From Eledone cirrhosa (taxonomy: Eukaryota), in assembly GCA_964016885.1 (NCBI GenBank), contig OZ024742.1, forward strand, positions 118,296,001 to 118,360,000: a stretch of 64,000 bases of DNA, given 5' to 3'. Positions within the stretch are counted from its first letter, which is position 1, and each line of letters begins with the position of its first letter. Positions 1-64,000 of the stretch are shown here, piece after piece. The notes under the pieces are model-generated. The model had not been told where the DNA came from. It searched no databases and was given only the letters and a program-made list of their open reading frames with translations. The translations under genes were made by a program, and so were the position numbers.

Positions 1-2968
1 AGAGCTTATCTCGAACCGGCAGCGCTCCCGGTAGCACTGCCAGGCCAGAGATTTTTAGAAGTTATCCATAGGCCCCGGGCTGAAAATTCTCCGGAAGAGA
101 GCAGCTGATCTTCTTCGAGGCCCAGGATCTCTCCGAGAACGTCGTCACTCTTCCCCTCCACTAGTCCTCTATAGAACGCCGAGGTGGATGTTCCACCGAT
201 ACTGGTGCCCAACTGGGAGAGGGCAGTGAGCGCCTGGAGACATTCCAGTTTCCAAGCCCTATCCCTCGGTCTTTTTCTGACCCAGGACTGCAGCTCCGTC
301 AAGGAGACGTGCTGTGGGAAAATGTGCCTGGCGAACGGCGACCACACCCGTTCACTATCAAGGAAGCACCAGAGATGTCGCAGCTTCAGTGCATGTTTGC
401 GCATCATCAGCCATGGCATGCCCAGTCCTCCACGCAACGGGTGTTGACAGCAGATGGATCGTCTGACCATGGGAGCGCGTCCCATCCACAAAAAGCGGAA
501 GAGGAGGCGCTCCATTTTGGTGAGAGTTGGGCTGGTGCAAGGGACGACGGTGAGGCGGTAGCAGATGACAGATGCGATGTACGCATTCGCCACTTCCGCC
601 CGGCCTTTCAGGGACAGCTTCCTCTCAGCCCATTTCTGGGTGAGGGAAACCACCCTGCTCGTCACCTCGTTCCAGTTTTTCTCCATCTGGAGGTCCGGTC
701 CGAACCAGACCCCGAGCAATTTAACCGGTCCGTCCGTCCAACGCCCCACGACGCTGTCGGACGGCATGGACTTGCCTCTCCAGGTGCCTAGCTGCAAGCC
801 CACCGACTTTTCCTGGTTTATCTTTGCTCCTGTCACCGCTTCGTATTCCTTGAGAGCGGTGCCGAGCATCTGGGCGTGTATGGTGCTCGACACCACCACG
901 GTGACGTCGTCAGCGTAAGCCGACTCGGATTTCCCGCATCCTAGTTCGCGTGGGATGCCCCTCATCGCCCCCAGTTTATGCAGTAACGGCTCGAGAGCCA
1001 ATACGTACAAGAGGGACGAGAGGAGACAACCCTGGCGGACTGAGCGCATGATGCTGAACGGCTGCGACAGGTGACCGTTCACCCTCACAACCGAGCAGAT
1101 GTCGCTGTACATTGCTGCGATCCAACGCCTGAAAACGAGCCCGAAACCGGCTGCCTCGAGGACCGCCGCCAGGTACCGATTGTCGACCCTATCGAATGCT
1201 TTGGATTGATCCAAGTTGATCAGGGCCCTACCCTTGCCAGGTTTCTTAACCACCCTCTCTATGATGTATCGCATGAGGTGGAGGTTGTCGTGTATAGATC
1301 TGTCCGGGATGGCACATGTCTGCGCCTCTCCCACCAGACCCTTGACGACAAGCGCCAACCTCGTTGCTAACACCTTGGCCAAAATCTTGAACTCTGCGTT
1401 TAGCAGAGTTATGGGCCTGAAATTATCAATAACATCCCCCTTGTTCGGGTCTTTTCTCAGCAGCGCCACTGCTCCCCGGCTCACAAAACTGGGAATGCTC
1501 CCGTTCTGCTGCCAGTTGCAGTAGACGTCTGCCAAGAGGTCACCGAACAAGTCTGGCATAAATGCATAAAGCTCGTAGGGCAGACCATCTAAACCTGGCG
1601 ATTTACCTCTTGTGCAGTTAGCCATCGCTTCCCGTATTTCACCGGCTGTTATTGGCTTTTCGCAATACTGTGCTGCGGTCGTCGAGAGCCGAGGCAGTCC
1701 GTCGAGGTATGCACTGAAGTCCATGTCCCGATCCGGGCCGCCGCCGCTCCCGAACAGTTCAGCAAAGTGCTGCTGAAAAGCTTCACACATCCGCTCGGGT
1801 TCGAGCATCACGCACCCGTTTTGGTCAGACAAAGACCGAATTGTGGCTTTATTGCCACGTCGCGCCTCTGCCACCCGGGCCCATTGGACGGCTTTTGTCC
1901 CCTCGTGTTTCAGAGCACGCGCTCTAGCTCTGACAATGCAGCCTTCGTGTTTTGCGTTGAAGAATTGGTCGAGTGGCAATCTCGCCGCAAGCACGTCGGT
2001 TGCGATGCCTGTCCTAAACGCCTCTTCTAGCTTTCTGACTAGCTCTCCCTCTACTCTATTTTCCTCTATCACTACTCCTTTGCTAAACCTAATCGACTCT
2101 ACTTTAATTGCCCTTTCAGGGCGAACCACCACCTGTTGTTGACGACCGCTCCCGTCAACGCCCGCTTAACTAATACGCTAATCCGGTCTCTGTAGGCCTT
2201 GCGCGCCGGGAAAGACGCGTTAAGCTTCCAGTAACCAGGCCCTTGTCTATGAAGTCTGTCTATGTCGATCTCACAGATCACACATTTGTGGTCTGTGTAG
2301 TCGACTATTTTAAATTGTGGACAACTTATACTAGCCTTATCTAGTTCCCTGCAGAATACCCTATCTAGATACGATATGGATGACCCTATGCGGTTTGTCC
2401 ATGTCCACATTGGCACATTCGGGTGATCCAGTCGATACCTGTCAGACAGTTCAAAACGTCTGAGCAGGTTGGTGAGGCTCTTGCACCCTCCTCCCCTATC
2501 CACTAGCCCCACACAATCCCAGCGTGCATCCAAGATACCGTTCCAGTCGTCCACTAACACTAAAGAGCGGGACGTTCCAAGAAAGGTCTCTAGACGTCTG
2601 AATAAATCTGGCCGCCCTGCCCCTGTTGGGGCGTAGACGGCTACTAGCCTGAAAGCATTGCCTTCGCTGCCGGTCACGTCCAGCACCACCGACTTACCTT
2701 CTGGGTCCAGGAAGATGGCCCGTATCGCGAGATCCAAGCCTCTCCGAAAAAGGACGGCAACCCTTCCCCCCGATCCTGGACGGCTGGGAGATGCGTATAC
2801 ATCGTAGCCACCGAAGATCGGTGCGAAGGCCCGTGACTCAGAGATTCTGGTTTCACTGATGGCCACCACATCTATGTTTAGTGACCTGAAGTCATTGAGC
2901 TGGTGACCCTGCTTCCAAGATGACCCCAGGCCACGTGCATTTATACTTCCTATTCTGAGTACAGCCAT
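1..2968 (-). pseudogene. Tx1 ORF2 (APE endonuclease + reverse transcriptase), frameshifted near 2110 and near 90
   Basis: EN motifs GSINARG, SETR, VAVYAP, DWN, YLDR, TDHK, GPGYWKLN. RT motifs KSPGLDG, NFRPITLLN, LDQSKAFDRV, SVRQG, AYADD, GGLGMP. ATG at 2968 in CCAACATGG context. Confidence 0.93.
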
Positions 2969-3000
2969 GTTGGATGAGAAATGGGGCAAATGAGAAAGGG

Positions 3001-4996
3001 TCACTTACCTTGTTCGTGTGGTGAAGGGACAGTAGAACCGTCCCTTTCGCTGGTCATGGGTGTTTCCAAGAGGATGTCAGTGTATATCCTCTTGGTAACC
3101 GTCCCTCTGAAGTCTCCAACTGCGTTGGGGAATTTTTGTTTTAAAGGTTTGTATTGTTCTAATGAGATTTCGATGATGCTTATGTTTGACGGGAGAGTAC
3201 TTGGTGTTGGTGGGGTGTAGTAATTTTTTTCCGTGATGTCTGTGTGCTGCTTTATATATTTTATGAGTTCTTTTTTTGCTATGTTTATGGCTGTGTACTT
3301 TTTGGGGGGAGGGGTTATTTTTTTGCCGTTTTCTTCTTGTTGCTGTTTGGTGTGTGTGTCTTGTTGTGTTTGCGTTGTTGGTGTTTGTGGTGGTGTTGCT
3401 GCAAGTTTCCTTGCTGCCTTTACCCCTCTTTGTATACCTTCGCTTTTGGAGGGTGAATCTAAGGGTTTTTTTATTTTTTGTTTTTTTGTGGCAGACTGTT
3501 TGCCACGTCACTCCCGCCTCAAACTCCATGTCGGATTCTGTGGCGTCTAGGAGGGGTATGTGCTCCACGGCTGTTGTGGTGGTAGTGGAGCCCTCTTCGG
3601 CAATGTTGTTGCTGGTGTAGCTATTTCAAATGTAGCTATTGGTGTTGCCGTTACTGATGATGCTGCTTTAGTTATCCGTGGCCTTGGTACGGGTGCTACG
3701 GACGTTGCCCTCCTACTCACCGTGGAAGGGGCTTCTTCGTTTGTTGCCTGTCCTGCTCTTGGTAGCAGCGGACCAGGTTTTGGAAGGAGAGGGGCCCTCT
3801 TCGGTGTCTTCTGCGGGCAAAAGGCCCTGAGGTGACCTTTCGACCCACAGAGATAACATTTTGGCCGTCTTCCTTCTACACTTATAGGGAGTTGGAGTCC
3901 TTCTTCAAAGTCTATGATATCGGGGATAGCCTCGATACATTCCTGGTCAGTTTGTATAAGCATTTGCATGCCTATACCTGACCAGTTCTCTCTCCCTATT
4001 TTTTCTACTTGCAGCATGGTCGCCCTGTTCTCAATTCCAGCAAGGACAGACGCGGTCAGCCAAGGTATGGGCACGTCGGGTGGGACCTGGGTTACTTTGA
4101 CCCTCACAATTTTCTGCCCGCAGTAGGAGGGCACCAAGACTAACTCCTCACTCTTTAGGGTTTCCAAAGAGTGAGACTTTGCTTCCTGGGGGGTGGCGAA
4201 AAGTACGTCTACTGTGGCGTACTTTCTGCCTCGGGTGATGTGGGTTTTGCGTGCCCAGATGCACCCCAAGGCCTTTGGGATTTGAGCCTCCGTGGCTCTC
4301 TCCACTCGATGTGAGATTTTGCTTACGGTGCGGTAAGTCACCGTTCGTAGCTGCTGATCCTTGAAAAAATCGGGTGGAGGTTTCAGGGAAACTCTATTTG
4401 CGCTTCTTGTCACCATGGCCCTTGCGACTGCCATCTCCTCCTCTGTGACTAACACTGTCTCGATATTTCGGGTGACACCTGAAAAAGAAGTGGTCCCTTT
4501 TTCAGCAGCACCACTATTGCTGCCGCTACTGGTCTTACTGGTGGTGCTGAGGTCGGTATTACAGGTATCGGTGTCATTGTTGTTCTTTTCGCTGGTACAG
4601 TTGTTGGTGTTGTTTTCGTTGATACTGTTATTGTGGCTGTTGTTATTATTGTTGTTTTTGTTGATACTGTTCCTACTATTATTGTTGTTGTGGCTGTTGT
4701 TATTGTCATTGTTATTGTCGTTCTCAACCTTACCGCTGTTATTTTTGTTATTGTCGTTCTCGACTTTACCGCTGTTATTTTTGGTGCTGTTGGTGGTGAT
4801 GTTGTTGTTGTTATTGTTGGTGTTGTTTGTGTTAAAAATATTTGTTAATTTTAAATCTGTAACAATCTTTTTTTCCTTTGTAATATTTTCGGTTATATTT
4901 ACCTCCGCTGGAACGCTGTCTTGTTGACATGCTGATAAAGTCTCCCTCTCTCTGTGTTGTCTGACAGCGCTCTCTCTCTTTTTATGTGTTATCCAT
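3001..4996 (-). pseudogene. Tx1 ORF1 (gag-like), split across several frames
   Basis: ORF 3547-4455 has EGRRPKCYLCGSKGHLRAFCP, with Thr-rich low-complexity flanks. The C-terminal frame (..ISIIEISLEQYKPLKQKFPNAVG..EQGK*) ends at 3001 and resembles the ORF1 end of copy 2. Start position is approximate. Confidence 0.8.
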
Positions 4997-5211
4997 GTTG
5001 AAATTTTTCAAAAAATATTTTTACACAAATACGAATACGACACCCCGTAAAGGGGTGCCGTATTATTTACTAGTGAACCCCTGTATTAGGTGGGTCACTT
5101 CTTCTAAACTTTTATCAAATTTAAAACTTGAATAAAAGGTTTAGAACGGTTGAAAAAGAGGTAAAACGTTGAAAAAGACTGGAGGCGATAAGAAGCGTGG
5201 CTTCACCAACC

Positions 5212-5415
5212 AATAATAATAATAATAATAGTTTCTACTTTTGGCACAAGGCCAGCAATTACCCAGTGCATTACTGGTACTTTATTTTATCGACCCCGTA
5301 AGGATGAAAGGCAAAGTTAACCTCGGCGGGATTTGAACTCAGAATAGCAAGGGCCGTAACTCTATGCGTCAAAGCATGGCGTCCGACCCTCTACCGATAC
5401 GGCCAATCCACCACC
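5212..5415 (-). mobile_element. tRNA-derived SINE, family A (Meta-domain-like core)
   Basis: A-box-like GGCAGTATCGGTAGAG head, B-box GAGTTCAAATCCC, core GCCTTTCATCCTTACGGGGTCGATAAAATAAAGTACCAG and (ATT)n tail. About 16 copies in the window. Confidence 0.9.
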
Positions 5416-5519
5416 ATTATAATTATTATTATTATATTGTTATTATTATTATTATTGTGGGGGGGGGGGGTGTACATAAATACATATATATATACATTGT
5501 ATCGTCGAGTGCGTTGAAA

Positions 5520-5749
5520 TGTTTAGAGATGTAGAAAATCTCGAAAAGAAAATAGCCGTGAACACAGCTTCATAAAATCAGGTAAAATACCTGATTAGAC
5601 GAAAGAAATAGCCAGCTGCCGCTACCGAGTTCAATTCTCTGTAGCGGCGGCTGCCTACGTTTTACCGTCTATACAGGTATTTTACCTGATTTCCTAAGCT
5701 GTGTTTACGGCTATCTTCCTGCATTCGAAATGTTCTACATTTCTAAACA
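5520..5749. repeat. Long imperfect palindrome / fold-back MITE-like element
   Basis: Left arm gtttagagatgtagaa..atagccgtgaacacagctt..aaatcaggtaaaatacctg..gctgccgctac is matched by its reverse complement across ~230 bp. Confidence 0.75.
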
Positions 5750-5829
5750 CACATATATATATAGATATATATAGAGAGATATATATAGATATATATATGA
5801 GTATGTAGGCGTTCTTTGATTTCTTTTAC

Positions 5830-5885
<56 letters not shown>

Positions 5886-5980
5886 TTTGTTTGTTTGTGA
5901 GTGGTATATGTGTGTGTGCATGTATGTATGCATGTATGCATGTATTTATGTATGTATGCATGTATGTATGTATATGTATA
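5750..5980. repeat. Compound (TA)n/(TG)n/(TATG)n microsatellite
   Basis: Directly visible. Confidence 0.95.
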
Positions 5981-6984
5981 TTTAGTGCAAGGTGTAAAAA
6001 TAAACACAGATACAATTACACAAGCACAGTCTTATTAGTTTCACACTTGTTGGAAAAGGAAAAGGAATGTTCCAAAGTATCAGACGTGAGCCCTTCATCG
6101 GGAAAGAATAACGTTAGGAGAAAGAGGAGGGTAGAAAGTTGCGAAATAAAAACAAGTTATCGGGATTCAAATAGGTGTTTTGTTTTTACTTTTTTCGATT
6201 TTCTTAGTCTGTTTGTTCGTGTGTGTGTGTGTGTGCGTGCGTTTATATATACATATATATAGATTATGTATTGATTTAGATATAGATTTAGATATGTATT
6301 GATTTATAACTATTTATATATGTATAGATTATGTATTGATTTATAGATTGCGTATGTGCGATCTCATGCTAATGCATTATTGTCTTCGTTGGTCAAATAC
6401 AAGAATTTAACTTCTAAAAATATATGGAGTAATATATATGAATCTAAACATAAATTTTTATTTATATGTCAGCTTGTTTTTTTCTTTTTAATATGACCGT
6501 TAATCAGTCCACTGACATTTTCTTAACAATTTAGAGCAACCACTTAACATTTTCCATACAGAATATTGTTACATTTCAAACGAAACAAGCGCATGTTTTA
6601 TGATGTAATGTGAACAAAGTAGAAAATGAAATTTTATAAGAATTTCATCTTTAGCCACAGGCGATATAAACTCAGTAAACTCAAAGATAAAAATCAGGTT
6701 GCATTAGGTTTCTACGTTCCCCTGTGGCGTCAGAGAAATGAATTGACTTCAAGAAAAAAATCAAAGATGTTTCTTCAAACAGAACAGACGGTGTGATGTG
6801 GTGTTGACCACATAGTAGCTACGTTGACAAAGATAAAAACATTTCCTGTGTGATATAATAAAAAAATCAGAATGTCTGATTTATATAACTTTCACATGTG
6901 AATTATAAGCATAATACACTATCATACACTATGTCATCAACGAAAACTCAGTGAAAGAAATCGACGTAGAAGCATTCGTATTTT

Positions 6985-7360
6985 TCATGCAGCGGCACTT
7001 TCTCCAGCCGCAACCTGGTGCAGTTTGCGACTAACCCAGGTACTGCTGTACGTCGGGCTGAGGAGGCCAAACTCTTCAAGTACCGGTCGCTGTCCGACAG
7101 GTTCGCGGTCGTTCCCTTGGCAGTGGAGACTTCTGGTGTCCTTGGCCCTAGGGCTACCTCCCTATTCCCCACCATAGGCGCTGAGCTAGCCAGCCGCAGG
7201 TGTGAGCCTCCCGAGTTGGAATGGCTCTTCCAGCGCATCTCCCTTACGATCCTCCGGGGAAACGCCTTCTCCATCCTGTCTGCCGGGGCTGTAGGGAGGC
7301 CAGCTCATGGGACCCCATTTGCTCACCATACGGATGAATAGGCAAAGTTATAAACTATTG
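6985..7360 (+). mobile_element. 3' fragment of a CRE-like (restriction-like endonuclease) non-LTR retrotransposon
   Basis: AEEAKLFKY..VPLAVETSGVLG..LFQRISLTILRGNA matches the C-terminal RLE motif pattern of CRE-type elements. Confidence 0.75.
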
Positions 7361-8324
7361 TAAATGTATATATAGAACTAAACGAGATATGAACTTAATT
7401 ATGTAATGTTACGTCAATCTAGAACTTCAATCTTTAATAGCACGAAATCATTTATTGCAATGATACATATTCAACTTCTCAAATCACGTGATATATAGCA
7501 TGTTCAATGATACTTATTGATGTTTCTACTCCAATTATATGAGATTATTTGGAAAAACGGGTTCTTGCTGTTAGTTTCAAACTTTCAAGATCACGTTAAA
7601 GTTCAAAATAATTTGTTAGATGTGCAAATATGTGTAACATAATTAGTCGATGGAAATGGCGAGCTTCATTGCTACGTTCTACTTATATAAATTAAATCAT
7701 GAAGTCATGTACATGATATTAACACTTGACACCAAATATTTATGTATTTAATTATAAATGTTCAATTATCAGTATCATATTAACTGAAGATGTTAATTGA
7801 AGATGTATTATTATACTCTGCCCTTTTGACGCTATGTACCTTTCAATGAGAGAATACCATAGAACACTAGAGGATCAAAACTGATATATAATTTTGATTC
7901 TGAATTTACTAACGTCAGAGTGCCTCTAAATTGTTGCACAATTTGCTGGAAATGGTGATCAAATCTCCCTCATATCACACCTACCGTCATATAAAAGGAA
8001 ATAACACATTGGATAATGTAGTTCTAGTTACACAATGTCTAAAATAAGATGGATGATCATACTAAAATAATTCTGTTTGATCAGGGCAGGCTATGTTTGA
8101 ACAACGCAGCAACAACTAATGTCATTGACACTTTTATGGAAGCTGCACGCCTCTCATTATTCACTTACATCCTGTTCCAATATAAACGAGGATGTATGTC
8201 TTGTTAAAATAAACCAAAATTATACAGTGAAGTTTATGAGTTTGGATGAATTTGATTCCGAGCAGAAGGAATATAACATATAATATATATTCTTTGTTCA
8301 GGGTGAGAGAGAGAACATATTTTT

Positions 8325-8371
<47 letters not shown>

Positions 8372-8578
8372 GCTCTGTGTCAGATTCATGACATTTGTTA
8401 ACTAAAGGTAAAAACATTTTTGTTAAATGTTTATTATTGCTACAATATGAAAGAAATGTTTTAAGGGGGAGTTTCAACCATCTCAACTGACCAGGAATAT
8501 TAATTTGACCTCCGTAATTTTCTGGTTCATATTTATTACCCCCTGAGGTAAGGTAAAATAGGCCGCGGCAAGAAATTA

Positions 8579-8742
8579 CCGTATTTACCGGCGTCGAAGA
8601 CGCTGCTTTTTTTCCTAAAATAAGTCTAAAAAAATCTACTATGCGAAGCCGAAGGTTGTTTATCATTTTTTTTCAAATTTTTGATTGTCAAAATTAGGGT
8701 GCGTCCTCTAGGACGAAGCGTCTTCGGCGCCGGGAAAAGCGG
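8579..8742. mobile_element. Tc1/mariner-superfamily (Tc2/pogo-like) MITE
   Basis: TA-CCGTATTTACCGGCGTCGAAGACGC ... GCGTCTTCGGCGCCGGGAAAAGCGG-TA: TIRs with TA duplication. Confidence 0.8.
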
Positions 8743-8787
8743 TACATGCTGTAAGTTATGATTGTTATCGTTACTGATATATAGTAA

Positions 8788-9110
8788 AGGTGCATGGCTT
8801 AGTTATTAGAGCATCGGGCTCATAATCGTGAAGTTGTGAGTTCGATTCTTGGACCAGGCTCTGCGTTCTTGAGCAAGACACTTTATTTCACATTGCTCCA
8901 GTTCACTCAGCCATAGAAATTAGTTGCGACGTCACTGGTATCAAGATGTATCTACCTTTTCCCTTGGATAACATCAGTTGCATGGAGAGGGAAAGCGATA
9001 TACCTGAGCGATTACTGGTCTTCCACAAACAACATTGCCCGGACTTGTGCCTCGGAGGGGAACTTTCTAGGTGCAAATCCCATTGTGATTCCTAACCGAA
9101 GGGGGGAGGT
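8788..9110 (+). mobile_element. tRNA-derived SINE, family B
   Basis: TGGCTTAGTTATTAGAG A-box, GAGTTCGATTC B-box, then CTTGAGCAAGACACTTTA core. A degenerate relative lies at ~49600. Confidence 0.8.
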
Positions 9111-10019
9111 CTAAAAATTAACATATGTATTACTTATGTAACCATAAAACTCAATGTCTCATATTTGTATAGGATTTTATACTTTGTTTTGGCGAGGTTC
9201 GACGTAATTTTGAGTAGGAATTATACATAGTTGGTTGATCGAAGTAAGATGATTTCTAGTTTTAATCAAACTAGGTAAAAACGATTTAGGTAAAAACGAT
9301 TAACCGCCATAATTTCATACACTAATCTCATTCCCTCCGTTCCTTTTGAAAAAAAATGCTACTCATGCTATGGATTTCAATTTTGGCTACTAATTTATCG
9401 TTTAATGTAGATCTCTGTTACTAATTGACATGTTAGATATGTTTTTAATTACTAATAACGTCATTTTCACTGTATACTGATGTTAGCTTGGTTCTGGAAT
9501 CTAATAAAATTCGCTTTCACTCCGGAAAACTATACGATGAAATTAAAACGCCTCAAAACATTTGATGCATCGAAAACTCATTCACTTGAATAGTTTTGTT
9601 TACTGGTTCATTATAAATAATTATTTTTAACCAACTGACTAGCATAGTGCGTCAGAACTGTGCGTTCAACAATCTTCCATACACAATGTTCTTTAAAATA
9701 TTAAATTGTTACTTAGAAAAAACATGAGCAGTGGAGAAATTAGACTATAGGTACTAGGTGCATTCCCACAATATTGAAGCTGTACAGCACGCTCGTTTCA
9801 CACCTTAATTTACAACGTTCACTAGATTTCTGGAGATATTGTGGTTGATTTACTACAGCAAGGAATAGTAGGTGGTAGCATTTATCGTTTGCCAAGTGCA
9901 TTCAAACCGTTCGTGAAGTAGAACAGGAAAATGTGAATTCAACCGTGGTTTGAAACTCTGCTACCGTCTCAGCTTTCCATTATATTCTGGCTCTACAGCA
10001 TTTACCACTTGTAATAGAT

Positions 10020-10290
10020 ACTTTTTCTTGTCGTGTCCACAAGAGTGTCAGTTACAAAGCTTGGCTAGATCTGGTTCCGCCACAGCTGAACACATTGCTG
10101 TCCTTTCTCATTAAACTCTGGCAAGTCCAATGCTGTGCAAGGGTGTCTCAGCAGTGGGAATGTCAGGAGGCGTTGCGTAGTCTGTGGTTCGTTGCTGCAG
10201 TCACATACAACGTCCCCATCCTTTAAATATCCCCATTTAGCAAGATTGACTTTTACACGTCCAACACCAGATCTTAGGAGGGTCCACACC
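10020..10290 (-). mobile_element. 3' end of an Ingi/Vingi- or RTEX-like LINE
   Basis: WTLLRSGVGRVKVNLAKWG..CDCSNEPQTTQRLLTFP is a decayed CCHC tail. A second, shorter copy lies at 11430-11532. Confidence 0.65.
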
Positions 10291-11429
10291 GCGGCCCTGG
10301 GAGTATCGACAAGATCGACAAGATGTTGCTAATCCTATCACCACCACAAACAACTGCTACAATAGATATTGATTTCACATATTGACACCACACCCACCAA
10401 TTTCGCAGATGACTGTAGTAGACTGCTACCTAATTTATCTAGCACTGGAAAATCAGCTACAAAATTAATCTTGGGTCGAATCGAATTATGAGCGATTGAA
10501 CTCTGAAGCCTTTCATTCAACACTAAACAGTTTCTACCATTCCTCTACCTAAGTTTTATACAGATAATATAAAACAGAATTACCGCTTACGTGTAAGGGG
10601 TGGAGGCATGAATGTGTTGGTGGGTGTATGCGACTAATGTATAATCATAGACGGAAACTATCAGTGATAGATTTCAGAAAGTGTGGAAAATATAAACTGC
10701 GCATTAAATATATAAATAAATGTACCGGTAGAAATTTTCTTCAATGCGTAAAAAATATACTTAAAGCAACAAAGGTTAATTTATCCACTGAAGAATAATA
10801 AATCCGTAGAGTGGGAAATGAAAGACAAAACGAAAAGAGATTTTATAAGTCATTAGAAAGGCATAGGAAGGGAAACATCTGTCATCAAAGAAGATCGGTT
10901 TTACACGTACAAAATCTCTCAAGAAACTTCTAATGAGAAAATGTTTGTGTTGAGTGTGAAACAGAAGAGCTGCTGGCAAAACAAGACAGACTACGGAAAA
11001 TATTTTATTTTTAACAACTGCGTATTCTAATCAATTCAAAGAAATAATGTAATTTGTTTCTTGTAATGTTCCCACAATCAATTCCTCAAGATACTGTGGA
11101 GTATCCAGAGTTATTTGCGGTATTTCCTCCGGATCTGTGCGATCTGAGTTCAAATTGTAGCGAAGTTAACTTTGTCTTTCATCCTTTAAACAAAGTACCA
11201 TTACCGGGATTCATTCTTCCTTTATTTCACTTTTTTCTATCTCACTCTTTTCTTCTTTGTCTAGAGGAAATCTGCTGAGTTCAGATATGGAAAGTGATGG
11301 GCTCTGCCAGGTTTTAAATGCTCTAGATGTATCATGTGTTACGATGACAACCTTGCAACTCCATCCGTACATGGAGGATAGATGAAATGCCAAATGACCA
11401 AAGAATAAAACATTTCTTATTATTATCAG

Positions 11430-11532
11430 GTCCACATGAGTGTCAGTTAGAGAGCTTGGCTGGATGTGGTTCCGACCCAGCTGAACACATTGCTGTCCTT
11501 TCTCATTTAACTCTGCCAAGTCCAATGCTGTA
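11430..11532 (-). mobile_element. Short 3' fragment of the same LINE family as 10020-10290
   Basis: Shared sequence cagctgaacacattgctgtcctttctcatt..aagtccaatgctgt. Confidence 0.7.
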
Positions 11533-12731
11533 CACTAATATTACGTTTTAAGTTGCACGTATTTTCCCTCATACTTTTATCAACCTATTATTAAATGTTT
11601 TCTTCTGCATTTTGCATATTAGTCTTTATTTTCTATTCAATTGTTCAAATATGTCAGGAATTTTGTCAATATTTACTGTTATTGTCGGAGAATTTTAAAC
11701 AGCATTTCACAAAAATACCTTTCCCCGTTTGAAAGTCAACGAACTTCAGTGTGCAAAATAATGTTTTAAAACACTGCTCCCATCTCTTCACAAATATAAG
11801 AAAGTAACCTTGATTTTAGAGGTCTTCTTTTAATATAACTGACCATTTGAACTTTCAATTCCCTTTCAGTTGCTTTCTGAATTAGTAAATAGGTCTTCAT
11901 AATGTAAAAGGTACTTCATACTTAGAATATTTTCATTCTCCTAAAGATATAAAACCTTTCGCTATACTAGTTATTGAGGGTACAGCGTCTGTTTATAGTC
12001 CTATGTAATTTAAACATGGTAAATTGTTTTCTTTTATGAAACTATTTAAACTTTCAAACATATCGTCACGGTTATATCTCAAAGAAACGTTTTGATAGCA
12101 CAGACATTACTCTATAATTCTGTTATTATGAACATGACACATGAAAATTAATAGTTGTACGAACCCACTTACATCATTTACTCATATAGTAACAGTGAAA
12201 AACATCCGGATATCATTTGTTAAAATGTCTTCCAGTTATATTTTATATCTTGCGACACTGTTTGTTATTTACTAAAGGAATGTTCTTTTATTTAATTTCG
12301 CGACACACCAATAGAGTATGAACGCTGAACTAAAGTGTCACAGCATGCTGTTTGAAAATGTCTTATCCAGACCATGAGTCACCTGTAGGTGTCCGAATAT
12401 TAGATTCCCATAGGACTTTATATGATTTAATCATTCATAGCTTGCATCAAACAATATTTTTCCCCTGGCGAATTTAGTTCCAGGATTGTTCGATTGAATT
12501 TATTAAAATATCTCCTTTATTATCGTTATTATTACATTACTTCAGTAATTTTCCACATAATTTTCCACATAATTTTCGGCATAATCTGGATATGAACATC
12601 GCTTATATTAATTTCAGCCAAATCTATTCTTGAATTATAATTTAGGAATGAAAATATGTGATATCATTAGTTACAATTTTTATGTCTTTATGTTTCACCT
12701 ATGTACTGATAGGGTTATTTATTATTTTAGT

Positions 12732-12880
12732 TTAACCCTCCAGAACTTAAACCGGCCATATCCGGCCAGAATTCGCTCACCTCTCACCTCAAACTGGCCA
12801 TAACTGGCTACTCATACTTATGTTAAGGTAATGTTCTCAAAATACATAATATCAAAATCTCGTAGATTCGATATTATGTG
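12732..12880 (+). mobile_element. piggyBac-like non-autonomous element end
   Basis: TTAA-CCCT terminus followed by repeated aaac(c/t)ggccata..(c/t)ggc subterminal motifs. The other end was not found. Confidence 0.4.
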
Positions 12881-12888
12881 AGATAATT

Positions 12889-12977
12889 ATGTAAGCTTTA
12901 CCACAAAAATACAATAGTATATATAGAATAATGTAAGCTTTACCACAAAAATACAATAGTATATATAGAATAATGTA
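12889..12977. repeat. 42-bp tandem duplication
   Basis: atgtaagctttaccacaaaaatacaatagtatatatagaata occurs twice. Confidence 0.9.
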
Positions 12978-13469
12978 AAAAGATTTCTTTTTAGTCTATG
13001 AACATTATTATTTTTCTGTTGTTTTTTAGTTGACGGAGTGGATATTTAAACACAAATGTTTTCACTAAGAGCATAAATTATCGATTATAATGCAAATTAT
13101 CGATTATAATGTAAATAGAACATTTCATGTAGATATAATATTTTCTTGTTGTCTGAATCATTTACATTCATATTCTAACTCTGGCCATCCACGACTGATG
13201 TAAAACTAAAACATTTTATACACATTAACTCCTACCTTGCTATAAATTGGTAGCATGAAAGAAACTATAGCTTATAAAACATTTCAAATAAGTAGCAGGA
13301 GTTGTATAATTGGCGACTGATTTTTACGTGCTGTGTTCAAATACTGCAATATATACAGGCAGAAGAGGAATATGACACACCTAACGTTGCTGTAGGTTCA
13401 CCAGAGTGAGTATTCAATACATAGTTTCCAGTAGCTATATTGATATCGTACTCAGCAGTGTGTAATATT

Positions 13470-13537
13470 AATAATAATAATTGTTTCTACTTTTGGCACA
13501 AGGCCAGCAATTACCCAGTGTATTACGGGTACTTTAT
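13470..13537 (-). mobile_element. SINE family A, 3' fragment
   Basis: ttgtttctacttttggcacaaggccagcaattacccagtg plus (ATT)n tail. Confidence 0.8.
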
Positions 13538-13549
13538 AATAATAATAAT

Positions 13550-13761
13550 AAAAAGGACGAAGCTTTTAATCTTCATTATGTTTATTGAAGTGTGACGCGC
13601 GTTTCGCAATTGATCTGTCCTTACCATAACAGAAGTCCGACAAGTTTTTGATTCCAGAGTCGGGCCAGATCGAATACAGATCGAGCCTTGAGCTGATCAC
13701 TCTTGAAACGTGCGTCACACCTCAATAAACGTAATGAAAATTTAACATTTCGTGCTTTTTT
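13550..13761. repeat. Inverted repeat whose arms each carry a hammerhead 3' half (GAAAC-GYGC-GTC) and AATAAA
   Basis: tgacgcgcgtttc at 13593-13605 mirrors gaaacgtgcgtca at 13705-13717; arms ~60 bp. Confidence 0.7.
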
Positions 13762-13948
13762 GGTAATATCGGTAGAGCGTCAAATACCATGCTTTGCAGC
13801 ATAGAGTTACGGCCCTTAACAGTCTGAGTTCCAATCCCGCCGAGGTTCCAATCCCGCCTTTTATCCTTACGGGGTCGATAAAATAAAGCACCAGTAACGT
13901 ACTGAGGTAATTGCTGGTCTTATGCCAAAAGCAGAAACAATTATTATT
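13762..13948 (+). mobile_element. SINE family A
   Basis: Head, B-box, core and tail match family A. Confidence 0.88.
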
Positions 13949-14249
13949 TTAATTCTATATCACATTTTGTAAATACTAATGTCGTTGAGTACAAATTACG
14001 GAGGGGAAAACCATTACTTCATCATATTTACGAGGATGAGTGTAAAAGGCAAATGTATATGTAACTTAGAACAAATAGCACAAAAGGTGTTTATTTTTAT
14101 TTGAAAGCAGTCGTTTATTGATTTTTGTATTGATGTTTACATTTTTAGCCGATAAAAATCAATGGAATACACGCACATACACTCACAAATGAGCACACAC
14201 ATACACAAGCACGCATTCATATATATATATATATATATATATATGAATG

Positions 14250-14334
<85 letters not shown>

Positions 14335-14881
14335 TTGAAAAGAATGACTTCACTTGTAGTTCTAAACAATTTGATTTAATTTTATAATATTATGATTTGG
14401 TTCTACCAAATCATCTATACATATATATAAAACTGTAGTTGTCTGTGTGTGTGAGTGTCCTCATTTTTGCAAAGTCTATACAAATCCACATTTCTACTTC
14501 GATTGACTTTAAGCTTGCATTTATATATTCCTTGCGGTCTAAAGATATTAACTGCAGCTTTATTTTTCAATTTTCTGTTGTTAAAGTGGTGTTAGGCGCC
14601 GGTTATCGATCTCCGTCGCGCACTTATAATTTCTGTCTGTATGTCTGATTGTCTACATTACGACATTATGACAAACATTAATGACGTATTATGTTCGCTA
14701 TTTTCCGTTCATTGCCAGGGAACGTATTCACGAATCAAAGTATCGTCTTCCTGTTTTCCTTCGGTTGCAACGTTTTTCGAAATATTTACTTCTGCGTTCA
14801 CAGATTGATTTTTTAGTTTCAGAAGATCCCGTTAAGGGTGAAAGCAACGATTCTTTGTTTAAACTTTAATCTGTTATTTTA

Positions 14882-15570
14882 ATATATAATATAAGCGAGG
14901 CAAGCTAGCCGTTGCCACTTCTTGCCAATAAACATTAACCCTTTGTGCGCCATTCATCTAACTGTAAACCAACAAATACCAACTAAACGGAGCGTTGACA
15001 AGAACGATGGCGAATGAATCTTCGAGGTAAGCAGTTTCCTCCCGAGTTGTTAGTTCACGCTGGATTCTCTGCTGCACCTTTTCGTAATAATACCGAACAA
15101 CGTACTGCTGGTCACTCCTTCCTCCAAAAGCCGTACAAAGAGGACATGTGCATCGGGTAAAAATCTACACCAGGCCTACGCGTAAATTCGCAAGGGACTG
15201 CACCGAGAGGGATAGAGACAAAGGGTAACTCAGTGACAAGAGTGCGAATGAACTTTTGAGGTAAGTAGCCTACGCCTTACTGCTATTGCACTGGAACCTT
15301 CTGCCAACTTAACCTGTGACTTTCTCTTTCACATTTACTCCATTAGGCCAAAACAGAGGAGTATGAACAGAAGGGCTCAAAAATATTTCTACGAACAGTG
15401 CACGTAGACAGCTAAACTGTACTTTCAACTTCTTAATTTTCTCCAAATAAAACAAGCTTCCTGTCGGTATATTTTCGTGAGTTTTTAACAGGCATTCACA
15501 AATAAACGTTTCTCATTGGAGGTGCTATTACCAATGTTCATACCCGTGCAACGTCGGGATACACTGCTAG
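14882..15570 (+). mobile_element. Non-autonomous Helitron with internal ~235-bp diverged tandem duplication
   Basis: 3' hairpin CCCGtgcaacgtCGGG (15543-15558), then CTAG (15567-15570) followed by T. The AT-rich 5' end is approximate. Confidence 0.6.
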
Positions 15571-15674
15571 TAATATTATAAAATTAAATCAAATTGTTTA
15601 GAACTAGAAGTAAAGTCATTATTTTCCTTTTTTCAAATATACCTAACTGTACCAAGGATTTCACACATTTTCCT

Positions 15675-15741
15675 ATATATATATATACATATATATATGG
15701 AGTATATATATATATATACCCCATATATATATGTGTGTGTG

Positions 15742-15773
<32 letters not shown>

Positions 15774-15782
15774 CTCCATATA

Positions 15783-15870
<88 letters not shown>

Positions 15871-15887
15871 TACATATATATATGGAG

Positions 15888-15925
<38 letters not shown>

Positions 15926-15937
15926 TATATATATGGA

Positions 15938-15993
<56 letters not shown>

Positions 15994-16050
15994 ATGTGTG
16001 CGTGTGTGTGTGGGTGTGGGTGTAAAGAGAGTGAGAGGGAGAGAGAGAGA
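15675..16050. repeat. (TA)n/(TG)n/(GA)n compound microsatellite
   Basis: Directly visible; interspersed with tggag/ctcca units. Confidence 0.95.
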
Positions 16051-16467
16051 AAGTTTGCCGGTGCTGAGCCTAGAGACCACAAATCAGAGTAGTATTCTAT
16101 CTATTTACCGTCATCATCGTTTCACAAAAGCAACACGAGTCGATAAATTAGAACTGGCCCGATCAACACTTAATGATAAACTTAAATAATTCATTGTCTC
16201 GGAATAATAACGATTAATTCGATTTTTAAACGCTTTGTACAGAATGCATAAGCAACGTAGAAATCAGACAGAGATTGACAACAAATACCCAAGGAAAATA
16301 TATTTACCTTCACCGCAGGAGGTTTCTGTGGGGCCTGGCTTAATATCAAGCTAAATGCATTACGCACATTTGCAGTAGTTGTATATCCAAGGGAATCAAA
16401 TGGGGTTTCATAAGCATACACTATCCTTTTGTAGTTATTGTGTTTTACCAAGCCTCCTTGACACTTC

Positions 16468-16600
16468 CTGCTTGCGAGATGGAATGGCTCTTCCAGCGCA
16501 TCTCCCTTACCATCCTCCGGAGAAACGCCTTCTCCATTCTGTCCGCCGGGGCTGTGGGGCGACCAGCACGTGGGACCCCATTTGCTCACTATACAGAGAG
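16468..16600 (+). mobile_element. Second CRE-like 3' fragment
   Basis: Near-identical to 7215-7326 (tggaatggctcttccagcgcatctcccttac..gggaccccatttgctcac). Confidence 0.75.
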
Positions 16601-16979
16601 ATGGGGACGATGACGATGGGAGTTCGGACACATTGCACCTGTCAAGAGTGTATTTTCATACTTGTGACGAACATTTAGAATAGTTATAAAGCCAGCTGCT
16701 TGGCTTCCTTCTTGATCAGTTCTTTCGATGCTGACACACACAATCAAACAGTTCTAACAGCCAAGCTAACATGTCGTAGTCTGATGCACATCAGACCTTC
16801 ATACTCTTAAAAAAAGATATTCTGTTTCTTCCTCTTCTTACTCTCGTCTATTTTTCTATTTCTTCTATCTCTCATTCTATCTTCGGGTAAAGTTTTAAAC
16901 TGATATATATCATGTCTGCACCGTATTGTTCTCCAGTAGTGCTTGTCCTCGTTGACTTTTAGCACACACACACACACTA

Positions 16980-17083
<104 letters not shown>

Positions 17084-17733
17084 CAACATACATACATACA
17101 CATATATATATGACGGCGATGAATTAGTTTAGCGAGGTTTTTTTATATGAAATCGTGTGTCGAAACAGATATTTTTATACTTGGGGAGGGTCATATTGTT
17201 GTAATAATATTGCCAGAAATAATAACAGAACACACTCACTGTTTGGCTGGTTTTCGCTTCTGTATCTTTTGTATCTCCATAGTTAATTCATTTGGTCATC
17301 AATGTTTATCATTGACTGACCAACAGTCAAAAATGCAGATATAAATACATATATATAGTCTAACAAAGTTCTTTCGTTGCACATCTGCAACATCTGCAGT
17401 GGTACTATTATGTTTTCTCCTGTCGTATTGTATGTCTTGCACCTGTCATGTGGATTATGTGATAATTTCATGTTTGTATGCACAACCACTACCTAGAGCT
17501 TTACACTCTCTTCCTCCCATACCCACTTACTTCTCACAACTCCCAGACCATTAGCATCATCACCACAACCACCACCATCCATCAACAACAACTACATCAC
17601 CAAGAACAACAACAACTACTACTACACCACTGTCACAGTTGTTGTTGCAGCCGCCATAACGAAACACGTGAGTTTTTGTCTCGACCCAAACTTAATTATG
17701 GACAGTTAATATATTATCTCGTCAATAAGATGA

Positions 17734-17829
17734 CCTATTGATGAGGGCCGGGTTCTTTACATTAATAATTATCCATTTAATAATGGTAATTCTTCTGTTT
17801 TCTCAATACCGGAAACATTGTTGTATAGG
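17734..17829 (+). ncRNA. Degenerate type I hammerhead-like motif with long stem II insert
   Basis: CCTA-TTGATGA-gggccggg...ccg-GAAAC-attgtt-GTA-TAGG. Stem I is CCTA/TAGG; the core has a C3>T change. Confidence 0.45.
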
Positions 17830-18009
17830 ACTATATATTGCTAATGTAATGTAAATAATATTTTTACTGTTCTGCTTGGTTCTGTTATTTATCTGCAAGA
17901 TATTAAAAATAAGTGTTGTCTGTTTTTGGTATTTTCGCGCCAGTTTTATATTGAAAGGTTATGGTGTAGCGAGTTGTTATTTTGTATATAGACTTAAATT
18001 CATTTGATA

Positions 18010-18245
<236 letters not shown>

Positions 18246-18250
<5 letters not shown>

Positions 18251-18455
18251 AACGAGTAGGACCCCGACGGCTGAGCTCAGGCCGTTTCGACGCCTAATTC
18301 TGGACTAAAAAAGTTTAGTCCAGAATTAGCCGTCGAAACAGCTTGAGCTCAGCCGTCGGGGTCCTACTCGTTCCTATTACCCACTCTACTACCCTAAATA
18401 TTGAGTACTTTGGTGCGTTATGGTCCACCTGGTTCCTTACCACATTCCCTTCGTT
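18246..18455 (+). mobile_element. Palindromic element (family P) built from two inverted hammerhead 3' halves plus a unique tail, inside (TA)n
   Basis: 132-bp near-perfect palindrome at 18246-18377. The tail gtgcgttatggtccacctggttc is shared, inverted, with 35572-35610. Confidence 0.75.
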
Positions 18456-18805
18456 ATATATATATATATATATGTTGTACACACACGGTAAACAGCGGAG
18501 GCCCCGTGTTGTCCCTCTCTAACACAACCTTTTTCCCCTCGGAAAACCCCCAGTTGATGGATGCGGAATCCGAAATATAGGGACTATTAAATCACTTCCA
18601 AGGTAACTCTATCTCGTGTTATTATTTTTTACATTTTTCCTATGTTCCTTTACGCTCTCTACGTCTCTTCCTACAATTCCTCTTACATGTCTCTCTAATT
18701 AACACCTGATTTTGTTACCCGGAGATTTATCCATCTGCATTGTTGAGGCTTCCAAAACGACTATTTTTATTATCCTACAATGCTTCAAGCAAACTTCAAC
18801 ACTCT

Positions 18806-18898
<93 letters not shown>

Positions 18899-21659
18899 AT
18901 ATGTGTGTATGTATGTATATATACACACATATATATATATATAATATATATATAAATATATAAAAAGAGAGCGAGAGAGAAAGAGAGAGAGTGAACGAGA
19001 GAGAGAGTGAGAGTGACAGACAAACATACGATGAGTATTCACACAATTATCGCCTATTAGTTTCCATTCACAAAGTATTTTGCAGACTGAAAGTCTTGTA
19101 GAAGATACTTATCTAATACACAGTATGTAAATAAGAAAATACATATTATGTATAGGTTTTCTGCTTGAAAAATGAAGAAACTGAAAATCGTTCAATGAAA
19201 TTATTTTGAAAAATATTATTCTATGAATCAATTTTGATTAATAGCAAATATTTATTCTGGCGAAATAAATACAATATTAAAGTTTATAATAATTATTATA
19301 GTTTTGATTATACCTGATTCTACATTATAACAGAAAATAATATTAATTCAATATATACAATGTTATGAAATTACTTTTACTTACAACTAATTTTTTTTTT
19401 TTTTTTTACGCTATAAACATACGCTGAAATTTCTAATTCCTGATATTGAAAATTTAATAGTAAAGAATCGGCGTCTGCACTTCTGCAGCTTTCCAAAACA
19501 TAGGCATCGATCTTGCAATCTAATTGAATTATATATTTATCATCTCATATACGATAGAGTGTTGGAAATATAATCCTGCTAGTCTATCACATTTACAAAG
19601 AACACAGTATCTATCATAGAGCAATTGATATTTTTGGAAAATGGTAAATTCTAATCAATTCACATGAAATTTACGGTGGAAGATTAGAATTTCTCTATTG
19701 GAAATGTATCCTTAACAATGATATTATCTTATTTATATTATACATTGTCACAATTAATTGAACTGACCCAGTAATAGTAAAACAAACTGTATCTATGGAA
19801 TTGGTAAGATTATAAATGTAAATACTATTACTGTAAGATTTTTGATAGCTCACATTAGTAATGTCTCTTTCGTATTTCTGTGGGGAGAATAGTCTCTATT
19901 TTTCCATATGAAACAAAAATGTATATAAATGAAAACTCAAAAGTATTAATTAATGCTATTGCTATCGAAGTTTCATGTGTTAAATCGAACATCCAGAAAG
20001 ACATCATAATTAGTGATGTAATATGAAATATCTTGAGTTGACATGGTATTTGGCTATTAACTCATATCATGATTTTAAAACTTTGTTTGTTTTAGGACAC
20101 TTCATCTGACATGTACTGGCTTTCTGAAAAGAAACAATCATCTCTCATATCTACTCAGTATTCTGAAACTATAACTCAATAAATAGCACGACTCGAGATG
20201 GTACCCACCATGATCTGTAAACATAAAAAGGACACCATAATACCAAAAGAAAACGAGAGTTTAAAAAAAAAAGAAATATCTAAGAAGTAGAACATTTACC
20301 TAGTGTGTGAAGAAGGTAGTGTTGACCTCTGTCGAAAAATCCCACGTAATAAAATACATTAAAAAATTTCGAAGTATTGTAAATTCTAATGTTTGGGGCA
20401 GAACAATTCTTTGGAGAAAAAGTGAGTTGGGGGGATGGTAACGTATGGGGTTGAATTTGTTGAATGTTACGTGATTGAAAGCAGCTGTCACAATAGATGT
20501 GTTTTTTTAAGTCAATTGAACCGAGATAAAACAAAAAAATACTATAAGCCGTTCTGTTTTAGTGTAGAAATAAATTAAATTACCTAAGATCATTTATCAT
20601 ACCAATATCTTAGTATCTTGTGAAGTTGATGATAAATGAAAATTTCAATATTACCTAGTAATTGATTAATCTAAGTTAGGAGAGTTCTCACACATTGATT
20701 TGATAGCATGCTTGATGTTCAGCTTAAAGTTTTATAGGTTGATGTCTGTTTGGAAATCATGAGAAAGCTGTAGTAAAAATTTACAGCTCTTGGAAAGAAG
20801 GAGTTGGCCAAGTATTGAGTATGGGGTTTGGAGTAAGATACCGCAAGATTGAAGCCAAAGTAAATGGGAGGGGATATTGTTAGATGGGCTTATTAGTTCA
20901 AAAGAGCAGAAAATCATCTACTAGCAGCAGAAGAGATAAAGGGACAGACTAAATAGCACTTCTAAGGGCTAATGGTTTTAAAGTGTATGTACGTGCATTT
21001 CACCAATCGAACGGGTGGTGTTTTATTAGACATGGTCAAGAATGGGTATAGAGTATCTTCACCGTTCAAAATATGAGAGTAGTACTCTAGTGTTACTTTC
21101 ATTTTGTTTTGTTGAGAGTAAGATATTCTGGTTCTGAAGAGGATCCTAGTTTTTTGAGGATGCAGTTTTGTCAATGCTGTACATAACTAGGAAAATGCCA
21201 CTCTCGCAACATTCTCGGATGAATTATAAGTAAAGTATATTTATAACCAAGATTAGTATGCATTGCCATGGTTGCGACATGGTACCAGAGGGTTCGATGT
21301 GAAAAGTATAAAATGCAAGGGTTAATGTATTGTAGAAGTTTTACATTATCCAATTCAATGACAACAAAATTTAAGATATGATAATGATTGCTTGGTTGGG
21401 AATTGAACTAGTTCATAGTTTTTGGTGGTTGGAAGGTAACTCATATGGCGCTCGACACACATAATGATTTCATTCAGGTAATCAATTGAATTGATTTAGT
21501 ATATTGCCTATGTTTATTTGAATTAAAGTATAGCGTGTACCTATAAACATTAGTAAACATTTAAATTAGTCTGATATTCAATAAGTTTGACGACTCTGTC
21601 ATTCTTTATATAATCCATTCCACCATTATTCACATGACATGTCGTTTCATTATTTTAAC

Positions 21660-21842
21660 TGGCAGCATCGGTAGAGCGTCAGACACCATGCTTTACAGAG
21701 TTCAAATCTGAGTTCAAACGATCTGAGTTCAAATCCCACCGAGGTTAACTTTGCCTTTCATCCTTACGAAGTCGATAAAATAAAGCACCAGTAATGCACT
21801 GGGGTAATTACTGGCCTTGTGCCAAAAGTAGAAACAATTATT
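21660..21842 (+). mobile_element. SINE family A
   Basis: Family match, with the B-box region (gagttcaaa) present three times. Confidence 0.88.
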
Positions 21843-22057
21843 TTTAGTGGGAGGCGAAGCGCCAGCACATATAAACCTAGTCTGTTGAGGTCGATGCATT
21901 TAATGTTTACATCCTTATTATTGTTAGTTATTTAATACTTGAAAAATATGATATTATATTCTAAAACATAATATTGTTTATTAACTCCAGTCCGGATAAA
22001 TGAGAGCTAAGTTGACTTCAGTAGAATTTAAATTCGTTACAGGTATGGAAAAATAAT

Positions 22058-22273
22058 GATTTCTTATATAGACACAAGGCCAGCAATTTTGAGGGAGGGG
22101 AAGTCGACTAAGTGAACCCCAGTGCGTGACTGGTACTTTATTTTATCGACCCCGTAAGGATGAAAGACGACAAAGTTAATCTCGGCGAGATTTGAACTTA
22201 GATCATAAAGGGACGTAACTCTATGCTGCAAAGCATGGCGTCCAACCCTCTACCGATACTGCCAATCCACCGC
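22058..22273 (-). mobile_element. SINE family A (long subtype)
   Basis: Family match with an extra ..gtcgacttcccc.. segment. Confidence 0.88.
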
Positions 22274-24568
22274 ACTATTGGTATGGAAAAATAATAAAAT
22301 ATCACCATCGCTATTTGTATTCTTCGAGGACTCTGTCCGAACGACCCTCACAAGAAGAAGAAGAAGAAGAAGCTATTTGTATTATGATCTTGGTTGGTCT
22401 CATGAACACTTTAACATAGAAACCAACGATAAAACTGGTTACTGTCTTCAAATATTTCAACGAACAAAACGGATAGCTTCACATGTAAAACTAGCTACAA
22501 ATCACGAAGAGTTCAAAAGGTCAAACAATTTCTACCCGATTAATAATCAAACGTAACATCAATCATGATGAAGAATTTAAATCTTATATCATATTTCCTT
22601 TTATTTCCGTTAGAGTTTGGGAATTTTATAAAATTGCCAACATATGTTTGTTTACTTTACAAAAATAAAGTTGATATATAATTTTCCTGGTTTCTTTGGT
22701 AAAAGTGATACCATTTATTTTGACCTATGTTCCAGATATAGCGGAGTAAGATTATTATGGCAGGAAAAGGTAGGATGAGTCTCATTTCCTTGTTCTACGT
22801 TTCACTTTATTTACCTAACTAATATTTTGGCATTTTGTTATTAATTTCAACGAGATTACGAATTTTTTAGAGATGTTTTCATATTACTCAACGCAAGTCC
22901 ACAGGAAGAGTTCAATTCAGATGCTTGTTACTCATACTGTCATCATGTTGTTCGTCTACACAATGTACCAATTCCCAACCTGATGATAATCACAGCGCAG
23001 AGCCAATGACGAGATACATACAGTCGAAATTTCCCGGAAGCAATAACATAGCAAGATTGATAATGAAGGATACAGCAGACGTGCCAACCTCTTAAAACCC
23101 AAAACGGCGAGTACCGTGACAAAGAGTGCCTCCCATAACGGAGAGAAATGAGGCAAAATGGAGAGATTTTACATAATGAAAGCTATACCCATTTTCGCGA
23201 GAGAAGACATATCTCACCCACCATAAAGTGGGTGGGTGATCTCCCCGTCCGACGCAGAGAGTTTACAGGTCTGATATAGGCACCCATATACAATATGTTT
23301 ACGTATAATAAACATAGAGTCAGTCTAGTTGTATATATTTTAAGATGTGAACATGCTGTGGTTACATATATGTCCCTGCTCGTTTGCTCTCACTTACTTA
23401 CACTCAGATAGGCAGTATCGTTATTTTAGATTTTGTAATCAAACTATTCTTGATAAAGGCTCATTTACATATAGTGCAAACTTAATTGGCTAGTATTTAT
23501 TGGCAGTAGCACTAACACAGCATGATTCGGAAGAAAAATGTACATGAGCACATATACAATATGCTACATCTATAAGATTTGATATTTCCGCATCTGGGTG
23601 TAAGTTCTGACGAAATGTAACGACAATGAAACGTATGCATTCATCGCTCATAACCCGATACTGAGAAAGCTGCGAGACCAACTATATATATATTGTATAC
23701 AGGTCCATATCTACCTGGAATCAAAATTTCGTGCGGAGATATGATGGCCTACCGACGAAGCTAAAGAATCTAGTAAAAGTAAGAACGCTACACTAATCCG
23801 TCTTCTCCTCTGAAAATATTAAAAACAAACCTCCTTTAAGAGATACATCTAGTTATATAAAAAATAGGGACTTAGCTTATAATTTGCTGAGTATTCATGA
23901 GTTGTGTCGATTTAGAGAAACAAATATTCTGTTTGTAATTGAATGGTAATTATAACTTCGAAATTCCAATGACATTTTACTGTACACTAAAGATAAAGGA
24001 AAATGTCAACAGACTTTCTAGTTGCATATGTTGTAGGATATTGACTTTTATATTAAAAAGAAAAAGATAAGTGAAATCGAGGTAGAAGGAATAAGAGAAA
24101 AAGTAGATTTGAATTAAAAAAGCGAAAACTAATATAGAAAGGTAATCGTGAAACCACGAAATTTATCAGATTGAGAAAATATTAATATAATAAATAATTT
24201 GTGGAAAGAGAGAAAACGCTGACTTAAAATATATATATTGCACATAAAAAAAAACAGAAAACGATGAAGAAAGAAACACGTTTTGGGAAAATTTTGAAAG
24301 TATTTACAATTTTTGCTAGCTAGCAATATTGAATATGATTTCTTGGTATGACAATATTCCCAGATTTAAGGGAAAATTGCATGTTCTATTATGGAATACA
24401 CGTATACGTAAAACACCCACATATAGGATGTCCCATAGGGTTGGGACACATTTTATTCTTATGTAATAAATATATTTTTTACACAATGTGATTCTTATAA
24501 TCCAAGATACTTGCATTTAATATGTGCCCAGCATTATGAGATACCATGTATATATATATATATATATA

Positions 24569-24599
<31 letters not shown>

Positions 24600-24604
24600 T
24601 AGAG

Positions 24605-24740
24605 TTAGAGAGTCGAGGTTCGACGACTGAGCTTTTGCCGTTTCGACTGCAAATTCCACTGTCGAAACGGCAGGAGCTCAGCCATCGGGCCCAAACTCTC
24701 TAATATATTTATTCTCTGTTATCCTAAGTACTCTGTTGAA
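24605..24740 (+). mobile_element. Palindromic element family P, diverged copy
   Basis: cgacgactgagcttttgccgtttcgac..gtcgaaacggcaggagctcagccatcg, next to (TA)n/(TG)n. Confidence 0.7.
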
Positions 24741-24743
24741 TAC

Positions 24744-24925
24744 TTGTTTCTACCTTTTGGCACAAACCCAGCAATTATCCAGTGCATTACTGGTACTTTA
24801 TTTTATCGACCCCGTAAGGATGAAAGGCAAAGTTAACCTCGGCGGGATTTGAGCTCAGAATGGCAAGCGCCGTAACTCTATGCGTCAAAGCATGGCGTCC
24901 GAACCTCTACCGATACTGCCAATTC
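24744..24925 (-). mobile_element. SINE family A
   Basis: Family match. Confidence 0.88.
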
Positions 24926-24986
24926 ACAATAATGGTCTTGCAAGTTTAAAACTCGTAAAATCCTGATATATATATATATATATATA

Positions 24987-25595
24987 TGAAAAAATGGGGA
25001 GAAGAATACTGCAGGTTGCACATGGATAACATGTTATAAAATGAGTCCCTCATCAGTGATTTGCCGACGATCATAGATATTTCATTGCATTAAAAATCAT
25101 ATACCTCACGTATATATAACTAAATTAAGTTATTAGGACAATTAAAACGCGTAAAGCGAGTGAGACAAGTAAACAACAAAGAGGAAAGCTAACCGTAGAG
25201 AGGAAGGGAACAAGCTACATAGTTATTCTGTTAGCATAAGCTAGGTGAATATATGAGCGCTTAGAAAAAAGACCTTTCGAGATGAATCCAAATGTGAGAA
25301 AGAAGGAAAATGTATTCGTCGCGAACGGGGTGAAGTGAGAAGGGGAGAAACAGTGAGTGAGTGAGTGGAAGTGTGAGGAAGAGTTAACTGACATGACAGA
25401 GGGGGCGAAAGAAAGTAGGAGAAACAGAGAGAACGAGGGAGCAGTAAGAGAGAGAGAGAGAAAAACAGAATCGCAGTTTAGGTAAATATATGTGAAAAAA
25501 TGGGGAGAAGAATACTGCAGGTTGCACATGGATAACATGTTATAAAATGAGTCCCTCATCAGTGATTTGCCGACGATCATAGATATTTCATTGCA

Positions 25596-25599
<4 letters not shown>
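24987..25599 (-). mobile_element. Non-coding element with identical 107-bp terminal direct repeats, flanked by (TA)n
   Basis: 24987-25093 equals 25493-25599. On the minus strand the repeats contain GAAA..TA-TGAT/ATCA-CTGATGA. Confidence 0.7.
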
Positions 25600-25673
<74 letters not shown>

Positions 25674-26015
25674 GGACTCTCCCGTTGATATCGAAGTAAT
25701 GTCTAGAAGATTTATCTTAGTCAGTTCGACGATGTCTATGACTAACATGACACATAAGACCCGCCAAAACTGCCTACAGAGTTGATGGACTACTAAACAG
25801 ATGATTTTTTAAAGGGATTATAGCTTATGTAGGACGTCCCGCAGTTTTTTAATATGCTTATAGCAATGGGGCAGTGCATATATGCGTTACAGGACCCCTC
25901 GAACAATGGTTCTCCTGTTTTATTGTCACGCAATTTAAGCTTTCTGGTATAGCATTATTGGACGCCGTTCGCCCTTTGACGGGTTTTGTTTCTCATTGCG
26001 CTTGGTGTACAAAAG

Positions 26016-26108
26016 TCACACTGCTCACCAAGCAGGCTTAGTGAGATTGCCGGTGTCATCATTGACTACACTGGCAATCTCACTAAGCCAGCTTGGTAAG
26101 GAGAGTGA
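26016..26108. repeat. ~93-bp hairpin
   Basis: accaagcaggcttagtgagattgccggtgt pairs with acactggcaatctcactaagccagcttggt. Confidence 0.85.
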
Positions 26109-26213
26109 TATATATGATGGACTTTCCCATTAATATAACGTATTAGTGTCCAACAGTTTTAGCTTAATCAGTTGATGGGTGTCTATGTCTAACGTGATAC
26201 ATTGTACTATATC

Positions 26214-26468
26214 ATATTATTTATTTATGTTCATACATGGAACTAAAGCGCTACATAAGGTTTCAAGGTCCAATATTGACCATATCTTCAGATTGTAAGA
26301 GGGATCAAAATTATGACCTAACCTTCAGACACTTAGACGAATTTCCTAAGCGCCTGAAGATTAGGTCACAAATTTGATCTTTCTTACAATCTGGTGATAT
26401 GGCCAATATTGGGCCTTGAATCTTTAGGTAAGGTCTTAGTTCAATGTATGAACATAAATAAATAATAT
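26214..26468. repeat. 255-bp palindrome with a hammerhead-like motif on each arm
   Basis: Arms pair end to end. The minus arm reads AAGTGT-CTGAAGG..CTGAAGA..GACCTT-GAAAC-CTTAT-GTA-GCGCTT. Confidence 0.75.
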
Positions 26469-26593
26469 ATTAGCTCTCATAACGGATTGAGCACTGTTTT
26501 CTATTTTTCCTTTTTCACAACTACGAATAGTTACGACATATACATATACATATATGTATTTTTGTGTGCGTGTGTGGAAGCATATGTGTACAT

Positions 26594-26630
<37 letters not shown>

Positions 26631-26664
26631 TACACATATGCATATACATACACAGGCACACGCC

Positions 26665-26729
<65 letters not shown>

Positions 26730-26878
26730 TGGGTGCAGTTTTTAAAATGTAGATAAAACATTCTAGGGATTATTATGCATTTAAAAAGATGAACTTGTTG
26801 AGGTATTTATTTATATATTGGTTAATTCCAATGAGTCCAGGAGGATGAAACATAAATTAAATTATGATATAGATAATG

Positions 26879-26910
<32 letters not shown>

Positions 26911-26935
26911 ACTCGGAGGAATGTTTCTTGATTGA

Positions 26936-27014
26936 GATGTTCCCTGATGAGCTGTGACTTCTCACAGTACTAAAAAAACCTGCGATTATTCTGCGAAACT
27001 GCAGTCGGGACATC
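26936..27014 (+). ncRNA. Type I hammerhead ribozyme, intact catalytic core
   Basis: Stem I GATGTTCC/GGGACATC; CTGATGA at 26944-26950; stem II closed by GC/GC; GAAAC-TGCA-GTC at 26995-27006. Confidence 0.82.
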
Positions 27015-27029
27015 AAAGTAAACAGGTAA

Positions 27030-27770
27030 AATATTTCTTGGATTGTATGTTGAGATATAGGGCAGAGTATTGGATATATCTGAAGTTGTTTGTTTTTTGT
27101 AATTCTTGAATGGCTATTGCTTTGGTAATTTCTATTCCGTTGTCTATTAATAATGATGGATACTGTCTTTCGAATAGAATTTCTTTTAGTTCTTGGGGTC
27201 TTTTGTTCCTAGTTTCATAATTTGAGACAATTTTACAGATTCTTCTTGCTAGATTAAATGGAATATTTGTCTTCGTGTGTTTAGGCTCGCTTGAACTGAA
27301 TACTAAGTATTATTTAGAATCTGGCCAGTGGATTGGCAGTATCGGTAGAGGGTCGGACGACATGCTTTACAGTATAGAGTTACGCCACTTTATGATCTGA
27401 GTTCAAATCCCGCCGAGGTTAACTTTGCCTTTCATCCTTGCGGGGTTGATAAAATAAAGTACCAGTAATGCGCTGGGAAAATTGCTGGCCTTGTGCCAAA
27501 AAGTAGAAACAATTATTTAGAATCTGTTGGTTTGTGGTCGATGTCAGTCTCAATATTTGTTATTTTTTCAGATTAAAATCTCCAGGAATAGAAGTTGGTT
27601 TTAACTATATTCCATTGGGAATTGGCTGTTATTATTGATGATGTTAATAAGGATTTTGAATTCATTAAGTTGGTAGTGTGCGCGTCCCTAGAATAAGGCA
27701 GTCATTTAAATACCGTTTCCAGTTGTCTAGCATATATTTGTGGAATTCATATATTTATTTAACTGATAGC
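27030..27770 (-). mobile_element. Penelope-like element RT/thumb fragment (degenerate), interrupted by a SINE
   Basis: Translates to ..WKRYLNDCLI..TDIDHKPTDSK*YLVFSSSEPKHTKTNIPFNLARRICKIVS..QYP, a PLE thumb pattern. Confidence 0.75.
27324..27511 (+). mobile_element. SINE family A with 15-bp TSD
   Basis: TSD ATTATTTAGAATCTG at 27309-27323 and 27512-27526. Confidence 0.92.
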
Positions 27771-28237
27771 ATTTTCTCTCTTATTGTGTGGTCTTTTAGA
27801 GTAATTTCGTTTTTTTGTTTTTTTGGTTTTTTTTGTGCGGATTGTTGTTCCTGTTTGGAATTGCTTTGTGGGTTGTGGTTTCTGTTCCTTTGTGTATGTT
27901 GGGCTCTACAGATTTGGAATAGATCCTGTCTTGAGGTAGGGAGCACTTGGGTTCTTTTAGTGGAGATATTTGGTTGTCTAAAAGTTCTGGAATTGTCACT
28001 ATAACTTCGGTGAGTGTAGGTTTGACGTTTTGGCACTGGTTTTGTTGGTTGTGAGTGTGGTTTGAGAATTTAAACTCTTTTCAGAAATGGGTTATCCGTG
28101 TGGTGTTCGTTTTTGAATTCCTTTTCATATAGTGGCTGAATTAAACAGCATGTTTTTCCCATCAATGAAGAGATGTAAGTTCGTCATTTTCACAACTCTC
28201 TCTCCAAAGTATACACACACGCACAGACAGTACACGC

Positions 28238-28308
<71 letters not shown>

Positions 28309-28599
28309 TGTGTGTGTGTGTGTATGTGTGTGTGTGTGTGTGTGCGTGTTTGTGTGTGTGTATGTGTGCGTGTGTGTGTGCGTGCGTTTATGAATATTTA
28401 TACATACTTACATACATACATATATAATAGCTGAAAATACTATCGAAGGCACTTAGAGAACGAGAATTTCATGTGAACATGGTTTTCAGACGGTGATTAG
28501 AATATCCTAGCAGAGGAATTTATAGCTTTGTCATTGATATCGATAAAATTTTCTTTAAAAATGTAGATAATGTCGCGTGATTAAAGTACATTATATTAG

Positions 28600-28780
28600 A
28601 ATTGGCAGTATCGTTAGAGGGTTGGACGCCATGCTTTCTAGCATAGTTATGTCCCTTTACAGTCTGAGTTCAAATCCCGCCGAGGTTAACTTTACCTTTC
28701 ATCCTTACGGAGTCGATAAAATAAAGTACCAGTAATGTACTGGGTAATTGCTGGCTTTGTGCCTAAAGTAGAAACAATTA
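28600..28780 (+). mobile_element. SINE family A
   Basis: Family match; the tail runs directly into the satellite. Confidence 0.9.
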
Positions 28781-30457
28781 TGTGTTGTGTATGTATGTGT
28801 TGTGTATGTGTTGTGTATGTGTTGTGTATGTATGTGTTGTGTATGTATTGTGTATGTATGTGTTGTGTATGTATGTGTTGTGTATGTGTTGTGTATGTAT
28901 GTGTTGTGTATGTATTGTGTATGTATGTGTTGTGTACGTATGTGTTGTGTATGTGTTGTGTATGTATGTGTTGTGTATGTATTGTGTATGTGTTGTGTAT
29001 GTATGTGTTGTGTATGTGTTGTGTATGTGTTGTGTATGTATGTGTTGTGTATGTGTTGTGTATGTATGTGTTGTGTATGTGTTGTGTATGTATGTGTTGT
29101 GTATGTGTTGTGTATGTATGTGTTGTGTATGTGTTGTGTATGTATGTGTTGTGTATGTATGTGTTGTGTATGTGTTGTGTATGTATGTGTTGTGTATGTG
29201 TGTTGTGTATGTGTTGTGTTGTGTATGTGTTGTGTATGTGTTGTGTATGTATGTGTTGTGTATGTATGTGTTGTGTATGTATTGTGTATGTATGTGTTGT
29301 GTATGTATGTGTTGTGTATGTGTTGTGTATGTATGTGTTGTGTACGTATGTGTTTTGTATGTATGTGTTGTGTATGTATGTGTTGTGTATGTATTGTGTA
29401 TGTATGTGTTGTGTATGTATGTGTTGTGTATGTGTGTTGTGTATGTGTTGTGTTGTGTTGTGTATGTGTTGTGTATGTGTTGTGTATGTATGTGTTGTGT
29501 ATGTATGTGTTGTGTATGTGTTGTGTATGTGTTGTGTATGTGTTGTGTATGTATGTGTTGTGTATGTGTTGTGTATGTGTTGTGTTGTGTATGTGTTGTG
29601 TTGTGTTGTGTATGTGTTGTGTATGTATGTGTTGTGTATGTATTGTGTATGTATGTGTTGTGTATGTGCGTGTTGTGTATGTATGTGTTGTGTATGTGTT
29701 GTGTATGTATGTGTCGTGTATGTGTTGTGTATGTATGTGTTGTGTATGTATGTGTTGTCTATGTGTTGTGTAAGTATGTGTTGTGTATGTATGTGTTGTG
29801 TATGTATGTGTTGTGTATGTATTGTGTATGTATGTGTTTTGTATGTATGTGTTGTGTATGTATGTCTTGTGTATGTGTTGTGTATGTATGTGTTGTCTAT
29901 GTATGTGTTGTGTATGTATGTGTTGTGTATGTATGTGTAGTGTATGTGTTGTCTATGTATGTATTGTATATGTATGTGTTGTCTATGTATGTGTTGTGTA
30001 TGTATGTGTTGTGTATGTATGTGTAGTGTATGTGTTGTGTATGTATGTGTTGTGTATGTGTTGTGTATGTATGTGTTGTGTATGTATGTGTAGTGTATGT
30101 GTTGTGTATGTATGTGTTGTGTATGTGTTGTGTATGGTTGTGTTGTGTATGTGTTGTGTATGTATGTGTTGTGTTGTGTATGTGTTGTGTATGTATGTGT
30201 TGTGTATGTATGTGTAGTGTATGTGTTGTGTATGTATGTGTTGTGTATGTATGTGTAGTGTATGTGTTGTGTATGTATGTGTTGTGTACGTGTTGTGTAT
30301 GTATGTGTTGTGTATGTATGTGTAGTGTATGTGTTGTGTATGTATGTGTTGTGTATGTGTTGTGTATGTATGTGTTGTGTATGTATGTGTAGTGTATGTG
30401 TTGTGTATGTATGTGTTGTGTATGTGTTGTGTATGGTTGTGTTGTGTATGTGTTGTG
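28781..30457. repeat. 1.7-kb mosaic satellite of TGTGTTGTGTA (11-mer) and TGTA (4-mer) units
   Basis: Directly visible; variant units gtagt and gtcta cluster in the right half. Confidence 0.95.
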
Positions 30458-30837
30458 TTTAAATACTCACATATATAATCAGTTGTGATGTGAAATGATA
30501 TATATATATATGTGTGTGTGTGTGCGTGTAAGGGAAGGTTGCTTGACACACACGAAAATACAACTGCTTACACATACAAATATGCGCACGCACGTGTCAA
30601 AATATATGTATGATACACACGTAATTACACATTTAAGTAGATGCATAATCACACACACACATACATGCTTGTACATATATACTTCTCTCCCATTCATGTG
30701 CAATAAGTAATTCTTAACCCTTTCCTGATAGTCTCCATTATATCCAGACTTTTATGGTGTAACAAGTATGTATATATATATATATATATATATATACGAT
30801 ATTAAATAAATGGAAACTATATTTATAAAACCATATT

Positions 30838-30903
30838 TATTTCATTATATATATTTCAGGGATATCATATTAAAAATATGGTATGCCTTCTTCAGACAAA
30901 ATA
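30838..30903 (-). ncRNA. Minimal type I hammerhead ribozyme in the 3' pLTR
   Basis: TATTTTGT-CTGAAGA-AGGCATACCATAT..ATATGATATCCCT-GAAA-TATATA-TA-ATGAAATA; stems I and II pair. Confidence 0.75.
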
Positions 30904-31161
30904 CAATATAAACAGTCTTATAAATAGATAGATTTGACATACCTTACAACTTCAACTTCCATTTAAAAAGTTGATTTGGTAGTGAAAAATGTTAGGGACA
31001 GTTATAAAAAGAAAGAAAGAAAAAAAAAGCGAAGAAAAAGAAGAAATGCATGCAACTAAACAGAGAGAGATAGATATAGAGAGATAGATAGAGAGAAGAA
31101 ATTCATGTAAAGAAACAGAAAGAGATAGATAGAGAGAGAAAAAACACAGAGGGAGATAGAT

Positions 31162-31193
<32 letters not shown>

Positions 31194-31508
31194 AAAATAG
31201 AGAGAGATAGATATAGATAGAGATAGAGAGAAAGAAAATAGGTAGTTGGGCACCAGTTGAATGACGTATCAATGATATATTTATTTATTTATTTATTTAT
31301 TTAGTTCTAGTAGAGAGAGATATATGTGGTTAGGAGAGAAAACAGCCGTTACATACAGAGAAAAGAAAAATATCCAGAGATAAACGAGGCAGATTTAAAA
31401 CTTTATGTTTCATCAATGTAAAAATATCAATTCGTATGAATTAGGTATTATAATGTAAATATCAGTATTCATGAATGAGACACGTATCAATAATGTGTGA
31501 AAAATAAT

Positions 31509-31692
31509 TGTTTCTACCTTTGGCACAAGGCCAGCAATTACCCAGTACATTACTGGTACTTTATTTTATCGACCCCGCAAGGATGAAAGGCAAAGTCAAC
31601 CTCGGCGGGATTTGAACTCAGATCGAAAAGGGACGTAACTATGCTGGAAAGCATGGCGTCCGACCCTCTACCGATACTGCCAATCCACCGCC
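31509..31692 (-). mobile_element. SINE family A with 15-bp TSD, nested in the PLE 3' region
   Basis: TSD TGTGTGAAAAATAAT at 31494-31508 and 31693-31707. Confidence 0.92.
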
Positions 31693-31746
31693 TGTGTGAA
31701 AAATAATGATCATATGTCTAGTTTAAAATTCCTAGGTTTATATCAG

Positions 31747-31804
31747 AACTGAGATAAAAAACTGAGATAAAAAAAACTGAGATAAAAAACTGAGATAAAA
31801 AACT
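31747..31804. repeat. Four tandem ctgagata(a)n units
   Basis: Directly visible. Confidence 0.85.
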
Positions 31805-32495
31805 TCAAAAAAAATTGAAATACATAAGTATATATGCACTTTCATGAAAAAAGAAAAAGAAAAAGAAAATAGAAGGTTATCCCAGATTCGATACTATAGA
31901 CTTCCATGTGAATTTACGTGATCAACTCTGCAAATTCCTATTTCACATGAAAACATTCTCATTGTGCTATAAAAATTCTAGTATACATATATGTGTACAT
32001 ACACACAAATATATATAGAATCTACATTAATTTTAACAATACTATTCTTGTCTTTACTCTACATGATTATCGTTCAAGCATAAATAGACAACAGATATCA
32101 ATATATCAATAAAAATATCAAAAAATTAAAAAATATTAAAAATAAAACACAGTATGCCCCGCAAATCAACCACAGAGATCAACCCTTCAAAATTAATTGA
32201 CAATATATTGCCAAGTTCATTATAAGCATCAGAATCAAAAGCAAACAAAACCAAAATTATTTACCAAATCCTGTCTAGCAGAAATCATTCCAAAAGTTTA
32301 GGATACCCATTTGATCTACAGATGGTCTTATATTTATTATAGAAGTTTATCTAGTGTAAAATTTATTCGATATATTTGGAGCATCAGCTTTTAGGGTAGT
32401 TTAATTATTCATGAAGAATGTTTAAAAAAAAAAAAAAGAAATCGAAAGATTTATCGGCGAGTTTCATAAATAATTATAAATCATAAGTAAATATA

Positions 32496-34690
32496 CTACA
32501 TTTTAAATTTATATTTATATTTAAAAGTTGAGTTCAATCTATGTCTGCAGCAACTGAATAAATTTGTCCGTAAATTGAGGGAATTTTTAGATTTTAGTAT
32601 AAAGAATATCTCCTCCGCGCAGAGGTCACATGTCTCAGAGGATGAATTAAAAGGAATCCCTCTTGAGACTATATTCCAAGCCGTCGAATATCCAACGTTA
32701 TCATGCTTAAGTTGCCAGAGTAAGCCTGATAGTGATGTTGAAGATTTTTTGCTTGGATCTGTGAAAGAATTCTTGTGGTTATTATAGCGAAGTTTAAATT
32801 CTGTCGAGGTGGAACCAACATAGTTAAAAGAATTTAAGTCCGTTTTAACATTACAGTTGTATATTATATTTTTAACTAAGCAATTGTTATTTAACGGACA
32901 TTTAGATCTATCTCTACAGTTACATTTGTTTACTTGGATATTATTTATGCTATTATCGGTATTTTGGCTAGGTTTTAAATTCCTATTATTTATTCTATTA
33001 ATATTTTGTGCTAAATTTTTGGTGGATGAGTAAGTTAATTTTATAGTATGTCTATTGAAAATTGAGTGATACCTATGTGTTCTAGGGAAGCGATTATCAA
33101 GAGCATTAAAAAATAGTTTAGCGATGTGGGTTTTAATGTTTAGTGAGAAAGGGGGGGGGCAAACCATATTATATTCCTAGTTCTATTTCTTTTTTGGCTT
33201 TTGGAATTATTGTAATGCTTTCTATTATAGTTGTTAAAGTTGTTGCCGTAATTAAAATTGTTGTTATTTTGGTTAGTTTGTCTATTATTATCTATGTACA
33301 TAATTTTATCACTATATCCTGCTCTAGCTAACGCTTCATTGTAATACTGGGCTTTTTCGTCGAAAATCTTTTTATTAGATGAGATTCTAGAGATACGTTT
33401 TTGAACAGAGTTCACTATAGTATTTTTAACAGATCTGGGGTGGTTAGAGTTAAAACTGACATAGTTTAAGTTTTCATTCAACTTGTGAAATGGATAGTGA
33501 AGACATGTGTTGAGATTTAATGTTACATCTAGGAAATTGACTATTCTATGGTTATTCTCAATTTCTATTTTTAGATTAAAGTAATTAAAAAATTGTGTAA
33601 TTTGTTTTCATTTTCTATTTAGTTCAGAGTTATTATTTTCAATAAGTAAAAGCATGTCATCTCTATATAAACCTCCGGTAGCACCGGGTATTTTCCTATG
33701 CAGCGAATTGATTATAAATAGGCCCACAAGGTCAGTTACCTGAGCTGAGTCGGATGATCCCATAGTAATGTCGAAATTGTTATCTCTATCTGCTCTGGTC
33801 CATAGTTGGTCATTAAATTCTATCAATGTTTTCCTAGCCGATAATATAATGTGCATTTCATTGCTAGTTAGGTCTGTATGTTTGAATGCGTAATTTAGTG
33901 CCTTATTTAGTAGATTAGGGGTAATAGATGAATAATAGTTTGCAATATCTAGTTGAATAAATTTATTATTATTGTTATATTTAATTTCTTTAAACCACTC
34001 AATAACCTCTCCAGTTCCCTTCCACAAGCTCAAGTTAGGTAAACAATTCAAGTTTTTAATTTGCTGTATCACCCTGTCTAGAATGTTTTTGCTTAGTTTA
34101 CCCAGGTCAGATTTTGATGGTGCAATCAATCTGACTGGCAGGTCATTTTCAAAATTTCTTTTGTGATCTTTCATATTGATCTTCGGTTTCCTGGGCACGA
34201 AAGGTTGTGTTCTGTTCTCAATTTCCAACTCATGCATTATACAAGATGCCTCAACATTCATTTTCTCAAGCTCGGCCTTATCTGCTACCTTGTACTTTTT
34301 CCTCAGTTCTTTCAGTATGAGGCCATTATACATGTCTTTTTGCACTCCATAGAGGTTGTTGGTCTTGTCAGATTTCACCAAGATCTTCTCAGTTTTCTCT
34401 AAGCTCTCAATATTATCCTTAATGCCTTTCAGATATTCCTGGCCTTTGAAGTTTCTCTTGAATTTGACTCCTTGTATGATAGAAATTATATCGTTTTCAA
34501 AGTCAAATAAAAGTTTGTTGGGGGGTGGATTTTTTTTAGATTTGAAAACTTTGTCTAAGTCCGAGACATTTTCATTTATATTAGATTTATCAAAGTGGAA
34601 TGCACGCCACCTGATTCTCCTTATAAAAGAGTCCGATTTATCTATTAATTGTTTAATAAAGTCTTTGTTTCTAGGTAGAGGTATGTCTTC
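32496..34690 (-). pseudogene. PLE RT-GIY-YIG polyprotein with one in-frame TGA (33608) and one frameshift at a G9 run (~33155)
   Basis: EDIPLP..FIRRIRWRAF, VKSDKTNN, DIANYY, FDITMGS, GLYRDD, NFLDV, SNHP, CNCR..CPL..CL, IIY..YVGST..FKLRYNNH, CDLCAEE, CRH. Confidence 0.9.
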
Positions 34691-34922
34691 TCTCTCTATC
34701 TATCTCTCTCTGTTTCTTTACATGAATTTCTTCTCTCTATCTATCTCTCTATATCTATCTCTCTCTGTTTAGTTGCATGCATTTCTTCTTTTTCTTCGCT
34801 TTTTTTCTTTCTTTCTTTTTATAACTGTCCCTAACATTTTTCACTACCAAATCAACTTTTTAAATGGAAGTTGAAGTTGTAAGGTATGTCAAATCTATCT
34901 ATTTATAAGACTGTTTATATTG

Positions 34923-34989
34923 TATTTTGTCTGAAGAAGGCATACCATATTTTTAATATGATATCCCTGAAATATATATAATGAAAATA
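34923..34989 (+). ncRNA. Minimal type I hammerhead in the inverted 5' pLTR
   Basis: CTGAAGA at 34931-34937, GAAA at 34969-34972, then TATATA-TA. Inverted copy of 30838-30903. Confidence 0.72.
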
Positions 34990-35125
34990 AATATAGTTTC
35001 CATTTATTTAATATCGTAAATATACTCCAAATACTTGTTGAGTGCTTTTATATCAGTTATAAATATTTACTCGTTGTAACCCAACAATTTAAATAAAACT
35101 TTGCATATATATATATATATATATT

Positions 35126-35255
<130 letters not shown>

Positions 35256-35337
35256 ATTCGTTTTTTTAATTATTTTTGCGAGATTTCTTATCTGAAAAGG
35301 TGTGTTGAAACAGATACTGTTATACTTTGGGAGGGTC

Positions 35338-35554
35338 ATGCTGCCAATAAAAACACGCACCTGTTCAATTCAATTTATTATAAGTTTCCGGTTGGTTGGT
35401 CGGTCGGTTGGTTAGGTAACGGGAAGGTTGTTTATATATTGTCAAAGCTCTTTCGTCACACACTCTATGACCTTTGTTGTGTCCTACACCAACCGAAAAC
35501 TTAAAATAAATTGAAGTGAAAAGCAACAGGTGCGTGTGTTTTTATTGGCACCAT
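35338..35554. repeat. Inverted-repeat element with ~60-bp arms
   Basis: catgctgccaataaaaacacgcacctgtt..ttcaatttatt..aagtttccggttggt mirrors accaaccgaaaactt..aataaattgaa..aacaggtgcgtg..tttttattggcaccatg. Confidence 0.7.
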
Positions 35555-35571
35555 GTTTTTATTGGCAGCAA

Positions 35572-35731
35572 AGAAAGTGTTGTAAAGAACCAGGTGGACC
35601 ATAACGCACTCGTGGGTCATAGGAAAAGGTTCATGATCCCGACGGTAGAGCTCAAGCCGTTTCGACGGCTATTTCTGGAGTCCAGAAATAGCCGTCGAAA
35701 CGGCTTGAGCTCTGCCATCGGGGTTAAACAT

Positions 35732-35735
<4 letters not shown>
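35572..35735 (-). mobile_element. Palindromic element family P, third copy
   Basis: Palindrome at 35635-35725 plus the inverted tail shared with 18412-18447; abuts (TA)n. Confidence 0.75.
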
Positions 35736-35814
<79 letters not shown>

Positions 35815-35877
35815 TACATTGATACATACATGCACACACACACACACATATGTATGTAGGGGGAGGGAGATAGATAG

Positions 35878-35971
<94 letters not shown>

Positions 35972-35981
35972 AGATAGATAG

Positions 35982-35984
<3 letters not shown>

Positions 35985-36020
<36 letters not shown>

Positions 36021-36399
36021 TTTCTTTATTAGCCACAGGGGCACAAAAGAAGGGGACAAATACAAAGGGGGAAGTTTACATACAATAAAAACGTGTAAAA
36101 TGTTATCACAGATGGAATTTAAAAGTTAGTCGATTTTCCCCAATAGAGGGAGACAGTTTATATGGGTAACACAGACCCCCGAAAAAAATGTGCAACCCTC
36201 ATCTCCAGGAGTACGAAGAGCTTGTACTCCTTTCCTCTCCTCCTCCTTTTCCTCAACCTACAGGCTGATATAGAGAGAAGGCCCATTCACTCGGGCCATT
36301 CTCGCCACTTTCACCCACCTTTCATAAAACTTGCTGGGGTACAGCACCTCTCTCTCCATCCTGATTCTTCTTCCAAAGTGGTATTTGAAAAAAAGAATC
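35985..36399 (-). mobile_element. 5'-truncated Tx1 copy with poly(A) tail and 17-bp TSD
   Basis: Homologous to the 3' end of 36430-36810; poly-T tract on the + strand; TSD AGTTAGATAGATAGATG at 35968-35984 and 36400-36416. Confidence 0.85.
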
Positions 36400-36665
36400 A
36401 GTTAGATAGATAGATGGATAGATAGATAGATTTCTTTATTTGCCACAAGGGCGCACAAGAAAAGGGGGACAATACAAAGACACATGCCGGGGATTTTACA
36501 TACAGTCGTGTAAAAAATATAAAACAAACAATTATAACAATCGAAATCCCCAATAGGGGGAAGCGCCACAAATGGGTTGTTTAATACCCCGTCGATAGAA
36601 TAACCCTCAACTCCAGGAGCGTGGTGTGCAAGTGCTCCTTTCTACCTTTTGCTCTCTTCTTTAAC

Positions 36666-39600
36666 CTACAGGCTTATAAACAGAGAAGGCCCAATCACTC
36701 GGGCCATTTTCGCTTCATTCACCCACCTTTCAGTAAATTTACTGGAGTGCAGTGCCTCTCTCTCCACCCTGATTCTCCTTCTAAAGTGATACTTAAAGAA
36801 GGGAATCAATTGTTGTCCGGAGAGAAAGGCATCTGTCCTCAGTCCTCTCAATCTCGTCCACCATATAACTTCTTTCACCATAGCCACTGTACAGAGGAAA
36901 ACCGCCTCTCTTTCGTTTTTGAAAGAGGCTGGCGGTTTGATTCTTACTATGGTCTCGGCAGTCAACTAGATTTGTCCCATACGCGACAGAAGTGGTCGGT
37001 TACACCCGGGCAGTGTACAACTGCGTGCAAGACGGTTTCAATGTCCTGCGCGCTTCTTGGACATGTCCTCTTGGAAGGATCCCTTCCGGGGCGTCCGTGC
37101 CTGTAGATCTTGTCACGAACGGGTAGAGCTCCTCGGTAGCACTGCCAGGCCAGGGACCTCTGGAAGTTGTCCATAGGTCCCGGGCGGAAAGTCCTACCAA
37201 ACAGACTGGTGAGCTCATCGTCTTCGACGCCCAGAGTCTCTCCGTGCACGTCGTCGCTCTTGTAACGTATAATCCCTCTATAGAATGTCGAAGTGGAGTC
37301 TCCACTGATTGCTGCGCCCGCTTGCCAGAGGACTGTGAGCGCCTGAGCGCATTCAATGTGCCAGGCGCCCATCGTTTTCGGTCTTTTCTTGACCCAGAAC
37401 TGCAGCTCCGTCAGCGAGACGAGCTGTGGGAAAGCCTGTCTCACAAACGGTGCCCACACCGGTTGGGGGTCGGTGAGGAATACTTGGAGATGCCGCAGTC
37501 TCAGCGCATGTTTGCGCATCATCAGCCACGGCATTTCCAGCCCTCCGTTGGAAGGGTGCTGACAGCAGACGGATCTCCTCACCAGCGGAGCCTGCTTCTT
37601 CCACAGAAACTGGAAGAGCATGCGTTCCATCTTGGCGAGGTGTTCACGGGGACAAGGCACGACAGTCAAGCGGTAGTAGATGACGGACGCTATGTAGGTG
37701 TTCGCCACCTCCGCTCGACCTTTCAAGGACAGTTTGCACTCTGCCCACTTCTGGGTGAGCGCAAACACTTTGGCCGTTACCTCGTTTTAGTTTTTCTCCA
37801 CCTGGAGGTCTGGACCGAACCAGACTCCGAGCAATTTTCCCGGTCCGTCCGTCAAGCGTCCAACGACGCTGTCGGGTGTCATCGGTTTGCCCCTCCACGT
37901 ACCGAGTTGCAAACCGACAGACTTGTCCGGGTTTAGTTTTGCTCCCGTCAGCGTTTCGTATTATTTCAGGAATATGCCGATCACCCCGATTTTCGAGGTG
38001 CTCGACACCATTAACGCCACGTCGTCGGCATAAGCCGACGCCGCTTTGCGCAGTCCCGGTTCTAGAGGGATGCCCTGCAACAGCTCCAATTTCCGTAGTA
38101 GTGGCTCTAGAGTCAATATATACAGAATGGAGGAGAGAGGGCACCCCTGTCGAATGGAACGCGTGATTGCGAACGGCTCCGATAGGTAGCCGTTCACCTT
38201 GGCCCTCGAGCACCTGCTGGTGTGCATCGCCTCGATCCAGCCCCTGAAAACGGGACCGAAACTGGCCGCCTTGAGAACCGTTTCCAAGTATTGATGGTCG
38301 ACCCTATCGAAAGCCTTAGACTGATCCAAATTGATCAGATCCCCACCGAAGCCGGGTTTACTATCCACTCTCTCTATGATGTATCGCATGAGGTGGAGGT
38401 TGCCGTGTATGGACCTGGTCGGGATTGCACGCGTTTGCACTTTCCCGACCAGGTTCTCGACGACAAGCACCAACCTCGTCGCTAGCACCCTGGCCAAAAT
38501 CTTTAACTCTGTGTTGAGCAGAGTTATCGGCCTGAAGTTGTTAATTTCGTCCCCCTTGTTCTCGTCTTTCCTGGTCAGCGTTACTATGCCCTTGCCTGCA
38601 GAACTGGGAATTCTCCCGTTCTGCTGCCAATTGCAGTAGACGGCTTCGAGGACGCCAGAGAACAAGTCCGGCATGCCTATGTAAAACTCATAGCGTAGAC
38701 CATCTAGACCGGGTGACTTGCGTTTCCCGCAGCGGCCCAGAGCGTCCCGTATCTCAGTGTCTGTGATCGGTCTTTCGCAGAACTCGACGTCCGTGTTTGA
38801 GAGACGCGGCAGGCTGTCGAGGTATGAACTAAAGTCAATTTCCCCGTTCGGCTCACCGTCGTTCTGCTCAAACAGTCGCGCAAAGTGCTGCTGAAAGGCC
38901 GCGCACATTTGCTTGAAGTCAAGTAGCACGCGTCCGTTTTGGTCTTTCAAAGACCGAATCGTAGACTTGTTGCCACTTTTTGCCTCCGCCACTCTGGCCC
39001 AGCTGACAGCTTTCGCTCCTTCGTTTCCTAGAGCACGTGTTTTGCTTCTGACCACGCAGCCTTCATGTTTCGCGTCGAAGAACTGGTCTAGTGCCGTTCT
39101 CGACGCTAACACTTTAGCCGCGTTGCCATTTCTAAGTGCCTCCTCTACCTTGGCTACTAGTTCTCTTTCTATTTTGTTTTTCTCTAAGGCTAACTCTATC
39201 GATTCTACTCCAATTGCCTTCTTGAGAGAGTACCACCATCTATTGTTGACGATGGCGCCCGTTAACTGTTGCTTGACTAGTCTACATATCCGTTCACTGT
39301 AAGCTTTACGTGCCGGCAACGACACGTTCAGCTTCCAGTATCCGGGTCCCTGTCTATGTATTCTATCACGGTTGACTAAGCAGATGACTAATTTGTGATC
39401 TGAGTAGGCAACCATGTGCATTCGTGGACAGATTAACATCTCCTTGTCCCTTTCTCTAATGAAGAACCTATCTAAATACGATCTAGATGTCCCGCTGCGG
39501 TTTGCCCACGTCCACTGTGGTACAGTCGAGAAATCCAGTCGATACCTATCGGCCAGTTGGAGTTAGCCGATTAAAGTTTTGAGGCTGCTGCACCACCACC

Positions 39601-40091
39601 ACTACCCCTCTACTGGGACATGCTCCCACATAGTCCCATCGTACATCTAGGATACCATTCCAGTCCCCCACTAAAAGTAAAGAGTGAGATGTTCCCAGAA
39701 CAGACTCTAGACGCTTAAAGAAGTCTGGCCGTGATTGCGATTGCCCGGTCGGAGCATAAACGGCCACCAGTCTGAAGGCTCCACCTCCAATACTGTTCAC
39801 ATCTAGGACTACCTGTCTACCCTCCGGGTCCAAGTGTACTTGCTGTACTTCGACGTCCAGGTTCTTCCGAAACATGACAGCCACTCCCCCTCCACCTCCT
39901 GGCTGACAGAGAGATGCGTAGATCTCAAAGTCGTCGAAGATGGGGGTTAGTTGCTGCCTGTTGTGGATCCTGGACTCGGTGATGGCTATCACATCTATAC
40001 CGTGTGACCTAAGGTCGTTTAAAACTCGGCCCTGTTTCCAGGGCATCCATAGGCCACGCACATTCACGCTTCCAACTCGTAAATTAGCCAT
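36666..40091 (-). pseudogene. Tx1 ORF2 (EN + RT + C-terminal zinc-binding region), with several frameshifts
   Basis: GSVNVRG, GDWN, SDHK, KSPGLDG, FRPITLLN, DQSKAFDRV, SIRQGCPLS, AYADD, CPR..ETVLHAVVHCP. Confidence 0.92.
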
Positions 40092-40133
40092 GTTGGTGAA
40101 GAAGAGTTGGAGAAAAAGAACGAAAAGTTACAC

Positions 40134-41931
40134 TTACCTTTTCGTTTCCTGGAGATCGGGTTGTTCAATCTCCATTTGGGTGCTGGATGAGGTGTTGGGT
40201 GGGGTGTGGAAACATTTTAACAGGACGCGGTTGATGGGTTTCTGGCAGGGGTTGCCCACGTCTTGCGAAAATTTATTTTTCAGGTCACTATAGGTCGCCA
40301 TAGAAACCCTTATAAGTTTAAGCTGTGGAGACGATTCTGCTTTGACGAAAGTTTTGCTCTCTGTCTCCACCTTGGGGTTTTGGGAGATGACCTCCATGAA
40401 ACTCTTGTTGTTTGTGTTGATGTATGCGTATTGTTGTTTGTGTTTTTGTTGTGTTGTTTTAGTTTGTTGTTCGTCCGGGAGTTTTCTTTTTATGGTGGGT
40501 GCTTGTGTTTGGGGTGGTGTTGATGTTGGTTTTGCTGGTAGGGGGATGTTTGACTGTGGTGTTGTTTGTGCCTGTGGTTGTGTATTGGCGTTGGTGATTG
40601 GAGTTTTGGGGTGTCTCTTTTTTTGTTTTTTAGATTTCCGAGGCTCACCTTCTCCACTTAAAGAAGGAGAAGCAGCCTCATCTGTCGATGAATAAACATC
40701 GTCAGAAGTGTGGGGTAGGGGTATTTTGTGTGGTGGTGGTGTTTTGGTGTGTGTGTTTGTGGTAGTGTTTGATGGAGTGGGATGGGGTGGGGTTGTGTTC
40801 TTCAGGGGTGTTGTCTGTGTTTTTTCTGTTGTTGTTGGTTGAGTGGCTGTTTGTTTTGGTGTGTTTGCTCGTTTCGTCTGTTGTTGTACTTGTGGTGGTG
40901 GTTGTTTTGGTGTTGGTGTTGGTAATAGTGTTTTTTAATGATGTTGTTGTGGTGTGTTTGTGAAGGACAGGAGGCCTTTAGGTGTGCTGTGCTACCACAG
41001 CGAAAGCAATGAAGTTTTCGACCCTCCGGCGTAATGTTTATTTTGTTGTTGTCGTCGATAACAACTTTTTCGGGTATTTTGGAGATTCTCTCCGGCCTCA
41101 TTTGAATCAGAATCTCCAAATCAGTACCCGCCCACCTTTGTCTAATAGACTTTGGTATCGAAAGAATCATATAAGTCTCTGGCTCTACGAAGCCAGCCAA
41201 GATCCATCAGATGTCAATGTCTGGTGGTATATTTTTTATTTTTATTTTTGTGTCTTTTTTCCCATGTACGTAGGGAAAAAGGTGAATGCTTTTGACACCT
41301 TTGGTGTCACCGAATGTTTTTGGGCGAGTGCCTCGCTTTTAAACAGTACGGAAACACTTCCGTACTGTTTTCCTCGTTGGAGAAAGTCAATATTTGCTAG
41401 ATCTCCTTGAAGGTGGCTTCTATATGTGCTTGACTAACAAATATCGGCTTTCTCGTTGTGTTGGAGACAGTCCTAAAGGTCACTGTCCTTCGAACTGTCT
41501 CTTCTTTTATTTCGAGGGGTGAGTTAATTATAAACCCACCCTTGTCTTCGAAAGTTACAAATTTTCTCCCTTGCTGGAGCATATATCTTGCATTGGATAT
41601 GTCAAGATTTATAAAATTTTGTTTTTTGTTCACTGTTTCAGCGAAAGACATTTTTTTGTGTGGTGTTGCTGTTGTTGTTGTTGTTGTTATCGTTGTTAGC
41701 CTCGGTTTTGGAAATCTCAATTTCTTGACGAGGTGAAACTTTATGTGTAGATGTATCTATGGAGTTGTTGATGTTGTCTTTTTCATGTGTATGTATGTTA
41801 GTAGGTTTAATTCCTGTGTTTTCCTGTGTGTTATTGTTATTTTTCTCCGCTTCGACGGTAGAAATTTTAAAATCTTCATGTGGTAATATTTTTTTCTGTT
41901 TGTTGACAGTCGTATCTATGGCGACGTCCAT
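40134..41931 (-). pseudogene. Tx1 ORF1, fragmented
   Basis: RTVTFRTVS matches RTVTYRTVS in copy 1; EGRKLHCFRCGSTAHLKASCP knuckle. Confidence 0.82.
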
Positions 41932-42200
41932 AGTAGCAGAAGCAGATATAACGTTAATATCTGCCTCCCTACCTCTCTTCTCTCTGTCGACGTTCTCTAG
42001 CGTTATTTCGAGCTATTTATATTTTATAGTTGGCAAAATTTGATATTTTAAAACAATTTTTAAATTAAAAATGGGATTACCACCCAGCTGACAATTCAGC
42101 TTGGGGGTTAATCTACAAAATGTTATGTTTTCACACAATTAGTTCGTTTTTTTGCATAGAAATTAACAAAAAAGCTTACCGACGATGTTCCCCGCGTCAG

Positions 42201-42210
42201 ACAGATAAAG

Positions 42211-42269
<59 letters not shown>

Positions 42270-42280
42270 CAGATAGATAG
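42201..42280. repeat. (GATA)n microsatellite
   Basis: Directly visible. Confidence 0.95.
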
Positions 42281-42393
42281 TTTAGTTGATTGATATATAT
42301 ATATAGTTTTTGTTTGTGTTTTATTCTAAAAATATAACTTTACATCAGAAGATACCAAACTGCCTGAAGATGCCCCGGGTTCTACGATATAAT

Positions 42394-42587
42394 TGTTTCT
42401 ACTTTTGCCACAAGGCCAGCAATTATCCAGTGCATTACTGGTACTTTATTTTATCGACCCCGTAAGGATGAAAGGCAAAGTTAACCTCGGCAGGATTTGA
42501 ACTCAGAATGGCAAGGGCCGTAACTCTAGGCGTCAAAGCATGGCGCCGGAGCCTCTACCGATACTGCCAATCCACTGTAGTATTATA
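42394..42587 (-). mobile_element. SINE family A with 14-bp TSD
   Basis: TSD TTCTACGATATAAT at 42380-42393 and 42588-42601. Confidence 0.9.
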
Positions 42588-43139
42588 TTCTACGATATAA
42601 TACTGTTTTTAAAGAATCTTTCATTTATATTAATTTATTTTCCAAACGCCATCTTGATTGTGAGGAAGTTAGTTATAATATTAAATCACTTCCAACTATT
42701 GATCTAATGTATTTCAAATAACAACAACACTACAGATATTTAAAAACGGGAAATGAAGGGAAGACCAAGGGCTCTAGGGTCACAAAAGAATGGAAGAGGA
42801 AGGGGAGGGCGCGGCGGTGTTGAAGCTGCGCCCCGCAGACAAGACCGCCAAAGCATTTCCGTGACAATGCCCAGCGACACCTGCTGCAACAACCCACCTA
42901 ACTTGCTGACGTTCCTATCTTGCGGAGGAGCTCTGCGGTTCGGGGTCCAAGTATGCCTGAAGTCTCGACAGTGACTGGTGCGAAGAGGAAGGGGCCGGGC
43001 AATCCCCGCTATTTGTTGGTCTTCTTTTACTTTACATTGCAAGCCGCAGTACCGGCGTTTGAAAATAATAAGTAATTTCTCTCAGAAATGTTGTTAAGAA
43101 AGGGTTAAAGTACACACGAATCAATTTGAAAGTTTTGGA

Positions 43140-43950
43140 TTGATTATTGAAAGCAGAGAACTACGTCACTGGTGAAAATGTTGCTAAAACTGAATTGACT
43201 GCTGAACAGGAAATGTATCGCATCCTGAACAATGATTCTTATCAGTTAATTACAAATATAGCAGAAATATTTTCTCGCTTAAGAGATTTAGGTTTATGGT
43301 TAGGATTTCCTAATAAATGTACAAAATGTTCTCTCTATGGTATTCGAAGGTGGAAAATTGCAAGGAAACAAGTCCCGACTTAACAAAGAACTATCCAGAT
43401 GACATTAATGAACCAGAATTGTATACTGAAATTAAAGATTGTTTATTGTTGATAAAGAAAAGAATCAGGCCGATTTTATTAAACCAAATGTTACAATTGA
43501 TTTGCTAACATTTCATGTGATAAATTTAAAAATTGCATTGGCGATTTTGTTATCAAATGAGATTTCTGTCGTTAGTTGTGAAAGATCCTTCAGCAAGCCA
43601 AAATGAATTCTTACATATGTGAGAAACTCAATGATTCAAAGAGTGCCTAGTAATTTGGCAATATTAATTATTGAAAACGACAGTGGTATCGGTAGAGCGT
43701 CAGACAACATGCTTTGCGACAAAGAGTTACGGACCTTCATGTTCTGATTTCAAATGCCGCCGAGGCTAGCTTTGCCTTTAATGCTTAAGGGATCGATAAA
43801 ATAAAGCACCAGTTACACACTGGGATTGATTTAATCAATTTTCCCTTTCCTTCAAATTGCTGGCCTTAGGCCTAATGTAGAAACAATTAATCATTGAAAA
43901 CGACATAATAGGCTAGACTTTGATAAATTAATTGATGCATTTGCAGCAGG
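43140..43950 (+). pseudogene. hAT transposase C-terminal (dimerisation domain) remnant
   Basis: YPDDINEPELYTEI..LKIALAILLS..SVVSCERSFSK..NLAILIIEND..DFDKLIDAFAA; interrupted by a SINE. Confidence 0.8.
43683..43892 (+). mobile_element. SINE family A (long subtype) with 13-bp TSD
   Basis: TSD ATTGAAAACGACA at 43670-43682 and 43893-43905. Confidence 0.88.
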
Positions 43951-45879
43951 GTCATATATATTATATAACCACGAATACCAAAATGTTACCTGTATAAAAT
44001 CTAGTAAAGAATATATCCTCGCCATCATCATTCACCTGCTGAGCAGACGGACAGAATTTCCCTCCACTCCGCACGACCCCGACCCACCTTTATGAGCTGC
44101 TTTTGTTCATTCATGCATACTTTGTCCCTAGAAATCTCTGCATGTAATGTCTTTCAACGACTCGGGCCTCTAAGATGTCAGGAAATGTGCAATGCATATT
44201 TGTGAACTGTGTTCTCACTTGAAATCCTTGATATATGTCCCAGAAAGACAAAAATAGCACAGATTTGAGAATATGTTCTAAACTTGCACATGCTTAGTAT
44301 ATAAAATACGATATTCGAAATGAGTTGGTGTCATTTTACACGTTTTAGAAACCACCCATAACTTTTATTTATACAGTAGAACTTTTAAGCATGTAATTTT
44401 GCATGGCTTCAGCTTTTTATTAACTGAATGGACAGAGCTCTTCCAAGCTCTCAAGCTATTGAAGCTAGATCACTTTTTACGTCGTAATTATAAGTTATCT
44501 GATTTCACCATATTTTTGTCATAGATTCGCAACAGAGAATGGATTGAGATGCACTTTGTTTCAGCAACTCAGATAACTGCGGAAGCAATTCTTGTTAATT
44601 GTTTTGAGTGCATTCTTCTGTTGATTTCAGTGGATTGATGTCATCAGTATTCTTGGATTTAAATAAAATACCAGTTAAATCGTCTCTCTATATCGCTTTC
44701 TCTCTTTTTCTTCTCCCCAAGTCTCTCTCTTTCTTTCTCTCTTTTTCTCTTTCTCTTCCACAGTCGCCCTCTCTTTCTCTCTCCCAGTCTCTCTCTTTCT
44801 TTCTCTCTTTCTCCCTTTCTCTCTCTCTCTCTCTCTCTCTCTCATCGTCTCTCACACACTCTCAGAATCGGCTGCGCTGCACTGTGATAAATATAAAAGT
44901 CTTGAGCAAGGGGCTATAGCAAGCTCATCTCATAGAAAGACTGATACGCTACTGGAACCGCCCAAAGTCAGAAAGAAAAGAATCCGCGCTGAATTCAAGG
45001 TCAAGAAACTTTCTGGGACAGGTTGTTGTTGAATAAATTATTTTATTCCTTATATTTGAAATGTAAATGAAACAAAAGAATTATCCATTTGGTTTTTCTT
45101 CAATCTTTCTTGTCTACCTGAGGTACATTCTCGACTAAGTTTCCATTAACTTTGTTAACTTCGTGTTATGTATTAAATGTACTTTACGATTTACACCTGC
45201 AATATTAAATTATCTCGAGATAGAAATTTTAAAAAAATGCTGGAAAATATTTATTTTGGATTTAGCGTTAGATAAAATCTCTTGTGAAATGAAAGTTTAA
45301 TGACCCGAGGAACAGTGCAAGGTTGTTACTCAACGTATTATGTTTCCCCAAATCTTCACACTGCTATTTCTAAGTAGACCGTAGGCCGTGAAAGAAGCAG
45401 CTAAAATCTCCATTTGGCAGTATAGCCTAAATTAAGAATGTAATGAAAATTAATCTGAATACATTTTTACCTATTCCAATTTTCTTTCTTGCTTTCTCTT
45501 TCTTAATTTCTTACTAGATTGTTTTCTTATATTTATATAACTAAGAAGATTGGGTAACAATCAAAAACAGAAAAGTAGCATAATTGAACGGAACTATTAG
45601 GGTAGAGTTTCAATTGAGATAAGTTGTTATTTAGGAAGAGCCATAGGTGAGCCAGAATTATCTGATTTATAGCATTCTAGTGGAAAAACGCTTATATCGT
45701 GGTTAATTTGATATGCCATTGTGAGGGGTATATGTGAGAGATACAGGTGTTTATGTAAGATGTTACCTCTCAAACAAATATCAAAGATTAGAAGAACAAA
45801 AGTAAAAATGTCGAAATAGGCTGAGTATTTAGAGTGTCTAATATTTTAGTTAAAGGGAACAAATATATATACTAAATAT

Positions 45880-46600
45880 TGAATAGTGCCAACATGTACA
45901 TTGAAGTCTCCCACTAAGATATATGACTCACTCTTAATGTCATCTAACGCTGCAGTGACGTCATCAAGGAAGGATTTGTATTTGGACTCCTTGTTTGGTG
46001 CATAAATCTGCACCGCCAACAGAGACCTATCTTTCAGTCAAAACTTCAAGAGGCCAATCTTCCCTCCTAATGGGATCCAGTCCATAGCCTATTCTGACAG
46101 CCGGGGACTTGTAGGTATCCTCATCCCACCTGCGCAGTCATTTCCGACGCCATACCTGGATAGTGGAGTTTCCATCCTCTATCCAAATCTATAGTATCAG
46201 AGCCACGGAACTTTGTTACGGAAACTGCGGACTATATCTAGCTGGTAGCATGTAGCCTCCTCCATTAGTTCTTGCTCCTTGCCTGTAAGGGTTGTGATGT
46301 TTCAGTTTCCAATTGTCAAGGTTTTCCCCCTTTCGAACCCTCTTTGGGGTCTCAGGAAGCGCAATCTTTGTGCGTCCATCCCATGCCTACCAGAACAGGT
46401 CACAGGCCTATCGCCAATTTTTACAGCATGAGATGGAGACTGTAATATGTTTTTGGAACAGGCTCCTCTAGCTAAGGCCTGAACTCGTCTCTTGTTAACC
46501 CACACGAAAGACGATGCGGTATAACTGCCTTTGTTGTGTCTAGCTATATTGCAGAATTTTTTTTTTGTCTTATTCGCACAAACCACCAATCTGATACTTT
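45880..46600 (-). mobile_element. RTE-clade LINE 5' part (APE endonuclease remnant)
   Basis: VQIYAPNKESKYKSFLDDVTAALDDIKSESYILVGDFNVHVG. Confidence 0.75.
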
Positions 46601-46604
46601 TCTC

Positions 46605-47390
46605 AGACCCGAGTAGACTTCAATGAATGTGTTAGCACAGACTATAGGACTTAGAGATGAGTGATTGGAAGGAATGGTGATCCCGATCTAAATACGAATA
46701 GAGATGCCTTATTATGAACTCCTTCTTCCAGCATATTCCAAAGATATCCATAAATATACATGGTATAAGGGGAATCGGGACAGAGATCAATAATTGATTT
46801 TTTTATTGTCTCTGGTATCTTTGATTCTGTGCTGGATGTTTATCTTAAGAGAGGGACTGGGCTGTCAACTGATCACCATTTAATTATCAGTAGCTCGAGA
46901 CAACCTAAAGCCAAGAGAGCTCACAAAACGTACAGGTCCAGCTCGACCTACAGGATAAAGTAGGGAGCGCTGGTAGATTAGGAAATCAGGAAAACGTTTG
47001 CATCCAAACTCAGAGAACTTTCTGAATATGCAGGGGGTGTTGAAACGGAGTAATATCTGTTCAACTCGGTAGTTCCTGTTTTAGCTATTAAATGCTGTGG
47101 GCGAATGTGACTTGGTGTGACGCTGGGTAGCAGGAGGACCCCTTGGTACAATCAAGTAGTCACAGATGCCATCCGAGCAAAGAAGAAGGCTTACAAAGCT
47201 GGGTTTGGATATATGTCATTCTAGCACTTGCGGTACAAGCAGACACAAAAGTCGCAGCAGAGACAGTAAAAGTGTCCAAAAGCATGAGAGGACTTTGGCG
47301 TTAAGTCAGATCAGCAAACAAAGTGTTATGGTAGACCATCCACCGATTTCGAAATAAGAAGTACTCCTCCACACCTACTATAAGATGATT
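46605..47390 (+). mobile_element. RTE-clade LINE fragment (rest of the endonuclease and linker)
   Basis: DFNECVSTD..VIGRNGDPDLN..MNSFFQH..RGTGLSTDHHL..TPWYNQ. Confidence 0.7.
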
Positions 47391-47657
47391 TCCAAATAAG
47401 TTTCTTGAATATTAATGAAATACACATATTTTGGAGGTATATATTTGAAGGTGATATGAAGATTTCTACGGTGAAGATTTTTATAGCTGGGGACTGTATA
47501 TAGCAACTGTATATAGTAGAAATTAATTTTCTTTATGCTGAAAAATATTTGTTGTTCATAAAAACAGTAAAATTACAAATAAGTGGACGATTATTTATGT
47601 GGACGCTAGGACGAAGAGCTGCTGAAAGGTTTTCGTCTTTTATTGTTAATGCCTTTA

Positions 47658-47820
47658 GGGTGGTGGATTGGCTGTATCGGTAGAGCGTCGGACAACATAC
47701 TTCATGGTATAGAGTTACGGCCCTTTACGGGCTAAGCTCAAATCCCGCCGAGGTTAACTTTGACTTTCATCCTTATGAGGTCGATAAAAACGCACTGGGG
47801 TCGATTTAATCGACTTTCCT
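47658..47820 (+). mobile_element. SINE family A (long subtype, 3' truncated)
   Basis: Family match. Confidence 0.85.
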
Positions 47821-49371
47821 GTAACTAACCAGCACATTTTGTCTGACGTTCTAACGATTCTGGCAATTCAGTAAAATCAACAATATTTAGATGTTTGATT
47901 ATCTCATTAGTGTAGAAAAGTGGATTTAAACTATAAAACTGTCAACTATATTTTCTCCTCGTAAAAACTATCGCCAAGTCCTTGAGAAGAAATCCATAAT
48001 TCTATCTGACAAATACTTTTCCTTTTTCACCTATATGGCCTTCATTCATTCTTTATTTTTTGCAATGCTCTTTCTCTCCCACACACGCACACACACACTC
48101 TCTCTCTCTCTTTCTCACACACACACACTTTCTCTCTCGCCCACTCTCTCTCTCTCACTCTCACTCTCTCTCCTGCTTCCTCTTTTACCGTCTTTACCTC
48201 TCTCTCTCTCTTCCTCTCTCTTTCCCCCTCTCTGTCCTTCTCTCGCCTTATTTTTCCTCTTCCCCTCTAACTCCCTCTTTTTCTTCTCTCTCTTTCTCTC
48301 TCCCTCCCGCTCTCATAATGTAGATTAGTGCTATGTAAGGTAAATTCACCGATTTATTTATTAAACGAGTAAAAACAAATAAAACCTAAAATTATGGAAT
48401 AAACTAGTAAACAAGGTGCTTATCAATGCTAGAGTGTCAGCACTGATTTTGCTGTCATCTTTAATTACTGCCTTTCAACTGTTGTATGTTTTGTTTTAAT
48501 AACATTTAATTACATGCCATTCTACTAACTGTTGTCATTTTATCAGATTTAATATACTTATTGTTTTGATTAGATTTACATTGTGGATCCAAATGACACT
48601 TATTATGGATCACATGCTTCATACATATTATAGCTGTAACTATGATTAACATTTTACTTACAATCATTTATCATCATTTTCGGTTACTTATTTATTTGTT
48701 GTTATTAGATATCTATTTTTAGTAGTAGGTCCATTACATAATTCAGTAGTTCATCGTTAAGTGATAGAATTATGAGAAAATTAAGTTGGTTAATTAATTT
48801 GCCTTCTCTATTTACAAAACGTTAAATACGTGTATCATAACTGAGTGCTATGGTTGTTCGTTTATTATCTGATGTTGAATGACAGCTATAGTTAAGTCGC
48901 TTGACCACCTAGTAGAAGAATACGATTACCTATCATGAACAGACATAACTCAGTACTGGGAGCAACTATAAAACTGTTAACTTACATGCTCATGTAGGTG
49001 ATGATAGTATGGAATCTTAGAAACACTATATGAAAACAATGCCTTGAAGGGATTTCCTAACAGTCCAAATGACTATGAGATTCACAAACATCGCTAGTAT
49101 TTAATTTATTCTACATAGTTTGTTTTTCATAGACATATTTGGTTATTACACTTGGCATGTTCTCTAGAGCAAGAGACAAGCTCCGAGAAAGCTGAGATAA
49201 CATCACAATCTCACTTTCCCAGCAGAAATATATTTACTTTGCATACGATATCAAGGCTCTTGAGAAAAGTATGAATTCCATTGTATCACATTTCCTCATC
49301 TAAAATGTAAGACACCTGTGTATTAAAAAAAGAACTGTTAGTTAAAAGCAATTTATTGCATTCTACTTTAA

Positions 49372-49570
49372 AGTGGGGATTAGATGATTCGATAGAATTC
49401 GGACAAAGTGCTTTCGGTTTTTAGTTAAGACTGTCAACGTTCTGAGTCCAATTCCTGCTGAGGTGAACTTTGCCTTCCATCCTACCGAGGTCAATAAATT
49501 GAACTACCAGTCAAGTACAGGGTCCACCGATTCCATCCCCCCAAATTGCTGGCATTGTAACTATATTAGA
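49372..49570 (+). mobile_element. SINE family A, diverged
   Basis: actttgccttccatcctaccgaggtcaataaa..taccagtc..aaattgctggc. Confidence 0.7.
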
Positions 49571-49597
49571 CGTCAATACATTCTACTTCTAGAATGA

Positions 49598-49740
49598 TTG
49601 AAGGTACAGGGTCTAGTTGTTCGAACGTTTGGATCACGATTGTAAAGTTGTGGGTTCGTTTCTCGGACCGGGCAACGCCTTGCAAAATTGCTCCGTTTCT
49701 GTTGCCCAATTCCACTCGGCTGAAACAAAATGAACACCAG
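49598..49740 (+). mobile_element. SINE family B, diverged
   Basis: tRNA-like head, gggttcgtttctcggaccggg..tccactcggctg. Confidence 0.55.
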
Positions 49741-49842
49741 CAGTTTCCCTAATATTAGTTGAGATTTTAGCAGTTTCACAATTTCAACTGTTGTTTCCCT
49801 CTTTTCCTCATAACTATCTGTCATTTCAGCCGTGGTCCTGTA

Positions 49843-50368
49843 CGAGGGTGCTTCAAAGAGTTCGTGGAAGAAAAGACAGTTGGAAAAAGCGGTTTAAGTT
49901 ATGATGCTTATTTTTCAACATATGCTCCATCTAGGTCAATACATTTCTGCAAGCGTTGATACCAGCCTTTAAGATAATCTGTGTAAAACTGAGAGCCATG
50001 CGATTTAAACCATGTCAAAGCAGCTTTTTTTACAGTTTCCACTGAGTATCATCTTCAACTTCATCTCTTCCACTTCTAAAACGACTTATCCATTTGTACG
50101 TTGTTGATTTTTTTAAACTTGCTCCAGAGCGTCAATGATTTGGCTGCTCTTCCACCAGAGCTGAATTTGATGTTTTGATGGGGGCCATGTTGCTCAAGCG
50201 GGTGCTGATTTCCGACTGGCGGCCCCGCTTTGCAAAATGCATTCAAGCGTACATGTTAGAACATGTTATAACACGTTAGTACGAGAACGTACGGTGCATT
50301 TAGATCAAAATCCCTGCGTATGACTTTTAGCTATGTACTTTTTCCGCGAACTTTTTGAAGTCCCTTCG
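49843..50368 (-). mobile_element. Internally deleted mariner element
   Basis: TA-CGAGGGTGCTTCAAAGAGTTCGTGGAA / TTCCGCGAACTTTTTGAAGTCCCTTCG-TA TIRs; transposase C-terminus WFKS..FY..KGWYQRLQKCIDLDGAYVEK*. Confidence 0.88.
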
Positions 50369-51699
50369 TATTTGTTGGCTTCTTTGAAGACAAACAATTA
50401 TTTTTGTTTAGTTCATGTTTCGTTATTCTTGTATTAGTTTTCCATTTTTCTATGATAAGTATTTCTGTTGTATTTCAGTGAATATTTTATAATAATTTTA
50501 TAGTTGCATAAGGCTACTACCTTTCTGAATACGTTGTAAATATATTCTTCCAATATCAGATTTGTGGTCGTGTATTCTAAATGTTGTCATTATTATTGTT
50601 GATTTGGTGTCTAGTTTTGCTATTTCGATTAATTCCCCATTTAAACATACTATAACTGTAATTCATTATTGTGTTAACTAGATTACTGATGTTTATTACA
50701 TAATTTCTTATATTTAGATTTGTTTAGAGATTAATCTATTGCGTCTATGATATTTCTTCCTGAACTTTTTCTGTTTTACACTATCTAGTTCATTGATTCT
50801 TAAGTGTCTGTATTTTTGTGTTTCATCTCATTCTCTTATCTCAATTTCTTTATTTAGCATGATATAAGTACTTTTAATTAATGTTCCTCTCGTCAAGGTT
50901 GCTTGGAGTAATTTACTAGATTGCATATCAATTTCTCAAGTAAATCCATCCACTATCTGTAGTAATGTTTCTATCATCAGTTGAAATCGTTCATGTACAA
51001 AAGATAGTTGATTGACTTACCATAGCATTTGTAGACCAGTCGATTCCTGCATACCATGCTGGTTGAAGGTGTAGATAGCAAACAAAAGAGGAGTGAAGAG
51101 AGAGATTCCCTTGAAGTATTCATCTTTTGTCTCTATCTGCAAAATATTCGCCATTTATTCGTGATATTTATGATGTATTTTTGTATTATTGGTGCTATCT
51201 CAGTCATGATTAATGCTTATAGAATCCACACGTGAGGATTACGGTTCAAACTTGTCTTTCTTTTTATGTAGGCTTCGGTTATGGCTTTCTTGGTCAGTAA
51301 TTGTTCTTTCAACCGTATGATCCTTTTAAACATCTCTTCTGAACTTCTGAAAGTAGATGTTTCCCCGGGTGTTTGTTTAATTTCTGAGATATCATTGCAT
51401 TTAATGCTTTGTTGGTTGTAGAAAGTTACGTTATGGGTTTGAAGTTTTGGGTGTTTGCTATATCTTGAGATAATGTTCACCTCTATGAGCATCTCCAACT
51501 CCCATCAGTATCTCATTAATTATTTTCTGCTAGCATATTATATGGCTTACTGAACCATATTGCTAAGCCGGTGAACCTCAAAATATTTATTTGGGAGTAG
51601 TCGCCGTTTATATCACGAATAGACGTCTGGAATCATTCTTGGGAACTTCTCGCTTGTTAGTACCAGTGAACCACTAGAGTAGTATTTTCGGACACATGT

Positions 51700-52450
51700 T
51701 GAAGTTTTATAAGAGTAGTCGGTAGGCGAGAATGTATAATGACCTCTCTGTTAAGTACCCACATGATTTCGTTATTGTTCCAATACGGACATAGAAAGAC
51801 CACATCGAGTCATCCTGACTGCATCTAAATAGAGTATTTATTATGTCAGCGAATAAGAATAGTGAGAATTGTCCACAATTTTAATTGATTGGTAGGATAG
51901 GCAGACCACAAGTTTTATTAGCAAACTCACCCCAGCAAACTCACTTAGACAGCGACCGATTACTGGAAGCTGTACGAAAAGCTATACTAATTAGATTAGT
52001 ATTCGGATGGGATTTGACTGGAACGATGGTATATTCGATGTTTAGTGTAGAGTCTATAGGACATAAAGAATCGGCAACAGAAAACAAGAGATTTGAAAGT
52101 GTGATAATCAGCAGGTTAAAGCAGACAAGTAGAAAAGGTATCTTATCCAACATGCTAGCAGTAAAAGTTCCGGTCAAATATTTCTTCGATGCAAAGCAGG
52201 AAAGTCACGGGTCCTCATAGACACAAAACATCGAAAGTTATTCGATAGACTCGTGTGGAGGAGACATTATATGAAAAGAAAGCAAGAAAATCTTTGATAC
52301 ACACACAAGGGGTGAAGGCGTAGTTCAAAAAACACTTTACCTGATTGCTTAATGTTAATGGCAATGTGCACAGAGTATCTCCACAGCCTTCTTTGACTCT
52401 CTTCATTAAAAAAACACGATAACGGAAACTGATATAGGATTAACGATGTG
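51700..52450 (+). mobile_element. Old degenerate Tx1 ORF2 fragment
   Basis: ..VESIG..ENKRFES..VKYFFDAKQE resembles VESI..EKNKIER..LDQFFDAKHE of copy 2. Confidence 0.55.
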
Positions 52451-52665
52451 AGGCTGTACGAGTAGAAACTCGCCTGGTTTAGATGGTTTAACAACAAACT
52501 TTATAGTTTAAGGATATATTGATCTGCCTGAGGACTACACCAAATACCCACCCATTTACTCAATATTTCAATAAGTAGGCAATTCAATAGATGGAATACT
52601 CATCGTCGAAATCAATGGAGGTCTAGTTACTTTACATATATGTGCGTGTATAACAGTAAAATATT

Positions 52666-52878
52666 GGATTGGCAGTATCGGTAGAGCGTAGGACAACATA
52701 CTTTATGGCATAGGGTTACGCCCCTTTACGATCTGAGTTCAAATCCCGCCGAGGTTAGCTTTTCCTTTCATCTTTACGGGGTCGATAAATAAAGTACCAG
52801 TAACGAACTGGGATCGATTTAATCGACTTTCCACAAGGCTAAATTACTGGACTTGCGCCTATAGTAGAAATCATTATA
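52666..52878 (+). mobile_element. SINE family A (long subtype)
   Basis: Family match. Confidence 0.88.
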
Positions 52879-53281
52879 ATCTTTCAAATATTTAAGTTTC
52901 TTTGTGGGTGCGTTAGTTTGTAAATGAAATCAATTTACAAAAGCTATTTTGAGAAGAATGTCTCTGCTTAAGTAAAGTTAATATTTGGTAATGTTTCGTT
53001 AAATGAACTGGAAACATAATCTAATAAACAGTAGTTCATAACTACAGAGTTACAATGTCCTTGACATTACAAACATAAATGATCTGTTTTCAACTTCTGA
53101 CAATCACTCTTCACCTTTCTCAGTATCACACAAACACTTCACCTATTTGCTCTTCTATCATCCATCACCTGTAATCTCCCACGGTCACATGCTGTATCTT
53201 GTCATGCGTATTAATCTCCTGATTTTCTTGCAAAATCCACATCTCAGACAAGAATTTCAGGCATTTATAATTCAACACATA

Positions 53282-53371
<90 letters not shown>

Positions 53372-53636
53372 TTTTTTCTCTCTCTCTTCCTCTCTCGCTC
53401 TTTCTATCTATCTATCTATCTCTTCCTCTCTCTCTCTTCTTCTCTCTCTCTCTCTTCCTCTCTCTCTCTCTCACCCACACACGCACTTAGGCAAGTTTGA
53501 TAGAAATATGCTTTGTAGTATAAAAGAAAATCGTGTACAATATTGGAATCCATATATATACATCTCGAGTGCATGGAGAATCGTGGACATAATTACTATG
53601 ATTAAACGATATATGTAACCTCAGAATCTTATTTTG

Positions 53637-53870
<234 letters not shown>

Positions 53871-54206
53871 TGGATGAAGGTATGTGTGTATATATAGGTG
53901 TAAGTGCACTAAATCCCTTTCTATCACGCTCCACTCACCTACCCACCACAGGAAGATATGTGTATGTATATTGCTTCCACCCCCTCACTGACCAGCAGCT
54001 GGCCAGTTGGCGATTGCTAAATCTGACCTTTATAAAATAACCCACACCCCAAATAACTTCTCATTCACTACCAGAAAGGGACACAGCAGTCAACTTGTTG
54101 CTACCTAGATGAAAACTGGTATGAAATCCCACAATGAATTTTATACTTGAATTTTAAAATCTCAAATTTTAACTCTTCGTATTATTAATTTTTCTTAATA
54201 TTAATC

Positions 54207-54254
54207 AACATTTGAAAAGATGGCTTTTGCAGACCCATCGAAACCGGTCATTTT
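54207..54254 (+). ncRNA. Degenerate hammerhead motif
   Basis: TTGAAAA (in place of CTGAAGA)-GATGG..CCATC-GAAAC-CG-GTC. Confidence 0.45.
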
Positions 54255-54354
54255 TTATACCCTTTATTATTTCCTTACCTTATTAAATTATGTTTTTTCA
54301 CAAAAAAGTATTCTGTCTCTTATATATTCCATGTGCCATTACCAACCTCAATTT

Positions 54355-54446
<92 letters not shown>

Positions 54447-54512
54447 TCACCTCATTTACACGAGTATATATTCTCACCTGTCTTCTAGTCCAGCAGTCAC
54501 AAGCGGTGGGAG

Positions 54513-54560
54513 GGACCGTCCTGACGAAGGCCAGTTAAGCCTGAAATGCATAGACTGTTG
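54513..54560 (+). ncRNA. Minimal type I hammerhead ribozyme
   Basis: gaccgtc-CTGACGA-AGGC-cagttaa-GCCT-GAAA-TGCA-TA-gactgtt. Confidence 0.8.
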
Positions 54561-54753
54561 TCCACCTTGCTTCTGCTGGGCATCACCGGAGGGCGTTAGC
54601 ATAGCTACAGCTTCCTAAAACCGTATTTCTTTGGAGATATTTATACATATATTTATACATATATTGTTAGTATTCCTAACAAGCTCATATGTCCCAAGGC
54701 TCTGATACCATCAACACTATACACACAGAGCTGGCATATCTAAGAACTGACTA

Positions 54754-54809
54754 ACTGCCTGATGAGGTCATAGTCATTCAATGGCTAATATCGAAATATA
54801 TATAGCAGT
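54754..54809 (+). ncRNA. Minimal type I hammerhead ribozyme
   Basis: ACTGC-CTGATGA-GGTcaTAGTCAT-tca-ATGGCTAatATC-GAAA-TATATA-TA-GCAGT, followed by AATAAA. Confidence 0.82.
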
Positions 54810-55035
54810 AAATAAAGGATTATGAGTTCATGCAATTGACTTATGTTTCGTCACTATCATATATATATATATATATATATATGGAATTGTTTGCCAATTC
54901 ATCATTATTTTAACAGTAAATATATATTAAGGAACTAATATATTCTTTATATCAAGCATTCTCTGCAACAATTCGGCTCCGATTGCGATCCTATTGCATA
55001 GTATTTCGGCCATTCAACTCCTATACAGATTCAGT

Positions 55036-55087
55036 GAATGTCACTGATGAGAGATTAAATGAATCTTGAAACAGCTATTTGTCATTC
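55036..55087 (+). ncRNA. Type I hammerhead motif with one stem III mismatch
   Basis: GAATGtCA-CTGATGA-GAGATT-aaatg-AATCTT-GAAAC-AGCT-ATT-TGtCATTC. Confidence 0.7.
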
Positions 55088-55723
55088 TCAACGGCTACTG
55101 AGATATCTCTGACATGTTCACAGGGCAAAAGTGAGAATTTTTTTTTATAGCGATTCTTTCATGTTTATTTCATATAAATATATAGATTATGCTTTCATTT
55201 ATAACCCTAATATGCTTAACGTTGTCTTGGTGCTACAGCCAATATATATCTATCTATAAATATATATGTATGTGTGTGTGCGTGTGTGTGTGTGTGTGTG
55301 TGGAATCATCATCGTTTTTTGGTCCGCTTTTCCACTCTTGTATGGGTATATATATATATATATCAAGAATCGCTGCTTTCACCCTTAACGGGATCTTCTG
55401 AAACTAAAAAAATCAATCTGTGGACGCAGAAGTAAATATTTCGAAAAACGTTACAACTGAAGGAAAACAGGAAGATGATACTTTGGTTCGTGAAAACGTT
55501 ACCTGGCAATTATCAGAGAAAAACGAGGATTATTACGTCGTTGTGTAGAGCGGAAGAAGAACAATTTCTTGCAAAGACAAAAACACATTTATGGTATAAA
55601 AGGAGTCGTTAGACTAATATTTGCTCTACGGGCTTTTATATATATATATTTATATATAATCCTTATCGAGCCCTCTTGGGATTTTAGTCTTCACATTTAT
55701 TATATATATATATATATATCACC

Positions 55724-55858
<135 letters not shown>

Positions 55859-56075
55859 GATGTAAAATCTCGTCCGCGGCGCCAAATGGTTTCGGCTTGT
55901 ATGTTCAGTAAGCCTTTTCAAGGAGATATATTAGCCAAAGACACATCAAATTAACGACACTTTATTGTCTGCATATGTTTCAATTGGTGTAGATAAGAAT
56001 ACAATGAAGATGACAACTATTAATAAGAAGTAAACATTAATGATAGCTGCATTAACAATACAGAGTACACTGATA

Positions 56076-56228
56076 ATATATCAGATCATCTACACTCTTC
56101 AGGAACGATCAAAAGTTGTTAAACATATCTTACAAATTTATATTGGCAATAACTCAATATAAATTGGCAAAATATGTTTAAAAACTGTTTATCGTTTCTG
56201 AAGAGATTTTGTAAATGATCTCATATAT
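56076..56228. repeat. ~150-bp palindrome with an outward-facing CTGAAGAG box on both arms
   Basis: gatcatctacactcttcaggaacgat..aaacatat mirrors atatgttt..atcgtttctgaagagattttgtaaatgatc. Confidence 0.7.
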
Positions 56229-56248
56229 GATGATTGCATTATATATTA

Positions 56249-56468
56249 TGGTGGATTTGGAGTGTCGGTAGAGCGTTGGAGACCCTGCTTCGCGGCATTG
56301 AGTTACGGGCCTTTACGTTCTATGTTCAAGTCCCGCCGAGGTTAGCTACGCCTTTCATCCTTACGGGGTCGATAAAATAAGGCACCAGTAATACACTGGG
56401 ACCGATTTAATCGACTTTTCCCCTCCCTTTCATATTGCTGTCTTTGTGCCTAAAGTAGAAACAATTAT
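56249..56468 (+). mobile_element. SINE family A (long subtype)
   Basis: Family match. Confidence 0.88.
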
Positions 56469-56475
56469 ATATTAA

Positions 56476-56595
56476 TAGCAGAAAAACCACCCTTCGGGTG
56501 GTTTTCTCCTGGCATGTGTAGTGTATATTGATATTATACGCATGTATATATGCATGTAGATATGATACATGAAATAAAATCGTAATTGACAATAT
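56476..56595 (-). mobile_element. Helitron-like 3' terminus, copy 1
   Basis: tagcagaaaaaccacccttcgggtggttttct hairpin; homologous to 57592-57710. Confidence 0.5.
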
Positions 56596-56956
56596 ACACA
56601 GAAATTGAACGAAGACTGCGTTACACTGTCTTATGTAATCAGTAAAGTAATCCATGATACATTAAAGAAAACGATATTATATATAAACTGCATTAGGAGA
56701 AAATTAGTGACAGAAATATATGAATATTTATTTAAGCGATCACTAACCGGAAGTGCTGACATTTAAATATTTTAAAGAAGTGAATCTTTAAATAAGTAAT
56801 AAAATATATTTAATGAGCAGCCACGAAATTTAGTAGATAAATTATGTAATATTCATTCATTATTTATTCAAAGTAATCCAACTTATTTTACTAATGGGAT
56901 AAAAAAAATTATAAACCGTACGCAGTCCCGCGCTCCTTACTTTATTATAGTTTAGA

Positions 56957-57172
56957 TGGGGGTTTTGCAGTATCGGTAGAGCATGGGACAACCCTGTTCG
57001 CGGGATTGAGTTACGGCCCTTTACATTCCTGGTTTGAATCCTGTCGAGGTTAGCTTTACCTTTCATACTTACGGGGTCGATAAAATAAAGTACCAGTCAC
57101 GCACTGGGTTGATTTAATCGACTTTCCCCCTCCTCCAAAATTGCTGATCTTGTGCCTAAATCAGAAACAATT
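56957..57172 (+). mobile_element. SINE family A (long subtype)
   Basis: Family match. Confidence 0.88.
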
Positions 57173-57591
57173 CTATATTCATAATGCAATTATTATTAAT
57201 GTTAACATTTTAATATCAATTGTGATCTTCATTGTATTCTTATCTACACTAATTGAGACATATATAAGTTAAAACAATGAAATAAAAAATCAAGTCATTA
57301 GAGATATACTTCACTACTTTACGATCGTTTCTAGATGATGATAATACATTGTATCTATACTCAGCTATTGATCTATGTAAGTTTACAAACTATCAGATAG
57401 AGAGAATATTTACTTATATGCATATCACTCGACATATGTAGTAAGTAAATGTTGTTAGTTTGATATATAGATCTTGGGCTACCTTTTTACTAATGTTATA
57501 TTACGATTTGTTGCAGTTTAATATTCAGTTGTCCTGATCCTACAAAATATTTCACCATTTTGGAGTATTTCGACTTGTATCATTACTGGTG

Positions 57592-57710
57592 ACTAGCAGT
57601 AAAACCGCCCGGGCGGTTTTCTGCTAGCGTATGTAGTGTGCATATTGGTATTATACGCAAATATATGTGCATATAGATATATGTAAATTGAAAAGTAAAT
57701 TGACAATATC
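57592..57710 (-). mobile_element. Helitron-like 3' terminus, copy 2
   Basis: ACTAG followed by the hairpin aaaaccgcccgggcggtttt. Confidence 0.55.
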
Positions 57711-58330
57711 TTCTTTTTCACCCACTTATTTCTGAGTCCTTCTCAAACATTCCTTCCAGCGAGTCCGTCAGTAGCAAACATCTCTAACTGATCCAGCCGG
57801 ATCCCAAAGCGTGACCAGCCAAGCTCATGGATGTTATCCAACTATCTTGCTCAAGGTCTACCTCTGGGACTCTTGCCGGTTGGTTTTGCCTGTAAAATGT
57901 GTCCAGCGATTCTTTACTGAGACATTCTAATCACATGCTCATAATATCGGTGTTGTGATCTCTCAATTCGGAGAAGTAGCCGCTCTGCTAGGAGTGACTC
58001 TCTTGTCTCTGAGTTATGCACTTTATCGAGTAACGTTACTCCAAAGACTCTTCGGAGGAATCTCATTTCTGCCACTTTTATTTGCAATTGTATTCTTTTG
58101 GTCATTACTCAAGATTCATGATCCTCGGTAACAGTTGGCAGGAATACCAGGAAGACAGCGAGTTTGGCTTTTACACCTACCCCCATTCACCTGAATGCTG
58201 AATGCTGAGGCTGGCGCTTTACTGCATCAGCTTTTGCAATTCTTGCACTTAATTCAGCCTCCTGCATTCCATCACTCATGAACATGGCTCCAAGATACTT
58301 GAACTTCTCTAACTGCTTCAATAGAACTCC
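57710..58330 (-). mobile_element. RTE-clade LINE 3' fragment
   Basis: EKFKYLG..AEMRFLRRVFGVTLLDKV..LLLRIERSQ..HVIRM..RGRP. Confidence 0.85.
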
Positions 58331-59117
58331 ATACACATGTATATAAATTTGAGGGACTTCTTAGCACCCGTCCATCACGCAATGTGTATGTGTGTTTGTG
58401 TGAATGTATGTGTGTGTAAAAGGAAGGAAAGGGATACACAGATATATATGTCTAACTTAAAAAGAGTGACACACACGTGTCTCTAATTTAAGAACGCCGA
58501 AAAACTCACGCGCGTGCACATACACACTGTCTTATTACCACTCAAGAGCTTAGGCCCAGCCAAACATCCCCTTAATTTTGTAACCGTCTGGGTTGTCCTG
58601 AATTGATGGGAAAAGACTTGACGGTCTTACTCTGTGCTCCTGGTCAAGAGATAGGTGCCTTACCTGGGACGTCACAGTTAGTGACTCTTTTGCTTCTTAC
58701 CACATTGTATGTATGTATGTGTAAATGTAAATGCGTTAGTGGGGAGAAAGTGTAGACGTTATTGTGGTGGTGGCGGCAGTGAAATGTATCTAGTTCATTT
58801 GGCTGTTTTCTTCTATTTTCAAAATTTGAAATTTAGCCAAGTTACATTAGGATGTAAGTAAATGTAAAATGTAAAATCTAAATAAAGATTGCTCTGGGAA
58901 AATATATGAAAATATTTGAGTAACTTCCACAACTTCTGTCAGGATATTTCCCGAGTCTAGTGAGCAAGGATTTTGTTGTATTTTGATGTTTCAGAATCCA
59001 AAAATTAATCAAAACTTACCCTACGAAAAGACAGCGGGTGTTGTCCGATCTATAAGCTCCATATACATACAAGTTATGCTTTCGGAAAGCTAGAAAGGCG
59101 CCTCTGGGGTTGGCGAG

Positions 59118-59957
59118 GTAGAGGTGTACAAGGCATGTGTGCTCTCTTCTCTTCGTTATGCCTGCGAGACCTGGGTCACATATCGACACCACCTTAAAGA
59201 ATTGGAGCGTTTCCATCAGATGTGTCTCAGACGGATCCATGGAGTTCACTGGAACGACAACATCAGTGATGTCGAGATTTTGGAAAGCTCTCTGTGTGAC
59301 AGTATAGAAGCTCTTGTGCTTAAGCAAAGACTCCGTTGGAGTGGTCACCTTGCCAGGATGAAGGATTCTAAAATACCAAAATAACTCTTTTATGGAGAGT
59401 TAGTTAAAGGAAAACGACCTCCACATAAACCAAAAAAGAGGTATAAGGATTCGTTGAAAGCCTCTTTGAAAGACGCTAACATCTCTGCTGATACATGGAT
59501 AAATGTTGCTGCTGATCGTAATAAATGGAGAAAGACTGTATATGAGGGGAAAGCTGCCTTTGAGGTATCTCGAATCGCATACGAGAAAGTAAATAGGGAT
59601 GTGAGGAAGGGCATTACTGTTACATTTCCAGACGGCGACGGTCCTCTTATGGCGCTGACATGCAGCGTCTGTGCGAGACTCTTCCTCAGCAAAGCTGGAT
59701 TCGAAAGTCATCTTCGCAGTCATAAAGTGAGACCAGTGGTTGACTACCAGGCTGCTGTTGGAGATGCTACTCATCATGCCTGCCAAGCATGTGGTAGAGA
59801 ATCTAAATCAGCAGGAGGGCTCAAGCAACATGCAAAAGTACATGAACTCCAACCACAGCCGGCTATTCCCAGTGAATGTTTTGGTTACCAACTCTGTGCA
59901 AGACATTTTAGATCATTGGCTGGGCTAAAAAGCCACAAACGATCGCAGCTCTGTTAA
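59118..59957 (+). mobile_element. RTE-clade LINE 3' part with three C-terminal C2H2-like zinc fingers; one in-frame stop at 59382
   Basis: VYKACVLSSLRYACETW..LERFHQMCLRRI..RLRWSGHLARM..PK*LFYGEL; CSVC..HLRSH, CQAC..HAKVH, YQLC..HKRS. Confidence 0.85.
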
Positions 59958-60024
59958 TTGTTATCGTGTGTGTGTGTGTGTGCATGTGTGTATGTATATG
60001 TATATATAGATATGTATATATGTA

Positions 60025-60059
<35 letters not shown>

Positions 60060-61629
60060 TATTTTTATTATTATTATTGTTGTTGTTATTATTATTGTCG
60101 TTATTGGGTTGTTTTTTTCGTGCAATGGCCATACTCGATAACGAGGGGGCAGCCATCATGTATGTATGTATTATGTGAGGTCGCTCTTCAGCGCTACTTG
60201 TAACATGTAGCCCAATATAACCTGTACATGGTCGGGTCGTTTGCGACCACACCGGCAAACCCAACAAGCTTGCTTGGTGAGGAAGGTGATTTTGGACACA
60301 CTGCAGGGTGGAAAACAAGTCCCGTCAAAGGACGGAGGAACTCAGGTGAGTCAACGGCCATTCAATAAAGATTTGTGTGTGTATGTGTGTAGCGAGAGAC
60401 TCCTAGTCTTCATTAAGATATCTCTCAAAGAGGTCACTCTGATATAAAACCTGCGACTTCGTTTGCATTGAATGGTGTAGACCAGTTCTACGTTTGGGGT
60501 AAATGTATTCAATGTTCAGATGTGGGATTGACCCCGTGCATCGCCTTTCCTCACTTAAAAAAAACTTCAAGCATAGACATCACTTGATATGTGACATTTT
60601 TTGTGATGCCTGACATGGCTGACTGCAAGACTAAGAAATCACATTTGGATGCTCATGCTTAAGAATCAAGCGATGGCATTATTCGAAATCGAGTTGCAGC
60701 CATCATTTATGTATGTATGTATGTTTGTTTGTTTGTACGTATACATGCATGTATGTATGTGCGTATGTGTGTATGTATGTATTGTGTTATATGAATGAAA
60801 GAAAGATAATATATACATTGGCGAGGAATTTACGTATTATATCGCTAAGCCAATCATATCTTCGGACATAGCAAATGTAATTCCAAGAATTGGAAATTTT
60901 CAGAAAATGGATCAAAACAAACTGCAACAAATGCTACAATATGAAATATCCTTAGCCTTGAGCTAAATGTGATCAGTGGCACACGATTGAAGGATGAATA
61001 TGTTACTCGTAGCAAATCCTTTAGTTAGGCTTTCTTGTTTTCTTTTTTTTTTCTTTTTTCCACGCATGTATAGAGACAACGTTTTATCTCAATCGACTTT
61101 AAATTTTTTTTTCGTAGAAAATTTTAGCACGGCTTCAATTTGCTAGTTATATATTTTCTTTCTTTTTTAATATCTGCTAATTATTGTCTCTTTGGCATGA
61201 TATGTTGGAAGATCGTTTATCTTTCAACGGATGTCTAAAGAATAAAACAAAAAGAACGTAAGATAACATTTGTACATGTCAATCTAATCAATTACTACTG
61301 GGTAATAGATCACAGGGAATAAAATATTTTGTTGGTTTCTAAAAGCAAAAGATAAATTATATAATTACTCTAATCTCAGTTTAGCATTGAATAATGGAAA
61401 ACCATTTTTGTTGCCCGCCCTCTTCTTTTGACTCATCTATAAAAAAATAAAAAATGAACAAGCATTATTTTGCATGGTGCAATATTCATTCTGAATTCAA
61501 ATTCCTTTCAGTGTGTGTATATGAAGTAATTTATGAATGGACCCGTAACTCAAGTTCAAGTCGCATGGGTACTTTTCTGATATACGGTGTCTTAGACATT
61601 TTTTGAACCTGGTGGAACCCATCTCTTTC

Positions 61630-62035
61630 AATACGATCGTTAATACAAGCGGCCGAAATGGGGTTCCTCCAAAGGGTCTTTGGAGTAGCGTTACTCGATA
61701 CAGTGAGTAGCTCAGATATCAGAAAGCCATTCCATGTACAGCCGCTACTTCTCCGAATTGAGAGATCACAGCTCGGATACTATGGGCATGTGGTTAGAAT
61801 GTCTCAGGAAAAAATCACTAGACAGATTTTACGGGCAAAACCAACCGGTAGGAGACCCAGGGGTAGACCCTAAGCAAGATGGTTGGATAACATCCATGAG
61901 CATGGCTGGTCTCGCTTGGGGATCCAGGCCGATCAGTTGGAGATTGGTTGCTTCTGACAGGACTAGCTGGAAGGAGTCTTTGAGGATTCTACCCCCATGA
62001 ACCTCTAAGGAATAAGTGGGCAAAGAAGAAAAAGA
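61630..62035 (+). mobile_element. RTE-clade LINE 3' fragment, same family as 57710-58330
   Basis: AAEMGFLQRVFGVALLD..PLLLRIERSQLGYYGHVVRM..GRRPRGRP; shared 3' end aataagtggg. Confidence 0.85.
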
Positions 62036-63003
62036 GCATCTTAAACAAGCGTACTGCTGAAATTATTAAGACTCATCCCTTATTGGTGGAGAGGATTGAC
62101 TAAGAATCGCTAAACGTTTAACCCTATCTGAAACAAACACTAAATATTTATAAATAGTATCTCTATTTAACATTAAATGTTTAAGATGTAACGTAGTAAA
62201 GTTTTGACTCAGTAGTGCTGGTCGACGAAAATAAAATGTATTGCTTCGTGCTTCCGTTATTTAGAACGTTGAACTTGACAGTCGTGTTATCTATGTAGTG
62301 CTTAGTGAATCAACTCAGAATCAGTGATAGGATCAGAACCGTCAACCCTTCTGCTAGCAGGCTGGCGCCCTTTTAAAGAGCTGCGACTTCATTTATACTC
62401 GGATACTCTATATATACAGGATATGTGTTTTCATTATCATCATTTGAATATTTACTCATCCACTGAGTCATTGCTTCTCTTCTGCTGAGACTTCTAAAAA
62501 TCTCGACATATTTTACTATTTTTCTACAGCCGGCAAGTATGAAATGATGGAGGTTAACCTTAAAGTCGACCCTTGCAATATTTGACCTTGACGTAAAAGA
62601 TGAACATGGAAGGAGGAAATTAAATGCTGTGTTGCATTTTTTAGCCGTAGTTCCCCTGTTCTTGTCGCTTTCATTATACTTTCTGTTCCAGAAATATTGT
62701 TTTTTAAACAGTCAAGTTCTGTACACGTTTTAAATAATCAACTTAATCAATATCACTTAATTACAATCAGTTATTTTCAATATCCGGGTCACTGGAATAT
62801 ATGCCTTCCAATATTTGTTCCGATTCTTTACATTAAGTTCAAATTCCATCGAAGTCAATTTTACTACTCATCCTTTTGAGCTCTATAAATAAGGTACTAA
62901 TTCAGGACCTTATTCTGGCACTTTTTCTCACTTTCTATTTGGTTGTCTTTCTCCATGGAAGATATCAGCTATGTTCAGACCTCGAGAGGGATTGGTTGCA
63001 TCA

Positions 63004-63076
63004 TCATGTTTTTAAAATGTCCAAAACACAATGTATGTCATGACTGTGCTCCTGCGACTCTACCGGGGGCTGTGAG
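63004..63076 (-). CDS. Candidate terminal coding exon of an unidentified gene
   Basis: Strong acceptor tttccttctttccttcag; phase-compatible with 63498-63624; encodes (G)SQPPVESQEHSHDIHCVLDILKT*. Confidence 0.4.
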
Positions 63077-63497
63077 CTGAAGGAAAGAAGGAAATTAAAC
63101 GTTCTGTAGTTTCTGCAGTTATTTCTCCTTCTACGAAAAAATATTAATATAAGTAAATATTAATATATGATTATCATGAAGAAATCTTGTTTCTTTTTTT
63201 CTGTTAATAATCAATTACATTCAAGTCTTCCTATTATACACAGCTATTTTTGGCCATTTAGTTTGTACTTAGCTTCCAGCATCAATACAACGTTTTAGAT
63301 TATCAACAGCGTGTTCAAAAACTCAAAGATAATCAAATATACTTACTGTTCGTTCATTAGTGTCACTAATTAAGATCTACAGTGATGAACGTAAAACAGG
63401 TATAGGCTCCGACTCTATCACATGGTTTTGATTTTGATTCTCTGGTAAGTAGCTGTGATATTTTATTGATGCTCAATAAAATACCATAGCTACTTAC

Positions 63498-63624
63498 CCA
63501 GAGAAAGACGGGCATAAACTTCTTTTCATTGTCTTCACGTTAATAAAATGAATTGAGTCAATTGACTGTATCTCTGCAGTTATGTACCTTGCGCCAATGA
63601 AGAAATTATTACTCTTTAAACATC
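63498..63624 (-). CDS. Candidate internal exon (127 bp) of an unidentified gene
   Basis: Acceptor atatttcag and donor GG|GTAAGT; open frame CLKSNNFFIGARYITAEIQSIDSIHFINVKTMKRSLCPSFS(G). Confidence 0.45.
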
Positions 63625-64000
63625 CTGAAATATATAAAATTTATCAAATGTTTGGTCAAATGACATAATAAACATACTAAAATATTTAAGGCTTCCTATA
63701 TTAATAACAGAACTATACGTCCATAAATAGAATTGTTTCGGTGTACTAGAATAATCAGGCATTTCCATATAATATGTTGATGTATCTCATCAACTTAACT
63801 CTTTCAATTAACTGTAGCCTGTCATCCTTTCAATTGTAATAACGATTTTAAATATAAATGTAGACAATAATATGGGCCTATAAAGCCAATCATGCATATA
63901 TCTATGTGTGTGTTTGTGTGGTGCGTGTGTGTGTGCGTGTGTGCGCGTGTGTGTGTGTGCGTGTGTGTGTGTGTGAATGTGTGTGTGTGGGTGTGGGTGT

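What the first reader, a model, noticed from the sequence alone, without database searches (positions are those of the whole stretch)
18246..18455. Family P: palindromes made of two inverted hammerhead 3' halves, with no CUGANGA
Seen: three copies (18246-18377, 24605-24703, 35635-35725), all beside (TA)n. The arm consensus is GTC-GAAAC-GGC-ttGAGCTCa-GCC-GTC-GGG. This equals HHR stem II strand, GAAA box, a 5-bp stem III with palindromic loop, GUC cleavage triplet and stem I strand. The symmetry centre is where stem II/loop 2 would be, and the catalytic CUGANGA strand is replaced by the mirror arm. Two copies share a unique tail, so the unit moves or is regenerated as a family. Inference: it forms by fold-back at stem II during PLE reverse transcription. 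The RNA would be a ~45-60-bp dsRNA hairpin (siRNA/ADAR substrate against the parent), or a substrate half cleavable in trans by the parental ribozyme strand. I know of no description of this geometry.
Basis: partly seen in the sequence, partly recalled or inferred. Interest (0 to 1): 0.74.

Follow-up and report, generated by a model that had tools for sequence, protein, structure and literature searches.

The report
Penelope stubs record ribozyme cuts
These small DNA palindromes are the shortest insertions of a very abundant Penelope-like jumping gene, a known insertion shape; they likely form when both cut DNA ends copy the same RNA, and a minority stop exactly at the predicted ribozyme cut site, which would show that this ribozyme cuts in living cells.

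Summary
The three palindromes are real. They are not a separate element but the shortest insertions of a Hydra-type Penelope-like retrotransposon (3,531-bp unit, RT plus GIY-YIG; about 41,500 exact tail matches in G000). Each is (TA)n, inverted end without tail, junction, sense end with a ~80-nt tail, (TA)n: the published inverted-pLTR-plus-tail layout. The parent does have the hammerhead 5' half, but its core is YUGANAA (U3-A8 type), not CUGANGA. Junctions differ copy to copy (47 of 48), so stubs are made afresh. Fold-back of one cDNA fails for 15 of 96 copies. Both arms come from the same subfamily (55 of 57) and stop together, which fits two reverse-transcription starts on one sense RNA. 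Most arms stop 12-24 nt before GAAA (likely an RNA 5' end; untested). In 22 of 52 innermost junctions both arms stop exactly one base 3' of GUC with an untemplated linker, a likely fossil of in vivo self-cleavage. No RNA data, no covariation. The scan's earlier notes report the same reading on other DNA of this and other genomes.

The parts
18207..18248 (.). (TA)n target, tail-less side of copy 1
18247..18309 (-). Copy 1, tail-less arm: PLE pLTR from about -24 to the short end (+41/+42, numbering G of GAAA = 0); GAAA at 18288-18285, GUC at 18268-18266 on the minus strand
18310..18313 (.). Copy 1 junction spacer (4 nt) between the two arms, in the upper stem II region of the parent
   Evidence: same class as (5,307 loci)
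18314..18377 (+). Copy 1, tail-bearing arm: stem II 3' strand, GAAA (18335-18338), stem III with palindromic loop, GUC (18355-18357; predicted cut after 18357), stem I 3' strand
18378..18456 (+). Tail (~80 nt): stretch of the parent 5' region between the short end and the long end, inferred to lie between two RT start sites
   Evidence: PMC11167929
18455..18473 (.). (TA)n target, tail side of copy 1
24605..24703 (+). Copy 2: older, diverged two-armed stub (arms about 75% complementary), tail-bearing arm on the plus strand
24704..24745 (+). Copy 2: decayed tail
   Evidence: local alignment to the L221 tail
35619..35739 (-). Copy 3: two-armed stub, tail-bearing arm on the minus strand, arms stopping at about -18 and -15; (TA)n follows at 35737-35812
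35578..35618 (-). Copy 3: tail with an internal deletion of about 26 nt; abuts an unrelated inverted repeat, not (TA)n

Best explanation
The palindromes are the shortest insertions of a Hydra-type Penelope-like retrotransposon, and they likely form when both DNA ends of one cut in (TA)n prime reverse transcription on the same sense RNA at two internal start sites, both cDNAs likely run off the RNA's 5' end, and the two are joined head to head. Shown: parent element, two fixed outer ends (+42 and +122), one of each per insertion, variable junctions, arm concordance, coupled arm lengths, a sharp minor junction class one base 3' of GUC. Inferred: the two outer ends are RT start sites (by analogy to PMC11167929); the +23 class comes from self-cleaved RNA; the main stop zone (-12 to -24) is a transcription start inside the hammerhead's stem II (least certain step, about 55%). 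On this model the stubs are dead-on-arrival by-products without a catalytic strand, because the RNA they were copied from began downstream of it.
For: Parent: 3,531-bp tandem units 99.95% identical, 784-codon frame (717 aa from the first Met), hammerhead-like motif then tail then ORF; nearest Atlas clusters at 0.96-0.99 carry HTH_animal, GIY-YIG and RVT_1. Continuum of arm lengths from ~20 bp to >4 kb. 20 of 20 long two-armed loci (chosen for having two 5' halves) have one short and one long end; 94 of 96 tails run into (TA)n. Junctions: 47 of 48 distinct. Arms share subfamily in 55 of 57, 22% expected at random. Tail-less arm reaches GAAA while the tail arm does not in 15 of 96 (20 flagged by script, 5 dropped by eye as mutated or internally deleted), and is the longer arm in at least 6 long loci. 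Coupling: 21 opposite-strand pairs against 57 singles among the first 100 of 7,979 5'-half matches, read by eye; 4-11% pairs expected if arms were independent, P<=9e-5. Stop zone: 85 of 120 arms that pass GAAA but not the core end at -12 to -24; contig depth drops about 15-fold across it. Cleavage footprint: of 52 loci in the first 100 rows (782 matches), read by eye, 22 have both arms ending at +23 with an untemplated linker (13 with 2-7 nt, 9 with 1 nt), none has both at +22 with a linker of 2 nt or more; (373 loci, 50 listed, overlapping) gives 19 such, 12 blunt, 9 ambiguous, 10 with one arm off by one. Searches show the class in whole (TA)n-bounded insertions, in at least three subfamilies.
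Against: No RNA evidence for a start site or a cut. No compensatory change in the hammerhead stems (0 pairs in 22 sequences, 93% mean identity); Rfam gives no hammerhead match; fold z-scores are only -0.4 to -2.3 and one of four parents (C3-A8 core) folds otherwise. About 4 in 10 of the first 100 matches have C3 with A8, a mismatch at a pair that matters for catalysis (PMC11167929). The stop zone is broad (12 nt), not a single base; none of the long copies examined ends there. The TATA-like word 29 nt before A(-18) is present in L221 but differs in other subfamilies (consensus recalled), and D. virilis Penelope has a TATA-less promoter (PMC2377424 passages). The extra C expected from a cap is only suggestive (7 C, 1 T among 30 arm ends; no parent has the matching base, 0 of 68). 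2 of 57 arm pairs are discordant, and mixed long/+23 junctions exist (704 matches, mostly not at +23). The 96-copy sample is from the first 17 Mb of contig C1 only. Pfam finds only RVT_1 at E 0.073.
Confidence: 0.7

Rival explanations
1. Same two-ended priming, but the main stop zone is a structural stall of the RT in stem II, or pairing of the two cDNAs through the stem II hairpin, not an RNA 5' end; the +23 class would be a stall at the foot of stem III.
For: The stop zone coincides with the predicted upper stem II; 213 palindromes centre on the self-complementary loop III word; several centres are short self-complementary words.
Against: Independent stalls predict mostly long/short pairs, but long arms come in pairs; most junctions have 0-2 nt of overlap or untemplated letters; the +23 class is single-base sharp and occurs in the subfamily whose stem III is weakened by a G-U pair.
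Confidence: 0.15
2. First reader's model, close to the published self-priming model: one cDNA (or an antisense RNA, PMC3846280) folds back at a hairpin and copies itself.
For: Arms are concordant (55 of 57); centres cluster near a predicted hairpin; PMC3846280 reads junction palindromes as self-priming.
Against: 15 of 96 copies and at least 6 long loci have a tail-less arm with sequence absent from the tail arm; loops of 0-1 nt are common and too short to prime; both arms ending at the sense-strand cut site is not expected from an antisense template.
Confidence: 0.08
3. Stubs are long inverted insertions whose centres were deleted after insertion (palindrome instability).
For: Some copies show deletions between short direct repeats (L118, L122, L109); the 9 of 50 ambiguous junctions fit a 3-nt direct-repeat deletion.
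Against: Does not explain the fixed stop zone, the single-base +23 class or untemplated linkers; copies matching the young L221 subfamily are already stubs.
Confidence: 0.05
4. A non-autonomous palindromic element (MITE-like or retrozyme-like) that amplifies as a unit.
For: Very high copy number and fixed outer ends.
Against: 47 of 48 junctions differ; ends are asymmetric and shared with ORF-bearing copies; no tandem monomers of the stub in the 96 copies read.
Confidence: 0.02

Closest known systems
Hydra clade of C-terminal EN+ Penelope-like elements (Craig et al. 2021, PMC8557442; section 11, section 20, passages and supplement rows read), e.g. Hydra-1_Obim
   Same: Single ORF with RT and C-terminal GIY-YIG, DKT, CxCx5C linker, CxxC and CxH motifs, no CCHH, (TA)n target, hammerhead in the terminal repeat.
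   Different: Unit is 3,531 bp (described Hydra elements are generally under 3 kb; Hydra-1_Obim 2,507 bp); RWR for RWK; hammerhead core YUGANAA with a very long stem II rather than canonical; no tree was built here.
Inverted 5'-truncated pLTR plus one-sided tail of EN+ PLEs (Arkhipova 2013, PMC3846280, passages and Discussion; PMC8557442 Fig. 2 legend)
   Same: Head-to-head inverted arms, tail on one side only, tandem full-length units.
   Different: Tail is ~80 nt rather than 30-40; most insertions here are 100-210-bp stubs; the evidence favours two cDNAs from a sense RNA over the proposed self-priming on an antisense template.
Poseidon PAc in vitro mechanism (Frangieh et al. 2024, PMC11167929, parts 1-2 of 4 read)
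   Same: Two internal RT start sites bounding the tail; both DNA strands cut and extended; AT-rich target; hammerhead upstream of the starts.
   Different: That paper found no RNA reads beginning or ending at the cut site and does not treat the inverted junction in the parts read; here genomic junctions pile up at the predicted cut.
PLE hammerheads (Cervera and de la Pena 2014, PMC4209133, parts 1-2 of 4 read)
   Same: Type I motif in pLTR, U3-A8 core variant, unpaired bases at the 5' end of stem II, palindromic loop 3, pairs on opposite strands 100-700 bp apart.
   Different: Here stem III is 5-6 bp (could act as a monomer), stem II is about 55 nt, and most copies lack the 5' half.
R2 ribozyme cut site read from 5' junctions (Eickbush et al. 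2013, PMC3774820, abstract only)
   Same: Logic: genomic junctions record where the ribozyme cut the template.
   Different: HDV-like ribozyme, single-ended insertion into rDNA, activity shown in vitro.

Membership tests
EN+ Penelope-like element | Single ORF with RT and GIY-YIG endonuclease | tested here: met
   717-aa ORF with YRDD and VIY...YIG motifs; Atlas neighbours with RVT_1, GIY-YIG, HTH_animal; Pfam only RVT_1 at E 0.073, none; no PDB match
EN+ Penelope-like element | Tandem units forming pLTRs; inverted 5'-truncated copy; one-sided tail | tested here: met
   (20 of 20 selected long pairs)
Hydra clade | DKT, CxCx5C linker, CxxC and CxH around the EN, no CCHH, RWK | tested here: met
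   Read from the L221 protein against PMC8557442 section 11; RWR instead of RWK
Hydra clade | Insertion into (TA)n | tested here: met
   94 of 96 tails followed by (TA)n
Hydra clade | Phylogenetic placement of the RT with Hydra references | not tested
   No reference proteins were fetched; no tree built
Type I hammerhead (parent) | Three-way junction with stems I-III, GAAA, NUH | tested here: met
   MFE folds of 3 of 4 parents; 97% of cells paired
Type I hammerhead (parent) | Canonical CUGANGA core | tested here: not met
   G8 in 14 of 2,352, C3 with G8 in 3; core is YUGANAA, 7,979 matches; U3-A8 is a described variant; position 7 varies freely
Type I hammerhead (parent) | Covariation in stems | tested here: inconclusive
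   0 compensatory pairs, but sequences are 93% identical
Type I hammerhead (parent) | Self-cleavage after NUH | not testable with these tools
   Indirect only: junction pile-up one base 3' of GUC
Hammerhead (the stubs themselves) | Catalytic strand present in cis | tested here: not met
   Absent from all three window copies; kept in 8 of 96 tail-anchored copies
MITE of a DNA transposon | Symmetric terminal inverted repeats, fixed internal sequence, target-site duplication | tested here: not met
   Asymmetric ends, 47 of 48 junctions distinct, ends shared with an RT-bearing element; a TSD cannot be read in (TA)n
Non-LTR retrozyme | Tandem non-coding monomers each with a complete type I hammerhead | tested here: not met
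   Not seen in 96 copies; the tandem arrays found are full ORF-bearing units

The most novel reading that the evidence does not exclude
The tens of thousands of stubs are a genomic record of the 5' ends of a Penelope-like RNA: they show that PLEs insert by priming twice on one sense RNA, that the RNA starts inside the hammerhead's own stem II (so the ribozyme can only form at the 3' end of read-through transcripts), and that a U3-A8 hammerhead cuts in the germline, something not shown in vivo for PLE hammerheads in the papers read.
Probability: 0.45. Interest if true: 0.68.

Novelty: new member of a known kind. Interest (0 to 1): 0.45.

Why it matters
The object itself is an ordinary by-product of a known retrotransposon class. 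What it adds is a large natural dataset on two open points: how PLEs build their inverted ends (PMC8557442 and PMC11167929 call this unresolved; PMC3846280 proposes antisense self-priming) and whether PLE hammerheads cut in vivo (PMC4209133 says in vivo evidence is absent; PMC11167929 found no reads at the cut site). Both become testable with one 5'-end sequencing experiment and one cleavage assay. It also shows that CUGANGA-only searches miss this family's roughly 8,000 hammerhead-like copies.

Tried and rejected
Rfam on the window and on the parent pLTR: only microsatellite-driven miRNA hits, no hammerhead. Pfam and PDB on the ORF: nothing significant. RNA: no RNA holder listed; this is no evidence on expression. 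Joints table gave too few strand switches to map junctions. DIRS, piggyBac and Helentron readings (recalled leads) were dropped once the RT plus GIY-YIG ORF appeared. Type II hammerhead reading dropped: no core downstream of GUC. A direct genome-wide count of two-armed stubs at all spacer lengths was not obtained; only sub-classes were counted. One search's gapped extension mis-scored several loci, so arm-end counts are taken from one search, which under-reads mutated copies. Long copies ending at the proposed start site were looked for among 45 loci and not found. Literature: 8 searches answered; none listed a paper on hammerhead-half stubs or cut-site junctions in PLEs, but subscription papers, Repbase entries and most supplements were not seen; the hammerhead file of PMC8557442 (File S2) was not read and may describe the motif of Hydra-1_Obim. 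Look-up of earlier notes by sequence gave nothing.

Full report
Observation. The three palindromes are present as described. Copy 1 is (TA)n, a 64-nt inverted arm, a 4-nt spacer, the mirror arm, about 80 nt of tail, (TA)n. Copy 3 is the same on the minus strand with a damaged tail; copy 2 is an older relative beside (TG)n with a decayed tail. A 19-nt arm word has 62,608 exact matches in G000 and the tail word 41,496, against 0 for controls. Numbering below: G of GAAA = 0, GUC ends at +22.

Parent. Widely spaced arm pairs enclose an ORF with RT and C-terminal GIY-YIG motifs. A protein search found tandem arrays; L221 holds 3,531-bp units 99.95% identical, each with the hammerhead-like motif, the tail and a 784-codon frame whose first Met gives 717 aa. 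The protein has DKT, CxCx5C, CxxC and CxH and lacks CCHH, the marks given for the Hydra clade, which also targets (TA)n (PMC8557442 section 11; a Hydra-1_Obim row stands in its supplement). The Atlas gives 0.99 neighbours in cnidarian and ctenophore clusters and related clusters with GIY-YIG and RVT_1; Pfam and PDB add nothing significant. No tree was built.

Ribozyme. Upstream of the arm the parent has the missing half: four C that pair with the four G after GUC, then YUGANAA, then a long stem II. The core has A at position 8 in all of the first 100 matches and G in 14 of 2,352; a looser pattern gives 7,979 matches. Position 7 varies freely, as in hammerheads (recalled). U3-A8 is a described PLE variant (PMC4209133). 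Three of four parents fold into the three-way junction as their MFE, with modest z-scores. There is no covariation at this low divergence and no Rfam match. So 'no CUGANGA' is true of the whole family, and the stubs lack the 5' half by truncation.

Anatomy. I read 96 of the first 100 tail matches. 94 tails run into (TA)n; 48 have GAAA on both arms, with 47 different junctions; 8 keep the 5' half on an arm. Twenty long loci chosen for two 5' halves all have one end at +42 and the other at the tail end, and contigs of runs X1 and X4 show loose ends into (AT)n at both places; X5, another organism, shows the long end (X1 may be the assembly's own sample). This is the published inverted-copy-plus-tail layout, and PMC11167929 ties the tail to two internal RT start sites with both DNA strands extended.

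How the arms arise. Fold-back of the tail-primed cDNA needs the tail-less arm to be contained in the tail arm. In 15 of 96 copies it is not (20 flagged, 5 dropped by eye), for example L128, L140, L162 and L170, where the tail-less arm joins straight into the tail; the same holds for at least 6 long loci. Yet the arms are not independent: 55 of 57 pairs share a subfamily against 22% expected, and long arms come in pairs far more often than chance (21 pairs, 57 singles by eye). Two cDNAs from one RNA, or from like RNAs, fit both facts. Later deletion explains a few copies but not the pattern.

Where the arms stop. 85 of 120 arms that pass GAAA but not the core stop at -12 to -24, though the two arms start 80 nt apart; 5,307 loci have both arms reaching -18 with up to 16 nt between; depth falls about 15-fold there. 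I infer an RNA 5' end: L221 has a TATA-like word 29 nt before an initiator-like word at -18 (consensus recalled), and 7 of 30 arm ends carry a C that no parent templates, against 1 T. This is weak: the zone is broad, the TATA-like word varies, and no long copy ended there. A stall in stem II remains possible. 213 palindromes centre on the self-complementary loop III.

Cut-site footprint. Among innermost junctions, 22 of 52 loci listed have both arms ending at +23, the first base after GUC, with an untemplated linker; 13 of these linkers are 2-7 nt long, and no locus has both arms at +22 with such a linker. Seven more are blunt (ambiguous through a CG overlap), 2 are blunt with a mutation, 7 have one arm off by one or two bases, 8 are ambiguous and 6 lie elsewhere. 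One search counts 373 such loci and gives 19 of 50 unambiguous (overlapping). The pattern limits what can be seen, and tallies are by eye. The fetched examples are complete (TA)n-bounded insertions, several from the young L221 subfamily with the U3-A8 core. That is under 1% of insertions, and it is what run-off at the 5' end of a self-cleaved sense RNA would leave, as argued for R2 (PMC3774820, abstract). It speaks against an antisense template (PMC3846280).

Model. Shown: parent, ends, junction variety, concordance, coupling, +23 peak. Inferred: a transcript that begins in stem II carries the two RT starts near its 5' end, so priming there gives two short run-off cDNAs and a stub; read-through transcripts from tandem arrays give long two-armed copies; cut transcripts give the +23 class. 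The stubs cannot cut in cis. Whether their RNA feeds siRNA or ADAR, or is cut in trans, was not testable.

Prior art and verdict. Layout, opposite-strand hammerhead pairs and the U3-A8 core are in print; eight literature searches listed nothing on cut-site junctions in PLEs, within the limits of the library. The scan's own unchecked notes, consulted after this reading was formed, report twin priming, RNA-start and cut-site footprints for other families here and in other genomes; they are not independent support. Verdict: new member of a known kind; interest 0.45, carried by the testable footprint and not by the palindrome itself.

Noticed in passing
window 26940-27010 (+): A canonical type I hammerhead motif (CUGAUGA core, long stem II, palindromic stem III, GUC) of another family, found by a relaxed descriptor.
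   Followed up: no
window 54208-54253, 54518-54555, 54756-54807, 55042-55079 (+): A cluster of four minimal hammerhead-like motifs within 900 bp, one with a U3-A8 core; possibly PLE ends of other families.
   Followed up: no
window 35337-35569: An unrelated ~230-bp element with imperfect inverted ends and internal GGTTA/GGTTG repeats, directly abutting the tail of copy 3.
   Followed up: no
L082:2386-2447, L092, L246, L058; L241:2555-2618: Other hammerhead families in G000 also use A at position 8 (UUGAAAA or CUGAGAA cores), so the variant is not confined to this element.
   Followed up: no
L221-L228 (e.g. G000:C1:437198500-437216400): Near-identical tandem arrays of intact 3,531-bp units, some joined head to head with arms over 4 kb: the element looks recently active.
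   Followed up: partly
L104, L099, L169: Odd junctions: L104 jumps from -18 to an upstream part of the element; L099 has the small core hairpin inverted in place; L169 has arms of two subfamilies.
   Followed up: no
window 24760-24880: SINE-like repeat beside copy 2, resembling mollusc tRNA-derived SINEs (recalled, not tested).
   Followed up: no
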